Shown here piece by piece: positions 1 through 64,000 of a DNA stretch of 64,000 bases (positions within the stretch are counted from its first letter, which is position 1; each line of letters begins with the position of its first letter). The position numbers and the translations under genes were made by a program. Origin of the DNA: Candidatus Bathyarchaeota archaeon (lineage in GTDB: Archaea > Thermoproteota > Bathyarchaeia > Bathyarchaeales > DTEX01); contig JAGTQD010000001.1 in assembly GCA_018396405.1 (NCBI GenBank), forward strand, positions 5,549 to 69,548, written 5' to 3'. The notes under the pieces are model-generated. The model saw only the letters and a list, made by a program, of their open reading frames with translations, made no database searches and had not been told where the DNA came from.

Positions 1-629
1 TTAGCAACATAATAGAGCTTTCTAATCATTCCCTCTGGCCCACAAGCATATATCACATCAATTCTTCTTGAACGAAGAATTTCTTCAGCTATATCTGTTG
101 CCAGCCCCTTCAGTCCATAGCTTCCATTCTCGGTGGTAAAGTATACGTTAATTTTGCCCAATCTTGAGAGACCCTCAAGCTTATCTAAGAAGACTATTTT
201 ATCTCTTGTTTCGGCACCATTAACAACGGTCACCTTAACGTTCCTTTCAATAAGCTTATTTATAAGTAGCATGAGTGGGGCCATGCCGACCCCGCCTCCA
301 ACAATAAGGGACTCACCATCAATAACTTTAAATCCATTACCAAACGGCCCCCTAACACCTATCAAGTCGCCAGGTTTCATGCCTGTAAGGGCTCTGGTTG
401 CCTCTCCAACTTCGGCAACAGTTATTGATGAAGAACCATCCTGATATATGGAAGATATGCTGAGGGGTATTTCGTCCACGCCGGGTATCCAGACCATAAC
501 AAACTGGCCCGGCTTAGATAAGGCGCACATCTCATCTCTAAAGAAAATCGTTTTAACATGGGGATTTTCTGACCTAACATCTGATATCTTAACAATGCGT
601 ATCTCATTATTTCTTATGGGCCAAACCAA
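1..629 (-). CDS. pyrK: dihydroorotate dehydrogenase electron-transfer subunit PyrK (partial; 3' end runs off the window; TTG start overlapping the pyrD stop)
   Basis: My own minus-strand translation, a frame absent from the ORF track: (M)VWPIRNNEIRIVKISDVRSENPHVKTIFFRD..GVRGPFGNGF..LIVGGGVGMAPL..YACGPEGM. These are ferredoxin-reductase-type FAD/NAD motifs. It lies directly downstream of pyrD. Confidence 0.8.
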   Translation of the reverse strand, partial: MVWPIRNNEIRIVKISDVRSENPHVKTIFFRDEMCALSKPGQFVMVWIPGVDEIPLSISSIYQDGSSSITVAEVGEATRALTGMKPGDLIGVRGPFGNGFKVIDGESLIVGGGVGMAPLMLLINKLIERNVKVTVVNGAETRDKIVFLDKLEGLSRLGKINVYFTTENGSYGLKGLATDIAEEILRSRRIDVIYACGPEGMIRKLYYVA

Positions 630-1548
630 TTATCTCACGCACGCTCTTAAAGTTCTTTCTCGCCAAATATTCAGCTAAGCCCCTGCAAATGTTCTTAAAT
701 ATTGATAGTCCTTCGACAGCTATCGCTGAGCCCACCTGAATAGCACTTGCTCCGGCAAGCATAAATTCAACAGCATCCTCCCAGCTCCATATACCGCCAC
801 ACCCAATTATCGGTACACCAACAGCCTCATAAATCTCATAAACGCATCTAATCGCTATCGGCTTTATCGCCGGCCCGGAGAGACCGCCAAATCTGTTAGA
901 TAATATTGGTCTAAAGGTTTCGACATCTATTGCCATGGCCTTAACAGTATTTATGGCGGTGATTGCATCAGCCCCTGCTGAAACAGCTGCATCAGCTAGC
1001 CTCACTATGTCAGCCGTGTTTGGAGTCAGTTTAGCGAACACTGGCTTCTTAACACTCCCTTTAACTGCCTCTACGATTAGCTTAACCATTCTTGGATCCT
1101 GTCCAATCTCGGCACCAGTCCCCTTAACGTGTGGACAGGACAAATTAAGCTCTATAGCGCTTGCTCCAGCATCCTCAGCCAGACCAGCAACTTCAGCATA
1201 TTCCTCTGGGGAGAAACCAAATACGCTAACTATAACTGGAACACTTAGATCCCTCAGCATTCTTATTTCTTCAACAAACTTATGGATTCCCGGGTTTGGA
1301 AGCCCAACGGCATTTAAGAAGCCACATTTAACCTGTATTACTGTGGGGTTCGGGTATCCACTGCTAGGCTTTAATCCAATAGACTTCGTTACAACCGCGC
1401 CTGCGCCGGAGTCGGCAGCTCTTCTCAATGTCTCAGCGGACATTCCAAGTATTCCAGAAGCAAGCATAGTTGGGTTTGGCATAAATAGGCTGGCAATATG
1501 TATGCTCATGTCTATGAAGTCGATTACCCCGCCCATCCATACTCCCAT
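607..1548 (-). CDS. pyrD: dihydroorotate dehydrogenase catalytic subunit (class 1B type)
   Basis: Contains NPTMLASGILG, IELNLSCPH and GGLSGPAIKPIA motifs. The true start is possibly the internal ATG near 1509 (MSIHIASLFMPNP). Confidence 0.9.
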   Translation of the reverse strand: MGVWMGGVIDFIDMSIHIASLFMPNPTMLASGILGMSAETLRRAADSGAGAVVTKSIGLKPSSGYPNPTVIQVKCGFLNAVGLPNPGIHKFVEEIRMLRDLSVPVIVSVFGFSPEEYAEVAGLAEDAGASAIELNLSCPHVKGTGAEIGQDPRMVKLIVEAVKGSVKKPVFAKLTPNTADIVRLADAAVSAGADAITAINTVKAMAIDVETFRPILSNRFGGLSGPAIKPIAIRCVYEIYEAVGVPIIGCGGIWSWEDAVEFMLAGASAIQVGSAIAVEGLSIFKNICRGLAEYLARKNFKSVREIIGLAHKK

Positions 1549-1612
1549 CGTATTTCTTTTGGCTCAGTAAATACATATATTTGCTTAGTTTAATTTTTAT
1601 AGGGATGAAGAC

Positions 1613-2833
1613 TTGGTGAGCGTCTTGAAGGTTGCTATTGTACCAAGCGTTATGGGCATTTTGGCTGTTAATGAAGAGGGTGGAATAGTTGATAAAGAGG
1701 TTTTTGAAAAGGATGCTGTTAAGATCGCCGAGAAGTTATTCGCTCTAGAACAGGGAAGAATTATACCTGAGGTAAGAAGTCTCGTGGAGAGATTGAAGAT
1801 CAAAAATTATACGCTGGTGTTTGAGAGACAGGAGCTAGCGGAGCAGATAAGAGAGGAACTCAAGGTGAATACTGAAGTTAAATCCTTAGCCACCTTTACC
1901 GAGAAGATGCGGGAAAATATGGGTGAGATTGGCGTTGAAGTTGGCTTCTTAAAGGAGCCATCTGAAATATCTACATGGATACGCGAGGTAACAATCGAGC
2001 TCTCAAAGTTTAGGATAAAAAAGGCTACTGAGAAAAGGGATCTCCTAGTAATCCAAGCCGTTCATGCCCTTGATGACTTAGATCAAACATTAAATTTGTT
2101 TGCAAGCCGCATACGTGAGTGGTATGGGATACATTTTCCAGAGCTTAGCCGCCTAATAGATAGACATGAAACTTTTGTTAGACTTATATACCTTTTTGGG
2201 CGGAGAGAAAACTTTACGCCTGAGAGACTTGAGAAGGAGGGTTTCCCAAAAAATAAAATAATGCAGATAATCGAGGCTGCTAAATCATCAATGGGCGCAG
2301 ACTTAGAGGATAAAGATATAGAGCAATTAAGAAGGCTCTCAAAACAAGTTATGCAATTATATGAGATTAGAGCCAACATGGAAAAATATATTGAGGAGAT
2401 CATGGAGGAAGTCGCCCCAAACCTTAAGGCGTTGGCTGGACCATCAATAGGCGCTAGGCTAATAGCCCTTGCCGGAGGATTAGAGAACCTCGCTAAGCTG
2501 CCAGCCAGCACGGTTCAGGTCCTCGGGGCTGAGAAGGCACTTTTCAGAGCTCTTAGAACTGGTGGCAAGCCGCCAAAGCATGGAGTAATCTTTCAGCACG
2601 CTTTGGTATTTAAGGCTAAGAAGTGGCTTAGGGGAAAGATCGCTAGGGCTCTCGCTGGGAAGCTCTCTATAGCCGCTAGGACCGACGCCTTTACTGGCAA
2701 TTATATAGGTGACGAACTTAAGGAGGATTTAATGAAGAGGGTTAAGGAGATCGAGGAAAAGTATCCTGCACCACCCAAAGTCAAGAAGACCGCGAAGAAG
2801 GCTGCTAAGAAAGTTAGGAGTAAAAGTGGTTGA
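1613..2833 (+). CDS. nop5: C/D box sRNP core protein Nop5 (Nop56/58)
   Basis: Has a NOP domain (GAEKALFRALRTGGKPPKHGVIFQH) and a Lys-rich tail. It is followed by fibrillarin, the conserved archaeal pair. Confidence 0.95.
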   Translation: MVSVLKVAIVPSVMGILAVNEEGGIVDKEVFEKDAVKIAEKLFALEQGRIIPEVRSLVERLKIKNYTLVFERQELAEQIREELKVNTEVKSLATFTEKMRENMGEIGVEVGFLKEPSEISTWIREVTIELSKFRIKKATEKRDLLVIQAVHALDDLDQTLNLFASRIREWYGIHFPELSRLIDRHETFVRLIYLFGRRENFTPERLEKEGFPKNKIMQIIEAAKSSMGADLEDKDIEQLRRLSKQVMQLYEIRANMEKYIEEIMEEVAPNLKALAGPSIGARLIALAGGLENLAKLPASTVQVLGAEKALFRALRTGGKPPKHGVIFQHALVFKAKKWLRGKIARALAGKLSIAARTDAFTGNYIGDELKEDLMKRVKEIEEKYPAPPKVKKTAKKAAKKVRSKSG

Positions 2834-2845
2834 AGGTGACAGTTT

Positions 2846-3550
2846 ATGAGCGTTAAAGTTGAACCCATGCCAAAATTTGACGGTGTATACCAAGTTACTC
2901 TCGAGGACGGGAGTAAGAGGATAGCCTCAAAGAACCTTGCTCCTGGCAGGGATGTTTACGGAGAGCGCTTAATAAAATATAAGGACGCAGAGTATAGGCT
3001 CTGGGATCCATATAGAAGCAAGATCGCTGCGGCAATACTTAAAGGGTTAAAGATGCTCCCAATAAAGCTAGGCTATAAGGTTCTATATTTAGGGGCTGCT
3101 TCAGGGACGACTGCAAGTCATGTTTCAGACATAATTGGAGAGGAAGGGCACGTTTACTGCATAGAGTTTGCTCCAAGACCCTTAAAGGAGCTCATAAATA
3201 ATGTTTGCAGATATAGACCTAACATGTCACCGATACTGGCTGATGCAAGGTTCCCAGAAAAATATGCGCATTTAGTTGAAAAAGTTGATATGATCTACTG
3301 TGATATAGCGCAGCCAGAGCAAGCCCAGATACTGGTAGATAACGCGAAGATTTTTCTTAAGAAGGGTGGGTGGATAATGCTTGCAATAAAGGCTAGGAGC
3401 ATAGACGTAACAAAGGAGCCGAGCGAGGTCTATAAGAGGGAAATAGCTATTCTAGAGAAGAATGGGTTTCAAATACACCAGGTGGTTCACTTAGAACCCT
3501 ATGATAAAGACCACGCAATGATCTTAGCACAGTATTTACCAAGCCAATAA
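2846..3550 (+). CDS. flpA: fibrillarin-like rRNA/tRNA 2'-O-methyltransferase
   Basis: Contains VLYLGAASGTTASHVSDI, a SAM-binding motif. Size is 234 aa and it is adjacent to nop5. Confidence 0.95.
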   Translation: MSVKVEPMPKFDGVYQVTLEDGSKRIASKNLAPGRDVYGERLIKYKDAEYRLWDPYRSKIAAAILKGLKMLPIKLGYKVLYLGAASGTTASHVSDIIGEEGHVYCIEFAPRPLKELINNVCRYRPNMSPILADARFPEKYAHLVEKVDMIYCDIAQPEQAQILVDNAKIFLKKGGWIMLAIKARSIDVTKEPSEVYKREIAILEKNGFQIHQVVHLEPYDKDHAMILAQYLPSQ

Positions 3551-3596
3551 ATACTCCGATAGGTCTTAATGCTAATAAAGGGAGGAGGAAAAACCT

Positions 3597-4268
3597 TTGG
3601 ATATTTACCCCCAATGTGCGAAGTGTAAAATAGTTTACTGCGTAGCTTCTCCAAGAGAAGAGATTAACGAAAACCTACTTCCAAGCTTCTGCCCAATGAG
3701 GAATGCGGAGCAGGCGATAAGATCCGCACAGGTTATGTATAATGATGAACGAGTAAAGAAGCTCTATCTGGTCTCATCAATAATAGAGAAAAAAGCCTAC
3801 GAGGTCGTTAGGGGAACATTAATGCCAGTATATCCAAGAATAAGGGAGATTATAGAATTCTGTAAGATGATTGACGCTAAAAAGTTAGGTGTAGCTTTCT
3901 GCACGGGACTTCACGATGAGGCAGCGAGAGTAACAACGGTTCTTGAGGAATCTGGGTTTACTGTGCTTTCGGTTAGATGTAAATGCGGGGCTATCGATAA
4001 GACAGATCTCTCTATACCACGCGAATATAAAATTAGAGACCCAAACAAGTATGAGGCAGCATGCAACCCCATAGCCCAAGCCCAGATACTGAATGAGGCT
4101 GGAACAGACCTAAATATAATTGTTGGCTTATGCGTTGGGCATGATATACTCTTCACAATGCATTCAAAGGCCCCGGTAACAACCCTAATCGTCAAGGACC
4201 GTCTTCTTGGACATAACCCTCTAATCGCCCTCTACAGCAACTACCACAAAAACATCATAAAACCATGA
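3597..4268 (+). CDS. Cys-rich metal-binding protein, DUF1847-like
   Basis: TTG start. Multiple conserved Cys (CAKCKIVYC, FCPM, CKCG, GLCVGHD). The overall pattern recalls DUF1847; this assignment is from memory only. Confidence 0.5.
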   Translation: MDIYPQCAKCKIVYCVASPREEINENLLPSFCPMRNAEQAIRSAQVMYNDERVKKLYLVSSIIEKKAYEVVRGTLMPVYPRIREIIEFCKMIDAKKLGVAFCTGLHDEAARVTTVLEESGFTVLSVRCKCGAIDKTDLSIPREYKIRDPNKYEAACNPIAQAQILNEAGTDLNIIVGLCVGHDILFTMHSKAPVTTLIVKDRLLGHNPLIALYSNYHKNIIKP

Positions 4269-4564
4269 GAACCTAAGCTACGTAGACATATTAACCAACT
4301 AAGTCAAAATTTTGTATACTTCTCAGTTAAGCCTATTAACATTCCTCAAAAGGGATAAAGCGTATAAAGTTGGATAATTTTCTTCAGGGCATTGATTTAA
4401 ATTTAAACAGAATACTTTTTATTTTAAATAGAGTAATGCCTGTGACACTTATTCGAAAAGGAAATACGGTATTTTCCAAAAATGAAAAAATTCCGAGCAG
4501 TTTAGATAGCATGGGCGTGGATAGAATAGTATATGAACCTGAACTGCCAATTTAGATGAGATTA

Positions 4565-5812
4565 TTAATGGCTTTCACTTTTACTTTTACAGTTCAGTGT
4601 CTCGGGAACTAGGCACAAAAGTATGATTACTAGAATTTCTACCAAGACAGGAACTACTATGATTAATGCCCCGAAGCCACAATCCCAAAGGATGCCTCCA
4701 GTAATGGTAAGCATCCTTGACACAGCAGTTATAACACCCTCTAATCCATATAGTTTGCCTGTACTTTTAGAGGGAACAACCTCCCACCACATGGTCAAGA
4801 GGGGAGTCATGGCTGCCCCTCCTATGCCCCCACCAACTATGCCCCCAATTCCCATCCCAAAAATACTGGCTAACATTAAGTATTCAGGTGCCGGGGCAAG
4901 AATTAACATAATTAATCCTATACAATAAAACGTGGTAAACAAGAAGAAAATCTTTTTTCTGCCGAATTTATCCGCAAGCTTGCCTGCCGGAACTTGCATA
5001 AGCAAACCCGATATGACTGACAGAGTTGATAATATGCCCAGCATCGTAGCAGTTGCACCTTTGACGTTAACAATCCATAGGGGAGCAAACGTTATCAGTA
5101 ACCCGTGGGAGCTATCCCGAAAAAGCCTTATTACTATCCAATGCAAAAGATATTTTTCGCTCTTAAAGAATCTTTGATACTCATAAAGTAACATGCTTTT
5201 TTTCTTAGGGTAAACTGTGTTTCTCGTGCCATTAGAAATTGAAATTTCATCCAAACCTTTATATAAAATAAGTAGGACTGCTAAGAGGATGGGAATAGAA
5301 ATGTAATATAGAGGGCGAATTCCGTGCATATTTATACCGCCATAGTAGGTAACAATGACAGATGCTATTAATGGGGCAAATATTGACATTATACCACAAA
5401 ATATCCGTGATAATCCTACGAGAGTGGCTCTTTTATGTGGCTCTGTAAAAGTTATAAAAACTACATCTGCAAGTGGTATTTGCCTAATTATTTGACCATA
5501 TAGAATAAATGCAGGTATGAGTAGGCGCCAATCGTTCGCCAAAGCAAAGATAACCATGGCAGTTATGTCACAGATTAGACCCAGAATCATCATTCTTTTT
5601 ACAGGTTTTCTCTCAATAGCTAAACCAATATATGGGGCGCTAATGAGCAGCACTAGCCCACTTATGAGCATTATTATCCCTATATCAGTACCACCCGCGC
5701 CTAAAGCTTGGGCGAAAAGCACATTATATTGAGCTAAAAGCTGCATAATAAACATATACAAAGATTGAGCAGCTAGCACGACCTTTATTCTTCTATCGAG
5801 ATTCTTAAACAC
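4565..5812 (-). CDS. MFS-type transporter
   Basis: About 12 hydrophobic segments over 415 aa, with a GRKK loop between predicted TM segments. Confidence 0.7.
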   Translation of the reverse strand: MFKNLDRRIKVVLAAQSLYMFIMQLLAQYNVLFAQALGAGGTDIGIIMLISGLVLLISAPYIGLAIERKPVKRMMILGLICDITAMVIFALANDWRLLIPAFILYGQIIRQIPLADVVFITFTEPHKRATLVGLSRIFCGIMSIFAPLIASVIVTYYGGINMHGIRPLYYISIPILLAVLLILYKGLDEISISNGTRNTVYPKKKSMLLYEYQRFFKSEKYLLHWIVIRLFRDSSHGLLITFAPLWIVNVKGATATMLGILSTLSVISGLLMQVPAGKLADKFGRKKIFFLFTTFYCIGLIMLILAPAPEYLMLASIFGMGIGGIVGGGIGGAAMTPLLTMWWEVVPSKSTGKLYGLEGVITAVSRMLTITGGILWDCGFGALIIVVPVLVEILVIILLCLVPETLNCKSKSESH

Positions 5813-6038
5813 TAAGCATCCTCTTCCATGGCAATTAAATAGTTTACTTTGATTATTACTTTAATTATTCAAAAGTGGTTAGACTTAAATAATTTTTATT
5901 TGACAAGGCTCATAGGAAAAAATTGAGTAAAAGGGATTATTTGTCATTAAAGTTAAGCCTAATAGCCTTTTTGTACCTTAACTCCTATTTGATTTTTAAA
6001 AAGCGTGAAGCTTCTTTAAATGGAACTAGATGACTTCT

Positions 6039-6791
6039 TTAACATATTTCTCCAAGGGAGTTATGGAAGAATCTTTTTATGACTCTCGCCACTGGAACTG
6101 ATATCATCAAGCCTATAATCATTTGTCCAATATTTATTGGGATTTCTGCTATAGCGATAGCTTCAATTCCGAAGAGTGGGTATATAAAATATGCCTCGTA
6201 AATGTAATATCCTAGAACCATGACGAGGCCGCCAGCTATTATGGAGAGAATTGTCCAGCCAGCCTCGGGTTGCGCTATGATGCCGATTGATATTATTAAG
6301 AGTATAATGAGGGCTCCGAGAGTCAACCAAAATGCTTGTGGGATATAGTGGACGAAAATAGCATGCCCTAAAGTCAATTCTATGTTTCCGCTATAATATG
6401 ATGAGCCTATAAAAGCTAGTAATGCTCCGACCAGAAGACCTAAAAGCGAAGTCAGTATTCTCCAGCTAGTCCTGCCGATCTTCGGACTGCGGCTACATAG
6501 AAAACCGATGATAAAACCTTCAGATGCCTTAATTAGGAGGGTTGCAGGAGCATAATAGTAGTAGCCTAATAGAATGTCGGCAAGCATCGAGCCAACTCCG
6601 CCAGCAAATGCGCCAATAAATGGTCCAAATAGTATGGCTGAGAGATAAACCATTGTCTCCCCCATATTAAAGAAGCCTCTTGACGCCGGGACATATACTG
6701 TGAAGAGCATTGTTGCCGCGCAAACTAACGCTGTCGTTACCGCTATGGAAGATACTACTTTAGATGTTTTGCTAACTCTCATCTTGCCCAC
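6039..6791 (-). CDS. ECF-transporter S-component-like membrane protein (substrate unknown)
   Basis: Polytopic, 250 aa, with Gly-rich helices (FGPFIGAFAGGVGSMLADILLG). There are no ECF A/T genes nearby. The start may be the ATG at 6782 rather than the GTG at 6791. Confidence 0.55.
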   Translation of the reverse strand: MGKMRVSKTSKVVSSIAVTTALVCAATMLFTVYVPASRGFFNMGETMVYLSAILFGPFIGAFAGGVGSMLADILLGYYYYAPATLLIKASEGFIIGFLCSRSPKIGRTSWRILTSLLGLLVGALLAFIGSSYYSGNIELTLGHAIFVHYIPQAFWLTLGALIILLIISIGIIAQPEAGWTILSIIAGGLVMVLGYYIYEAYFIYPLFGIEAIAIAEIPINIGQMIIGLMISVPVARVIKRFFHNSLGEIC

Positions 6792-6813
6792 TAGTATAGT
6801 TAAAACTATACTA
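6792..6813. promoter_or_regulatory. perfect 22-bp palindrome TAGTATAGTT-AA-AACTATACTA (candidate operator)
   Basis: Read directly from the sequence. It lies between a TATA-like box (6816-6828) and the start codon of the ECF-S gene. Confidence 0.6.
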
Positions 6814-6815
6814 TC

Positions 6816-6828
6816 TTTTTTATAAAAC
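6816..6828 (-). promoter_or_regulatory. TATA-box-like element (minus strand TTTTATAAAAAAG)
   Basis: AT-rich TATA consensus about 35-45 nt upstream of the candidate start codons of the 6039-6791 gene. Confidence 0.5.
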
Positions 6829-6846
6829 TTTCGTCGCTGCCTATTT

Positions 6847-8250
6847 TTATCCCATAAGAATCTTGACTTCCTCTATGGCTTCAAGTATCCTCCTGCCTTT
6901 CTGAGTTATTGTAAAGTATTTTCGGCCATCTCTCACCTGAACGGATATTAAGCCCTTATTTTTTAGCTCATTCAGGTGCTGGTATATGGCGGCTTTTGTC
7001 ATGGTTTTGCCAATCTCTTTCCATATTTCATACCCATAGGTTTCCCTCTCAGCTATTATACGCAATATCCTCTCTTTCGTGCTCAAATCGGCTTCCACAA
7101 GAGCCATTTTGCGCCTCTTTGACATGGCTTGTAGGACATCTGTTGCCTTAAGACCGCTTCCAGTTACTAGGCAGACTATTCTCTCATCACCGCCGATAAC
7201 TGACTGATCTATGAGCCTCTTTAATGCAGCTATAGTTCCAGAGCTTGCTGGTTCAGCAAATAAGCCTTCCATCTTCGCTATTTCCTGCTCTGCCTCAAGT
7301 ATTTCCTGGTCAGAGACGGAGACTGCCAGCCCATTTGACTCTCTAATGGCCTTTAGGGCAAGATTTTCTCTTAGTGGGTTGGCCATGAGGATGCTTGTAG
7401 CCCTAGTCATTGGATTCTTAATCGGCTCCCTCCTACCTAAGTATGCGTTTACTATGGGTGGGCAGCCGATCGATTGAACGCCGATTAATCTTGGTGTGCC
7501 GTTAATTATTCCAAGGTCATTGAGTTCACGGAAGCCCTTCCAAATAGAGTATATTGTTCCTCCGCTTCCCATAGGCACGATTATAACGTCTGGCACCCCA
7601 ATTTGCTCGGCTATCTCAAAGGCTATCGTCTTCTGCGCCTCAATAGTAAGCGGGTTTATGGCTGATGTGGCCTGGTACCAGCCGGTCTCCTCAGAGATGC
7701 TTATCGCCTCTTTTATCGAGTCATCAACGGTCTCTCCATGCTCCTCAATGAGGGCATCATAGATTATCATCTGGGCCAGTTTTCCTATGTCAACGTTCTT
7801 CGGTATTATTATATGACAGGATAGCCCATGCTTTGCACAGTATGCTGCTAGGGCAGCTCCCATGTTTCCATTTGATGCGCAGACCGCCGTCGTATAGCCG
7901 AGGTCAATCATGTTTGAGACTATTAGTGCAGCGGCTCTGTCTCTAAAGGAGTTTGTTGGGTTTCGCGTCTCATCTTTCAAATATAGATGTGAGACTTTTA
8001 GGTGTCTAGCTAGGCGCTCAGCTTTATATAGCGGTGTTCCACCCTCCCGTAATGATACACAATTTTTTACCCTTGGAAGAAGACTCATATACCTCCAAAA
8101 GCCGAATTCTCCAGTAAAACTAACCTCTCCAAGAGACTCATAGTCGATTTTATACTCAAGTGTCCCAACTTCGCCGCAACTCCTACACCTATATTCCTGG
8201 CCTTTAACCTCAAATTCCTCGTGACATTTAGTGCATACCAGAGTTGACAT
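6847..8250 (-). CDS. threonine-synthase-fold protein lacking the PLP lysine, fused to a C-terminal PadR-like winged-helix domain
   Basis: Collinear with the adjacent thrC, but has NPTNSFRDRA where thrC has NPTGSFKDRG. It carries an extra C-terminal ~80 aa with a wHTH pattern. Confidence 0.8.
   Translation of the reverse strand: MSTLVCTKCHEEFEVKGQEYRCRSCGEVGTLEYKIDYESLGEVSFTGEFGFWRYMSLLPRVKNCVSLREGGTPLYKAERLARHLKVSHLYLKDETRNPTNSFRDRAAALIVSNMIDLGYTTAVCASNGNMGAALAAYCAKHGLSCHIIIPKNVDIGKLAQMIIYDALIEEHGETVDDSIKEAISISEETGWYQATSAINPLTIEAQKTIAFEIAEQIGVPDVIIVPMGSGGTIYSIWKGFRELNDLGIINGTPRLIGVQSIGCPPIVNAYLGRREPIKNPMTRATSILMANPLRENLALKAIRESNGLAVSVSDQEILEAEQEIAKMEGLFAEPASSGTIAALKRLIDQSVIGGDERIVCLVTGSGLKATDVLQAMSKRRKMALVEADLSTKERILRIIAERETYGYEIWKEIGKTMTKAAIYQHLNELKNKGLISVQVRDGRKYFTITQKGRRILEAIEEVKILMG
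6850..7083 (-). other. PadR/MarR-like winged-helix domain of the ThrC-like fusion
   Basis: ERILRIIAERETYGYEIWKEIGKTMTKAAIYQHLNELKNKGLISVQVRDGRKYFTITQKGRRILEAIE. Confidence 0.6.
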
Positions 8251-8347
8251 TTTCCTCCTCGAATACTATAATTTTTAGAAGCTTTTAAATAATCCTTTTA
8301 GCCAGATAAGGATGCGGCATGAACTGGTATAATGGTGCCTGCGAAAA

Positions 8348-9580
8348 ATGGGCTGCTGTGAACCTTTTCGTCTTGTATGCATAAATTGTGGATCAAGATA
8401 TTTGCCAAGCGAAATTATCTATATGTGCCGTAGATGCGGGGATCTGCTCTCGGTGGAATATAATGTAGATCTAATGAGACCCGAGATTGCCTCAAATTGG
8501 GTGGGAAGGGCACTATCGGTTTGGCGTTATGCTGAGCTACTGCCAATAGTTGACAGAAATAAAATCGTGAGTTTAGGCGAAGGGGGAACATCCCTAAATA
8601 AATGTGATAGACTTGGGGGGTATCTCGGGCTAAAAGAGGTCTACGTTAAGAATGAGGGTGAGAACCCGACTGGCAGCTTTAAGGACAGGGGTATGACCGT
8701 GGGCGTGACAAAAGCCCTTGAGATGAGCATGAAGCGCGTTGCATGCGCCTCGACTGGCAATACATCAGCCTCCTTAGCAGCCTATGCGGCCAAGGCTGGC
8801 TTAGAATGCATCGTTCTTATACCCTCCGGTAAAGTGGCCCTTGGAAAACTTGTTCAGGCAATAATTTATGGTGCAAGGGTTATCCAAGTTAAAGGAAACT
8901 TTGATGACGCTTTAAGAATAGTTGAGGAGCTATGCATGACTCAGCCAATCTATCTGCTCAATTCAATAAACCCGTATAGGCTTGAGGGGCAGAAAACAAT
9001 AGCCTTCGAGATATGGGACCAGCTTGGCGGCAAGGTTCCAGATAAAGTTATTGTCCCTGTGGGGAATGCTGGAAATATAAGTGCCATATGGAAGGGGTTC
9101 AGGGAACTATATTTAATGGGATTAATCAATAGGCTGCCCAGAATGATTGGAATACAGGCTGAGGGGGCTGCGCCGATAGCTAACATGATAAAGATGGGGT
9201 CGAGTGAGATCAAGTTTGTGGAAAAGCCAGAAACAATCGCAACCGCCATAAGGATTGGCTCGCCAGTAAATTGGAAGAAGGCTGTTAAGGCTATTAGGGA
9301 GTCAGGCGGGCTGGCTGAAACCGTATCTGATGAAGAAATATTGTCTGCCCAAAAGCTCCTAGCTAGGCTTGAGGGAATATTTGTTGAGCCCGCGAGCGCC
9401 GCGTCGATAGCTGGATTAATTAAGCTATCGAAAAATGGGCTTGTCGAGAAGGATGAACTTGTTGTCTGCGTAGCTACTGGACATGGGCTGAAGGATCCGG
9501 ATATAATTTTAAGGCAATTCCCAAAGCCGATCGAGATAGAGGTTGATGTAAACACATTAATAAAAATCTTGTCGGTCTAA
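8348..9580 (+). CDS. thrC: threonine synthase
   Basis: N-terminal CxxC..CxxC ribbon. The PLP lysine motif NPTGSFKDRG is intact, as are the phosphate loop VGNAGN and TGHGLKD. Confidence 0.9.
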   Translation: MGCCEPFRLVCINCGSRYLPSEIIYMCRRCGDLLSVEYNVDLMRPEIASNWVGRALSVWRYAELLPIVDRNKIVSLGEGGTSLNKCDRLGGYLGLKEVYVKNEGENPTGSFKDRGMTVGVTKALEMSMKRVACASTGNTSASLAAYAAKAGLECIVLIPSGKVALGKLVQAIIYGARVIQVKGNFDDALRIVEELCMTQPIYLLNSINPYRLEGQKTIAFEIWDQLGGKVPDKVIVPVGNAGNISAIWKGFRELYLMGLINRLPRMIGIQAEGAAPIANMIKMGSSEIKFVEKPETIATAIRIGSPVNWKKAVKAIRESGGLAETVSDEEILSAQKLLARLEGIFVEPASAASIAGLIKLSKNGLVEKDELVVCVATGHGLKDPDIILRQFPKPIEIEVDVNTLIKILSV

Positions 9581-9591
9581 ATGGATATATC

Positions 9592-10254
9592 CTAGGACAA
9601 ATTGACGCTCTTTAACAGTTTATTTATTTTCACTATAAATCTTGGATACGAGACTTTATATCCTTCCGCTATGGTTATGCGCCAAAGATCCTTCTTTGAC
9701 AGCCCCTGATACTTTTTAATCAATTTCACTAAAAATTCATCTGGAAGAGCAGGCGGTCTACCAACATGCTTTCCCCTCTGCCGGGCTCTTTCCATTCCAG
9801 CCTTAATCTTATCCTTTAAGCTCTCAACATACTTTTGATACCCGTAGGCTAAGGCCCTAACAACGATATCAAATATCAGTCTTCTAAGGGCTTCGTCTGG
9901 TATGGCTGCAAGAAACTGGAGCCACTCTTCCTGATAGGCTACTACTTGTATACCATAAGCCCTTAAATCCTCAAGAGCCTTAACGAGGTAATCATATTTA
10001 CGCGCTATCCTATCTAAGCTGAAGACCAGCAATGCCGCACCATGCTTCCTCGCTGTTTCAACAGCCTTAACCCAACCCTCCCTTCTCTCAGGCATAATCT
10101 CATAGCCGCTAACGCCCACGTCTACAAACTCTCCGAGAACATCAATTCCTCTACCCTTAGCATACTCCCTCAGAATGAGCAGCTGATTCTCAACAGTTCG
10201 ATCCTCAGTAGATATCCTCGCGTAGATAACTGCCTTAAGCATATTATGACACAC
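9592..10254 (-). CDS. small serine recombinase (resolvase/invertase family)
   Basis: N-terminal AVIYARISTEDR, carrying the catalytic Ser motif. C-terminal GRPPALPDEF..LSKKDLWRI resembles a resolvase HTH. The likely start is the ATG at 10242. Confidence 0.85.
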   Translation of the reverse strand: MCHNMLKAVIYARISTEDRTVENQLLILREYAKGRGIDVLGEFVDVGVSGYEIMPERREGWVKAVETARKHGAALLVFSLDRIARKYDYLVKALEDLRAYGIQVVAYQEEWLQFLAAIPDEALRRLIFDIVVRALAYGYQKYVESLKDKIKAGMERARQRGKHVGRPPALPDEFLVKLIKKYQGLSKKDLWRITIAEGYKVSYPRFIVKINKLLKSVNLS

Positions 10255-10280
10255 TCCTAATTAAAGAAAATTGCATACCA

Positions 10281-10347
10281 TTTCGTAAATATCTTGTTAA
10301 CATAATCATTGGTTTCGTAACCGTTACTGAAAGGCGCCCTTTCGTAA
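10281..10347. repeat. three direct TTTCGTAA repeats upstream of the recombinase gene
   Basis: Copies lie at 10281-10288, 10313-10320 and 10340-10347. The middle copy sits inside the near-palindrome TTTCGTAACCGTTACTGAAA (10313-10332). AATCATT occurs twice, at 10304-10310 and 10350-10356. Confidence 0.6.
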
Positions 10348-10457
10348 ACAATCATTATAATATCCATTGATAATAAATGCCTGGGATAAGTTTCCCCTAG
10401 GAAATAGTAAAGTTTTAATGTTTGGTGAGGGCTTAAGAAGACTTTAGGTGGGGGCTT

Positions 10458-11033
10458 ATGTCCTTTGTTGAGAAGACAATAGTTTATTTTGATAAGCCGG
10501 GTTCAGAAAACACGGATACAGTTCTTGCCTTAGCTAAAAAGAGAGCTGATGAACTCGGGATTAAGGATATCGTTGTCGCGTCTACAATGGGTTATACTGG
10601 TGTTAAGGCATCAGAAATATTTAAGGGATATAATCTTGTCGTCGTAACCCACTGTGCGGGCTTTAAGGAGCCGGGCCATCAGGAGTTTCTTGAAGAGAAT
10701 AGGAGGAGAATACTTGAGAATGGCGGAAAGATCTATACTGGGACACATATTTTCATGGGAGTTGAGAGGGCGATAAGAAACAAGTTTAATACCGCTTATC
10801 CAGCTGAGATAATGGCTCAGACTCTGAGGCTGTTTGGCGAGGGCATGAAGGTTGCTGTCGAGATAACCGCTATGGCAGCTGACGCTGGGCTCATACCACA
10901 CGATAGGGACGTTATAAGCATAGCTGGAACAGCTAGGGGCGCCGACACAGCAATAGTTGTTAGACCAGCAAACTCTGCAAGAATATTCGATATGGTTATC
11001 AAAGAGATAATAGCTAAGCCCAGATCCAGATAG
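10458..11033 (+). CDS. pyruvate kinase C-terminal (alpha/beta) domain-like protein
   Basis: 191 aa, VVASTMGYTGVKA..VVVTHCAGF pattern. GGTGG Shine-Dalgarno-like element upstream. The family call is from memory. Confidence 0.5.
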   Translation: MSFVEKTIVYFDKPGSENTDTVLALAKKRADELGIKDIVVASTMGYTGVKASEIFKGYNLVVVTHCAGFKEPGHQEFLEENRRRILENGGKIYTGTHIFMGVERAIRNKFNTAYPAEIMAQTLRLFGEGMKVAVEITAMAADAGLIPHDRDVISIAGTARGADTAIVVRPANSARIFDMVIKEIIAKPRSR

Positions 11034-11178
11034 ACACGTAAACTACTTAAGTAAGCATTAGCATAAACAATTCATGGTGACCTGCCAACTGCTGAAGCAT
11101 GATGAATGGCACGAGCTGTTGAGGGGCTGTGCCCCAATGAGAGGCGGCGCAACTTATCAGAGTTCTGACAAGAGCCCC

Positions 11179-12300
11179 TTAAACTAAATGGTCTAAGACT
11201 ACCCTTCGATAGGTTGCCGCAGATATAATATATTTTAACCTTTCATCATCCCCTTTCCCCCTTAAAGTCACCTTAATCACATTTTCTGCTACATTAACAT
11301 CCCTATAGCGTACATTGAGATACTCAAAAAGATCCTTAATATCATTATTTTCAACCAGTTCCAATCTTCCATTTATGTTGCATGGGCCCATATTGCAGAT
11401 TGAGCAGCGCCTTCCATGCGCATAAACATTCGCCTCACAGGCAGCCCTAAAGACGGAGAAACCTAGATCCTCAGCAATCCTCTTAATTCTCCTCTTCAAA
11501 TCCGCTGATCTAACTTCAATTTGTCTTGAGCCACTTAATGGTTTAGCTAGCCTCCTTTTAATCTCCTCTATGTTAACGCCGCAGCGCCCAAGATTTCTCA
11601 GAATTCTCTCAGTAACCCTCAAGGATCCAAGGACGGCTGACTTGATACCGCTATCGGCTGCAAGCCTAAGTATCTTTTCCGCCTCCACATCCGTTATTCC
11701 ATGAATTATCGGTCTCATGAAGAGCGAAACTTTAAAACCCCTTCTCGACGCTTCTCCAGCAGACCTTATCCTCTCGGCTGGATCTGGAGCCCTCGGCTCA
11801 ATTCTTCTATCCGATAGGGTCACAGCCGTTACTAATATGCTCGTCTTCGGATCTCCAGCTGCGATCCCCCTTAAAATCTCCTCTTCCAGAATGGCTTTTG
11901 TTGAGACCTGCGCTGGGAGCCCAAGCCATCTATATATATCCCTCATGTAGACGAGCGCACGCCCAGTCGTTTCCGGCAGAAAGGGCTCCGTCACCGAACC
12001 ATACGCCGCCAGCGTCCTCTCCGGGATAATATATGGGTTTAGTGTAAGCGCGTAGACGATCTCCTCTGGCTTAAGTGGGTATGGCTTGGGTCTCGCCGCG
12101 AAGCCCATGTCGTAAATGTAGCAGTATGTGCAGATGTAGCTGCAGCCGACTCCAGTATGTATAGTCATGCCGCATGGCCTAGGCTTCCTCCTAGAATGAT
12201 GATCTCCCTCTGCTTTAGCCTTGGATTCAGGGCTAAGCATATTTCTAAACTCGTCTGAAACTTTCTTCTTAAACTCAAAAAGATGGGTAAGACGAGACAA
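11179..12300 (-). CDS. radical SAM protein (SplB/DNA-photolyase-like, COG1533-type)
   Basis: CSYICTYCY, a CxxxCxxC motif, near the N-terminus. 373 aa. Confidence 0.7.
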   Translation of the reverse strand: MSRLTHLFEFKKKVSDEFRNMLSPESKAKAEGDHHSRRKPRPCGMTIHTGVGCSYICTYCYIYDMGFAARPKPYPLKPEEIVYALTLNPYIIPERTLAAYGSVTEPFLPETTGRALVYMRDIYRWLGLPAQVSTKAILEEEILRGIAAGDPKTSILVTAVTLSDRRIEPRAPDPAERIRSAGEASRRGFKVSLFMRPIIHGITDVEAEKILRLAADSGIKSAVLGSLRVTERILRNLGRCGVNIEEIKRRLAKPLSGSRQIEVRSADLKRRIKRIAEDLGFSVFRAACEANVYAHGRRCSICNMGPCNINGRLELVENNDIKDLFEYLNVRYRDVNVAENVIKVTLRGKGDDERLKYIISAATYRRVVLDHLV

Positions 12301-12422
12301 ATAATTGCTTCTCCCTTAAAATTTAATTGAGTCTTTGATAAAAAATATATTGCCACAACGTGAAATAGATTCTCCCACCCATAAAACCTGAAATTGTTGT
12401 TGGAGATACCTCATGAAGACCA

Positions 12423-12878
12423 TTAAGGTGGGATATGCAGTAATGGTATGTATTTTCTAGGTAACACCTTTGAGGGCTCAGGTAACTGGGCTTCTATATC
12501 CTTGGGTAACCTTCCGATGTAGTATGCTCTTGGTTTATCTGTTTCAGAGGGAAGGGGCCTAGCCTCTCCCCTTGCCATAATCTTCCCAGCTGGGTCTGCT
12601 GGGTCGTCTAAGTCACCGTAAACTCTAGCCATGGATGGGCAATTCCTAACGCATGGCGGTGGTTGCTGGCCCAAAATGCATACCGGATCCCTTACCTGCA
12701 CGCAGACATAGGGAATCCATATCACCCTTTTCTCCACATGTGAATTAAATTCTAAAACTGTGTTCCAGCAATCCTCATTTTTCTCATATGTCCATACCCT
12801 ACATGCCAATGTGCATGTGTGACAACCCACGCATCTGTCTAGGTTTATAATGAAGCCATATCTAGCCACATGGCTCAC
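12423..12878 (-). CDS. 4Fe-4S ferredoxin-type electron-transfer subunit of the Mo/W oxidoreductase
   Basis: LDRCVGCHTCTLAC is a first cluster motif, with a later ...CVRNCP. It is short at 151 aa and lies immediately downstream of the catalytic subunit. Confidence 0.75.
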   Translation of the reverse strand: MSHVARYGFIINLDRCVGCHTCTLACRVWTYEKNEDCWNTVLEFNSHVEKRVIWIPYVCVQVRDPVCILGQQPPPCVRNCPSMARVYGDLDDPADPAGKIMARGEARPLPSETDKPRAYYIGRLPKDIEAQLPEPSKVLPRKYIPLLHIPP

Positions 12879-12879
12879 C

Positions 12880-15105
12880 TCACGCCTTGTATACCTCGCA
12901 TAGTACCGCTTTATATGTGGGGAAGCCTGAGATTGGGTCGAAGACTCTAGGAATAAGCAGATTGACGTGAGCCTCTGGGATCATAGCCCAGCCGTGTGAG
13001 ACATCAACAACCCCTGGGGGTACAAGGTATGTGATGTGCGCATGCACCCTTATTTTACCATGAGCATTCTCAACCATAACGAGATCCCCCTCCCTAATGC
13101 CCCTCTTTTCAGCATCCTCTGGGTTTATGTTAACTACTGGGTAAGGCATGAGATCCCTAAGCCACGAGAGCTCCCTCCACTTACTATGCGTGTACATAGG
13201 CACCCTAGATCCGGTGATCAATATAAGAGGATATCTCTGAGCTAAATCGGGCTTACTTCTCGGCGACTCCTCTGGCTCTTTATAGACGGGGAGTGGATCA
13301 TAACCATATTTTTCTAAGATTGTCGACCAAATTTCAACTTTGCCAGTTGGTGTTGGGAATCCTGGTTTTCCATCCTTTCGCAATAACCCTTTCTCATACT
13401 TTTTGTATTCTTCAGGGCCCGGCGGCGGTATAACTTTGCCATCTGGTATTGGGATTTCATCTATTGTTACGCCTGCCTTTTGTAGAATAAAGTCAAGTCC
13501 TTTTTTAGTATCTCCTCCCCAAAACTCCTCCACATAACCTAATCGAACAGCTAAGTCAAATACTATTTGCCAATCAGTTTTCGCTTCTAGGTAGGGCTTT
13601 ACAACGGGTTTTCTTACATAAATTTTCCTTCCAAACCAGATAAATGGTTCAAATCTTTCATAGTTGGTTGCAGCAGGCAATACTATATCAACATAATTAT
13701 GTGTCCAAGGCCTGTAGAAATAATCAACTGCCACCACAAACTCCATGTTTTTTAAGGCCTCTTGATATTCTTGGAACTGAGGCCATATCGTTACGTTTGC
13801 GCCGAACAAGATAGCCATTTTAATCTTTCCTTCTCTCACATACTCTGGGAGAAGATTCACTTGTATCTGTTCATGCACAATCTCTGCCCAAACTGGAAAG
13901 TAGTCTTTATCAACCCTCTTATTTTTCATTTCAATCTTCTTCTTTTCCATGATAAAATCTGGGTCACCCATATCGTGTGATCTGAAGGGTAGAGGATACG
14001 TGGGTACAGTAACGCCGCCTGGGATATCAAAGTTTCCAGTTAATGCTACCAATGTTAATATTGCTCGGACAGTTTGCACCGCATTAGTTGTATGCGTTAG
14101 CGTTGAAACTCCGGCCATCAAAGTGCCCGGCTTATTAGTGGCAAAGAGTTCGGCAGCAGCAACTATTTTATCAGATGGAACCCATGTTATTTCTTCTACT
14201 TTTTCCGGTGTAAATCCCTTCACATACTCTTCTAGAGCTTCAAAACCGTAGGTCCAGTTCTCCACAAATTCTTTATCATAAAGTTTTCTTTCGATTATCA
14301 CATTCATCATTCCTAAAGCCAGAGCGTCATCGGTTCCTGGACGGGGTTGAAGATGAAGGTCCGCTAGCTTATCAGCTACTGGAGTCCTACGAGTATCTAT
14401 AACTATAAACATTGCTCCTTTCTCCTTAGCGTCAAAAAGTTTCGGCATATCGAAGGGTCTTGACCAAGCTGGATTTGTCCCCCATATCAGAACGGTCTTC
14501 GTATCTCTAGTTGGCGGATTGCCAAGCACAATTAGACCAAACATCAATTGCGATGCAAGGGCTGCAGCCCTGAAGCATGTTGAGCTCTCTGTCCCAAAGT
14601 TGGGGGAGCCAAAAACGGTCGCCAGACGTGAAACTGCTGGTCTCATCTCCTTTGGGTCTCCACAATAAAATAGAACAGCTTCCGGTCCATACTTTTCTCT
14701 AATTTCTTTCATCTTTGAAACTATTGTATTATAAGCTTCTTCCCAGCTTATCCTGACGAAACGGGGGTCAGGCAAACTTTTTGGGGTAGTTCTTTTTAAT
14801 GGGTAGCCAAGCCTTTGTGGATGATACTGCCTTTGTAGAGTTGCGAAGCCCTTAGAGCATAGGGGCGAATTTGGATAATTTTCCCAGCTATCTAACCTAA
14901 TTATTCGGCCATCCTTTACATAGACCTTTATTCCGCAGTATGGAACCTGGTTACAAGCATCACAAAAAGTATAGCCAATAGACTCTTTAGCACTTTCTAT
15001 TATATCTGAGTGGGCAGATTTAATATGATCTCCTAGAACCATTTTGGTTACGAATTCCTGATCGCAGTATGGGCATAAAAACTTCACGCTCATATCTAGA
15101 TCCAT
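12880..15105 (-). CDS. molybdopterin (Mo/W-bisPGD) oxidoreductase catalytic subunit with an N-terminal C2H2 zinc finger
   Basis: FCDACNQVPYCG...CSKG is an N-terminal FeS motif. The protein has the length and blocks of the DMSOR family and a candidate Cys ligand (ESSTCFRAA). There is no twin-arginine signal. Confidence 0.85.
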   Translation of the reverse strand: MDLDMSVKFLCPYCDQEFVTKMVLGDHIKSAHSDIIESAKESIGYTFCDACNQVPYCGIKVYVKDGRIIRLDSWENYPNSPLCSKGFATLQRQYHPQRLGYPLKRTTPKSLPDPRFVRISWEEAYNTIVSKMKEIREKYGPEAVLFYCGDPKEMRPAVSRLATVFGSPNFGTESSTCFRAAALASQLMFGLIVLGNPPTRDTKTVLIWGTNPAWSRPFDMPKLFDAKEKGAMFIVIDTRRTPVADKLADLHLQPRPGTDDALALGMMNVIIERKLYDKEFVENWTYGFEALEEYVKGFTPEKVEEITWVPSDKIVAAAELFATNKPGTLMAGVSTLTHTTNAVQTVRAILTLVALTGNFDIPGGVTVPTYPLPFRSHDMGDPDFIMEKKKIEMKNKRVDKDYFPVWAEIVHEQIQVNLLPEYVREGKIKMAILFGANVTIWPQFQEYQEALKNMEFVVAVDYFYRPWTHNYVDIVLPAATNYERFEPFIWFGRKIYVRKPVVKPYLEAKTDWQIVFDLAVRLGYVEEFWGGDTKKGLDFILQKAGVTIDEIPIPDGKVIPPPGPEEYKKYEKGLLRKDGKPGFPTPTGKVEIWSTILEKYGYDPLPVYKEPEESPRSKPDLAQRYPLILITGSRVPMYTHSKWRELSWLRDLMPYPVVNINPEDAEKRGIREGDLVMVENAHGKIRVHAHITYLVPPGVVDVSHGWAMIPEAHVNLLIPRVFDPISGFPTYKAVLCEVYKA
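15010..15081 (-). other. C2H2 zinc-finger motif within the oxidoreductase N-terminus
   Basis: FLCPYCDQEFVTKMVLGDHIKSAH matches F-x-C-x2-C-x3-F-x5-L-x2-H-x4-H exactly. I verified it codon by codon. Confidence 0.7.
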
Positions 15106-15360
15106 AAAGGGTTAGGATCTTCATGGATAAAAGATTTTAGTAGTTCTTTGGAAAATTTGGCTTACTGACTTAAGATATTAGCATTTGGGCGTAATTTGTG
15201 TATTACTTTCGCTAACATGTTGTGTATATCGTTCATGAACATTTTTGTTCGGAAAGGATTAAATATGTCCTTATACGTTAATTGTTGTTAATTCGCATAA
15301 GTGCTAGGTTAGTTCGGTGCAGATAAGATTAGGGATAGCTATGGCTGAGGTTGATGCGCT

Positions 15361-16134
15361 ATGCATGATTTCCTCCCTGGAACTTCGAAGGAGAGAGTCC
15401 TGATGGTTTATTTAACAGCTGGGGATCCATGCGTGAACGGGAACATTATAAATATTTTATCTGAGAGTGGGGTTGATGCCTTTGAGTTTGGAATCCCGAT
15501 GGCTAAACCGAAATATGATGGTCTAGTTATCAAGGCGAGCTATAGGAGGGCTTTAGAGAATGGAGCAACCCTCGAGAAAATCTTCCAGTTTATGAGGGAT
15601 CTTAATTTAGACCACAAGATAATCTTCACATATTTTGACTATGCCAAGAATATTGGCATAGAAAAATTTATGAGTTATGTTCAGAATGCTGGTGCCGAGG
15701 GCGTTCTTTTCCCAGATCTTCTAATAGACTATTTAGATGAACTAGACAAATATATTGAGATCTGTAAGCAATGCTCTCTTGAGCCAATATTTTTTATTAC
15801 AAGCTCCTTCCCGCACAATTTAATCATTAAGCTTGCCCGGCTGAAACCAGCGTTCATTTATCTTGGGCTGATGGCCTCTACAGGAACACTTCTACCCATA
15901 ACTATTAGTAGGAATATTAGGATTATAAGGGGTCTCATAGGTGATACCCCCCTACTTGTGGGCTTCGCAATAAGTAAGCCGTCGCAGATAATGGATTGTG
16001 TAAGGGCTGGTGCAGATGGAGTTATTATTGGGAGCGCTATAATCAGATTAATAAGCCAAGAAGAAAGAGGGTCAGCCTTCCGAGAAAATTTGAGGAATTA
16101 CATCATTAGCCTAAAAAGAGCGTTGGAGGCATAG
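15361..16134 (+). CDS. trpA: tryptophan synthase alpha chain
   Basis: YLTAGDP and FEFGIPMAKPKYDG (catalytic Glu and Asp positions retained), plus GFAIS. 257 aa. Confidence 0.85.
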   Translation: MHDFLPGTSKERVLMVYLTAGDPCVNGNIINILSESGVDAFEFGIPMAKPKYDGLVIKASYRRALENGATLEKIFQFMRDLNLDHKIIFTYFDYAKNIGIEKFMSYVQNAGAEGVLFPDLLIDYLDELDKYIEICKQCSLEPIFFITSSFPHNLIIKLARLKPAFIYLGLMASTGTLLPITISRNIRIIRGLIGDTPLLVGFAISKPSQIMDCVRAGADGVIIGSAIIRLISQEERGSAFRENLRNYIISLKRALEA

Positions 16135-16136
16135 TT

Positions 16137-17408
16137 ATGCACGATCCACCGAACTACTGGTATAATATTGTCCCAGATTTACCGAGACCACTACCCCCTC
16201 CGAGGGATCCGGAAGACGATTATATCTTCTCCAGAATCGAGATCCTGCCAAAGCTTTTTCCCTCAGAATTGCTAGACCAAGAATTTACCGCGGAAAGATA
16301 CGTCCAGATACCCGCCGAGGTCTTAGATTCTTATAGGAGGATAGGGCGGCCAACACCCTTGGCGAGGGCTGTGAGACTTGAAAGGTTCCTTGATACGCCA
16401 GCGAAAATTTACTTTAAGCGTGAGGATTTGAGCCCGGCTGGGAGCCATAAAGTTAACACTGCACTAGCCCAAGCATATTACGCAAAAAAGGAGAATATTC
16501 AAATGCTTACAACGGAGACCAGTGCCGGGCAATGGGGTTCAGCCCTAGCTTACGCGTGTGCCATGTTTAATATAAAATGCCTAGTTTTTATGACGAGGAG
16601 CAGCTATCTACAGAAGCCTTATAGGAAGACTCTAATGAAACTTTATGGCGCCGAAGTCCTTCCAAGCCCAAGTGATTGCACCGATGTCGGCAGAAATCTC
16701 CTGAAGGAGAGGCCTGAACACCCAGGCTCCCTTGGAATAGCCATCTCCGAAGCTGTTGAAACATGTATGAAGAATGAGGGTGTGAAATATGCTATTGGAA
16801 GCGTAATGAATTTTGTTTTACTACACCAGACGGTTATAGGTTTAGAGACGATGAAACAGCTTGAGGAAATAGGAGAAAAGCCGGATATAATGGTTGGCTG
16901 CGTTGGCGGCGGAAGCAACTTTGCAGGCTTCATCTTCCCATTTGTTGGGAAAAGGCTTAGGGATGGAGAGTTTAAGGATACGAGGTTTATTGGTGTTGAA
17001 TCGAAAGCCTCCCCAAAGATGACTGAAGGAAAATATGTCTATGAGCATGGAGATACAGCCGGGTATCTTCCAATGTTAAAAATGTATACTGTTGGGAGGA
17101 ATTATGTGCCCCCGCCGATACATGCCGCTGGATTGAGATATCATGCTGTGGCTCCAACCTTATCGTTATTGATTAGGGAGGGTTTGATTGAGACGGCAGC
17201 CTACACGCAGGAGGAAGTCTTAGATGCAGCGAGAACTTTTGCGAGGGTTGAGGGGATAATCCCCGCCCCCGAAACATCCCACGCAATCAAACAGGTCATA
17301 ATCGAAGCACAACAATGTAGGAGAAGAAATCTTCAGAAGACTATAGTCTTCTGCTTCAGCGGGCATGGGCTTTTAGACCTATCTATATTTGAAGAACATA
17401 CTGAATAG
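16137..17408 (+). CDS. trpB2: TrpB2-type tryptophan synthase beta chain
   Basis: The N-terminal extension YWYNIVPDLPRPLPPP is typical of TrpB2. Also has LSPAGSHKVN (PLP Lys) and GGGSNFAG. Confidence 0.9.
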   Translation: MHDPPNYWYNIVPDLPRPLPPPRDPEDDYIFSRIEILPKLFPSELLDQEFTAERYVQIPAEVLDSYRRIGRPTPLARAVRLERFLDTPAKIYFKREDLSPAGSHKVNTALAQAYYAKKENIQMLTTETSAGQWGSALAYACAMFNIKCLVFMTRSSYLQKPYRKTLMKLYGAEVLPSPSDCTDVGRNLLKERPEHPGSLGIAISEAVETCMKNEGVKYAIGSVMNFVLLHQTVIGLETMKQLEEIGEKPDIMVGCVGGGSNFAGFIFPFVGKRLRDGEFKDTRFIGVESKASPKMTEGKYVYEHGDTAGYLPMLKMYTVGRNYVPPPIHAAGLRYHAVAPTLSLLIREGLIETAAYTQEEVLDAARTFARVEGIIPAPETSHAIKQVIIEAQQCRRRNLQKTIVFCFSGHGLLDLSIFEEHTE

Positions 17409-17556
17409 TGATGTAATAACTGCAATGAGGATGCGGATCTTACAGTAACTTAACCCTAAATATAATCATCTATAGGCAACTTCTGCCATTTAAAAATATT
17501 TTTTATTCAGGTATAGAAAAGTAAATATCATTGGGACTGAACATTTTAGCCTAGAG

Positions 17557-18876
17557 TTGTATTTTAATGGGGGAAAAGGTGTGCCGACACAAATGAAGGC
17601 TGCATTAGAGGGATACGAGACTGAGGAGATGCGCTTAGTCGCTGAGGAGGAGGGAGAGTCGCCGCAGAGTATACGTATGCGTGTTGCTGAGGGCTCGGTT
17701 ATAATAACTCGGAATATTGTGAGGGAGAATGTTCACCCCATCGGTATTGGTAAAGGGTTGAGGATAAAGGTTAATGCAAACATTGGCACGAGCCCAGACC
17801 TGTGTGACATAAACCTCGAGATGGAGAAGGCTTCTGTAGCGGTTAAATATGGTGCCGATACAATAATGGATCTAAGCACTGGGGGAAACTTAGACGAGAT
17901 TCGAAGGGCAATTTTAAAAACCGTCAAAGTTCCTGTCGGAACTGTTCCGATCTATCAGGCCGCGATAGAGGCTGCTAGAAATAAGGGGTCAATCGTTTAC
18001 ATGAGTGAGGACGATATCTTTAACGTTATAGAGAGACATGCTAAAGACGGAGTAGACTTCATGACAGTCCACTGCGGGGTCACAAAAGATATAGTTGAGA
18101 AACTGGCTAAACAGCCCCGCTTAATGGGAATAGTCAGTAGGGGTGGAGTATTCTTAGCGGCTTGGATGCTCCATAATAGCGAGGAAAACCCGCTATACAA
18201 GAACTATGATTACCTTTTGGAGATAGCCGCAAAATATGATTTCGCCCTAAGCCTTGGCGATGGGCTGAGACCAGGATGTATATTTGACTCAACAGATTAC
18301 TTCCAGATTCAAGAGCTATTAACTATTGGAAGGCTCGTTGAGAGAGCGAGACAAGCTGGTGTGCAGGCGATGGTTGAGGGGCCGGGGCACCTACCATTAA
18401 ATCATGTTGAGGCGAACGTTAAGTTAGCCAAGGCTATCTGCAAGGAAGCACCGTTCTATGTGCTCGGCCCAGTTGTAACTGAGATAGCCCCAGGATACGA
18501 TCATATTGTAGCGGCTATTGGGGGAGCCCTAGCCGGCTTAGCTGGCGCAGACTTTCTATGCTATGTCACACCATCTGAGCACCTTGGTCTTCCCACAGTG
18601 GAGGATGTTAGGGATGGCGTTATAGCAGCCAGAATAGCTGCCCATGCAGCCGACATAGTTAGGCTTGGCCCTAAGGCAGCGGCAAAGGATCTTGAAATGG
18701 CTAAAGCTAGAGCTAGTCTCAATTGGAAGAAGCAGATAGAGAACGCTATAGATCCTAAGAGGGCGATGGAGATACGTGGGAGAGTGAAGCTAACAAGTCC
18801 GGAGACGTGCTCAATGTGCTCAGAATACTGCGCAATAAAGTTGTTGAAGGATGCTCTGAGGACTTCATGCTTTTAA
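17557..18876 (+). CDS. thiC: phosphomethylpyrimidine synthase ThiC
   Basis: Contains [15 protein letters not shown] and a C-terminal CSMCSEYC cluster motif. The true start is probably the GTG at 17581 or the ATG at 17593. Confidence 0.95.
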
Positions 18877-18898
18877 TCTGGCTCCTGGAGAGAGATCT

Positions 18899-20266
18899 AT
18901 GCTTAAAACTCGCGGTGATAGAGCTCCAGTCGCTATCACGATTGCTGGAAGCGACTCTGGCGGCGGGGCGGGGATACAGGCTGACTTAAAGACTTTTGCA
19001 GCCCTCGGAGTTCACGGCGCAACCGCGATAACATGCGTTACAGCCCAGAACACTTATTCAGTGACAGCTATAGAGTGCCTTAAGCCCGAGATTGTTAGAG
19101 AACAGATTAGACAGGTAGCTGAGGATATGGGGATAGATGCGGGGAAAACTGGGATGCTTTATACGGCGGAGATAATCAGAGCTGTTGCTGAAGAGACCTC
19201 AAAATATAGTTTCCCACTAGTTGTCGACCCAGTCATGGTCGCCAAGTCGGGTGCGCCGCTTCTGAAACCTGAGGCTGAGGAGGCACTAGAGAAGAATCTT
19301 CTTCCAGTGGCCAAAGTGGTTACACCAAACAAATTTGAGGCTGAGAGACTTGCCAAGATGGAGATAAGAGATATTGAGGATGCTAAGAGGGCGGCCGAGA
19401 GAATACATGCCCTCGGCCCGGAGGCTGTCGTTGTTAAGGGCGGGCACCTTGAGTCTGCTGAAGAGTCCGTTGACATACTATATTATAGGGACGAATACAA
19501 GATCTTCAGTGCTCCGAGAATATATACAAAAAACACTCATGGCACTGGCTGCAGCTTCTCAGCAGCAATAGCAGCCCACCTTGCTAAGGGTGAAGATATA
19601 GTATCCGCGGTTAAGCTTGCAAAGGAGTTTATTACAGAGGCAATAAAGTTTGGCTTAAATATTGGTAGGGGGGCTGGCCCAGTCAACCCGATGGCTCACC
19701 TCTATAGAGAGGCTGAAAGATACCGTGTTCTAAGAAATGTTATGAAGGCAAAGAAGATACTTGAGTCCGCGCCCAATATTGCTAGGCTCGTGCCAGAGGT
19801 TGGCATGAACATTGCTATGGCCCTCCCATATGCTGATAGCGCTGACGATATAGCCGCTATACCCGGAAGGCTAGTAAGAGTCTTTGACGGAGTTAAGGCT
19901 GTTTCAGAGCCAGAGTTCGGCGCATCAAGCCATTTGGCTAGATACCTAATTGAGATCATGAAATACGATGTCAGAAAGAGGGCAGCAATAAACTTAAGGT
20001 ACTCGGAGGATGTTCTCAGAGTCCTTAGGGAAAAGGGATTAAGGATATCGTTTTATAATAGGGCTGAGGAGCCGGAGGAGATAAAGCGTATCGAAGGCAT
20101 GACGATTCCGTGGGGTGTTAGGCAGGCGATAGGCAGGGTTGGGGGGGCACCAGACGTAATCTACCATATGGGCGACGTTGGCAAGGAGCCAATGATAGTC
20201 GTATTCGGCGAAGACGCGATTTCACTCGCCAAGCTCGCCGCCACGATAGCCAATAAAATCGGCTAA
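18899..20266 (+). CDS. thiDN: bifunctional HMP/HMP-P kinase ThiD fused to thiamine-phosphate synthase ThiN
   Basis: The N-terminal half is ThiD-like ([26 protein letters not shown]). The C-terminal ~190 aa is a ThiN-like domain, as in other archaea. Confidence 0.85.
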
Positions 20267-20461
20267 TGAGCTCATCCATCATATGGCAGAAAAAGATAAT
20301 CCCCGCTATAACCGAATCATTATTACTAGCATCTTAAACATCTTTGGAGCCCTTACCGAGTGGAGTTTATTTATCGCTCAAGATACCAAAGATTTATGGA
20401 GCTGCATGTAATTCTATCAAAATTCAATTAGGATATTAGTGGCTTCAAAAGCAACTCGATG

Positions 20462-21850
20462 CTAAAGCACAATTAATATTGCTACATCATTGACGTTTGT
20501 GCCAGTTGGGCCAGTGAAGATGAGGTCTCCCAGCTGCTTGAAGAAGTTGTAGGAGTCGTTATTGAGGAGATATTCCTCTGGGTTGAGCCCTATGTTTCTG
20601 GAGCGCTGGACTGTCGCTCCATCCACAATTGCACCTGCCGCATCAGTTGGCCCGTCGACTCCATCGGTGCTAAAAGATGCTATTGCCACGCCCCTCATGC
20701 CAGATATATATAGCGCTGATGCTAACGCTATCTCCTGGTTCCTCCCGCCCTTCCCTTTACCCGTCACCGTAACTGTTGTCTCTCCGCCAACAACTATTCC
20801 AGCTGGGCGTCTAGCAGGGTTCCCCGAGACTATAATTTCTTTAGCTATCGTGCCAAGGAAGGATCCTATAACCCGCGCCTCGCCCTCCATGAAAGTCGTC
20901 AGTAGGAGGGTGTTTAACCCCTCCCTTCTAAGCTCATCTACGACAGCCATGCAGGCAGACCTATTATTCCCAATCACAAAATTATGCACTTTCTTAAAGC
21001 ATGGATCCCCAGCCTTCGGGGTCTCCTCGACCGATCCCTTGTCCCCATTAGTGAGGAGATTTCTGACAGCCTCGGGAATAGCATCCCATACATTATATTT
21101 TTTTAGGACATTTATTGCATCCCTAAATGTCGTTGGATCTGGAACAGTTGGCCCAGAGGCTATAACATCTATCGGATCACCTATTACATCTGATAACAGT
21201 AGGCTTATCACTGTTGCTGGATATGCTGCCCTAGCCAGGTGACCGCCCTTAAATCTCGATAGATGCTTTCTAACAGCATTTATCTCGTTTATCTTAGCGC
21301 CGCACCTAAGAAGAATCTCTGTAACCATCCTCTTGTCCTCAAGAGTTATTCCCTCATGTGGGCAAGCCATTAGACTTGAGCCGCCGCCCGAGATCAGACA
21401 TAAGATTAAATCTGACTCACAAGATCCCCTCACTAACTCAAGGATTTTTCGCGCGCCCTCAACACTGCTCTCATCCGGAATTGGGTGGCTAGCCTCGTGA
21501 ACCTTAATTATATTCAGGTTTAATTTTCCGGAGGTCCCGCGTGGAACAACTATTATTCCGTCGCTTATCCTGTCGCCAAGAATCTCCTCTATGGTTTCAG
21601 CCATATATCCACTGGCCTTCCCCCCACCGACGACAAAGATTCTCTTAAAAGATTTAAGGTCAAAGGCCTCCCCATTGACTATAAGCTTCCCGTTAATTAT
21701 CTTGACCTTTGAACGGACGATGTTCTTCGGGTTAGCCGCCTCAATACCCTTCTCGATAGAATTCAGGATTATTTCTCTAGCCCTCCGGTCAACCTCAGAT
21801 CCAGCATTGCTCAGAATCTCTTCTCTGTTTCTGATCCTAACAGCGGCCAT
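20462..21850 (-). CDS. gck: glycerate 2-kinase (MOFRL/DUF4147 family)
   Basis: Contains VVGGGKASG, LISGGGSSL and VGGETTVTVTGKGKGGRNQE motifs. Confidence 0.8.
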   Translation of the reverse strand: MAAVRIRNREEILSNAGSEVDRRAREIILNSIEKGIEAANPKNIVRSKVKIINGKLIVNGEAFDLKSFKRIFVVGGGKASGYMAETIEEILGDRISDGIIVVPRGTSGKLNLNIIKVHEASHPIPDESSVEGARKILELVRGSCESDLILCLISGGGSSLMACPHEGITLEDKRMVTEILLRCGAKINEINAVRKHLSRFKGGHLARAAYPATVISLLLSDVIGDPIDVIASGPTVPDPTTFRDAINVLKKYNVWDAIPEAVRNLLTNGDKGSVEETPKAGDPCFKKVHNFVIGNNRSACMAVVDELRREGLNTLLLTTFMEGEARVIGSFLGTIAKEIIVSGNPARRPAGIVVGGETTVTVTGKGKGGRNQEIALASALYISGMRGVAIASFSTDGVDGPTDAAGAIVDGATVQRSRNIGLNPEEYLLNNDSYNFFKQLGDLIFTGPTGTNVNDVAILIVL

Positions 21851-21945
21851 TAAAGTCCCACCGCACGGAAAATTATTCCAAAATAAGGATTTAAGGAAAA
21901 TATAAAGATTAATTAGGTGGAGTTTCCATCTTTTATTTAGGGGAA

Positions 21946-23010
21946 TTGGAAGAGATTCTTAGATTGCCTAGTGTTCGTGAATCCATCTTTTATAGAAGGG
22001 TTTCTAATGATAAAGTCGAATGCACATTATGTGAGCGTAGATGTATAATCGCTCCTGGAGAAAGCGGCTTCTGTAAAACACGAGTAAATATTGATGGCAA
22101 GCTTTATACCCTCGCTTATGGCAACCTAAGCGCCGTAGAGAGCAGGCCAATAGAGATAAAGCCGTTCTTCCATTACTGGCCTGGTTCGACAGCCCTCACA
22201 TACTCGACATGGTCATGCAATTTCCTCTGCCCATGGTGCCAGAATTGGGCGCTTTCAAGGTCACAGCCAAACCCAAAGAAAGCAGAATATTATTCTCCGG
22301 AGAAAATCGTTAAATTGGCGTTAGAGAGTGGGGATGAGGGTCTTTGCTCAAGTTTTCAGGAGCCAACTCTATTAACGGACTGGAATATCGATGTCTTCAG
22401 GATCGGGCGTGAGAGGGGCCTATACTCATGTTACGTCTCAAACGGTTACATGACCCTTGAAGCCCTGAAAGCCTTATGGGAGTCTGGCATGGATGGATTA
22501 AAAATTGATATTAAGGGAGACAATGAAGTCTATGAGAAATTCTGTGGTGGAATAGACGTCGAAAAAGTTTGGAGAAACGCTAGAGAGGCTAAAAGGATGG
22601 GCTTTCACGTAGAGCTAGTAAACCTGGTGATAACAGATGTGAATGACGATGAAGAGTGTCTAAGAAGCATAATTGAGAGGGCTCTCAAGGAGGTCGGTCC
22701 TGAGACGCCGATCCACTTCACTAGATACTATCCAGCCTACAAATTTGATAAGCCTGCAACCAGTATAAGGACGCTCGAGGAAGCCTGTAAAATGGCTAGG
22801 AGTATAGGTATGCTTTATGTCTATATGGGCAATGTTCCAGGGCATAGATATGAGCATACATATTGCCCGAACTGTAATGAGGTTTTAATAAAGAGGTATG
22901 GGTTCAGCATCACACGCTATAATATTACCGAGGACAAAAGGTGCCCAAAATGTGGATTCAGTATAAATATACGCGGCCACTATATAAAGAAGAGGAGCCT
23001 AATTATTTAA
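21946..23010 (+). CDS. amrS: AmmeMemoRadiSam system radical SAM enzyme
   Basis: Contains CTLCERRC..GFCKTR and SCNFLCPWCQN (CxxxCxxC), plus a C-terminal Cys pair CPNC..CPKC. Confidence 0.8.
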   Translation: MEEILRLPSVRESIFYRRVSNDKVECTLCERRCIIAPGESGFCKTRVNIDGKLYTLAYGNLSAVESRPIEIKPFFHYWPGSTALTYSTWSCNFLCPWCQNWALSRSQPNPKKAEYYSPEKIVKLALESGDEGLCSSFQEPTLLTDWNIDVFRIGRERGLYSCYVSNGYMTLEALKALWESGMDGLKIDIKGDNEVYEKFCGGIDVEKVWRNAREAKRMGFHVELVNLVITDVNDDEECLRSIIERALKEVGPETPIHFTRYYPAYKFDKPATSIRTLEEACKMARSIGMLYVYMGNVPGHRYEHTYCPNCNEVLIKRYGFSITRYNITEDKRCPKCGFSINIRGHYIKKRSLII

Positions 23011-24139
23011 CTGGCATTAAACATTCCTCGTCATAATCTATAATCACCCTCATGAAGCCCCTCAACATCCTATCGATCTCTTGGTCACCAGTATCAACCC
23101 TTAGGCAACTTAAGCCGCTAACCTTATGCTTGGTTGCAATAACAATAATATTTTCTAGGCCAACTTTTCTAATAACTTCTGGGCTTATCTGCTGATTACC
23201 CCTGCCGAATATGAAACCTTGTCCACCTATTGGCGTGACAACTATCTTAGCCTTTTTAGAGCGAATCGCCTCAAGTATCTCAGCTTCATTAACATCATAT
23301 TTAATTATCTTTCCATTAAGAAGTAGATCAACGCCTAAAAGAGTCTTCTCCTCATCCAGAAGAGCTGCTATAGCCCTCGTAGTGGTTCCTGGGCCGAGGA
23401 TGTATATGGTATCTGGCTCCATAACCTTCTCAATAAAGTAGAGAGCAACCGCTGCCTGATTGTGCAGCTCATCCTCCGTGAATAAGCTGGCCTCCTTAGC
23501 GCCTTGGATTAAATCTGGCTCGTAGGGGATGAGCATATAACCATAAAGTTTCGCTGAGAGGCTGTTCTCCCTAAAGGCTTCTTCATCAACATCCATCACC
23601 TCAGCCTCTCTAAGCGGTAGCCCCTCAAATAGGAAGCGGGAGATAACCCTAGCCGCGCTCTCTGGGGTTGTGGCAAAGACGGCACTGTACATTTTAACGC
23701 CGCTTGGAACCCCAAGAACTGGTAAGCGTAGTCCTATGACATCAAATATATCCTTTGCAGTTCCGTCACCTCCACAGAAGACAAGTAAACTGACGTTGCT
23801 TTCAAGCATCTTTACCGCTATTTCTTTTGTGTCATCGGCTGTGGTTCTCTCTTTTCTCTGACCTATCACGGTATGCTCGAAACCAACCCTCATAGCTTCA
23901 AATTCACCCATCCACCCGGCGCCAACTAGCAAATTGATCTCTTCATTAATAAGGTTCTTTAGGTGTAAGAGGAATATCTCTGCCCTCCGGGGCGCAACTG
24001 GTTTTGCCCCCAGACTTAATGCTTTCTCCAGTATCTCTTCTCCATCAGTTCCCTTAAGGCTAACCGACCCACCCATCCCAGCTATTGGATTAACAATCAG
24101 TCCAATACTTTTACCTCTCATGCTCAAGCTAAGACCCAC
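23003..24139 (-). CDS. ATP-NAD kinase family protein (COG3199-like)
   Basis: Contains GLIVNPIAGMGGSVSLKGTDG and FCGGDGT motifs. Confidence 0.6.
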   Translation of the reverse strand: MGLSLSMRGKSIGLIVNPIAGMGGSVSLKGTDGEEILEKALSLGAKPVAPRRAEIFLLHLKNLINEEINLLVGAGWMGEFEAMRVGFEHTVIGQRKERTTADDTKEIAVKMLESNVSLLVFCGGDGTAKDIFDVIGLRLPVLGVPSGVKMYSAVFATTPESAARVISRFLFEGLPLREAEVMDVDEEAFRENSLSAKLYGYMLIPYEPDLIQGAKEASLFTEDELHNQAAVALYFIEKVMEPDTIYILGPGTTTRAIAALLDEEKTLLGVDLLLNGKIIKYDVNEAEILEAIRSKKAKIVVTPIGGQGFIFGRGNQQISPEVIRKVGLENIIVIATKHKVSGLSCLRVDTGDQEIDRMLRGFMRVIIDYDEECLMPVK

Positions 24140-24384
24140 CCGAATGATTTAAGTGTGTATTCTAGGAGTAAAATTGTTTTCTTGCAAAATATGAAGAATT
24201 TAATAGCGCAACAGTCCTAGCGGTATCTTAATTTTAATGGTCCCATTTAGAGGGAAGATGGTATAAAGATGTTATTAGGGTCTGTAGGATTATAAAGAAA
24301 ACACTTTATTAAGTTTCATCTTAAAATCCGTTTTTCATGCCTCATCCCATACTCCATCTTCTGTTTGTTATCATTTAACGCTCT

Positions 24385-25284
24385 TCAGAGATAGTAGCCT
24401 AATAATAGGGAAATAGATACGGTAACAGCTATAACTATAACTGTTTGGAAGAGAATTATCTTCCAAGGTAATCTTGTCTTGCGGGAGCGGTAATATACTA
24501 GAAAAACGCCGATCATCAGTCCTATTACAAGTAGAGAAATAGCTAAGTCTATTGGGAATGGTAGGGATAAGAATATTATTAATGGTATTGTGCCAGACAT
24601 AAATGTTGTTACTCCACAAATTAACGATGCCACAATACTAAATCTACTTCTCTTAGCACGCAGTAGATTGAAGATCCCCTTAGTTAGCAGTAGAGCTCTC
24701 TCCCTCTCATTAACATCAGTTATATTACTTAGACTATAGGTTACTATGTTCTGCAGCGTTGCCAAGTCGGCTAGATCCTCCGTTACTCCACCCAGAAGGA
24801 AACTTGAAAAGTTTGTTAATGAGACAACAGCTAGACTCAATAGAGAGGCGATAAATGTTATTTTAGAAGTTAAGCCAGCTACAAGCGATGAGATTATTAC
24901 AAGGAGGCTTGTGATAGACCCATCGGCTATGCCGACAACCACCTCTAGTATTGGCTCATCCTTATAGAGAAGTCTCTTCCACTCAGAACTTATTTTAGCA
25001 CCTTTACTCGTCAATCCGATAGAGCCACCATAATCAATTATTAAGCCTTCCTCAACCATTCTCTTAAGGTTCTCGGTGAAGGTCCTCTCATCTACGCAGA
25101 AATTTCCGCCACAAATGCTCTCTATTCTATGCCTTAATCTATTTTTTGAAACTGCCCTTTTGCCTAGTTCTATAAGGATTAATGTTCTCAGGAGATCGTC
25201 TAGATCTTGTATCTCAAAGGACAACCTATGCTGCTCACCTTTTAACGAGAAGAAGGGCGGAAGAGTATAAACTTTATTCTTCAA
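24385..25284 (-). CDS. VIT1/CCC1-like membrane protein with an N-terminal winged-helix-like domain
   Basis: GIADGSITSLLVI..SLVAG plus 4-5 C-terminal TM segments. The N-terminal ~110 aa is soluble with a wHTH-like pattern. Confidence 0.45.
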   Translation of the reverse strand: MKNKVYTLPPFFSLKGEQHRLSFEIQDLDDLLRTLILIELGKRAVSKNRLRHRIESICGGNFCVDERTFTENLKRMVEEGLIIDYGGSIGLTSKGAKISSEWKRLLYKDEPILEVVVGIADGSITSLLVIISSLVAGLTSKITFIASLLSLAVVSLTNFSSFLLGGVTEDLADLATLQNIVTYSLSNITDVNERERALLLTKGIFNLLRAKRSRFSIVASLICGVTTFMSGTIPLIIFLSLPFPIDLAISLLVIGLMIGVFLVYYRSRKTRLPWKIILFQTVIVIAVTVSISLLLGYYL

Positions 25285-25286
25285 CT

Positions 25287-25709
25287 TTAAATCGCTTCAA
25301 GCCTCAGATTACTCACCTCATCCGCGCTAATGAAATAGTCATCAATAACATCTATCCGCCTGAAAATCCATTTACGGGGGAACTTTGCGACTAGAACAGC
25401 TATTCTATTAGGATATGAGTCAAACATGCTTAAAAAATCAAATAGCTTTTTTACTTGATCCCTTGGAAAATATGCTCTCCTATCTCTTGGGGCTTTAACC
25501 TCAAACGCCATTATACAGTCACTCTTCACCGCAAATACATCTGGCAGGGGCTCGCCGCTAGAAGCGGATACTGGGATCCTAACAGATTTAAATCCTAGAT
25601 CACGGAGCTTCTTAACCAGATCTCTTTCGGCCTGATAACCCCGCTTCTTCATCCGTCTAACTTCTTTTAACGTTAATATTCTACCATATTTACCATTACC
25701 ACCTTCCAT
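25287..25709 (-). CDS. hjc: Holliday junction resolvase Hjc
   Basis: KRGYQAERDLVKKLRDLGF..PDVFAV..AFEVKA gives the E-D-E-K catalytic pattern. The likely start is the internal MKKRGY. Confidence 0.85.
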   Translation of the reverse strand: MEGGNGKYGRILTLKEVRRMKKRGYQAERDLVKKLRDLGFKSVRIPVSASSGEPLPDVFAVKSDCIMAFEVKAPRDRRAYFPRDQVKKLFDFLSMFDSYPNRIAVLVAKFPRKWIFRRIDVIDDYFISADEVSNLRLEAI

Positions 25710-25757
25710 AGATACCCCCTAGAGACAATTTACAACACCATTACCCGCTAAAATTTA

Positions 25758-26450
25758 TTAAACATATTGTATATAGAAGTGATTCACTTCATCCAGATGA
25801 ACTATAACATTTTGGAGAAAATCGCCGATCTGTAATATTGGCACTATTGGTATCCTTTCATAAAACTTATGTTGCGAGGGATGAAGCGAGAGAACTAATG
25901 GAATGAAGTAGGCATATTTCCATTCGTCTATGCCAATCTTACTTTTGATACGCCTTGAGGCTTCGGCTAGAGCTCTAGTCCTCTCAGCTTGATTTCTGGC
26001 GGCCTCGATGCTGGCTGATCCACTCCACCTGCTGTGCCAGTGCTTACAATCTGTCGAGATAACTAGAGGTTTCCTGAGACCAATTAAATCTATTTCCCAT
26101 CTTCTCCCAAACCACTTAAAATGAAAGTTTGTGAGGACTCTAAAGCCGTTCAATCCGAAAGATTCCTTTGAGAAATGCTCAAACTCGGACCACGTTAAAA
26201 GCCCTGCAACTCTCTCAACATCAGCCCCCAATCCTATAGATTTTACAGCAATCTTTAAGCGCTGCTCTCTATTAACAAACACCTTATCACCATTTATCGT
26301 TAAGAAACCAGATTTACAAAGCCTATTCAGCGTCTCTAAAGCGGTTGCCCGCGGTATCTTGGCCTCCCTGGAGATCTCTTCGATGCTAGTGTTAGATTCG
26401 TCCGCCGTATTTTTTAAGATTGCAATTAAAATCTCCCTTTCGGCAAGCAT
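25758..26450 (-). CDS. wHTH protein with a C-terminal restriction-endonuclease-like (Mrr_cat-like) domain
   Basis: EFEHFSKESFGLNGFRV...EIDLIG...ISTDCKHW resembles a PD-(D/E)xK core. The N-terminus is wHTH-like. Confidence 0.45.
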   Translation of the reverse strand: MLAEREILIAILKNTADESNTSIEEISREAKIPRATALETLNRLCKSGFLTINGDKVFVNREQRLKIAVKSIGLGADVERVAGLLTWSEFEHFSKESFGLNGFRVLTNFHFKWFGRRWEIDLIGLRKPLVISTDCKHWHSRWSGSASIEAARNQAERTRALAEASRRIKSKIGIDEWKYAYFIPLVLSLHPSQHKFYERIPIVPILQIGDFLQNVIVHLDEVNHFYIQYV

Positions 26451-26511
26451 AAAATATTATCACTTGCTAAAAGTTTAGCTTAAGTTGTGGATACAAAAGC
26501 ATCAACAAATT

Positions 26512-27819
26512 CTATGATTCCCTTATGTGCCCCCTACCGAGGACGAAGTATTTAATACTAGTGAGGTGTTCCACGCTCATCGGCCCGCGGGCATGCAGCT
26601 TCTGCGTGCTTATACCTATCTCTGCGCCAAGCCCATACTGGTTTCCATCCGTGAAGCGCGTTGAGGCATTCCAGTATACAGCTGCGGAGTCAACGTCCCG
26701 GATGAAGCGAAGAGCCTTATTGAAATCCGATGTGATTATGGCGTCCGAATGCTTTGTCCCATACTTGTTTATGTGTGCTATCGCCTCATCTAAACCGCCT
26801 ACAACCTTAACTCCGATAATCAAGTCTAAATATTCAGTATACCAGTCATCCTCTGTCACTGGCTTAACGTCTGGCACAATCTTCCTAGTCTCCTCGCAGC
26901 CCCTAACCTCAACGCCATGGGCGCGTAGAGCACTAATTACCTTAGGTAGAAAAGTTGGGGCTATATCCTTGTGGACAAGGAGCTTCTCAGCGGCGTTACA
27001 CGTTCCAGGTCTCTGGCATTTAGCATTAATTATTATTTTTATCGCCATATCTAGGTCGGCATCAGACTCAACATAGATGTGGCAATTGCCAATTCCAGTC
27101 TCGATGACCGGAACCTTCGCATTCTCCACTACCGCCCTAATGAGGTCTGCTCCACCTCTTGGTATAAGGCAGTCAATATAATCCCTCATCTTCATGAGCT
27201 CGATGGCTGCCCTCCTATCTGTTGTGGGAACGACTTGTATTGCACCCTCAGGTATCCCGGACTTCACAGCAGCCTCATTCAAAATTCTTCCTATCGTAAT
27301 GTTGGAGTTTATTGCCTCTGATCCACCCCTCAATATAACAGCGTTACCGGACTTTAAGCATATTCCAGCCGCATCTGAGGTGACGTCTGGGCGGGACTCG
27401 TATATTACTGCGACCACGCCAAGCGGCACCCTTATCTGCCCAATTATAAGGCCGTTGGGTCTGATCCAAGTCTTAACTATCTGTCCGACTGGGTCAGGTA
27501 GGGCGGCAACCTCCCTCAAACATTGAGCCATCTTTGATATCCTTGACTTAGTTAGGATCAGCCTATCGAGAAGGGTTTCTTTAACGCCACTAGCCCTAGA
27601 GGCCTCAACATCCTTTCTATTAGCTTCTAGAATCTCATCAGAATGAGCCTCTAAGGCATCAGCCATGTTATATAACGCCCTATTTTTAGTCTCAGTAGGC
27701 AGTCTCGCCAGAATATATGAAGCCTCTTTAGCCTTCCTGCATATACCCAAAACAAGACTACTTATATCTTCACTCATTTTTCTCAACCTCACTAAATACA
27801 TACATAAGTTTTCTGACAA
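26512..27819 (-). CDS. proA: glutamate-5-semialdehyde dehydrogenase
   Basis: Contains VIYESRPDVT and TCNAAEKLLVH. The likely start is the ATG at 27777 (MSEDISS). Confidence 0.9.
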   Translation of the reverse strand: MSENLCMYLVRLRKMSEDISSLVLGICRKAKEASYILARLPTETKNRALYNMADALEAHSDEILEANRKDVEASRASGVKETLLDRLILTKSRISKMAQCLREVAALPDPVGQIVKTWIRPNGLIIGQIRVPLGVVAVIYESRPDVTSDAAGICLKSGNAVILRGGSEAINSNITIGRILNEAAVKSGIPEGAIQVVPTTDRRAAIELMKMRDYIDCLIPRGGADLIRAVVENAKVPVIETGIGNCHIYVESDADLDMAIKIIINAKCQRPGTCNAAEKLLVHKDIAPTFLPKVISALRAHGVEVRGCEETRKIVPDVKPVTEDDWYTEYLDLIIGVKVVGGLDEAIAHINKYGTKHSDAIITSDFNKALRFIRDVDSAAVYWNASTRFTDGNQYGLGAEIGISTQKLHARGPMSVEHLTSIKYFVLGRGHIRES

Positions 27820-28918
27820 TTACTTCTTTTCTTCTAATGTAGCCTAAAACCTTTTTTATTTGCGGGGTTCTTAGACCCTTAATGAGGTTTAATTCTTCGC
27901 TTGAATAATTGACTATTCCACGTGCAAATTCTTCTCCATCTGGGCCGAGAACACTTACAACATCACCTATCTTAAATTGTCCTTCAACAGATTCTATGCC
28001 AACTGCCAGCAGACTTGCGCCCTTAAGGATTGCTTGCTTGGCTCCCTTATTAACTCTGATTGCCCCCTTTGCTCCAGCTCCGTAAGCTATCCACCTCTTT
28101 ATGCTCGGCATCCTTCCAGATGGCTTAAAGTATGTTCCCACTCTCTCCCCTCTCAGAATATCCACTATTACGTTTCTCCTCCTACTATTTGCGATTACTA
28201 GTGGAATCCCACTCTGCATTGCTATTTCGGCCGCCTCCAGCTTAGTCTTCATACCACCCCTACCAAACGCACTTTTACCATCAGCAGCCGCCTTAATCTC
28301 AGGAGTTATCTTCTCAACAACGGGAATTATCCTAGCATCCTTATTCTTCAATGGATTAGCGTCGTAGAGTCCATCAACATCAGATAATATTATGACTAGA
28401 TCGGCTTGAGCGGCATTCGCTATTAAGACAGAGAGAATATCATTATCGCTGAAATTGATTTTATAGCCTTTCATGACTGGCATTATCTCTTCAACGGACG
28501 TAACATCATTCTCATTTATTATTGGTATAACGCCTAGACTCAGCAGTCTATCAAGAACATTGCACACATGCACATATGAGACTCTATTCGCTAGATCATC
28601 ATGTGTTAGTAGGATCTGGGCAACCTTTAAATTGTGGCGTTTAAAGAGCTGACGATAATGTTCCATGAGAATTGCCTGACCGACTGCCGCACAAGCCTGC
28701 TTAAAAACTATATCGTTTGGCTTTGGTTTAACCGTAAGCTCGGCCAGCCCGGATGCAATCGCACCTGATGTCACGAGGATTATCCTGTAGCCCATCTTAA
28801 TGGCTTCCGCAATCTGGTCCGAAAGCTCACGCATTGCATCTAGATCAAGGCTGCCATCGTCCTTGGTTATGCTGCTTGTCCCAACTTTGACGACAACTAA
28901 GTTTCCCGTTTTACTCAA
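27770..28918 (-). CDS. proB: glutamate 5-kinase with a PUA domain
   Basis: VVVKVGTSSIT and FGRGGMKTKLEAA, plus a C-terminal PUA-like region (GDVVSVLGPDGEEFARGIVNYSS). Confidence 0.9.
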   Translation of the reverse strand: MSKTGNLVVVKVGTSSITKDDGSLDLDAMRELSDQIAEAIKMGYRIILVTSGAIASGLAELTVKPKPNDIVFKQACAAVGQAILMEHYRQLFKRHNLKVAQILLTHDDLANRVSYVHVCNVLDRLLSLGVIPIINENDVTSVEEIMPVMKGYKINFSDNDILSVLIANAAQADLVIILSDVDGLYDANPLKNKDARIIPVVEKITPEIKAAADGKSAFGRGGMKTKLEAAEIAMQSGIPLVIANSRRRNVIVDILRGERVGTYFKPSGRMPSIKRWIAYGAGAKGAIRVNKGAKQAILKGASLLAVGIESVEGQFKIGDVVSVLGPDGEEFARGIVNYSSEELNLIKGLRTPQIKKVLGYIRRKEVIVRKLMYVFSEVEKNE

Positions 28919-28977
28919 AGCCTACCACGAAAACTCCTATTAAAAATCGCCCTTTTATTCTTTTTTAAATCTATTGA

Positions 28978-29424
28978 TCATACATGTAATATTCTGATAT
29001 AGACTAGGCGTAATTTGCCGTTAACTATTCTGTAGGCTGCTATATTACGGTTAAGCGATGATATTATTAGCCATATTGTTCCAGGCCACAATTCCATGAA
29101 TTTCAAGTCTATTTTAGATGGCTCTGTGGTGCCTGGATGAGAGTGAAAGAAGCCTATATGTTGTAACCCCTCCCTCTCAGACTTAATAAACTCTGCTAAA
29201 AATTCCTCTGGATCCACCTCAAACAATTCTCTTGAGGCAAGCACATTTCTAAGAAAACTTATCTTTTTAACAAGCACCTCTTTTCCATTAATTATGCCGA
29301 AGAGACCTCCGCATATTTCTATCGGAAACTTTCTCCGCGCTTCCTCGATTAATAGGTTGACTTGATCTAAGCTCATCTTGACAATAAAATCTGTATCCCA
29401 ACTTTCATACATTTTCTCACACAA
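28978..29424 (-). CDS. JAMM/MPN+ family metalloprotease
   Basis: Contains EICGGLFG and HSHPGTTEPSKID, a JAMM-like H-x-H..S-x2-D motif. Confidence 0.75.
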   Translation of the reverse strand: MCEKMYESWDTDFIVKMSLDQVNLLIEEARRKFPIEICGGLFGIINGKEVLVKKISFLRNVLASRELFEVDPEEFLAEFIKSEREGLQHIGFFHSHPGTTEPSKIDLKFMELWPGTIWLIISSLNRNIAAYRIVNGKLRLVYIRILHV

Positions 29425-29499
29425 AAGTAAAACATTTAAAGGTTAGATTTAGAAGTAATTGAATATTAAGCATGCATAATAGGCGTAATCAAAAGGTTA

Positions 29500-31092
29500 T
29501 TGAGAAATCTTTGCGTGATCAAGTTGACTGACATATGCCTGATCTTTGAGGTTCACCAGCCCTTTAGATTAAGGCACGATTTTGAGCTTAGCACTATACT
29601 TAACTCGAACATCAGCATAAGAGATCTCTATAACATCTGTTTTAACCAGAAACTGAACAAAGAGATCTTTATGCGCGTCTCTCAAAGGTGCTATTTCCCG
29701 GCAACCGAAATTATTTTGGAGCAGATAGAAAGATTTCGGGGAGAGAAAAAACCATTTAAGGTATCATTTAGCTTTTCTGGAACATTCTTAGAACAATGCG
29801 AGAGGTGGAATCCAGACCTACTAGATCTATTTAGGCAAGTCGTTGAGACAGGACAGACTGAGCTGCTGAGCCAAACCTATTACCATTCGCTAGCCTCTCT
29901 GAATAAACGGGATGAGATGGAGTTTATTGAGCAGGTTGAGATGCATAGGCAGGCTATAATAGACTTGTTTAGCTATTCCCCGGAGACATTTGAGAATACC
30001 GAGTGTATATATAATAATGATATTGCTAGAACTGTTGAATCTCTTGGATTCAAGACTATAGTCACGGAGGGGGTTGATAGGATACTTGGCTGGAGGTCGC
30101 CAAATTATGTATATAGGGCTAAGGACTCCTCGATCAACCTTCTACTACGCAATTATAGGCTTTCGGACGACATAGGCTTTCGCTTCTCATCGAGATGGTG
30201 GGATCAATGGCCCCTAACAGCAGATAAGTATGCTGCCTGGCTGGCTAACACTCCTGGCCAAAATATAATAATATTTCTTGATTATGAGACATTTGGCGAA
30301 CATTTCTGGGCTGAGAGCGGAATATTTGAGTTTCTTAGGTGGCTCCCAATAGAGGTTGAGAAACGAGATAATCTATGCTGGTCTACCCCAAGAGAGGTTG
30401 TTCAGAAGTATGCTCCATGCGATGTGATAGATGTCCCGCCAGAGAATACCATCTCATGGGCTGATATCGAACGTGATCTAAGCGCGTGGCTGGGCAACCC
30501 GCAACAAATAATATCATTCGATCTGCTAAACGAGATTGGGTTTCTCATCAAAGAGGTGAATGAGCCCAATCTACTTAGGGTTTGGCGGTACTTACAGACA
30601 AGCGACCACTTTTACTATATGTGCATGAAGGGCGGCGGTTCCGGAATAGTTCACAGCGTATTTAATCCATATGTGAGGCCGATGGATGCATTTAGAACAT
30701 ATATAAAGATTCTATTATATCTTGGAGCTAGGTGCCTAGTAGAATCTGGTAAGCCAGAGTCGAGGTATAGACGCTTACTTAGGCGCGTTCCACCGTGCAA
30801 GGGCTTTAGGTTCTTTCACCAAGTAGGTCTTCCAACGAATATATTGGCCACAAGCCTGGAGGAATTTTATGAGGCTGTGAGAAAAGTAGACGTTGAATCA
30901 ATAATATTCCATTTAAGCAGAGGAGATTTTGAGAAATGGATCTCTGAGATCATTGGCGATGATTACCTAGCCGCCAAAATATCAGACCTACGTAAAGAGG
31001 TGAAGGGAAGTGGGGAGAACATTAGAAGAAACTTACTGTCAACACTTGAAGAGAGATTGAAGGAGATAAAGAAACTTAGCAAACTAGGCTAA
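29500..31092 (+). CDS. glycoside hydrolase family 57 protein (AmyC-like alpha-glucan enzyme)
   Basis: Contains FEVHQPFRL and DYETFGEHFW. About 530 aa. The start is uncertain, with TTG/GTG options. Confidence 0.75.
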   Translation: MRNLCVIKLTDICLIFEVHQPFRLRHDFELSTILNSNISIRDLYNICFNQKLNKEIFMRVSQRCYFPATEIILEQIERFRGEKKPFKVSFSFSGTFLEQCERWNPDLLDLFRQVVETGQTELLSQTYYHSLASLNKRDEMEFIEQVEMHRQAIIDLFSYSPETFENTECIYNNDIARTVESLGFKTIVTEGVDRILGWRSPNYVYRAKDSSINLLLRNYRLSDDIGFRFSSRWWDQWPLTADKYAAWLANTPGQNIIIFLDYETFGEHFWAESGIFEFLRWLPIEVEKRDNLCWSTPREVVQKYAPCDVIDVPPENTISWADIERDLSAWLGNPQQIISFDLLNEIGFLIKEVNEPNLLRVWRYLQTSDHFYYMCMKGGGSGIVHSVFNPYVRPMDAFRTYIKILLYLGARCLVESGKPESRYRRLLRRVPPCKGFRFFHQVGLPTNILATSLEEFYEAVRKVDVESIIFHLSRGDFEKWISEIIGDDYLAAKISDLRKEVKGSGENIRRNLLSTLEERLKEIKKLSKLG

Positions 31093-31109
31093 ATTCGGGG
31101 AAAGAATTT

Positions 31110-31457
31110 TTATCTTAGAGACTCCTTTTCCCTTAATCTTCTGATTTCAAGGTTTATTTCATCCCTTAGCGTTGACTCATTGAACCATCTTTTACATTCA
31201 ACGCAATAGTGTGCATCAGGAGCGTGGAGGGCTGGGTCATCAAAGAACTTGTGGCCAACCGGGCACCTCAAAAGGTATAGGCGTAAGCGCTCATTAATCT
31301 CAAAAAGCTCTTGGGAAGAGAGATTTAGGGCTTCTGTTATCTCAAAGATAGGATACTTTTCAAGATAAAGGGTCTTAACAATCTCTTCCTTAGATAAGCC
31401 GCTTGATCGCATGTTTCTTATGCGTTCGGCGATCGGCTTCTTTTCCAAAAACTTCAC
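31110..31457 (-). CDS. hypothetical protein with a C-terminal Cys/His ribbon
   Basis: CPVGHKF...HYCVECKRWF. There is a 4-nt overlap with the upstream RAM-domain gene. Confidence 0.4.
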   Translation of the reverse strand: MKFLEKKPIAERIRNMRSSGLSKEEIVKTLYLEKYPIFEITEALNLSSQELFEINERLRLYLLRCPVGHKFFDDPALHAPDAHYCVECKRWFNESTLRDEINLEIRRLREKESLR

Positions 31458-31690
31458 CTAGTATGGCTTACCAGAACTATCCTTGTATCCGTTCCCTGAA
31501 CCCCCTCAATCTCCCTAACCTTAAATACTATTTTGCTCAGCTCATCAACATTTTGTGCTGATACCTTTGCTATTATATCAATGTCTCCAGTAACCTCATA
31601 TACCTCTTTCACGCCCTCAATCTCAACTATCTTTGATGCAACCTTAGACACCATATCAACATTAACGCGGACAAACACAAACGCCAGCAT
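31454..31690 (-). CDS. stand-alone Lrp/AsnC-type ligand-binding (RAM) domain protein
   Basis: 78 aa. AFVFVRV...IEGVKEVYEVTGDIDIIAKV pattern. Confidence 0.7.
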   Translation of the reverse strand: MLAFVFVRVNVDMVSKVASKIVEIEGVKEVYEVTGDIDIIAKVSAQNVDELSKIVFKVREIEGVQGTDTRIVLVSHTR

Positions 31691-31722
31691 ACTTATCCCA
31701 TTAATGAGATAACTAGCGGTTC

Positions 31723-33060
31723 ATGTTAAATCTTTTTCTAAAGTGTGTTCAGAGGATGGAGAAAACCTTAAAATTATTTAATGATCTTGTTTTCTGTAGT
31801 TGGGAGAACTCTATGGAAATAGTGTTTTTCACTTATGAATATCCTCCATATCTTGTCGGAGGTCTCGGGACATACGCCGAATATATAACTAGGGAATTTG
31901 TTAAAATGGGGCATGATGTGACTGTTTTCGCCATGCATACGAAGGATGCCCCGACAAGAGACATATATGGGGGAGTGGAGGTCCATAGACCGATAGTTGA
32001 GAACATGAACATCAGCCTACTACTGCCAATGTTTATACCAGAGGAAATACAGCGATGGAGCGAGCATGGAAAGAAGTTTTTTGGAGATATCTTCCTCTAC
32101 AATATATTATCGGCAAGCAAGCTAGTGAACGATCTAGTGAGAATGGAGAAGAGAAAGGTAGACTTAATTGCGGCACACGACTGGCTTGGCTCAATAGGGG
32201 GGATATTGGCGAGCAGGGGTTTAAATAAGCCCCTCATATTCCATGTACACAGCACTGAGCAGGGGAGAACTGGCGATGGCTCAGATACAATAAAGCGTTT
32301 AGAGAGACTTGCAGCAGGCTACGCCGAGAGGATAATAACTGTAAGCTATGCTATGCGAGACCACCTCGTAAGCCTAGGATATGATGAAAGGAAAATACGC
32401 GTCGTATATAACGGCATAGACGCTGAAAAATACTCGCCGGAAAGCGTACCCCCAGAGGAAGTTAAGGCTGTAAGAGGAAGCCTAGGGATAGCTGATGACG
32501 AGTACATGATACTATTTATAGGGAGGTTAACGTGGGTTAAGGGTGCAGACACGCTCGTATTAGCGATGCCGGAGATTTTGAGCCGCGTTCCGAAGGCTAA
32601 GTTGGTTATAGTTGGTGTTGGAGAGCAGGAGGAGATGCTTAAGGAGGAAGTCGCTAGGCTAAACCTCTACGATAAAGTTATACTCAAATATGAGTTTTTG
32701 CCGGAAGATCTAAGGATAAAATATTATGCAGCGGCAGACGTTTGCGTCTTCCCATCAAAATATGAGCCGTTCGGAATAGTTTGTACAGAGGCGATGAGCA
32801 TGGGTAAACCAGTAGTCGTCGGCGCCCGCGGCGTAAGCGGCATGAGAGAACAAGTGGTTCCATCTGGACCATATCAAACAGGCTTTCATATAAACCCATA
32901 TGATCCAAGCGATATAGCGAAGTTCGTGATAATTCTCTTAGAAGACGAGGGTCTTAGGAAAAGATGTGGCGAGAATGCTAGGAGGAGGGTTCTAGAGATG
33001 TTTACGTGGAGGAGGGTTGCAGAAAATACTATTAGAGTGTATAAAGAGGTTATTCCATAA
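31723..33060 (+). CDS. glycosyltransferase family 4 (glycogen-synthase-like)
   Basis: YEYPPYLVGGLGTY, and EPFGIVCTEAMSMGKPVV (E-x7-E region). The likely start is the ATG at 31813. Confidence 0.75.
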   Translation: MLNLFLKCVQRMEKTLKLFNDLVFCSWENSMEIVFFTYEYPPYLVGGLGTYAEYITREFVKMGHDVTVFAMHTKDAPTRDIYGGVEVHRPIVENMNISLLLPMFIPEEIQRWSEHGKKFFGDIFLYNILSASKLVNDLVRMEKRKVDLIAAHDWLGSIGGILASRGLNKPLIFHVHSTEQGRTGDGSDTIKRLERLAAGYAERIITVSYAMRDHLVSLGYDERKIRVVYNGIDAEKYSPESVPPEEVKAVRGSLGIADDEYMILFIGRLTWVKGADTLVLAMPEILSRVPKAKLVIVGVGEQEEMLKEEVARLNLYDKVILKYEFLPEDLRIKYYAAADVCVFPSKYEPFGIVCTEAMSMGKPVVVGARGVSGMREQVVPSGPYQTGFHINPYDPSDIAKFVIILLEDEGLRKRCGENARRRVLEMFTWRRVAENTIRVYKEVIP

Positions 33061-33188
33061 AATTACTTAGCCGCATTCTGCTTAATTTTTGGGTTTCAAT
33101 TAACGCGTTGATGCAGAATTAATAGACTTTAAGGAAACTTAATATCACGGCATACCTTTATCTCTCATAAGGTAAGCGTGTCAACCAG

Positions 33189-34355
33189 ATGAATATTTGC
33201 ATGCTTACATGGGAGTACCCGCCAAGAATAGTTGGCGGGATATCGAGACATTGTGAAGGTTTAGCAAGAGAAATTGCTAAGAGTGGGCATAATGTTCACA
33301 TAGTTACCCTAGAGTTCCCCGGAGCATCCCCATATGAAGAAGTTGACGGCGTTAAGATCCATAGAGTTCCTATAGAGCTAGGTCATCCAGACTTCATCGT
33401 CTGGACACTATTATTTAATCATTTTATGGAGAAGAAAATTGCTGATATCAGCAAGAATGAGAAGATTGATATAATTCATGCGCATGATTGGCTCGTCGCC
33501 CCCGCAAGCATATCTTCAAAACATTATTTGAGAGTGCCACTTGTCTCAACAATACATAGCACTGAGGTGGGCAGGGCACAGGGACTATATAATCCAGATT
33601 CGTTTCTAATTGATGGTTTTGAGTGGTGGCTGACTTATGAGTCAAAGAGGGTTATCGTAACAAGCTATGCGATGAAAAGCGAGCTTGAGGGACACTTCCG
33701 CTTACCAAGCGAGAAGATAGATGTTATACCAAATGGCATCGATATATCAAGGTATGAGATTAATGTTGATCGGAACAACGTTAAGAGAAGGTTTGGAATA
33801 GATCCAAGCGAGAGAATAATCCTTTTCATTGGAAGGCTCGTGCCACAAAAGGGTGTAGAATACCTAATTATGGCAGCGCCGAAAATATTTGGGCAGCACC
33901 CAGAGGCTAGAATAGTTATAGTTGGAGACGGCTGGGTTAAAGATAATCTCTGGAACCTAGCGCGCTCTACAGGGTATCCCCACAAAATAACATTCTTAGG
34001 ATTTTTGAGTGACCAGGACGTAATTGAATTAACCATAAGCTCAGATGTCCTGGTAATCCCATCTATCTATGAGCCATTTGGGATAGTTGCTTTAGAGGGG
34101 ATGGCTGCAGGAGTCCCGGTGGTTGCAAGTAACGTTGGTGGATTAGCGGAGATCATTGAGCATGACAGGACAGGCTTCCTAGCCTACAGGGAGAACCCGG
34201 ACTCAATAGCCTGGGGTGTGAATAAAATCTTATCCGATTTTGGTTATGCACAATGGCTTGTGCAAAACGCTAAAAAGAAAGTTCGCGAAGTGTATAGCTG
34301 GAAGGCTGTAGCTAGTAGAACCATCGAAATTTACGAGAAAGCTCTAAAGGGATGA
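33189..34355 (+). CDS. glycosyltransferase family 4 (paralog)
   Basis: Contains WEYPPRIVGGISRH and EPFGIVALEGMAAGVPVV. Confidence 0.75.
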   Translation: MNICMLTWEYPPRIVGGISRHCEGLAREIAKSGHNVHIVTLEFPGASPYEEVDGVKIHRVPIELGHPDFIVWTLLFNHFMEKKIADISKNEKIDIIHAHDWLVAPASISSKHYLRVPLVSTIHSTEVGRAQGLYNPDSFLIDGFEWWLTYESKRVIVTSYAMKSELEGHFRLPSEKIDVIPNGIDISRYEINVDRNNVKRRFGIDPSERIILFIGRLVPQKGVEYLIMAAPKIFGQHPEARIVIVGDGWVKDNLWNLARSTGYPHKITFLGFLSDQDVIELTISSDVLVIPSIYEPFGIVALEGMAAGVPVVASNVGGLAEIIEHDRTGFLAYRENPDSIAWGVNKILSDFGYAQWLVQNAKKKVREVYSWKAVASRTIEIYEKALKG

Positions 34356-34618
34356 TCTTTATGCGAGATAGAGTAACGCAAATCACAGATGAAATTTACC
34401 TCTTATGTATTCTACATAATGTTGGCGCCATATATCCGGAAAGAGCTCTCTCTATAGAGGAGATATCCTGCCTAGCATCGATGGAGAAACAGAAGGTTGA
34501 GGAGAACCTTAATAGGCTTATAGAGAAGGGATATGCTGAAACCAAAACTAGTGGGGAAACCAAAAAATACTTTGTGACAATTAATGGTATGAGAAAAGTC
34601 CTCAGTATTTATAGCTAA
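34352..34618 (+). CDS. small winged-helix DNA-binding protein
   Basis: 88 aa with an ATGA overlap with the GT4 gene. Contains LSIEEISCLASMEKQKVEENLNRLIEKGY. Confidence 0.45.
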   Translation: MIFMRDRVTQITDEIYLLCILHNVGAIYPERALSIEEISCLASMEKQKVEENLNRLIEKGYAETKTSGETKKYFVTINGMRKVLSIYS

Positions 34619-34637
34619 TTTCTAATTTTTTATTTTA
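34619..34637 (+). terminator. T-tract terminator candidate
   Basis: TTTCTAATTTTTTATTTTA lies directly after the stop codon at 34616-34618. Confidence 0.5.
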
Positions 34638-34786
34638 TGGGCATATATACCTCTTTGGTGCCACGATGCCCAAGTATAAGGCTACAGATAAATGAGCTGA
34701 AAATGCCCGCCCAGTAGTTAATAACTCGCAAAGACTCGCAGAGCCATAGTATAATTTATGATCTTCTAACCAGTAAATTACAGATC

Positions 34787-35857
34787 CTAGTGGACAAGTC
34801 TTCTTTTCTCAGACTCAAGAGATTCTCTTAGGCATCTGGCAGCTTCTTCTGGAGGAACAATGTTAATATATGTTCCAGTACTCTTCTCGAAGCCAGCCCA
34901 GATGGATAGTGCTGGGTAGACTTCGACATGCCAGTGATAATGCTCTCCAGGCATCATGTGAAAGCCAAGGTTATATGGTGGATCATTAAGCAGGCCCCTC
35001 AGCCCACCTAAACAAAGCCTAAGGGTCACCGCGAAATCCTTAACATCATCATCCCTCATATCTATTATAGTCGACTGGTGCCTTTTAGGAAATATCCAGA
35101 ACTCAAAGGGGTTTATTGAAGCCCATGGAGCAAAGACCATGAAAGCATTATTTTCATATATGAGGCGCTCGGTCCCCCGCTCCTTCACCATTATGTCACA
35201 GAAGATACATCTGCCATTATCCTCATAGTATCTTTTACTCGCGGAATATTCTTCAAAAACTATTTTGGGGATAATCGGCATAGCTATTATCTGCATATGT
35301 GCATGGGAGAGGGAGGCCCCGGCGCTGGCGCCGTGATTTCTAAATATCGAGACATACTTCACAAAATCTTTCTCCATAAAAAATTTGGTTCTATCTTTAA
35401 GTGCATTTATGGCATGTATCAGCTGCCCCACTCTAGCAACGCTAGGATGCTCATCATGATTTGGCGACTCGACAAGAACCTCATGGTATCCAAGCGCATC
35501 CAAACGAACGTACTCGAATCCACCTTGAATATTTGACAAGCTTTCCAATTTTATTGGAGAAAATGCCGGGTAAAGGTTTGGGAAACACCTAACAATCCAA
35601 TTTTTATGCCGCTCTTCGCCTCTATCCTCATCTCTTCTTATACTACCATCACTGCTTAATAGATAGACAAGGGACGCTGGTGGAGTAGATTTTTCATTTC
35701 CGGGGCAGAATGGGCATTCAGCGGATCTTCTCTCCCTAGGGCGCTCCACAATGAAATCTGTCGGTCTCTTTCTTCTCTGCGATGCGATTACAACCCACCT
35801 ATCTATTATGTAATCCCTTCTTAACTCATTAATAGTCATTGTGATCACCATGATCAC
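34787..35857 (-). CDS. galT: galactose-1-phosphate uridylyltransferase-like HIT-family nucleotidyltransferase
   Basis: CPFCPGNE is a Zn motif and SLSHAHMQI is an H-x-H-x-Q active-site region. Confidence 0.75.
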   Translation of the reverse strand: MIMVITMTINELRRDYIIDRWVVIASQRRKRPTDFIVERPRERRSAECPFCPGNEKSTPPASLVYLLSSDGSIRRDEDRGEERHKNWIVRCFPNLYPAFSPIKLESLSNIQGGFEYVRLDALGYHEVLVESPNHDEHPSVARVGQLIHAINALKDRTKFFMEKDFVKYVSIFRNHGASAGASLSHAHMQIIAMPIIPKIVFEEYSASKRYYEDNGRCIFCDIMVKERGTERLIYENNAFMVFAPWASINPFEFWIFPKRHQSTIIDMRDDDVKDFAVTLRLCLGGLRGLLNDPPYNLGFHMMPGEHYHWHVEVYPALSIWAGFEKSTGTYINIVPPEEAARCLRESLESEKRRLVH

Positions 35858-35945
35858 TAATCTCGGATACCCTTATATACTGTAGTGCCCGGCGACTAAA
35901 AATGGAATTCCGCAAAATAAATTTCCTTCTTCTATTTCACTTCAA

Positions 35946-37184
35946 TTGGTGATAATGGAGAGTTTAGATCTCAATTTTCCTATAAGAGTCATTCGTGAAG
36001 GGATGGCTGATATAGCTGTTCCAGTACTTGAGCTTTTCAAGAGGGGTTGCTGGGACTACGCCCCTGCCAGAGCCCCAGTATTCTATAATCCCAAAATGAA
36101 GATTTGCAGAGATATAGCTGTCCTAGCCCTGCAATCATATCAAGACATAGTCAATAGGGACTTAAGCGTCTCCGAGCCTCTGGCAGGCTGTGGTGTCAGG
36201 GGGATAAGGTTTGCAAAGGAGGTTAAGGGAATAAAGAGCGTTTATCTCAATGATATAAGTGAGAGGGCTTGCCAGCTCGCTAAATATAACATTCGTCTGA
36301 ATAACCTTGATGAAAAAGTCTTTGTGTCAAATGAGGATGCAAACCTTTTTCTTAGTAGGCATGCTGCCCCAAGAAACAGGTTCGATTTTATAGATATTGA
36401 TCCCTTTGGTTCTCCAGCCCTATACTTAGACTCCGCGATTAGGGCATTGAGGGATGGGGGACTATTAGCTTTAACGGCAACAGATATGGCTCCACTCTGC
36501 GGGGTCTATCCAAAAGTAGCCTTAAGAAAATATTGTGGCTTATCCCTAAAAACAGAGTATTGTCATGAAATAGCGATAAGGCTCCTAGCTGGCTGCCTTG
36601 CGATGGCGGCAGCTAGGCATAACATTGGAATAAAAATATTATTCAGTCATAGCACACGGCATTATATCAGGTTATATTCTCTAGTCGAGTATGGCGCTAA
36701 GAAAGCCGACGAAGCCCTGAAGAATATGGGCTATATACTGCACTGTTTCAAGTGCTTTCATAGAGAGACCCACCAAGACATCCTATTGAGTGGACGTGAA
36801 ACCAGATGCCCAGAATGCGGCTCAACATTAAGGGCTGCTGGACCATTATGGCTCGGGAAAATTGTTGATGAAAACTTTTGTAGTAAATTGGAGGAGAATT
36901 TAGGGAAAGATTATTTCAGCCATATAGATAATGAGGCTAAGAAAATAATATTTTTAGTAAGGGGTGAGACTGATGCTCCACTCACCTACTATGTTATCGA
37001 TGAGATCTGCGACAAATTCGGTTTGCCCACACCACCGTTAAAAGAAGTAATTGACCTCCTCTTAAGCATGAATTATAAGGCTTTAAGGACGCACTTTCAC
37101 GCTAGGGGGATAAAGACCGACGCACCAGCATCAACAGTTGTGAATGTTATCAAGAGGGCTGCTGAGGAGAATCTTCCAGCCTAA
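35946..37184 (+). CDS. trm1: tRNA (guanine26-N2)-dimethyltransferase
   Basis: Contains FYNPKMKICRD, EPLAGCGVRGIRFA, DIDPFGSP and a CFKC..CPECG cluster. Confidence 0.9.
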   Translation: MVIMESLDLNFPIRVIREGMADIAVPVLELFKRGCWDYAPARAPVFYNPKMKICRDIAVLALQSYQDIVNRDLSVSEPLAGCGVRGIRFAKEVKGIKSVYLNDISERACQLAKYNIRLNNLDEKVFVSNEDANLFLSRHAAPRNRFDFIDIDPFGSPALYLDSAIRALRDGGLLALTATDMAPLCGVYPKVALRKYCGLSLKTEYCHEIAIRLLAGCLAMAAARHNIGIKILFSHSTRHYIRLYSLVEYGAKKADEALKNMGYILHCFKCFHRETHQDILLSGRETRCPECGSTLRAAGPLWLGKIVDENFCSKLEENLGKDYFSHIDNEAKKIIFLVRGETDAPLTYYVIDEICDKFGLPTPPLKEVIDLLLSMNYKALRTHFHARGIKTDAPASTVVNVIKRAAEENLPA

Positions 37185-37185
37185 G

Positions 37186-38049
37186 TTACCTTTCTACTTT
37201 GATAACCTCTAAGCTCATGTCAATAGATTTAACGGAATGTGTGATAGCCCCGACAGAGATTATGTCTGGGCCAGTCCTAGCGTAATCTAATATATTATTC
37301 TCAGTTATCTCCCCGGAAACTTCTATGAGAACCTTATCCCTAAAGCCAAGCTCCCTAAGAGAATTGATAACCTTCTGCACCTCTTTAACGCTCATATTGT
37401 CCAGCATTATTATATCAGCGCCTAGCTCAGCCGCCCTAATAGCATCATCCACGGTCTTCGCTTCAACCTCAATCTTCTTCGAGAAGCTGGCGTAAGAGAG
37501 AGCTCTCTTTAATGCTTCCTCTAGGCTGCCAGCGATAGCTATATGATTGTCCTTTATGAGTATTTGATCATCTAGCCTAAATCTATGCGGGTCTCCTCCA
37601 CCAATTATGACGGCCCTCTTATCAAAATACCTTAGCCCAGGAGCCGTCTTTCTAGTTGCAGCTATGCGCACATTTAGTCCGGCATCCCTAACCTTCCTAA
37701 CCAATTTTCTTGTTTCAGTAGCTATCCCGCTCATCCTTGAGAGAAGATTCAGCGCGGTTCTCTCAGCTAAAAGTATGCTTCTCCCATCACCCTCAACCTC
37801 AGCTATAGAGGTGCCTGGCTGAACCTCTTCTCCTTCTCTAACATTCGGCAGAAACTTTGCGCCAACAATCTCAAAGATCATTTTTGCTTCGTTAAGTCCT
37901 GCCACAACTGCTGGCTCCTTCACTACTATTTGTGCGTGAACCTTAATCCCGCTGGGAATGATAGCCTCTGTCGTAATATCGCCCAAACCTATATCTTCCT
38001 CAAGAAAATTCCTGAGCTTTTCTCTCAGTATACTCTCTGGAATACTCAA
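37186..38049 (-). CDS. nadC: nicotinate-nucleotide pyrophosphorylase (quinolinate PRTase)
   Basis: Contains ERTALNLL, TRKTAPGLR, HRFRLDD and IMLDNM motifs. Confidence 0.9.
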   Translation of the reverse strand: MSIPESILREKLRNFLEEDIGLGDITTEAIIPSGIKVHAQIVVKEPAVVAGLNEAKMIFEIVGAKFLPNVREGEEVQPGTSIAEVEGDGRSILLAERTALNLLSRMSGIATETRKLVRKVRDAGLNVRIAATRKTAPGLRYFDKRAVIIGGGDPHRFRLDDQILIKDNHIAIAGSLEEALKRALSYASFSKKIEVEAKTVDDAIRAAELGADIIMLDNMSVKEVQKVINSLRELGFRDKVLIEVSGEITENNILDYARTGPDIISVGAITHSVKSIDMSLEVIKVER

Positions 38050-38147
38050 TTTCCATCATCCATAGTTTCCTACAGGGCGTCACACATAAACTTTATCATT
38101 AACCCTTCAAAACAATCTTTTCTAGAAATCTCTCCCTTTTAAATACT

Positions 38148-39941
38148 CTATTTGTGAGCGTAGAAGGCGGTTACCTCTTCATCCACCTTCTCTATTCTCA
38201 CAAAGCCGAAGCGCTCAAACTGCACAACCTCGTCAACCCTAGAAGTTTTAATCGAGGGCTCAGTGAAACCGCTGACGATAGTATTGTCTGGCATAACTAC
38301 GTTGCATGGCAGTAGGTTCTCGTTTGGGAGCCAGTGGATTAGGGGGGCATTAAGTCTCTTGGCGTCACCATATGATTCGCTATAGAAGACAGCGCTCACT
38401 TGACTACTGGAGACAGCTTTGACCTCAATATTAAATAGCTCCATTAAACGCACAATTCTTCCAACATATAGTTGCTCAGCGTCTCTGCCAGAGATTAAAA
38501 AGACGGCAACTCTCCTAATGGGTCTGATATGAAATATCCTCTCACCCCTTTCCGGATGATCTGGGTGTAATGGAATATGAGTCACGAAATCCCTCATAAC
38601 GCCCTCAACGGTCAACCTCACTGGATCCCAGACAAAGAAGAATCTGTTAGCAATGGGGTCTATTATCTTCCTGTTGTGGGCGTATAGATTCTCCCAGCTT
38701 ATAATTATATCCGCTGGTCTAGGCCCTATTTCAAGTATGAGTCTCCTTATAGCCTCAGGTTTAATACCCCTACGCCTAAGGGCGAGAAAAGTTGCTAGGC
38801 GGGGGTCATCCCATCCAGTATAAATGCCCTCCATCACCCCGCGCACAATCTTAGATTTGCTGAGGGATGCGCCAACAATCTTAAGCCTACCATAATGTAT
38901 CGCCTCAGGATACTCCCAGCCCAGATAGCGGTACAGATACTTCTGTCTCTCCTGGTTAGTCAAATGCTCCTTTCCACGTATAATATGCGTTATTCCCATT
39001 AGGTGGTCATCTATCCCACAGGCGAAATTATAGAGGGGCCAAACCCTATATTTTGAGCCGACTCTCGGATGCGGATACTTATCTGTATCTATTATCCTAA
39101 AGGCTGGCCAATCCCTAATGGCTGGGTTTGGGTGCTTTAAATCGGTCTTTATGCGAACGACGGCCTCACCCTCACCATAAACTCCGCTCAGCATTCCATC
39201 CCATCTACTCAAATGCTCCTCAGGTGGAAGGTCACGGCATGGGCATGGCTCCCCAACTATGACTCTTGCGTGGAATTCCTCCGGCTTACACTTGCAGACG
39301 TAGGCGTATCCGTCAGAAAGGAGTTTTTCAGCGTATTTATAGTAGATTTCTATTCTATCGCTCTGGATATATTCCTCGTCAGGTGGACATCCAAGCCAAT
39401 CTAAATCCTTCCTTATTAAGTCCATGAATTCAAGGGAGGACTTCTTTAATCTTGGATCAGTGTCCTCGAATCTTAGAATAAACTTTCCACCATACATTTT
39501 AGCATACTCGTAGCAGAGGATTATTGCCCTAGCGGAGCCGATATGTAGGACGCAGTCCGGGTTCGGAGCAAACCTCGTTACGACACGCCCATACTTCTCA
39601 ACGTTTGGTAATGGTGGGAGACTCTTCTCCCATGCTTTTTCCTCCCTAGCCTTGGATGCCAGAGCTTCTGGCCAGAGAGTTTTTAGGAGGCTAATCTGCT
39701 CGCTCTGGGATAGGCTATTAACCTCCTGAACAACCTCTTCAACTATCGCCACAATGTTTTTAGCGAAGGGCTTTAGATCCGGTCTCTCTCCTAAAATTCT
39801 CCCTATAACGGGCTTACTCTGAGCTTTCCCGCCATAGGAAACAGCGTTTAATAGGGCGATCTTCTTTGCCAAGGCTCTAATGGAATCTAAGTCCACTGTC
39901 CCCGAGCCCAATTTTTCGGCAGCCCCTAAACAAGGATACAC
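38148..39941 (-). CDS. gltX: glutamate--tRNA ligase (archaeal type)
   Basis: RFAPNPDCVLHIGSAR gives the HIGH motif and LSKSK gives the KMSKS-like motif. 597 aa. Confidence 0.9.
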   Translation of the reverse strand: MYPCLGAAEKLGSGTVDLDSIRALAKKIALLNAVSYGGKAQSKPVIGRILGERPDLKPFAKNIVAIVEEVVQEVNSLSQSEQISLLKTLWPEALASKAREEKAWEKSLPPLPNVEKYGRVVTRFAPNPDCVLHIGSARAIILCYEYAKMYGGKFILRFEDTDPRLKKSSLEFMDLIRKDLDWLGCPPDEEYIQSDRIEIYYKYAEKLLSDGYAYVCKCKPEEFHARVIVGEPCPCRDLPPEEHLSRWDGMLSGVYGEGEAVVRIKTDLKHPNPAIRDWPAFRIIDTDKYPHPRVGSKYRVWPLYNFACGIDDHLMGITHIIRGKEHLTNQERQKYLYRYLGWEYPEAIHYGRLKIVGASLSKSKIVRGVMEGIYTGWDDPRLATFLALRRRGIKPEAIRRLILEIGPRPADIIISWENLYAHNRKIIDPIANRFFFVWDPVRLTVEGVMRDFVTHIPLHPDHPERGERIFHIRPIRRVAVFLISGRDAEQLYVGRIVRLMELFNIEVKAVSSSQVSAVFYSESYGDAKRLNAPLIHWLPNENLLPCNVVMPDNTIVSGFTEPSIKTSRVDEVVQFERFGFVRIEKVDEEVTAFYAHK

Positions 39942-39947
39942 TGATGA

Positions 39948-41027
39948 TTATATTTTTCTCTGGATAAGATACTCTGCGAATGCCTTAATCTTTTTCTTTG
40001 GCTCCCCCTCAGGTATTAACCCGTCTATATTCTTCCAGCCCTCCTCAACTAATCTTGAGGCAACGTTCCTCGCATACTCTATAGCGCCGTATTTCCGCAT
40101 TATGTTAATGGCCTTCATCTTAAGGGATTCATCCCCCGTATGCATTCTGAGTATCCTTAGAAGCTCCAATCCATCCTCTCTACTAGCCCTCCGCAGCGTG
40201 TATATGACCATTAAAGTTATCTTTCCTTCAGTTATATCCATGCCAAGACCACCCTTCCCCTTAGCGAACTCCTCCCCAGTTATATCAAGTATATCATCCT
40301 GAATCTGAAAAGCTACACCTATAGATTCGGCGAACCCCCCAACTCTACTAATAACCTCGTCGCCTGAACCAGCTAAGATTGCAGCCATTTTAGCTGACAT
40401 CCTTGCAAGAGTCCCAGTCTTATAGGCGCACATCTGCAGATAATGCTCCTCACACAGAGTCTCAGGGGGAACTAAGCCTCTATGCCAAGCTATGTCGATT
40501 GCCTGCCCAAGGCTGAGGTTTATCATCTCTTGAACAAAAACCTCATAAAGCCTTCTAGCAGTCTCTACAGGAATCTCATTCCGCTTATCGCTTAAAACTA
40601 TTATTGGTAGGAAGTACATTGCCTGCGATAGGTTTATGGCTATGTCTAAGCCGTAGATCTTGTATGTGCAGGGCTTCCCTCTCCTCATCTCAGAAGAGTC
40701 TTCAATGTCATCGGCTATCAATGTACCATTATGTATGATTTCTGGGATTATGGCAAAATCTAAAGCATCCTCAGATTTACCACCCAAGGCTTCATATATT
40801 AGGAGGAAGAGCGCTGGGCGCCACCGCTTTCCACCCCTATCAAGGAATTCCCAGAGAGGCTCGCTGATAGCCTTGTTAAGGGCGTCAAAGTCTAGGCGAT
40901 ATCTCGGCGGAATAATCTTAAATAATAGTGAATCCTCGGATAGAACCCTCGGAATATATTTTTCTATGCAAGCATTAACCTTTTTGGCAGTCTCCTCTAA
41001 ATAGGCTTCTATATCAAGCAGGCCCAC
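39948..41027 (-). CDS. polyprenyl (geranylgeranyl) diphosphate synthase
   Basis: LIADDIEDSS and FQIQDDILD are the two Asp-rich motifs. GTG start. Confidence 0.85.
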   Translation of the reverse strand: MGLLDIEAYLEETAKKVNACIEKYIPRVLSEDSLLFKIIPPRYRLDFDALNKAISEPLWEFLDRGGKRWRPALFLLIYEALGGKSEDALDFAIIPEIIHNGTLIADDIEDSSEMRRGKPCTYKIYGLDIAINLSQAMYFLPIIVLSDKRNEIPVETARRLYEVFVQEMINLSLGQAIDIAWHRGLVPPETLCEEHYLQMCAYKTGTLARMSAKMAAILAGSGDEVISRVGGFAESIGVAFQIQDDILDITGEEFAKGKGGLGMDITEGKITLMVIYTLRRASREDGLELLRILRMHTGDESLKMKAINIMRKYGAIEYARNVASRLVEEGWKNIDGLIPEGEPKKKIKAFAEYLIQRKI

Positions 41028-42163
41028 TCTGATACACCACTCCTCCTAGCATATAATAGATCAGGGTTGAAGCCCCTCGCCCTAAGCCACTCCGCGGTCT
41101 TGCCAACTATAACCAAGGGAACCCTCTTTAAATCTTCTATGGACTTAGCGCCCGTCAAGAACATAGCGCATTTAAGCTGACTAACTAAGGACATTAAGAA
41201 CCGCTTCGTCTCCTTCGGACCCTTCAACGCTGCTAGGAGGACTGGACGGGCTATCCCAGCTAGGGATGCTCCAAGCGCAATAGACTTAGCTATATCTAGC
41301 CCAGCCCTAACCCCGCCAGAGGCTATAACTGGAATCCTAACTGAGTTAACAACCTCAACTAGGCTGACAACGGTTGGTATACCCCAATCCCAGAATATTA
41401 ATCCAAGATCCTGGCCATAAGTATCGCCACGCTCAGCAGCCCTATAATACTCTACGGCAGCCCAGCTCGTCCCTCCAGCGCCAGCCACATCAATACATGA
41501 GACGCCAGCCCCCTCAAGCATGCGGGCAACCTCGCATGAGATGCCGCAGCCAGTCTCCTTAACTATAATGGGGACATCAAGCCTATTGGCTAGGTAGCTT
41601 ATCTTCTGCAGTATTCCAGCATACAGCGTCTCACCCTCAGGCTGAATAGCTTCCTGAAGAGGGTTCAAATGTATCACTAGGGCATCCGCTCCAATCATAT
41701 CGATAGCCGAGGCAACCTCCTTTATAGTGTATCCTGCTGCAAGCTGAGCCCCACCAATATTTGCGGCTATAAAGGCATTTGGGGCCTTCTCCCTGACAAT
41801 TCTATAGGTTCGCTCTAAATTAGGCTTCTCTATGGCGGCTCTCTGGCTCCCAACACCCATGCCTAGGCGGAGCTCCTCAACAGCCTCAGCTATTGCGGCG
41901 TTTATCTCCATAGCCTTCTCCGTCCCGCCAGTCATGCCTTCAACAATTATTGGCGCCGAAAAACTATGGCCTAGGAAGGATATCTCTGTCCTAATGTCGC
42001 TCAGATTGATTTCTGGGAGGGCCCTATGTATTAGGTAAACATCCCTAAAGCCTGTTGAGATCTCTTTTGCCCCAACATCGCGCTCGGCGCAGATCCTGAT
42101 ATGATCGTTCTTTCTATCCTCTATCCTAAACTTTCCCCCCAATAATTCTCGTTCCAACGACAC
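41009..42163 (-). CDS. fni: type 2 isopentenyl-diphosphate delta-isomerase
   Basis: Has an FMN TIM-barrel pattern (VKETGCGIS, AGAGGTSWAAVE, ASGGVR). GTG start overlapping the ipk 3' end. Confidence 0.9.
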   Translation of the reverse strand: MSLERELLGGKFRIEDRKNDHIRICAERDVGAKEISTGFRDVYLIHRALPEINLSDIRTEISFLGHSFSAPIIVEGMTGGTEKAMEINAAIAEAVEELRLGMGVGSQRAAIEKPNLERTYRIVREKAPNAFIAANIGGAQLAAGYTIKEVASAIDMIGADALVIHLNPLQEAIQPEGETLYAGILQKISYLANRLDVPIIVKETGCGISCEVARMLEGAGVSCIDVAGAGGTSWAAVEYYRAAERGDTYGQDLGLIFWDWGIPTVVSLVEVVNSVRIPVIASGGVRAGLDIAKSIALGASLAGIARPVLLAALKGPKETKRFLMSLVSQLKCAMFLTGAKSIEDLKRVPLVIVGKTAEWLRARGFNPDLLYARRSGVSEWACLI

Positions 42164-42974
42164 TTTCTCCTCTTAATGCCCTGTAAATGTTATTCTCCCT
42201 TAAAGCATTTATAATAAGCACCTCAATGCCCCTAGAGACTAGATCAATTATCTCCAGTATTTTTCCCATCATGCCGCCCGTCACATCAGACGCCCTTGCC
42301 CCACCAACCGATGCGGTAATCCCCTTTAAATCCTCAACAGTTATCTCAGTGATAAGGCGCGCATTTTGGACGACTTTTGGGTCAGATGTATATAGGCCAT
42401 CAACATCTACGCCGAAGATTACTCTCCTGGCATCAAATTCTACCGCAAGCCTGGCGGCTATCTGATCTCCAGAGAGGATGGCTGACCCTTGAGCATAATC
42501 TAGCACGGCATCCCCATATAGGACTGGTATAAAGCCAGACTTGAGGGCTTGTTCCAGAGCATCCATATATAAGCTTTGGATTCTGCCACGCCTAGTGATA
42601 ATAAAGGATGAGGGCGAGAAGCTGACTGCTGGAAGCCCCTCATCTAAGAGGGCCTCGACGACAAGCATGTTCAGTCTAACCATTGCATTATGGGTTTTCG
42701 AGAAGCCGAGCATCTGCTCACCACCCTTTAATCCCCCAGCGATTCCATACTCCGCGGCAAGCGTGTGGCCGAAGCTACCGCCACCATGAACTATTATGAG
42801 CGGTGAAGCTTTAGATTCAGTTATCTCGCGGGCCAAGCGCTTTATTGCCAGCACATTTGGTGTGAATGGTCTATCTTTGAAAGTTATAACGGAGCCGCCT
42901 AGTTTAATTATTATTAGTTCACCCTTCAATTTTAACCCCCATAGACGCCATATTAACGATAAGTGGGTTTCCAT
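42126..42974 (-). CDS. ipk: isopentenyl phosphate kinase
   Basis: Contains IIKLGGSVITFKD and IVHGGGSFGH. The probable true start is the TTG at 42929, overlapping the mvk stop. Confidence 0.85.
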   Translation of the reverse strand: METHLSLIWRLWGLKLKGELIIIKLGGSVITFKDRPFTPNVLAIKRLAREITESKASPLIIVHGGGSFGHTLAAEYGIAGGLKGGEQMLGFSKTHNAMVRLNMLVVEALLDEGLPAVSFSPSSFIITRRGRIQSLYMDALEQALKSGFIPVLYGDAVLDYAQGSAILSGDQIAARLAVEFDARRVIFGVDVDGLYTSDPKVVQNARLITEITVEDLKGITASVGGARASDVTGGMMGKILEIIDLVSRGIEVLIINALRENNIYRALRGESVVGTRIIGGKV

Positions 42975-43902
42975 CAGCTACCCTAATTGATTCTGCAACG
43001 TGGTATAGATTCTCCCGCAACGATAATGCTATAATGCACCCCCCGCCACCAGCGCCCGTTATTTTAGCGCCAAGTGCACCAGCCTGCCTAGCAGCCCAGA
43101 CAAGTCTCTCAACAGCTAAATTTGATACTCCAATTGCATATAATAGGGCGTGGTTAATGTTCATTAGGTGTCCAAGAGTTATTAGGTCGCCGTCCTCGAG
43201 AGCTTTAATGGCTAGATTGGCGACTAGTTCTCCAACACCCATAATACCATCGACAACTTCTGGATAAAGTCTTTTAATCTCGCTCACGTGTAGAACCATT
43301 TTACGAGTGTCACGTATAACCCGCGTGTCGCCCAGAACCAGTGGGAGGTCAGCATTCACCTTTAGTCTCATGATGCCTCCGCTCCTCCTATAGGCTAAGA
43401 CCCCACCATATGTTGATACAGCTGGATCGACGCCGGAGGGGTTTTCATGAACAACCCTCTCGGCCTCTAAAGCCAGCTTAAAGATATCATCTTTACTCAA
43501 GCTCATCTCTAGAAGATTGCCCACAGCTGCTGTTGTAGCGACGGAGACAGCGGCTGAGGAGCCTAATCCGGATGCCACCGGTATCTCCGACTCAATATTT
43601 ATATCTAAACCAACAACCTCTCCAGCGAGATTTAGAACGTTTTTTGCCGCTATATAGATTGGCTTGAGCCTAATGCACTCGAAGCCGCCTAAGATAGGCT
43701 TATAATCACCATTGAACGAGAATTCCCCCGATAAGCCCATCGTATTAGACCTAATAATAATTTTCTTGTCCCCCCTAGGCTTAACTGTGACGCATGCTCT
43801 TAAGTCTATGGCCATAACTATCGCTAGCCTATCGTAAACCACGAAGTGCTCGCCGAACAGGATCACTTTGGCAGGGGCAGATGCCCTTGAAATCTCCCTC
43901 AA
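42919..43902 (-). CDS. mvk: mevalonate kinase
   Basis: Contains APAKVILFGEHFVVY, the GHMP motif PVASGLGSSAA, and KITGAGGGGC. Confidence 0.9.
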   Translation of the reverse strand: MREISRASAPAKVILFGEHFVVYDRLAIVMAIDLRACVTVKPRGDKKIIIRSNTMGLSGEFSFNGDYKPILGGFECIRLKPIYIAAKNVLNLAGEVVGLDINIESEIPVASGLGSSAAVSVATTAAVGNLLEMSLSKDDIFKLALEAERVVHENPSGVDPAVSTYGGVLAYRRSGGIMRLKVNADLPLVLGDTRVIRDTRKMVLHVSEIKRLYPEVVDGIMGVGELVANLAIKALEDGDLITLGHLMNINHALLYAIGVSNLAVERLVWAARQAGALGAKITGAGGGGCIIALSLRENLYHVAESIRVADGNPLIVNMASMGVKIEG

Positions 43903-43912
43903 TCCTAAACCT

Positions 43913-44782
43913 TCACCTAGTTATTGATATTGCAGCGTAGCCCACGACGGCGGAGGTATCTCCAGTTATATCCCCGCTAGTTTTATAGCTTAGGAGCTCA
44001 ACACTCTTAGCGTTAAGCCCCTTCGCTGCAGTTATGAGGGCTGCGACAGGGCCATAACCACATGCCGTTACACGCTTAGATTCCAGGATAGAATAAAATA
44101 GTCTTTCATCCATCTTTAGGACCGCATTTATCGCCTCCATGTCCTTTTCATACGCGACCCTCTGGGGCTCATAGTGAGTCCAGTCTGAGGACGCTATTAT
44201 AACAGCGTTTTTATCCTTTAGGGCCGCGGCAAGCGCCCGGCCAACCTCGCAGACCGTCTCAAGATCTTGCATTAAAAAGCATATTGGAACAAACTTGAGT
44301 GACTGCCCATATATATATTGCAGGAAGGGGAGCTGAACTTCTATTGAGTGCTCATAGATGTGCGCTGAATCGTCCACATCGATTATGCTTGAGTGTCGGA
44401 GTATTTCCTTAGCGGTCTCATGATCCACCTCTACATCGCCGAGGGGAGTTCTCCAAACGCCTCGATCCATCAGCGCAACCCCGCTTCCAATACCCTGATG
44501 GTTCGGCCCCATAATAATGAAGACTCCAACCCGCCCATCCAAAGATAACTTATAATATGCATTGGCCGCTACCGGGCCAGAATACATATATCCGGCATGC
44601 GGGCAGACAAGGCCGATTATCTTTCTCTCACCCTCCTCACGGAGCGATGGGAGGCTTCCGGGCCCGAACTTATGTGTGAAGCACTCCTCTATCTGTCGCC
44701 TAAGAGATTCTCTAGTGCCAGCGTAAAAGCTTCCGGCATATCTGGCATACCTAACCTTCAACGATAAGCCTCCATAACCCAT
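43913..44782 (-). CDS. amrB: AmmeMemoRadiSam system protein B (Memo-like)
   Basis: Contains GLVCPHAGYMYSG and SSDWTHY motifs. Confidence 0.8.
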   Translation of the reverse strand: MGYGGLSLKVRYARYAGSFYAGTRESLRRQIEECFTHKFGPGSLPSLREEGERKIIGLVCPHAGYMYSGPVAANAYYKLSLDGRVGVFIIMGPNHQGIGSGVALMDRGVWRTPLGDVEVDHETAKEILRHSSIIDVDDSAHIYEHSIEVQLPFLQYIYGQSLKFVPICFLMQDLETVCEVGRALAAALKDKNAVIIASSDWTHYEPQRVAYEKDMEAINAVLKMDERLFYSILESKRVTACGYGPVAALITAAKGLNAKSVELLSYKTSGDITGDTSAVVGYAAISITR

Positions 44783-44877
44783 ACTAAATTATTACAAAGA
44801 TAAGGAAATAAAATATTTCTTCCAAGAATTTCTTGATAAGCGAGACTAAGATTTATGCCCACTGCACTAGATTATCA

Positions 44878-45531
44878 CTACTCTTGCTGTGTCTTCTCAA
44901 CTAGCTTAACCTCAAATTCCTCTATCGGTATAGGTAATTCTCCATCTGACGGAAGCTCATTCCTCTCCCTTAGAACTTGCCTGGCTAGGAGCCAATAGAT
45001 TGCCGCTAAGGCTTTCCTACCCTTATTATTTGTTGGTATAACAAGGTCTATGTTTGTGAAATCATTGTCGGTGCTGCATAAGGCTACTACTGGCACACCT
45101 ATCTCAGTAGCCTCTTTAACCGCCTGTGAGTCTGCCCTTGGATCAGAAACTAGAACAACGTCTGGTTCAAGCTTTCTAGGATAAAGTGGATTTAGGAATA
45201 AACCTGGTGGGAACCTACCTATTACGGGGGTAGCCCCAGTTACCTCGCAGAACTTTGCAACGGGTTCTTTTGCGTAGAGTCTAACGGCTGTAGCTACAAT
45301 TTTTGGCGGATCAAACCTGCTGAGAAACTTTGCTGCAATCCTTATGCGCTCATCTATCTTCCTTATATCTAAAATATAGAGTCCGTCCGACCTAACCTTA
45401 TAGATGAAGGGCTCCATATCTTCGTTCTTTATCTTTGTCCCGATATGCACGCCATATGATAGAAAAACATCCTGTGAAAGTAGGAGGCCTTCAACGGCTG
45501 CAACCTCACCTTCAGTTTTCTCCTTAGACAA
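44878..45531 (-). CDS. rps2: 30S ribosomal protein uS2
   Basis: Contains YGVHIGT, ATPVIGRFPPG and TNNKGRKALA. Confidence 0.95.
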   Translation of the reverse strand: MSKEKTEGEVAAVEGLLLSQDVFLSYGVHIGTKIKNEDMEPFIYKVRSDGLYILDIRKIDERIRIAAKFLSRFDPPKIVATAVRLYAKEPVAKFCEVTGATPVIGRFPPGLFLNPLYPRKLEPDVVLVSDPRADSQAVKEATEIGVPVVALCSTDNDFTNIDLVIPTNNKGRKALAAIYWLLARQVLRERNELPSDGELPIPIEEFEVKLVEKTQQE

Positions 45532-45544
45532 GGATGCACCCCCA

Positions 45545-46795
45545 TTAAATTTTAAGTCTAGCCATTCTAGCCCTCTTGTTTAATATCTCTTCAATATATA
45601 TTAGCTCATTGATCTTAGCTAGCCGCTCCCCACCTACAACCCCAGTCTTTATTATTGGGCAGCCGAAGCCCACCGCGAGGTGCGCAATGTGAGACGAGGT
45701 TGTCTCACCAGATCTATGGGAGATAACTGGTATGTAGTTATTTTCCTTAGCAAGCATAATTGTCTTCAGGGAGTCTGTTAATGTTCCAACCTGGTTAACC
45801 TTGATTATCACGGCATTTCCAGCTTTCATTTCCACGCCGACTTTAAGCCGCTTCTCATTTGTGGCAAAGAGATCATCCCCACATATAAGACAGCCCTTAG
45901 CTTTCAAAGTCAACTCATGGAAGCCCTCAAAATCATCCTCGTACAGCGGATCTTCGACATAAACCAGTTTATATTTTTCAATTAAGCTTAAAACATATTC
46001 GATCTGCGCGCCAGCATCTCTCTCAACGCCCTCATTAGCGTATATATACCGCTGTTTCTCTGGGTTCCAGAGGGTTGATGATGCCATATCCAAACCAAGT
46101 CTACACTCGAAGCCAATTTCATTCGAGACCTCCTCGCAAGCCCTTGAGACTATCTCAAGCGCCATCTCATTCGATATGCGTGGAGCCCACGCACCCTCAT
46201 CCCCCCTACCACCGGTAAAGTTTGGATCAGCCTTAACTAGCAAATCCCTAACCCTTCTATGAACATTAATGTTCGCCTCAGCCGCGGCTATAAAAGACTT
46301 GGCGCCTAAAGGGAGAACGAGAAACTCCTGAATATCCGGAACCTTTCCTAGGGCGTGTCTACCCCCACCGAGAACGTTGCCGAGGGGGTAAGGTAGCTGG
46401 CAGGCTAGGTGCCCGCCAAGATATTGGAATAGGGGCATGCCATATGAGTTGGCTGCAGCATCCGCAACCGCTAAAGAGATCGCGTAGGCAGTATTTCCGC
46501 CGATATTCATGAAGTTTTCCGTTCCATCGAGCTCATGTAATAAGCTGTCTATCTCTTCCTGCTCATCAGCGCTCATACCAATTAGTTCTGGGGCAATGAG
46601 TTCTTCAACCTTTCTTATAGCCTCCTCCACACCACCCTTTGGGTAGGCTACTACCTCAGCCTTACCCTTACTAGCCCCGCTTGGAGCCGAGGCTATACCT
46701 AGGCCCTCAGCCGTTATTATCTCAACCTCTATGGTCACATCTCCCCTACTATCAAAAATTTTCCTCGCCTTAACATCCTCAATTATAGCAGCCAT
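45545..46795 (-). CDS. eno: enolase
   Basis: Contains SAPSGASKG, GDDLF, IKVNQVGTLT and SHRSGET. Confidence 0.95.
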   Translation of the reverse strand: MAAIIEDVKARKIFDSRGDVTIEVEIITAEGLGIASAPSGASKGKAEVVAYPKGGVEEAIRKVEELIAPELIGMSADEQEEIDSLLHELDGTENFMNIGGNTAYAISLAVADAAANSYGMPLFQYLGGHLACQLPYPLGNVLGGGRHALGKVPDIQEFLVLPLGAKSFIAAAEANINVHRRVRDLLVKADPNFTGGRGDEGAWAPRISNEMALEIVSRACEEVSNEIGFECRLGLDMASSTLWNPEKQRYIYANEGVERDAGAQIEYVLSLIEKYKLVYVEDPLYEDDFEGFHELTLKAKGCLICGDDLFATNEKRLKVGVEMKAGNAVIIKVNQVGTLTDSLKTIMLAKENNYIPVISHRSGETTSSHIAHLAVGFGCPIIKTGVVGGERLAKINELIYIEEILNKRARMARLKI

Positions 46796-47022
46796 TAAGT
46801 CTCCTCCTCAAAACTGGTCTTCTTCTCAAAGAACTTTATTATCTCATCTATTATTTCGACGTGTGATAGAAGCATGCGCCTACAGCAGTATCTGGTTAAG
46901 CCTAGGCTATCCAAGATCTTCCCTGGGTGCTCTCCAGCCTTAACCCTCCTAGCAAACTCCTCCCATTTATCGCCAATAAGTTTACCACATGTGAAACATC
47001 TCACGGGTATTATCATAAACAT
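46795..47022 (-). CDS. rpoN: DNA-directed RNA polymerase subunit N (Rpo10)
   Basis: [12 protein letters not shown]...RYCCRRM. Confidence 0.9.
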
Positions 47023-47027
47023 TCCTC

Positions 47028-47450
47028 CTATCTATAACTTGTCTGGTCCTGGGCCCTAGCGCCCGGGCCACCATACTTTTTAGGCTCTTTTCTTCTCGGA
47101 TCCCCGGCTAGAAGCGACCTATCAAACCTTAGGAAGGCTGATTTAAGCGCCGAGCTCTTAGTCCACTTTACTAGGGCTCTGGCAATAGCCATCCTAGCAG
47201 CCTCAGCCTGCCCCATAAAGCCTCCGCCGCGAACCTTAACATCTATATCCAGATCCTTCCAAACGCTCTCACCAGATTCTAGGAGTGGCTCAAATATCTT
47301 AAGGCGGGCTACTTCAGGCTCATATATTTCTAGGGGTATATTATTTATGCGTATTCTACCCCTCCCAGGCCTAATAACAGCTCTCGCAATAGCTGTCTTC
47401 CTCTTACCACTTACAACCAAAACCTTTTTTGGAGCAGAACTATCCGTCAT
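47028..47450 (-). CDS. rps9: 30S ribosomal protein uS9
   Basis: [19 protein letters not shown], with a C-terminal ...SYR. Confidence 0.95.
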
Positions 47451-47468
47451 ATTATCTCACCACAACAT

Positions 47469-47915
47469 TTAACCTCTTATATGCCTAGATAACTCGAGAA
47501 CTGTTATATATTTGCCTTTAAGTTTGCTGGCGCTTGCCTCTGGTATCGTTTCCATCATCTTGCCTTTAAGCTCCTCTGGCACACCCATATATACCCTAAG
47601 TCTCTTAAAGGCATCCCTGCCGCGCGGCTGCTTATAAGGGAGCATCCCTCGTATAGCCCTTCTAACTATTCTATCCGGCCTCCTTGGATGATGCGGGCCC
47701 TTCCCGGGATGCCCTATCTGCAAATAATTATGATATTGATTGATAATCATGTATCTGTCTCCGGAGATAACGGCCTTCTCAGCATTCACTATAATAATCT
47801 TCTCACCACTCAATAACCTTTTAGCAACTATGCTAGCCATCCTGCCAAGTATCAGTCCAGTAGCATCGATTATTCTTGTTCTCTCATCTATCGGCGGAAG
47901 CCCCAATGCCCTCAC
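47469..47915 (-). CDS. rpl13: 50S ribosomal protein uL13
   Basis: IIDATGLILGRMAS and RAIRGMLP. Confidence 0.95.
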   Translation of the reverse strand: MRALGLPPIDERTRIIDATGLILGRMASIVAKRLLSGEKIIIVNAEKAVISGDRYMIINQYHNYLQIGHPGKGPHHPRRPDRIVRRAIRGMLPYKQPRGRDAFKRLRVYMGVPEELKGKMMETIPEASASKLKGKYITVLELSRHIRG

Positions 47916-48274
47916 CCAATAATTTTAACATTTGATCCCTTGGGATTCGATTCTATCAGCTCGGGTATGGATAAACATTTCCCCCCAGCCATAAGTATTT
48001 TTTCGCGGGCCTGTTTAGAGAATGCAAAAGCGGCAACAGTTACTGGATGATCTAATATACCAGCGCCCAAAACTTTTCCAGGGACAACTACCACCTCCCC
48101 CTCAGAAGTATAGCGGTTTATCCGGCTTATATTGACGGCAATACGCCTTCTGTGTGTCCTAGAAAGATACTCGGCAACAGCATCCCATATCCTCGCTTTA
48201 TGTTGATTTGAAGCCTTCCTAAGCAGGCGGAGCAATGCAGATAAATTTGGGTTTGTTGTTCCCCTCTTCCTCAT
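47912..48274 (-). CDS. rpl18e: 50S ribosomal protein eL18 (L18e)
   Basis: Has an NPNL..LL.L.KAS pattern and VVVPGKVLG. Its position lies between rpoD and rpl13. Confidence 0.9.
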   Translation of the reverse strand: MRKRGTTNPNLSALLRLLRKASNQHKARIWDAVAEYLSRTHRRRIAVNISRINRYTSEGEVVVVPGKVLGAGILDHPVTVAAFAFSKQAREKILMAGGKCLSIPELIESNPKGSNVKIIG

Positions 48275-49087
48275 TTACAGCACTCTCTCAACTAAATCCA
48301 TAAACTCCATAAACTTTTCCTCATATATCTTAAGGGCCTCAAATACTATCGTATCAACTGGCAGAGAGCCGACTGACTCAATATAAAATATAAATACGTT
48401 TGGATCCCAGCTCACGGTTATCGGCGGCGGCTTAACCTTGCAAACTCTAATACAATCATTGCATAGGACGCAATCCATCTCCCTAGCAATAACTATTCTA
48501 TTATCTTCCTTAGCTAAAACTTTTTTAGGACAATATTCAACGCATTTACCGCATGCATCGCATCTAGACTCATCTATCTTGATCATCGGCTTATACCTAT
48601 ACGTGCAGGCTGAAACTGGTTGCCATTTAGCGTGATCCTTACCCCTGCCAATCTTAGCATATGCCTCAAGCCTAATCCTCTGCCCGGTAGCAAGCTTAAC
48701 TATGGGTATTTTATCGCTAACAGGGACTATTTTAGGATCATCTGGAATCAAGTCGCCTGAATAAACAGTGCGTACGCCCTTCTTAGCCTCAACATCAAGC
48801 GTAAATATAACTCTACACTTCGGGCAGCCGAGGTCACTTTTACAATCACATTTCTCTGGAGGGTTGTAGAATTTCAGGTCTGTTTTAATCGGGATTAAAC
48901 CAAGTCTTAGGGCGAGTATCTCGTCATGTAAGGCTGACGAATTCTCATATATTATAACGTCATCTATAGCCATCGTCGGAACCTCCGCTAGGATTATCCG
49001 CCTAAACGTGTTCGCCATGGCGGCGCTTATACCCTCAATTATAAAGCTAGCGGTCAATTCATCTCTTCTAAGCATTAGTACGCGCAT
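48275..49087 (-). CDS. rpoD: DNA-directed RNA polymerase subunit D (Rpo3) with a ferredoxin-like domain
   Basis: Conserved operon position. Contains CDACGKCVEYCP and CVLCNDCIRVC. Confidence 0.9.
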   Translation of the reverse strand: MRVLMLRRDELTASFIIEGISAAMANTFRRIILAEVPTMAIDDVIIYENSSALHDEILALRLGLIPIKTDLKFYNPPEKCDCKSDLGCPKCRVIFTLDVEAKKGVRTVYSGDLIPDDPKIVPVSDKIPIVKLATGQRIRLEAYAKIGRGKDHAKWQPVSACTYRYKPMIKIDESRCDACGKCVEYCPKKVLAKEDNRIVIAREMDCVLCNDCIRVCKVKPPPITVSWDPNVFIFYIESVGSLPVDTIVFEALKIYEEKFMEFMDLVERVL

Positions 49088-49111
49088 ATTCTATCTCTTC
49101 CATCAAAAGGG

Positions 49112-49531
49112 CTATACTCTTCTACCCCTACGCCCGCCAGGTCTTCTACACCCATCATGCGGGAGCGGAGTAACTTCCTCTATGCGGCCAATCATTTTAA
49201 AGCCAGCCCTGGCAAGGGCTCTTATAGCCGCCTGGGCGCCTGGGCCGGGCGTTCTAGGCCCTATGCCTCCCGGAGCGCGGACCTTTATGTGAATAGCGTT
49301 TATGCCTTTATCCTTAGCTATCTGAGCCGCATATGCCGCGGCCCTCATTGCAGCATATGGCGAGGACTCCTGCCTATCAGCCTTAACAAACATTCCCCCA
49401 GAAGCCCTTGCAATCGTCTCAGCTCCAGAGAGATCTGTTATATGGACAATAGTATTATTGTATGAGCTATATATGTGTGCTACACCCCACTTAAGCTCCT
49501 CCTTCTTACTACTCATCCCCAAAACCTCCAT
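49112..49531 (-). CDS. rps11: 30S ribosomal protein uS11
   Basis: [18 protein letters not shown] and [11 protein letters not shown]. Confidence 0.95.
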
Positions 49532-49535
49532 AACT

Positions 49536-50081
49536 CTATTTTCCCTGAGCTGCTGCCTCTATACTTAGTCTTAATGGGTGATTAGAATCCCTAAGTGGAC
49601 TCGTTGGGGCATAGGAGACAGCATCCTCCTCAGCCCTTTTAACGAGATAACCCGGCGAGTACACTCTTTTACCGTTAATGGCTATGTGACCATGAATTAT
49701 GAGCTGGCGAGCTTGATATGGAGTTTTAGCCAGCCCCTTCCTGAAGACTATTGTTTGGAGTCTCCTTTCCAGTATATTCTCTACAGTTATATCTAGAACA
49801 TCATCCAGCACAGCGCCCTCAGGTAGTATTCCGAGGCGCTTCAGTTTATCTAGGAGCTGAGTCTCTAGCTTAACTCTCTTATCAATCGGCATGCTGAGTA
49901 GAGACCTCGCCATGCTCCTGATCTTTGAGAGCATTGTCTTAGCGCGCCAGAGCTCACGCTTGTTCCTTAGACCATATTGCCCAAGCAGGACAAGCTCGCT
50001 TTTTAGGACATCGCTCCTCCAGGGATGTCTTGGAGACTCGTATTTTTTCTTAGGCTTTTTTGGATCGCCCATAAAGGTCAC
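49536..50081 (-). CDS. rps4: 30S ribosomal protein uS4
   Basis: [17 protein letters not shown] and ERRLQT, with an S4 domain. Confidence 0.95.
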
Positions 50082-50530
50082 CTAGCCTTCTTTTTAGAGA
50101 CTCCAACAGTCTTGCCAGTCCTACCAGTCGTCCTAGTCTTCTGCCCACGAACCTTTAGGCTGTAAGCGTGACGGTATCCCCGCCAAGACCACAATGTCTT
50201 CTCCCGCTCTATATCAGCCTTAACCGTTAAATCAATATCCGATGAAATTAAATGTTTATCCTCGCCAGATTCAAGATCTTTACGGCGGTTGAAAAGCCAG
50301 CTTGGCAAGCCACTCTTAGTCAAATTCTTAATTACTTTTTCTATCTCCTCGATCTTTTCGCTTGATAGAAAACCTATTCTCGCTGTGGGCGGGACACCAA
50401 CTTTATGCGCTATTATTCCAGCCAGCCTTAAGCCTATACCCTTAATATCACTTATAGCATCCACTACCGTTTTAGCTCCATCTACATCCCTATCAACTAA
50501 ACGCACTATATGCCTAAACTCAGCCGCCAT
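50078..50530 (-). CDS. rps13: 30S ribosomal protein uS13
   Basis: FRHIVRL..D..G and [13 protein letters not shown]. Confidence 0.95.
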
Positions 50531-50699
50531 ACATTAACCTTCCAGACGCTCAGCAATTAACAAAGGATCTTACATGATTATTTAAGTATATCGCTTTACT
50601 CTACATATTATCCCCTTAAAATATCTTTATTTTTTTATCAATGGATATGGTTACATCAAATGGTTAGAAAGTGTTAAAAGGATCTATGCGGAGTGCATA

Positions 50700-51539
50700 T
50701 TGCTGGTTAGGTGTGGTGGGATGATACTTATAGTGGCTTCGAGAGATGATTTGGCTGGACTAAATATAGCTGATAAGCTCATTAAAATATTTGGGTTCAG
50801 GAGAGAAGACAGGAAAATTCTTGGGAAACAATTATACATGAAGGAAACGGGAGAGCACGAGGAGATCGGTCTCTTAATCGCTAATGGAGAAATAGTCAAT
50901 ATGCAGGATATACCGCCCCTAGCTAACTTAAAAATGATAATCTTTGTATCTAGACATAGCAGTAAAAGCGGGACCCCAACATTATCCGTTCACACTCCAG
51001 GAAACATTGGCGAAGCATTTCTTGGCGGGATCTCAAGAAAAGTTTCTATATCGCCAGCAAGTGCGATGAAGGCTGCCCTAATAGAATTAAAAGCCGCTAG
51101 GGATGAGATGAACTTGCCATACGAGGTCTCCTACGAATGCACGCATCATGGGCCATCGCTAGATATACCAGCGATGTTTGTTGAGCTTGGGAGCACACAT
51201 GAGCAGTGGAGGGATCAGAAGGCTGCTGAGGCAGTCGCGAGGGGAGCTATTGCCGCAGCTGAGAATAAGACAATTTACCCAGCAGCCCTCGGAATAGGCG
51301 GGCAACATTATAATGAGAAGTTCACTAGAATCGCATTAACAAGTGATATTGCATTTGGGCACATGATTCCGAAATACGCTTTAAGCTACGCTGACGAATA
51401 TATTATCAGGGAATGCGTCAAGAGGACTGTTGAGAGGGTTGATAAAATAGTTCTCGACTGGAAGGGGATAAGGGGCGAGGATAAGCAGCCGCTGCTCGAG
51501 ATCCTAAAGAATATAGGTTTAAAGATTGAGAAGGTCTAA
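50700..51539 (+). CDS. dtdA: D-aminoacyl-tRNA deacylase, archaeal DTD2 type
   Basis: MILIVASRDDLAGLNIA, FVSRHSS and TLSVHTPGN. The likely start is the ATG at 50721. Confidence 0.8.
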   Translation: MLVRCGGMILIVASRDDLAGLNIADKLIKIFGFRREDRKILGKQLYMKETGEHEEIGLLIANGEIVNMQDIPPLANLKMIIFVSRHSSKSGTPTLSVHTPGNIGEAFLGGISRKVSISPASAMKAALIELKAARDEMNLPYEVSYECTHHGPSLDIPAMFVELGSTHEQWRDQKAAEAVARGAIAAAENKTIYPAALGIGGQHYNEKFTRIALTSDIAFGHMIPKYALSYADEYIIRECVKRTVERVDKIVLDWKGIRGEDKQPLLEILKNIGLKIEKV

Positions 51540-51545
51540 AGGCTG

Positions 51546-52418
51546 CTACCAGCTAGGACACCGCTCTCTAACCTTCGCCTCAAGGGCGGAGGCCTCTAGA
51601 TGAGCCCTTAATAACAGCGTTGGGAGAACTTCTGGCATGAAGACTCCAGCATTAAAGGCTAAGTTTCTAGCCTCGATAACAGCTTTATTGATAAGGAGAA
51701 CTATTGCCTCCGGCATTGGATACGCGGCGTTTACAGCCAAATTAAGCGCCTCTAAATAGGCCTCACAAATATTCTTTTTATACTCCTCAAGGTCTAGTTT
51801 TAGATCGCTCTCAGAAAGGACCGTTCCGTCGTCATATACTGCCTTGAGCGTTAAACCTAGCTCTATAGGTTTTATACCGAGCTTTGATAGGGCTGCAGCC
51901 AAGCTCTCATTAATAACCTCACCTTTCTTCGCGACAACTGTATCTTTAGCAACCCATACGCTGCCACTCTCTATACGCGTCGGTATGCCAACCGCGTTGA
52001 GCTGGCTGATTATTGGGCCAGGCGGCAAGCCAGTATTACCAGCTGGGACAACTATATCCTCTGTGGCAACATCACCAGCCTTAGCGGGCACCCTAACCCT
52101 ACTCTTCTCAAGAAGCGTTCGCAACTTAAATGGGTTATAATTTGTGAATATATAGACATTAGAGCCCTGCATATACTCAAAAATCTTCTCTAGAGATGGG
52201 GCATCCTTAATCTCCTTAAGGGCACGCTTAACCAGTGAGTTCTTATAAACTTTTAGGTACGCTACATCCTTAAGCTTACCTCTTATCTCCTGAAGCTGCT
52301 GGGCCCTGACCTTATGCAGGCTTGCAACGCCAAGAACACGGTATTTACTGAGGAGCGCCTTTATCTCCTTAACCCTCTCAGCCTTCTCGATAAGTGAACT
52401 GCGGGTCTTAACCGCCAA
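51546..52418 (-). CDS. rpl10: 50S ribosomal stalk protein uL10 (P0), short form without an acidic C-terminal tail
   Basis: The N-terminal uL10 pattern and archaeal insertion domain are present. The ORF ends ...EAKVRERCPSW and its stop abuts the convergent dtdA. Confidence 0.9.
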   Translation of the reverse strand: MAVKTRSSLIEKAERVKEIKALLSKYRVLGVASLHKVRAQQLQEIRGKLKDVAYLKVYKNSLVKRALKEIKDAPSLEKIFEYMQGSNVYIFTNYNPFKLRTLLEKSRVRVPAKAGDVATEDIVVPAGNTGLPPGPIISQLNAVGIPTRIESGSVWVAKDTVVAKKGEVINESLAAALSKLGIKPIELGLTLKAVYDDGTVLSESDLKLDLEEYKKNICEAYLEALNLAVNAAYPMPEAIVLLINKAVIEARNLAFNAGVFMPEVLPTLLLRAHLEASALEAKVRERCPSW

Positions 52419-52420
52419 TG

Positions 52421-53080
52421 CTAATCCTCCTCAAACTTGATTTTTACCGGACGACCCATCGTCGCTTTAATATAAACTGAGGCTATATTCTTTATTCCCC
52501 TCTTAAGCTTTCCCTCAATCTTCCTCAGAACCGCATCGATATTGTCAGCGAGATCCTCAGCGCTCATGTCTTCTGTACCAACACGACAGCTTAAGACTGG
52601 CTGACCCCTAGTCCTAACTAACACGAGTCTTCTGTGCCGCTCGATCTCCTTCTCCACATCGGCTGTTAAAGGTATGGGGGTGGGCATCTTCCCCCTTGGG
52701 CCTAGAATAGCGCCGAAGACTTTGCCGATGAGGGGCATTAATGGCGCGGCGGCAATAAATGAGTCAAAGGACTTCGCGAGGCGCCTCTGTCTTTTCTTGT
52801 CGTTAGCCATGCCCTCAATCTCATCCTTCTCTAAAACCATATCTGCACCAGCCCTCTTAGCTCTAATAGCCATATCGCCAGTGGCAAAGACGCAGACACT
52901 AACCTTCTTTCCTATTGGGTGGGGGAGCTCAATCAATTCTTGGATCCTATTCTCCGGCTTGCTTAAGTCTACGTCTCTGAGATTAATGATTAATTCAATT
53001 GACTGCTTAAAATTCCTTTTAGGAGTCTCTTTGTGTAATTCTTTAATTGCTTCCAAGATATATTTTCTGTTTATGGGCAC
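52421..53080 (-). CDS. rpl1: 50S ribosomal protein uL1
   Basis: FKQSIELIINL and GPRGKMP. Confidence 0.95.
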   Translation of the reverse strand: MPINRKYILEAIKELHKETPKRNFKQSIELIINLRDVDLSKPENRIQELIELPHPIGKKVSVCVFATGDMAIRAKRAGADMVLEKDEIEGMANDKKRQRRLAKSFDSFIAAAPLMPLIGKVFGAILGPRGKMPTPIPLTADVEKEIERHRRLVLVRTRGQPVLSCRVGTEDMSAEDLADNIDAVLRKIEGKLKRGIKNIASVYIKATMGRPVKIKFEED

Positions 53081-53120
53081 TTAGTCATCCCTCCACTGTC
53101 CAATAACGCTGCCTTTCACC

Positions 53121-53612
53121 TCATTTCTCTTTAAGGAGATCATTATATTTTCCTTCATCAATCTCCCTCAAAACAATCTTTGGATCTTTCCCATCAATGG
53201 TGATACCCATGCTCACGCAGCTGCCAATGATCTCCTTTACAGCAGCTTTTAAAGTTTTTGCCAGAAGCTTACTCCGTTTAATCTCCGCAATTTTAACCAC
53301 CTGATTCATAGTAAGATTACCAACCTTCTCAACATCCGGTTTACTTGAGCCCTTCCCTACACCAGCCTCCTTAAGGATTAGGGCTGCTGTTGTCGGTATA
53401 CCAACCTCAACCTCAAAAGACTTCGTCTCCGGATCAATAATTACTTTAACTGGAAGCTTCATGCCTTCATACTCTTTAGTTAACTCGTTAATTTTATTCA
53501 CTACCGCGGCAACATTAACGCCTAAAGGGCCTATTGCGGGGCCTATAGGTGGGCCTCCGGTAGCCCTCCCGCCTTCAACGATAAACTCAACAACTTTCTT
53601 CTCGGCTGGCAT
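53121..53612 (-). CDS. rpl11: 50S ribosomal protein uL11
   Basis: [20 protein letters not shown]. Confidence 0.95.
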
Positions 53613-53616
53613 GATC

Positions 53617-54087
53617 TCACGACCCCTTTGATACTAGCCTAACGTAATCCGCATGCACCGTGACTGGCAGGGTAAATGAGGCTTCAAGCAGCTCTATCGT
53701 CACCTCCTCCTTGCTTCTATCTATATCTGTAACCTTCGCCCTCATACCCTTAAATGGACCACTGATTACCTCCACAATATCGTTAATGTCTAGCTCATCG
53801 ATTATGGATTTAACCACAATATATTTCTCTATGTCCGAAAGGGACAATGCTCCCTGAACCCTAGATTTAACATGTCTAACGTTTGCGGATGCTTGGTCGA
53901 TTATATGCGGGCCATCAGCCTCAATGATCACATATCCCTTCAGGTTTTCCGGCACAAGTATGGCTTTTACCGGAATATTATTCGCCTCGATGCGCCCGGC
54001 CATTATCCTTGCAACATTAAGCTCCTGGCCGACAGTTACGCTTAAAGTAAAAAATCTTGTCTCCTCTTTCTCGCCCAAACCCTTCAC
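53617..54087 (-). CDS. spt5: transcription elongation factor Spt5 (NusG)
   Basis: Has an NGN domain plus a KOW motif ([15 protein letters not shown]). It lies in the conserved secE-spt5-L11 position. Confidence 0.9.
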
Positions 54088-54275
54088 ACACCCAATGACC
54101 TAAGGACTCCTGCAAGGAAGTAGACTATGAAGCCTATTGCGCCGACTATAAGTATTCCCAGAAAACATATTCTCATGGATAGCCATATCTCATCTCTACT
54201 CGGCTTTCTAGCAAGCCTAAGCAGTCTTAAACTAGATTTTATGAATGACCGAAGACCCAAACTATTCCACCACAT
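54084..54275 (-). CDS. secE: protein translocase subunit SecE (Sec61 gamma)
   Basis: 63 aa with a single C-terminal TM segment. Conserved position upstream of spt5. Confidence 0.8.
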   Translation of the reverse strand: MWWNSLGLRSFIKSSLRLLRLARKPSRDEIWLSMRICFLGILIVGAIGFIVYFLAGVLRSLGV

Positions 54276-54400
54276 CCTATCTAGGGATAAATATCAATAG
54301 ACTGTCGGAAAAATAGACACTTACACAAACTTAAATTTTTCTATGTCTGAGAGCTACTGGCCACTATTTTTATGGGAATAATAACGTTAATATTAATTGT

Positions 54401-55291
54401 ATGTCATCGGTTGAAATAGCATTAAAAGTTCTCCCAAACCTTGAGGCAGAAGACTTTAGGGTACTTGCGGTTATAGAGATTGATTTAAGCCACCACAGGT
54501 TTGTTCCAGAAAAAGATATTTTTAGGTTGAGTGGTCTGCCTGAGAAGGAGGTTAGGTATCGGCTTGAGAGACTAGCCGAGTTTGGGTTAATATATCGCTG
54601 GGTTGGATCCTATGTTGGCTATCTGCTGAATACCGCTGGATATGATTGCTTGGCTTTAAATGCCCTTGTCAAGGCTGGTGTGCTCAGCTCCCTTGGAAAG
54701 CCCCTCGGCGTGGGCAAAGAGTCAGATGTGTATGATGCCCTAACAGATGATGGTGAAAGAGTGGCCGTGAAATTTCATCGATTGGGCAGAACAAGCTTCC
54801 GCCAGACTAGGAGATTAAGGGGGTATGCGCTTGGCAAGAGACATATAAGCTGGCTATATCAGTCAAGGCTGGCAGCTGAGAGAGAGTTTGAAGCCCTTAA
54901 ACTAGTCTACCCATGCGGTGTATCGGTGCCAAAACCAATTGCCCAAAATAGGCATGTAATTGTTATGGGTATGATAGAGGGCGACTGCCTATTCCGCTTT
55001 AGCAGTCTACCAGACCCGGATTCAATCTTAGACAGAATACTAGAGAATGTAAAGCTAGCCTACGTCAAGGCTAATGTGGTTCATGGAGACCTAAGCGAAT
55101 ATAATGTTATCTTGTCTCCGGATTGGCATATACTGATAATAGATTGGCCCCAATATGTAAGATCAGATAATCCGAGCGCTAATATGCTCCTTAGAAGGGA
55201 TGTCTCAAATATAATTGGGTTTTTTAAGAGGAAGTATGGTGTAATCAGAAATTTAGGTGATGTGTTAGATTGGATAAAAAGGGCTGATTGA
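54401..55291 (+). CDS. rio2: RIO-type serine/threonine kinase Rio2
   Basis: An N-terminal wHTH followed by a RIO domain (GVGKESDVY, VAVKFHRLGRTSF, VHGDLSEYN, IDWPQ). Confidence 0.9.
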   Translation: MSSVEIALKVLPNLEAEDFRVLAVIEIDLSHHRFVPEKDIFRLSGLPEKEVRYRLERLAEFGLIYRWVGSYVGYLLNTAGYDCLALNALVKAGVLSSLGKPLGVGKESDVYDALTDDGERVAVKFHRLGRTSFRQTRRLRGYALGKRHISWLYQSRLAAEREFEALKLVYPCGVSVPKPIAQNRHVIVMGMIEGDCLFRFSSLPDPDSILDRILENVKLAYVKANVVHGDLSEYNVILSPDWHILIIDWPQYVRSDNPSANMLLRRDVSNIIGFFKRKYGVIRNLGDVLDWIKRAD

Positions 55292-55374
55292 GTCTATAGT
55301 GGATTTATGAGCGTAATTCGAGGGTTTAAGGCTATTTTTATAAATATTTATCCCAGTAATATTCTTATAGATTA

Positions 55375-56658
55375 TTGATGGTGGGGTCTGGAAGGACAAG
55401 GAAATTAATTGTCGGTGTTGATCCGGGGCTTAATTGTGGTTTGGCTATATTATCAATTGATGGTGCACCCATCCTCGTCGAGAGTCGAAGGGAGTGGCCT
55501 ATTGCGAAGATTATTGAGAGAATCAGGGAGTTTGGTGAGCCCACAATAATCTCGAGCGACGTATCCCCAGCGCCAAGCCTTTTAGAAATACTCTCGAGGA
55601 AATTGAATGCTATTCTCTTTGAGCCAACTATCTCTATGAGTACTGAGGAAAAGCAAAAGATATCTAAGATTTATGCCGAATATTATGGAGTTAATCCACA
55701 AAATGTTCATGAGATGGATGCATTGGCCGCTGCCGTTAAGGCCTATCACTATTATAAGAATAAGTTTGAGCAAGTTGATGCTAAGCTTAGGGAGCTTGGA
55801 TGCGACCTACCGCCAGACGACGTTAAGGATCTTGTTGCTAGAGGATATAGTATAGCTACTGCGATAAGGATTCTAAGCGCAGAGAATTCTAAACGCGAAT
55901 ATACTTTTGTAGAGAGCCCCTCTGGAGAGAGCATGAAGCTTAAGGAGACTATTAAAAGGTTGACGGAGAAGCTCATGCTTGAGAAGGAGAGGAATAGGCT
56001 TCTACAAGCAGCAAATAGGGAGCTTCAATCAAGGATAAAAGACCTCGAGGCTGAAATCGAGACTTTAAAGGCAACTTTAGAGAGAGTTTATAGTGGAGAA
56101 GCTGCCCAGATGAGGCGTGAAAAGGAGTACCAGCGCCTTCTCGAAGAGATAAGGGTTCTAAAGAGTAAGATAGCGGAGCAGGAAGCGCAGATAGAGTCTT
56201 ATAAGCGGATGCTAAGCCATCTCCAGCACCTAGATGAGATAAGCGCTAAAGAGGGATTAACGCTTTTAAAGCCGATAGAGTCCTTCACGAAGGAGGGGCT
56301 TGAGAGAGCATTTAAAATATATAACATTAAGGTCGGGGATATCACCTTTATATTAGATCCGAGCGGTGGTGGGTCGACGACCGCCAGAAGCCTAGTGATG
56401 AGGGGAATCAGGGCGGTCATCGTCAGGGGAAAAATGTCACATCACGCTTTAGAGGTCTTCGAGGAGTATAATATACCAGTTATCCCAGCGGATAAAGTGA
56501 ATATTAGGTGGATTGAGGGGTTGCCATACGTGGATGAGGAGGAGATTAAGAGAATCATTAAGACTGGGGGAAACCTGAAATCTATAGGCGCTCTTAAGAT
56601 GTTGAAGTCCATCATAAACGACCACTTGAGGGAGGTTAAAGAGGAGAATAGGATATAA
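55375..56658 (+). CDS. DUF460-family protein (RNase H/RuvC-like N-terminus plus coiled coil)
   Basis: LIVGVDPGLNCGLAILSIDG, followed by a long heptad-rich central segment. Confidence 0.6.
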   Translation: MMVGSGRTRKLIVGVDPGLNCGLAILSIDGAPILVESRREWPIAKIIERIREFGEPTIISSDVSPAPSLLEILSRKLNAILFEPTISMSTEEKQKISKIYAEYYGVNPQNVHEMDALAAAVKAYHYYKNKFEQVDAKLRELGCDLPPDDVKDLVARGYSIATAIRILSAENSKREYTFVESPSGESMKLKETIKRLTEKLMLEKERNRLLQAANRELQSRIKDLEAEIETLKATLERVYSGEAAQMRREKEYQRLLEEIRVLKSKIAEQEAQIESYKRMLSHLQHLDEISAKEGLTLLKPIESFTKEGLERAFKIYNIKVGDITFILDPSGGGSTTARSLVMRGIRAVIVRGKMSHHALEVFEEYNIPVIPADKVNIRWIEGLPYVDEEEIKRIIKTGGNLKSIGALKMLKSIINDHLREVKEENRI

Positions 56659-56695
56659 GGCTCTTCCGAGAGATTGAGATTTTTGGTGATATATT

Positions 56696-56974
56696 ATGGT
56701 TCAAGAGTTTATTGAGGTTGACGATATCGGAACATTTAGGCTTGTTGCCGAGCACTCGCCACTTATAATACGCAGAGACCCATACTTATTTGCGCAATAC
56801 TTCTCGGCGATGATATACATAAATATGGCGAGGCTCGATGAAAGGGACGTGAGAAGACTCTTCGAGCTGATACGCGGGAAGATGATCGTTGTAAAGAATA
56901 TCGTAAGGGCATCCTCAATCTCAGACTTTCTTGAGAAGATGGAGGGAAAAGAGGGGTCAAAGGAGGATCACTAG
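56696..56974 (+). CDS. hypothetical protein
   Basis: 92-aa ORF with plausible coding composition and no recognised motif. Confidence 0.35.
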   Translation: MVQEFIEVDDIGTFRLVAEHSPLIIRRDPYLFAQYFSAMIYINMARLDERDVRRLFELIRGKMIVVKNIVRASSISDFLEKMEGKEGSKEDH

Positions 56975-56979
56975 AAGAA

Positions 56980-57408
56980 TTATATTCCTTCTTTAAGGAT
57001 CCTTTCAAGATCTTTAAAACTCCTGACGATTATATCAGAGTGTTCTATTATCCAGGGGCTTGGATTCCTAATCTTACATATTGTTATGGTCTTCTTTCCC
57101 CTCATTTTGGCATAGAACAATTCCATGCATGTTCCAGCCGAAAGTTTCGGCAAATATGCTATTAGAGCATCGCATCTATCGATGTCTTCAAGATCTCTCC
57201 TAATGAACTCTCTCGGTGGAACGCGGCTCCACCAATCTGAATCTAACGGCGCCTGATAAAGAATTCTCTCACGCCTCCATGGATCAACTGGCTCATAACC
57301 ATACTTTACTAGGAGAGAGCTTATCCTATCCCTATAAGACTGTTGATCCTCCATCCCCTGAATCGGCCCTGATATAAAGACTCTCTTAGTCATCACCATA
57401 CAATACAT
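56980..57408 (-). CDS. nucleoside 2-deoxyribosyltransferase-like protein
   Basis: RVFISGPIQG...DALIAYLP..SAGTCMELFYAKMRGKK resembles the family pattern. The call is from memory. Confidence 0.45.
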   Translation of the reverse strand: MYCMVMTKRVFISGPIQGMEDQQSYRDRISSLLVKYGYEPVDPWRRERILYQAPLDSDWWSRVPPREFIRRDLEDIDRCDALIAYLPKLSAGTCMELFYAKMRGKKTITICKIRNPSPWIIEHSDIIVRSFKDLERILKEGI

Positions 57409-57477
57409 TTAACATTACGTTAATTTTAAATTTTGAGTGAAAGCATAATATGGTTATAAGGTTGTTGGGGTGAAAAA

Positions 57478-57891
57478 ATGGTTAATGTTGAGGGTTACGA
57501 GGTTCGCGAGGGACTATATTATTCTAAGGAGTGGGCTTGGGTTAAAATCGAAGGTAATAGGGCTAGGATTGGAATAAGCGACTACGCCCAGAAGCAACTG
57601 CGCGAGATAGTTTTCGTTGAGCTACCTGGCGTCGAATCCGAGATTAGAAAGGGAGACCCATATGGGACAATAGAGTCCGTTAAGGCGGTATCAGATCTAA
57701 TAGCCCCATTAACTGGTAAGGTTATTGAGGTTAATGATAAGGTTACTGAGGAGCCTGGGACTGTTAACCGTGATCCTTACGGGGATGGGTGGCTAATAGT
57801 TATAGAGCCAACAAAGCTAAATGAGGAGTTAAGGGAGCTAATGACTTTTGAGCAGGCGGTAGAGTGGTATAGGGAGCAGGCAAGGAAATAG
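57478..57891 (+). CDS. gcvH: glycine cleavage system H protein (lipoyl carrier)
   Basis: ARIGISDYAQKQL and IESVKAVSDL (lipoyl-Lys motif). Confidence 0.9.
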   Translation: MVNVEGYEVREGLYYSKEWAWVKIEGNRARIGISDYAQKQLREIVFVELPGVESEIRKGDPYGTIESVKAVSDLIAPLTGKVIEVNDKVTEEPGTVNRDPYGDGWLIVIEPTKLNEELRELMTFEQAVEWYREQARK

Positions 57892-57917
57892 TCTTAACGG
57901 AGAAGAGATGAAACAGT

Positions 57918-59267
57918 ATGCCTCGGAGAATAATTATTATAGGTGCTCATGCAGCTGGATGTGATGCCGCTGCCGCCGCCAGGCTGACTGATAGGCAAGC
58001 CGAAATAATAATGTTCACGAATGAGCGGTATGCGGGCTACTCCCGCTGCGGATTGCCATTCGTTATAGGTGGACATATAAAGAGCTTCCAGGATCTCATA
58101 GTATTCCCATCATCTTACTTTAGAATGAATAGGATTGATCTTAGGGCAGAGGCTAATGTCACGAGTATTGATGCTAAGGCTAAGACCGTTAGCGTGCAAT
58201 ATAAGGATGGGCGTGAAGAGACAATTCAATATGATAGCCTAATCCTCGCTACTGGCGCTAGGGCCGTCATACCGCCAATTAAGGGCAGAGAGAAGAAGGG
58301 CGTTTATACGCTTAGGACTATTGAGGATGGAGAGATGATACTTGAGGCACTTAAAGGGGCTAAGTCCGCGGTGGTTGTTGGGGCTGGATTAATCGGTCTT
58401 GAGATAGCCGTAGCCTTCACAGAGCGCGGCATAAAGACAACAGTTGTGGAACTTCTACCACATGTCCTGCCAGCAATGCTTGACAAAGACATGGCGGATA
58501 TGGTTCAGAAGGAGCTTGAGGCAAAGGGCATTAGAATAATTACTGGAAAGTCTGTTGATGAGATCTTAGGGGATGATAGGGTTACAGGTGTGATGGTCGC
58601 TGGAGAGCAGATCCCAGCGGATATCGTTGTGGTCGCAACGGGCGTTAGGGGAAATACTGAGTTGGCGGAGAAGGCTGGAATAGCCTTGGGTGAGACGAGA
58701 CTGATTAAGGTCAACATGCGCATGGAGACGAACATTAAGGATATTTACGCGTGTGGAGACTGCGTCGAGTCAATACATTTAGTCACTAGGCGGCCGACAG
58801 TCAGCCAGCTCGGCACAACGGCGGTGAGGCAGGCTAGGGTTGCTGGAATAAATGCCGCTGGCGGATACGCGGTCTTCTCGGGAGTTCTGGGCGCGGCTGT
58901 GACAAAATTGTTTGATTTGGAGATAGGCGCGGTTGGACTGACGGAGACCTTCGCTGAGAGGGCTGGAATAAAGACGGACTCGATGATATTAAGTGGAAAG
59001 ACTAAGGCATCATATTATCCAGGGGCTCTGCCAATAACCATTAAGCTTGTTGTTGATAAGGAGACCGAGAAGGTTATTGGCGCGGAGATTATTGGCGGTG
59101 AAGGTGTTGCGCCAAGGATAAACGCGTTATCCTATGCGATAATGAAGGAGATGACTCTGAGGGAGCTGGCTAAGGCTGAGACATGTTATGCGCCACCCCT
59201 CTCAGAGACATGGGATCCAGTTACATTAACAGCGCAGGCGCTACTCAGAAAAATTAAGCCTAGGTAA
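57918..59267 (+). CDS. CoA-disulfide reductase / NADH oxidase family FAD-dependent oxidoreductase
   Basis: Has a single redox Cys motif (YSRCGLPF), GAGLIGLE, and CGDC. Confidence 0.75.
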   Translation: MPRRIIIIGAHAAGCDAAAAARLTDRQAEIIMFTNERYAGYSRCGLPFVIGGHIKSFQDLIVFPSSYFRMNRIDLRAEANVTSIDAKAKTVSVQYKDGREETIQYDSLILATGARAVIPPIKGREKKGVYTLRTIEDGEMILEALKGAKSAVVVGAGLIGLEIAVAFTERGIKTTVVELLPHVLPAMLDKDMADMVQKELEAKGIRIITGKSVDEILGDDRVTGVMVAGEQIPADIVVVATGVRGNTELAEKAGIALGETRLIKVNMRMETNIKDIYACGDCVESIHLVTRRPTVSQLGTTAVRQARVAGINAAGGYAVFSGVLGAAVTKLFDLEIGAVGLTETFAERAGIKTDSMILSGKTKASYYPGALPITIKLVVDKETEKVIGAEIIGGEGVAPRINALSYAIMKEMTLRELAKAETCYAPPLSETWDPVTLTAQALLRKIKPR

Positions 59268-59304
59268 ACCGTTTATAGACAATTCCAATCCCTTTTTTCC
59301 TTTC

Positions 59305-59328
59305 TGTCTGTATTTTCTGCAACAGACA
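59305..59328. promoter_or_regulatory. 7-bp inverted repeat TGTCTGT-N10-ACAGACA upstream of the archaellin gene
   Basis: Read directly from the sequence. It lies about 50 nt upstream of the arlB start and just after a T-tract (59293-59298). Confidence 0.3.
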
Positions 59329-59374
59329 CAGTATCATATAGCTGTTTTAGGCTAATCTCTTTTCGGGGGAAGGA

Positions 59375-60019
59375 ATGAGGAAAGCTTTCTTTAGAAATAG
59401 GAGGGGCATGGTCGGCATTGAGGCTGCAATAGTCCTCATAGCTTTCGTCATAGTCGCGGCGGCATTCAGCTTCATGGTAATAAACATGGGCCTATTCTCA
59501 ACACAAAGGGGCAAGGAGGCAATACAAGACTCGCTACAGGAGGCTGTCAGCCCACTAACAGTAGATGGACTCATATTAATCAAGGGAAAGACAGGTCAAG
59601 GTGGGGGCGTCTCAGTAATAGTTATACCACTTAAGACGCTAGGCGTTAAATATGTTCCAATGGATGCAGATAGGACTGTAGTCTCATTTACAATATCTGG
59701 AAGCCAAGATGCATCATATCCAAACATTTACGCTGGGATCGATAATACGCCAATCGACTCATCCACCAACTATGATGGGCTCGCAAGCAACGTAAATCCT
59801 GACGAGGCTAAATTGTTCATTGTGGGCTCAGACGATGATTATTCGTTGGATGCGACTGAAAAGGGCTACCTAATAATTAAGCCTAGCTCAACAAAACCAG
59901 TTGAAAGAGATCATGTCATAGTGGAGATTAGGCCGCAGAAGGGAGCTCCACTCTCAATTGAGTTCACGATTCCGCCACAGCTGCCGTACGATGAGAGCTG
60001 GCTGGCAGTTGGAGTGTAG
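59375..60019 (+). CDS. arlB: archaellin (archaeal flagellin)
   Basis: Has a class III signal peptide and hydrophobic N-terminus (RRGMVGIEAAIVLIAFVIVAAAFSFMVINMGLFSTQ). Confidence 0.9.
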   Translation: MRKAFFRNRRGMVGIEAAIVLIAFVIVAAAFSFMVINMGLFSTQRGKEAIQDSLQEAVSPLTVDGLILIKGKTGQGGGVSVIVIPLKTLGVKYVPMDADRTVVSFTISGSQDASYPNIYAGIDNTPIDSSTNYDGLASNVNPDEAKLFIVGSDDDYSLDATEKGYLIIKPSSTKPVERDHVIVEIRPQKGAPLSIEFTIPPQLPYDESWLAVGV

Positions 60020-60043
60020 TAGCCACGAATGGAAAGCAAGACT

Positions 60044-60080
60044 CTTCATTTTTCTTTTTCTTTACATTAATTTGATTTTT
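60044..60080 (+). terminator. T-tract terminator region after arlB
   Basis: CTTCATTTTTCTTTTTCTTTACATTAATTTGATTTTT. Confidence 0.6.
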
Positions 60081-60157
60081 GGTCTAGATTGTTTTGTCTC
60101 CATTTTTGTTTCAGAAGCATGAAATATCCCGCGAATTAAACCATAAGCTGGGTTTCT

Positions 60158-60904
60158 GTGAACCGTGAAAGAGGGGATAGTATTATTATGAGTGGGGATA
60201 GCATTGCGCGTATTGAGAGGGAGATTGTGGAGATTAAATCCGCGCTGGGTAAGCTCAATGAGTTAGAGGGAGTCATCGAAGAGATTAAGAGGGGATTAAT
60301 GGATTTAAGAGCAACATTAAATGAGGTGGAGAACCCATTTAATCTCCTCAGGTTCATAACCAGCGAGGAGGACTTGGCTAGGGTAAACGAGGCTAAGCCA
60401 GTCTTAGAGAAAATTGTTAAGGAGAAGGGTGTTCCCCAGGAGCCTGCGACGCCCCTTAAGAGTGGGGAGAAAGAGGAAAGGGAAGCAAAGACTGCTATAG
60501 AGGAGCGCACAAAGGAGGCTAACTACATTGAGAGACCCCATGTTACCTATGAGAAAGATTTCACCGGATTAGATTTCAGAAGAACCTTTGAGATCATTGA
60601 GTGGATTTACTCTATGCTCGACATGGGCTTCGATGAAGACTCCATTAGGAGCATATGCCAATACTCTGAATTCTTTAATCTATTGCCGAGGGGCTCAGCG
60701 CAATATATATCCAGCCTATCCAACGTGGTGAAGAGGGCAAAATCCAATAATATAACTGAAGACGCATTGATCCTAGGCATATATGGCCTAGCTAACATAA
60801 TGAATCTAACATTAGACCGCTCTGAGATAGTCGGCCTCATAAGGAGCCTTCTTAGGAATAGAAGGCTTAATGGGGAGTGCTTTAAGGCTTGGGCTTCTCA
60901 ATAA
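60158..60904 (+). CDS. archaellum accessory protein in the ArlX position, with a coiled coil and a FlaD/E-like C-terminal region
   Basis: Operon position. N-terminal heptad repeats with no TM segment. The C-terminal TFEIIEWIYSMLDMGFDEDSIRSICQYSEFFNLL resembles the FlaD/E domain. The likely start is the ATG at 60188. Confidence 0.55.
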   Translation: MNRERGDSIIMSGDSIARIEREIVEIKSALGKLNELEGVIEEIKRGLMDLRATLNEVENPFNLLRFITSEEDLARVNEAKPVLEKIVKEKGVPQEPATPLKSGEKEEREAKTAIEERTKEANYIERPHVTYEKDFTGLDFRRTFEIIEWIYSMLDMGFDEDSIRSICQYSEFFNLLPRGSAQYISSLSNVVKRAKSNNITEDALILGIYGLANIMNLTLDRSEIVGLIRSLLRNRRLNGECFKAWASQ

Positions 60905-61389
60905 CCCTAAGCGAAATAATTATTCTTGTAGCCTCCGTGATCCTAGCAAGCGGCTTCTCGGCATACGCTATTCAAAGCGGAATACTAATACAGAATAACA
61001 TAATGCAGAGTCTCACAGATGCGAGGACGGTACTTAACACCCGTGTAAGTATAGCTTATGCGACTTTGAATGATTCGACAAGCCCAGCGCACTTCATTGT
61101 CTACGCAAAAAATACTGGCATGAACCCGATAACAAACTTTAATTTAGTGGACGTTTACTTCGGCGAGTACGGTAAAGCAAAGCTCTACACATATGATAAA
61201 AACGCGTCTCCTGGAAGCGGGAAATTTAGTCTAGAGGACTGTGATGGGGACGGAGTATGGGAGGTTGCCGAAACCGCAGTAATAAGGATTTACCCTGAGA
61301 CAAACATTTACTTAAGCATATATGAAGTTAGAATCGCCCCATATAAAGGCTTACAAGACATTTACATCTTTACTGCGCCAAGCGGGTGA
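60889..61389 (+). CDS. arlG: archaellum protein ArlG (FlaG)
   Basis: TTG start. Archaellin-like hydrophobic N-terminus (MGFSITLSEIIILVASVILASGF). Operon position. Confidence 0.7.
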   Translation: MGFSITLSEIIILVASVILASGFSAYAIQSGILIQNNIMQSLTDARTVLNTRVSIAYATLNDSTSPAHFIVYAKNTGMNPITNFNLVDVYFGEYGKAKLYTYDKNASPGSGKFSLEDCDGDGVWEVAETAVIRIYPETNIYLSIYEVRIAPYKGLQDIYIFTAPSG

Positions 61390-61395
61390 CTTGGA

Positions 61396-61914
61396 TTGGG
61401 CTTCTCAGCGGTAGTCGCCTCAGCAATAACCCTTACTGGACTTTTAATTTTCGCTGGCCTAACGGTCATCATAATACCGCTGACGACTAGCGCCATGACT
61501 AGTCTTAGCCAAACCATACGAAACTACAACTCGATGGATGGTGGTGCTAGGATAGAGTTAAGTGTCAATAGCGTGGATGGCGTTAGCGTAAGGTTTTACT
61601 TAAGAAACCTCGGCCCAAAAACAATATTCTTTCGGAGGGGGAACTACGACTGGAATACAATACTAGTCAGCTATAGAAGCGATTTCTGGAGAACATATCT
61701 TCTAGACAACTACACCATACTAGAGAAAAGGATCATAAACTCGAACTACACGCTTAATGCTGAGGGCTCTTTAAGCCTAAACCCCGGGGAAGAAGCCCTA
61801 ATAGAAGCTTATCTGCCGCCCGAAGCCCCGGAGATACCGGTAAATGACACTGTTACCGTTGTTTTCGTCTCTCATTATGGCTCAGTGGCCGTTGGTAGGG
61901 GTGTTAGGTTATGA
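61396..61914 (+). CDS. arlF: archaellum protein ArlF (FlaF)
   Basis: TTG start. N-terminus MGFSAVVASAITLTGLLIFAG. Operon position. Confidence 0.7.
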   Translation: MGFSAVVASAITLTGLLIFAGLTVIIIPLTTSAMTSLSQTIRNYNSMDGGARIELSVNSVDGVSVRFYLRNLGPKTIFFRRGNYDWNTILVSYRSDFWRTYLLDNYTILEKRIINSNYTLNAEGSLSLNPGEEALIEAYLPPEAPEIPVNDTVTVVFVSHYGSVAVGRGVRL

Positions 61915-62612
61915 AGGTTATATCACTTGGAATAACTGACTTAGATAGGTGTCTTGGTGGGGGCTTCCCCCATCCATGCCTAGCATCAATTGAGGGCGAG
62001 TTTGGATCAGGGAAGACCGTATTGACCCAGAGGATAGTTTACTCCATGCTCAGGGAGGGCTTAAGAGTATACGTCATAACTACCGAGACGGCTTCAAATG
62101 AGTATATTGAAATGATGAGGTCGATAAACATGGATGTCTCCCTAAAGTATGTGAGCGGAGACCTACATATATTTCCGCTTCATGTTGAGAGAGGAAGGTG
62201 GACTATGTTCCTAGCGTCCCTATTCTTCAGGGTGGCTGAGAACTTCCTCCATGCGAGAAAAGACAGGTATGATGCAGCCGTCATAGACAGCCTAAGCATC
62301 CTAGCAGTTAATACTCCACCACACGTCTTCCTAACGTTTATCACGCGGATGAAGAACCTCGTCACGGATGGAAAGACGATAATATTAACGTTCCATCCAA
62401 GATTCCTCTCAGAAGATACTGTCATGAAGTTGAAGGCCTCCTCGGATGTCTACCTAGTCATATCTAATGCTAGGGTTGCTGGGATGGACGTAAAGCTCCT
62501 AAGAGTTGTTAAATTGTGGGGTACGCCCGGTGAGAGGAAGAGCACTGTAACTCTGGAAGTGAACCCACACTTTGGCCTTAGGGTGCTCCCCTTAGGGGGA
62601 ATAAAAGTTTGA
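61911..62612 (+). CDS. arlH: archaellum RecA/KaiC-like ATP-binding protein ArlH (FlaH)
   Basis: Walker A motif GEFGSGKTVL. ATGA overlap with arlF. Confidence 0.85.
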   Translation: MKVISLGITDLDRCLGGGFPHPCLASIEGEFGSGKTVLTQRIVYSMLREGLRVYVITTETASNEYIEMMRSINMDVSLKYVSGDLHIFPLHVERGRWTMFLASLFFRVAENFLHARKDRYDAAVIDSLSILAVNTPPHVFLTFITRMKNLVTDGKTIILTFHPRFLSEDTVMKLKASSDVYLVISNARVAGMDVKLLRVVKLWGTPGERKSTVTLEVNPHFGLRVLPLGGIKV

Positions 62613-62620
62613 GGTTTATT

Positions 62621-64000
62621 TTGGGTAAATTAAGGGGGAATAGGCTGGATGCCACATATATAAGCCCATTCGACTATAGGACCCCGAAGACCCTCGATGA
62701 AGCCCTCCAAAATTACCCGTACCTAAAGGAATATGTGGAGGCCAATGGGATTAAACCAACCTATATGGCTGACCTAAACGATTTAGCTCTTAACACATCC
62801 AATATTAATTCAACAGACGTTATATACCCTGTTGGGCTCGGAATATTTATCCATGTTAAGCCCGGCGGAGAGATAGGAAAATACAATATTATTGAGCCAC
62901 GGAGGCCGAGCCAACACCTGCTTGATAAGTTTGAGGATATTCTTGCGAAGGAGATAGGCGATGAAGTATCGGCTGAAACCATTAAGGAGAGGGAGAAGGT
63001 GATAGTTGAAATTTTTATGAAGGCTGTCTCAAGCGGCAAGCTCAAGATACCGGAGGGGGAGAGGGAAAACTTCCTCTACCATTTTATTCGGGAGAAGCTT
63101 GGGCATGGAATAGTGGATTGCTTCCTAGCGGATCCATGGCTTGAGGATATAAGCGTTCCAGGAGCGGGCAAGATCTTCGTCGTCCACAAGTTTTTCGGGA
63201 CATTAGAGAGCAATCTAGAGGTCAGTAAGGAGGAAGTGGATATGCTCCTAAGAAGCATAGCTGAAAGGTACGGCAAGATCTTAAGCTACATGCACCCAAT
63301 ACTTGACATTCATCTTCCAGACGGATCAAGATTCAACATAGTTTTCGGGGAGGACATAAGCCTGCGCGGAAGCAACTTCACTATAAGAAAGTTTCCAAAA
63401 GAGCCTATCTCAGTCGCCCACCTAATAAAGTGGAGAACCCTCTCAGACATAATGGCGGCATACATGTGGATGCTTCTGGAAGTTGGAGTCTCATTCTTTA
63501 TATGCGGCGAGACCGCCTCAGGTAAAACAACGAGCCTAAATGCTCTGGTTGGGTTGATAAGACCTGACTCAAAGATAATTAGTATTGAGGAGACCCCTGA
63601 GGTCAATCTGCCCCACAGAAACTGGGTTAGAGAGATAACGCGCCTACACAGCGGCAGCAAGGTCACAATGTTCGATCTATTGAAGGCTGCTCTCAGGCAG
63701 AGACCAGACTACATTATTGTTGGCGAGATTAGGGGTGAGGAAGGGCATGTAGCTTTCCAGGCTATTGAAACCGGGCATCCGGTTATATCAACAATGCATG
63801 CAGGTGATATAGAGACCCTCTTCCAGAGGCTGACCTCCCCACCAATAAACGTCCCTAAAACCCACATAAATGGATTAAACATAGCCATATTCCAGAATAG
63901 GATTAAGAGGGGCACGAAGCTCGTCAGAAGGGTTTTATCAGTCAACGAGATAATAGGCTATGACCCTGAGGAGAACAGCCTAAATTATCTCCCAGTCTTC
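62621..64000 (+). CDS. arlI: archaellum motor ATPase ArlI (FlaI), partial (3' end runs off the window)
   Basis: My own translation; the ORF is absent from the track because it has no stop in the window. Contains ..FICGETASGKTTSLNAL.. (Walker A), RQRPDYIIVGEIRGEE and TGHPVISTMHAG. The TTG start is at 62621 or 62609. Confidence 0.9.
   Translation, partial: MGKLRGNRLDATYISPFDYRTPKTLDEALQNYPYLKEYVEANGIKPTYMADLNDLALNTSNINSTDVIYPVGLGIFIHVKPGGEIGKYNIIEPRRPSQHLLDKFEDILAKEIGDEVSAETIKEREKVIVEIFMKAVSSGKLKIPEGERENFLYHFIREKLGHGIVDCFLADPWLEDISVPGAGKIFVVHKFFGTLESNLEVSKEEVDMLLRSIAERYGKILSYMHPILDIHLPDGSRFNIVFGEDISLRGSNFTIRKFPKEPISVAHLIKWRTLSDIMAAYMWMLLEVGVSFFICGETASGKTTSLNALVGLIRPDSKIISIEETPEVNLPHRNWVREITRLHSGSKVTMFDLLKAALRQRPDYIIVGEIRGEEGHVAFQAIETGHPVISTMHAGDIETLFQRLTSPPINVPKTHINGLNIAIFQNRIKRGTKLVRRVLSVNEIIGYDPEENSLNYLPVF

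Follow-up and report, generated by a model that had tools for sequence, protein, structure and literature searches.

The 64-kb window, by which is meant the whole stretch of archaeal DNA that was analysed, contains a compact module made up of a predicted regulator gene, its putative operator and the gene of a membrane transport protein. The regulator gene (6847..8250, (−) strand, stop codon included) encodes a protein of 467 residues, an ORF called by the first-pass annotation and confirmed by the ORF list. Pfam matches to PALP and PadR, an AlphaFold2 (AF2) model and a Foldseek search indicate that the product combines a threonine synthase (TS) fold, apparently that of a pseudoenzyme, with a winged helix-turn-helix (wHTH). 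Downstream on the same strand lies a gene for an ECF-type S-component (6039..6791, (−) strand), the predicted regulated gene, and on the other side a divergent, canonical threonine synthase gene, thrC (8348..9580, (+) strand). A perfect 22-bp palindrome, TAGTATAGTT-nn-AACTATACTA (6792..6813, no strand assigned), is located between the regulator and the ECF-S gene.

The regulator protein consists of four parts. The N-terminal zinc ribbon (8176..8235, (−) strand) is formed by C6, C9, C22 and C25, which are invariant (4/4) among 42 homologs; it gives weak matches to Pfam zinc-ribbon families and is shared with the adjacent thrC. The PALP domain, a fold-type II domain of the threonine synthase kind and the presumed ligand sensor, spans residues 65–364 (7159..8058, (−) strand; Pfam E 1.5e-78), and its sequence matches in the PDB are threonine synthases (for example 2ZSJ, E 1.8e-67), as are the best Foldseek matches of the model (6NMX, E 1.8e-30, target TM 0.86). 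Residues 365–389 (7084..7158, (−) strand) form a flexible linker with pLDDT below 50 in the AF2 model, leading from the sensor to the DNA-binding domain, residues 390–467 (6850..7083, (−) strand).

The C-terminal domain was described in the first-pass annotation as a PadR-like wHTH, with profile searches and structure prediction suggested as checks, and these recover both domains. Pfam PadR (PF03551) matches residues 395–457 with E 1.3e-11 and 44.8 bits (cut-off 27), no GntR family is listed for the 467-residue protein by Pfam at E values up to 0.1, and a profile of the wHTH family searched against the PDB ranks PadR-family structures first (5DYM, E 7e-12). In the AF2 model (mean pLDDT 83.7), the TS fold and disordered linker are followed by a helix-helix-helix-wing-helix arrangement at residues 391–466, which is the PadR topology of three helices and a wing with a further C-terminal helix. 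The helices cover residues 391–401, 406–413, 419–431 and 450–466, and the wing strands residues 435–440 and 443–448, with pLDDT mostly between 70 and 88. On sequence and model together, the product is most likely a one-component transcription regulator in which a flexible linker connects a dead TS fold with a PadR-type wHTH.

Comparison with the neighbouring thrC illustrates what has been lost. The thrC product scores 372 bits against TIGR00260 (cut-off 167), and the regulator aligns with it at 42% identity across 408 columns (E 3e-92), bearing out the collinearity and the shared blocks listed in the first-pass annotation. Fold-type II PLP enzymes require a Schiff-base lysine. In thrC this residue, Lys112, is encoded by AAG at 8681–8683 (NPTGSFKDRG), whereas the regulator has AGA, encoding Arg103, on the complement of 7942..7944 (NPTNSFRDRA), as had been read before. 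Pairwise alignment likewise confirms that the PLP-phosphate loop GNAGN of thrC corresponds to the glycine-rich GSGGT of the regulator (residues 228–232; 7555..7569, (−) strand). The thrC motifs STGNT and NPxRxEGQKT are replaced by SNGNM and NPLTIEAQKT. The arginine of the latter motif, which thrC shares with solved threonine synthases, corresponds to Thr202 of the regulator. We take the threonine of STGNT and the arginine of NPxRxEGQKT to form the phosphate site for O-phosphohomoserine seen in TS structures.

Arg103 is not a sequencing error, because arginine is found at this position in all 120 of the closest homologs (59–96% identity). Loss of the lysine accompanies the wHTH extension, a co-occurrence that the first-pass annotation had proposed to examine by aligning orthologs: among the 150 best representatives of 50%-identity clusters, 71 of the 73 that carry the wHTH lack the lysine, which is replaced by R, L, I, V, M, T, F and others, whereas the lysine is retained by each of the 67 full-length relatives that lack the wHTH. 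At the level of species, lysine is present in 6/34 scored fusion genes and in 45/46 scored canonical genes. The wHTH proteins that retain it form a clade from Asgard archaea and some Bathyarchaeia whose genes also adjoin an ECF-S gene. Orthologs combining the extension, the lysine and TS activity were named at the outset as evidence against a regulator; the lysine part of this combination does occur, in those 6 of 34 loci, but the proteins concerned are without the TS substrate residues, and from their sequences they look like PLP-binding regulators instead of enzymes.

Most of the PLP scaffold is nevertheless common to threonine synthase (TIGR00260, NF004170/PRK05638) and the regulator, which share the same fold and differ in the Schiff-base lysine, the replaced phosphate-site residues and the added linker and wHTH. 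Sixteen scaffold residues (N97, P98, T99, S101, F102, D104, R105, G128, N129, G228, G230, E333, T363, G366, L367 and K368) are 70–100% conserved in each wHTH clade, and 86–100% in the R, K and hydrophobic clades, against a family mean column identity of 37%. The loop residues G228 and G230 are 95–100% conserved throughout the wHTH clades. Asn129 and Thr363, presumably the residues that contact O3' and N1 of PLP, are both kept. This conservation could serve folding instead of ligand binding.

Source databases name every homolog threonine synthase, and on that reading the protein would be a second functional enzyme with a C-terminal appendage. It does pass the TIGR00260 cut-off (212 against 167 bits), falls just short of that of NF004170 (413.5 against 421 bits) and has the fold of threonine synthases. 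The family-wide loss of a lysine that these enzymes need, with Leu, Ile, Val or Met in its place in other clades, the altered substrate motifs, the presence of a canonical thrC next door and a C-terminus that is a bona fide PadR wHTH make a second enzyme exceedingly improbable. The regulator is thus very probably not a threonine synthase, and the original proposal, in which an enzyme fold has become the sensor of a wHTH protein, is supported.

The ECF-S protein belongs to Pfam ECF-ribofla_trS (PF07155; E 1.4e-29, 103.7 bits, cut-off 26.7), and its gene probably starts at the ATG at 6782. It had been put forward as a likely target of the regulator, and gene pairing agrees: of 36 species-level fusion loci, 26 have an ECF-S gene at most 200 bp from the fusion gene, whereas all 47 loci with a canonical thrC only lack one nearby; the counts cover phylogenetically non-independent genomes. 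The pairing spans Bathyarchaeia, Asgard archaea, Nitrososphaerota and Desulfurococcales, and the two genes are in tandem, convergent or divergent depending on the clade. Nine of the 36 fusion loci are without a nearby ECF-S gene; some of these are contig ends, while others, including that of Thermococcus, have housekeeping neighbours. A common function for these loci was sought and rejected, as the neighbours (GatE, FttA, RpiA, topoisomerase I and GINS) share no theme. One such locus, from Nitrososphaerota, has a divergent amino-acid permease gene.

The palindrome sits between the start of the ECF-S gene and a candidate core promoter read from the sequence (6819..6833, (−) strand), in which a BRE-like CGAAAG is followed by a TATA-like TTTATAAA. 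Archaeal transcription usually starts about 26 nt from the TATA centre, and with this spacing ECF-S transcription would begin inside the proximal arm of the operator. The palindrome occurs once in the window, with a chance expectation of 0.02, and in a position-weight scan of orthologous loci every occurrence is upstream of an ECF-S gene. It also stays with the ECF-S gene where this is a second copy or lies 1.4–2.9 kb from the regulator (L003, L006, L010). Its sequence varies with the regulator clade, being TAGTATAGTTnnAACTATACTA in the Arg clade, TATATAAGTTnnAACTTATATA in the Lys/Asgard clade and ATATATAGG...CTTATATAT in the Ile/Leu clade.

Exact matches in metagenomes give a similar picture, with 75 of 120 directly upstream of an ECF-S gene, a further ten or so at contig edges beside the regulator and two before a divergent ECF-S variant; the neighbours of the L098 and L156 matches are N-terminally extended ECF-S variants. 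Additional regulon members were considered among the matches away from ECF-S genes and rejected, since the AT-rich variants sampled were judged to be chance occurrences in bacterial or phage-like contexts. These contexts include ArsR-like regulators, an integrase and surface proteins.

The region 6792–6813 had been marked in the first-pass annotation as a site worth probing for binding, and its uniqueness in the window and retention upstream of ECF-S genes make it a strong operator candidate. From this co-occurrence we infer that the regulator binds the palindrome. A different role could be imagined from its position 33 nt past the stop codon of the regulator gene, its AT-richness and its TATA-like strings: it might be the terminator hairpin of that gene, act as a TATA element in both directions or be bound by another factor. 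In divergent arrangements, however, the palindrome is upstream of both genes, where a terminator role is impossible, and it follows the ECF-S gene away from the regulator. Positions that do not belong to a TATA element (AGTT..AACT) are conserved as well, its sequence changes with the regulator clade, and a search of 5800–8600 against Rfam gives zero matches at E values up to 1, by which an RNA element at the locus was also rejected. We give little credence to these non-operator roles. The link from regulator to operator to target is well supported by comparative sequence evidence, and the fusion protein is likely to regulate the ECF-S gene through the 22-bp palindrome.

The first-pass annotation had also considered the divergent thrC as a target and threonine or O-phosphohomoserine as ligands. 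A sensor of this kind, perhaps also controlling amino-acid uptake through the membrane protein, would suit a protein descended from a threonine-making enzyme; thrC adjoins the regulator in the window and in loci L001–L010, and the neighbourhood of L006 contains homoserine dehydrogenase, ACT-domain and ilvD genes. Against it, half-site and position-weight scans of the thrC-regulator intergenic region (8251–8347) and of 15 orthologous upstream regions detect no operator or half-site. Adjacency to thrC is confined to one subclade of Bathyarchaeia and most fusion loci are without it, whereas adjacency to ECF-S genes spans phyla, and thrC was therefore rejected as a target. The two amino-acid ligands fare no better, as the neighbouring thrC is the sole evidence for them and the arginine of NPxRxEGQKT has been lost. 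ECF S-components, moreover, typically carry vitamins and other micronutrients. We consider control of thrC by threonine or O-phosphohomoserine improbable. Of the three ligands that had been suggested, the remaining one, a B6 vitamer, fits best.

Several properties of the ECF-S protein point towards B6. Its sole relative in the PDB is 4HZU_S (HmpT/PdxU2), detected with E 2e-12 by single sequence and 3.8e-14 by profile, and the family profile finds no other solved S-component at E values up to 10. HmpT/PdxU2 binds pyridoxamine (PMC4860826), and both PdxU and PdxU2 are B6 transporters of PF07155 (PMC9997740). These proteins belong to the same family (PF07155/COG4720), although the ECF-S protein is about 80 residues longer than HmpT, with an insertion between helices. 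The conserved pocket of HmpT consists of Glu41, His84, Gln87, Tyr120, Asn140 and Gln143 (PMC4860826). In a HMMER alignment indexed by hand, four of these six positions are identical in the ECF-S protein (E, Y, N, Q), His84 is replaced by Lys and Gln87 by Glu, and the matching positions are listed as invariant across the archaeal family. Speaking against B6, a window-wide Pfam survey finds no ECF A/T module and no pdx genes among the window ORFs scanned. The fetched loci contain zero matches to a ThiD/PdxK-type (pyridoxal) kinase near the module. The genome of the window encodes thiC and thiD-thiN elsewhere, without a link to the regulator locus.

In the proposed mechanism, the TS domain would dimerise as threonine synthases do, placing two wHTHs on the palindrome at 6792–6813. 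With the palindrome placed after the TATA-like box and ahead of the ECF-S start, the bound protein would block recruitment of polymerase and so act as a repressor. The former active site, now without the Schiff-base lysine and the O-phosphohomoserine residues, is envisaged to bind PLP or a close vitamer non-covalently; it has kept its residues for the ring and the phosphate of PLP, which makes such a ligand the most likely. B6-replete cells would then shut off B6 uptake, a logic proposed from the likeness of the ECF-S protein to the pyridoxamine-binding HmpT/PdxU2. The model draws its computed support from the domain architecture, the loss of the lysine, the conservation of the gene pair and the way in which the operator follows the transporter gene; which ligand is bound, and in which direction regulation works, we infer. 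As a whole, the best explanation, and a reasonably likely one, is that the protein senses PLP or a similar ligand and locally represses the gene of a B6-type importer; PLP or a B6 vitamer itself is named as ligand more tentatively.

The same local regulation could operate with another cargo and ligand, either PLP-shaped or an unrelated micronutrient. In some 59 related Bathyarchaeia loci, a HypE/ThiL-like gene of the AIR-synthase family (PurM superfamily) follows or flanks the ECF-S gene, and in 12 an Amidohydro_2 gene is found at it; such neighbours are not expected from B6 uptake alone, which leaves room for a different PLP-shaped substrate such as a hydroxymethylpyrimidine. Candidates include hydroxymethylpyrimidine phosphate, riboflavin or FMN, and a salvage intermediate of the HypE/ThiL-like and amidohydrolase neighbours. 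PF07155 is named after riboflavin carriers and includes riboflavin transporters, two of the six HmpT pocket residues differ, and with the lysine lost the aldehyde of the ligand is no longer needed. Hydroxymethylpyrimidine was also the cargo originally predicted for HmpT (PMC4860826).

The ECF-S protein, however, scores 18.8 against the NCBIfam RibU model, whose cut-off is 99, and HmpT/PdxU2 is the one solved S-component that can be detected. The clade that keeps the lysine argues for an ancestral ligand forming a Schiff base, as PLP does, and the presumed PLP contacts Asn129 and Thr363 persist. A ligand other than B6 is accordingly judged rather unlikely, and PLP or a B6 vitamer is preferred.

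The predicted system resembles the bacterial MocR/PdxR/GabR regulators, which are likewise one-component proteins that use a PLP-enzyme fold as the sensor for a wHTH and have repeat-type operators beside the genes they regulate, as predicted here. Characterised MocR regulators keep the PLP lysine, which is lost in most TS-wHTH fusions. Their sensor is a fold type I, aminotransferase-like domain and their wHTH is GntR-type and N-terminal, whereas the fusions described here have a fold type II sensor (PALP, threonine synthase) and a C-terminal PadR-type wHTH, and the MocR/PdxR/GabR proteins are bacterial while the fusion family is archaeal. The regulons of PLP-sensing bacterial PdxR include pdxU, a PF07155 transporter gene (PMC5320631). 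By analogy, the TS-wHTH fusion would be the fold-type-II archaeal counterpart of bacterial PdxR.

With the PadR family the regulator shares an above-threshold wHTH, a predicted palindromic operator and an adjacent gene as predicted target. Classical PadR proteins are 100–200 residues long; their own C-terminal helices form the dimer, and effectors are bound at the wHTH or at the interface of the dimer. In the fusion, by contrast, the wHTH is carried by a 385-residue enzyme-fold domain, to which both dimerisation and ligand sensing presumably fall. Among archaeal regulators, ThiR (a ThiN-like domain with an HTH) and RbkR (riboflavin kinase with a wHTH) control genes for vitamin synthesis and uptake. 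These follow the same principle of joining the fold of a vitamin-pathway enzyme to a DNA-binding domain, but with a different enzyme fold and vitamin.

The fusion design is spread over many archaeal phyla and has apparently not been described so far. A fusion of threonine synthase with a PadR wHTH is absent from the full-text literature searched; a survey of archaeal fusion proteins mentions cysH-thrC as the sole thrC fusion (PMC11237513), and a survey of B6 pathways does not mention the TS-wHTH fusion and names only bacterial regulators (PMC9997740). It is possible, if more speculative than the local model, that these proteins constitute an undescribed, phylum-spanning archaeal class of PLP-sensing transcription factors, in which loss of the lysine turned an enzyme into a non-covalent PLP receptor. 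The proposed class, of which the window protein would be the founding member, extends over Bathyarchaeia, Asgard archaea, Nitrososphaerota and Thermococci, among others. Were this so, no B6 regulator would have been known in Archaea before it, nor any transcription factor with a fold-type-II PLP fold, the lysine-retaining clade of Asgard archaea and Bathyarchaeia would preserve a covalent-binding intermediate stage, and many unannotated archaeal ECF S-components would gain a role in B6 uptake.

For uncultured Archaea, the predicted module is a rare fully specified one, in which regulator, 22-bp operator, target and a class of candidate ligands are all named. Little is known about B6 transporters in prokaryotes, and for Archaea the module proposes such a transporter together with its regulator. 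At a single position the family has Lys, Arg or a hydrophobic residue while the partner gene stays the same, which provides a natural series from enzyme to receptor.

Current annotation obscures this family. The "threonine synthase" equivalog model NF004170 matches all 76 fusion proteins tested with the wHTH included (best E 5.6e-241), which implies that the model describes the regulator family. Hundreds of archaeal proteins, and NF004170 itself, are labelled threonine synthase despite the lost lysine and the DNA-binding domain, so that a false thrC may be counted when the metabolism of uncultured archaea is reconstructed. One carrier is in culture, Thermococcus chitonophagus (WP_068578498.1), whose copy lies apart from any ECF-S gene.

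The regulator gene (6847-8250, minus strand) encodes 467 residues and is transcribed divergently from the canonical threonine synthase gene thrC (8348-9580, plus strand), with whose product it shares 42% identity over 408 columns of a pairwise alignment (E 3e-92). At the Schiff-base position thrC keeps lysine (Lys112, AAG at 8681-8683), whereas the regulator has Arg103 (AGA, complement of 7942-7944), and the phosphate loop reads GNAGN in thrC and GSGGT in the regulator. Pfam assigns residues 65-364 to PALP (E 1.5e-78) and residues 395-457 to PadR (E 1.3e-11, above the curated cut-off). In the AlphaFold2 model (42 input homologs, mean pLDDT 83.7) the enzyme fold is joined through a disordered linker (365-389) to a C-terminal domain of helix-helix-helix-wing-helix topology (391-466). 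Among Foldseek hits to the model, threonine synthase structures rank first (6NMX, E 1.8e-30, target TM 0.86), and a profile of the C-terminal domain has PadR-family structures as its top matches (5DYM, E 7e-12). Every sequence block that the first-pass annotation had listed as common to thrC and the regulator is present in the alignment, and the codon change, altered loop and winged-helix (wHTH) C-terminus it described are each borne out by the sequence, Pfam and AlphaFold2; the HMM searches and structure prediction it had proposed thus returned PALP and PadR matches and a threonine synthase fold with a wHTH.

Arginine occupies the lysine position in each of the 120 top-ranking homologs in the database, which are Bathyarchaeia proteins of 59-96% identity. 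Of these, 112 contain the exact string NPTNSFRDR; all 120 carry PALP and PadR and are named "threonine synthase". Judged from these homologs, Arg103 is a family trait and a sequencing error is excluded. A wider survey searched 1.84 billion cluster representatives exhaustively and grouped the 150 best. Lysine is present in all 67 full-length representatives lacking the wHTH, and in none of three fusion-family fragments without it. The earlier question of whether lysine loss accompanies the wHTH extension is answered largely in the affirmative, since 71 of the 73 wHTH-bearing representatives have another residue (Leu 18, Arg 15, Ile 15, Val 6, Thr 5, Met 4, Phe 3, others 5) and two have lysine, but a Lys-retaining wHTH clade (NPTNSFKDR) does exist in Promethearchaeia/Lokiarchaeia, Hermodarchaeota and some Bathyarchaeia. 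Its members likewise combine PALP with PadR and likewise lack the threonine synthase substrate motifs. With one genome per species, scorable fusion genes encode Arg (17), Ile (6), Lys (6), Leu (3) or Met (2), and canonical genes encode Lys (45) with a single exception, an Arg in a gene cut short where its contig ends. Outside the window, threonine synthase homologs of ~615 residues (P0191, P0221, P0237, P0251, P0270) keep the lysine and have a different C-terminal domain, the allosteric LeuA_dimer (PF08502) on P0191, with the other four looking alike, which suggests an allosterically regulated enzyme and not a DNA-binding protein.

Mean column identity in the fusion family is only 37%, and the residues that surround PLP in genuine enzymes are 70-100% conserved across all wHTH clades (86-100% in the Arg, Lys and hydrophobic clades). 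These are N97, P98, T99, S101, F102, D104 and R105 around the lysine position, G128-N129, the G228-x-G230 loop, E333 and T363-G-x-G366-L-K368. The STGNT motif of thrC is replaced by SNGNM in the regulator, and the Arg of its NPxRxEGQKT motif by Thr202; these are presumably the positions that bind the phosphate of O-phosphohomoserine in Thermus and other threonine synthase structures. Read from these residues, the pocket is one that has lost catalysis and the substrate site and kept the cofactor cradle, as would be expected of a protein that senses PLP or a ligand of similar shape. The Schiff-base lysine and the substrate motifs of a threonine synthase are missing from the regulator, which is very probably not one.

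The gene following the regulator on the same strand (6039-6791) encodes a 250-residue ECF-type S-component (ECF-S; PF07155, E 1.4e-29). Scanning one representative genome per species gave 80 loci, and fusion genes were present in Bathyarchaeia, Jordarchaeia, Promethearchaeia, Hermodarchaeota, Thorarchaeota, Nitrososphaerota, Methanomethylicota, a Thermococci MAG and Desulfurococcales. In 26 of 36 fusion loci an ECF-S homolog is no more than 200 bp from the fusion gene (within 3 kb in 27), and none of 47 loci with canonical thrC only has one nearby (Fisher p ~2e-14, phylogeny ignored). The adjacency has outlived rearrangement, because the layout differs by clade: tandem (Arg), convergent (Asgard Lys) or divergent (Ile/Leu). 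thrC adjoins the fusion gene only in the window's subclade (L001-L010), and neither thrC nor the regulator gene was found to be preceded by an operator site or half-site, in the window or in 15 orthologous loci. Of the two targets originally proposed, ECF-S is therefore supported, as a conserved neighbour with a predicted operator, and thrC is not.

Where a fusion locus has no ECF-S gene, it either lies at the end of its contig or is surrounded by unrelated housekeeping genes. The Thermococci fusion genes, which encode Arg in place of the lysine, come immediately after fttA, a termination factor gene, and also have no ECF-S neighbour (L207:6001-7326, from Thermococcus chitonophagus CP015193.1, the one cultured host identified; L032:5986-7323). 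In one Nitrososphaerota genome, a fusion with Met at this position (L062:4353-6062) is divergent from an AA_permease_2 amino-acid permease gene, which may reflect target switching.

The predicted operator is a perfect 10+10 palindrome, TAGTATAGTT-aa-AACTATACTA, at 6792-6813, unique in the 64-kb window even at three mismatches (0.02 chance matches expected); Rfam has no match in this region. It lies immediately downstream of a BRE/TATA-like element (CGAAAG-TTTATAAA, 6819-6833) and 0-10 nt upstream of the possible ECF-S starts (GTG 6791, ATG 6782). The usual archaeal TATA-to-start spacing would place the transcription start inside the proximal arm, and the position of the site predicts repression because a bound dimer would occlude polymerase. 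The identical palindrome precedes the ECF-S gene in every Arg-clade locus, and a weight-matrix scan of all loci found it only there. It is upstream of both ECF-S paralogs in L003-L005, at the ECF-S gene in L006 although another gene separates this from the regulator, and at an ECF-S gene 2.9 kb away on the opposite strand in L010; the palindrome thus goes with the transporter gene, and its reading as the regulator's terminator is ruled out. The regulator probably controls ECF-S through this palindrome, with a predicted regulon that is local, comprising ECF-S and whatever is co-transcribed. The link between regulator and operator is drawn from comparative evidence throughout.

Other clades have their own 22-bp dyads. 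That of the Asgard Lys clade, TATATAAGTT-nn-AACTTATATA, is often present as a tandem pair, and the Ile/Leu clade carries ATATATAGG-n6-CTTATATAT in the intergenic regions between its divergent genes. Searching public metagenomes for exact matches to TAGTWWAGTTNNAACTWWACTA gave 120 loci. An ECF-S gene starts just downstream in 75, about ten more are cut by the contig end right beside a regulator gene, and in two the site is followed by an ECF-S variant with an extended N-terminus; the remainder are mostly more AT-rich, those examined being in bacterial or phage-like contexts. The pattern TAGTTTAGTT-nn-AACTAAACTA also occurs just 5' of small wHTH genes on apparently bacterial metagenome contigs (L101:11246-11267, L168:1472-1493, L205:1347-1368). 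Their products (~115-125 residues) are ArsR-like by eye, two of the three (L168, L205) being detected by the wHTH HMM, and the sites are probably an unrelated autoregulatory element that matches the degenerate pattern by coincidence.

Among all solved structures, ECF-S matches only 4HZU chain S, whether the query is the protein alone (E 2e-12) or a profile of 36 family members (E 3.8e-14); none of the riboflavin, folate, thiamine, biotin or pantothenate S-components was matched at E up to 10. This chain is Lactobacillus brevis HmpT/PdxU2, which co-purifies with pyridoxamine (PMC4860826). Prokaryotes have just three known B6 transporters, two of which are PdxU and PdxU2/HmpT, both PF07155/COG4720 (PMC9997740), and pdxU belongs to regulons of the PLP-sensing bacterial PdxR (PMC5320631). 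Four of six conserved HmpT pocket residues (Glu41, Tyr120, Asn140, Gln143) are identical in the window ECF-S, with His84 changed to Lys and Gln87 to Glu (HMMER alignment, hand-indexed), and the corresponding positions are among those invariant in the archaeal family alignment. The HmpT/PdxU evidence, the conserved cradle and the Lys-keeping clade point most simply to PLP or a B6 vitamer as the ligand, which we propose only tentatively; feedback repression of uptake would be the simplest logic. Neither an ECF A/T module nor pdx genes were found among the window ORFs scanned.

Two neighbours of ECF-S in related loci fit this assignment poorly. A HypE/ThiL-like AIR-synthase-family gene (PF00586 and PF02769, below every NCBIfam equivalog cut-off; for example L131:4585-5598, L012:8266-9300, L014:4432-5439) flanks ECF-S in ~59 related Bathyarchaeia loci, directly downstream on the same strand in 37 (gaps 7-139 bp), and its product may be a third module component. 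An Amidohydro_2 gene (PF04909; for example L003:9998-10744, L099:6085-6813, L172:2723-3451) is present in 12 loci, following or overlapping ECF-S in several and directly downstream in seven. Both genes are absent from the window, where an MFS gene follows ECF-S. They imply that the imported compound is processed, and so keep alive alternatives to B6 such as hydroxymethylpyrimidine, the originally predicted HmpT cargo, whose phosphate resembles PMP. The two ECF-S paralogs of L003-L005 have an operator each.

NCBIfam NF004170 (PRK05638.1, 442 positions), a curated equivalog for "threonine synthase", aligns over the regulator wHTH (query 5-459) and matches all 76 diverse, lysine-variable fusion proteins tested (alignment A2; best E 5.6e-241); the model therefore describes the regulator family. 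The regulator also exceeds the TIGR00260 thrC cut-off, and automated annotation consequently keeps naming such regulators enzymes. A search of a full-text literature library found no description of a threonine synthase-fold/PadR fusion family. The comparative evidence argues for a real, widespread and mis-annotated family of transcription regulators built on a fold-type-II pseudoenzyme, for which an operator and a target can be predicted, a kind of enzyme-fold one-component regulator. ThiR and RbkR, the archaeal vitamin regulators derived from enzymes, resemble it in design only. Use of a PLP-enzyme fold as the sensor of a wHTH protein, with putative regulation of B6 genes, would functionally resemble MocR/PdxR, but fold type II and a C-terminal PadR-type wHTH place the window regulator outside that family. 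PdxR-type factors are "the few known regulators" of B6 metabolism (PMC9997740).

Elsewhere in the window, trpA, trpB (a second PALP protein, 423 residues), thiC and a thiD-thiN fusion follow one another (15361-20266, plus strand) 7-12 kb from the regulator locus; this is ordinary biosynthetic content, with no operator-like site associated. The MFS transporter gene (4565-5812, minus strand) separates ECF-S from a DUF1847 gene (3597-4268). In L001, whose regulator is 96% identical, DUF1847 directly follows ECF-S, a 1.3-1.8-kb insertion/deletion difference. A 220-residue serine recombinase (Resolvase domain; 9592-10254, minus strand) lies immediately downstream of thrC, with no obvious mobile element around it and a 216-residue counterpart at the equivalent place in L001. 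The molybdopterin oxidoreductase is a single 741-residue ORF in the window (12880-15105, minus strand) and is split into two predicted genes (108 and 631 residues) at L001:1166-3380; possible causes are a frameshift, a stop or selenocysteine codon, and a difference in assembly.
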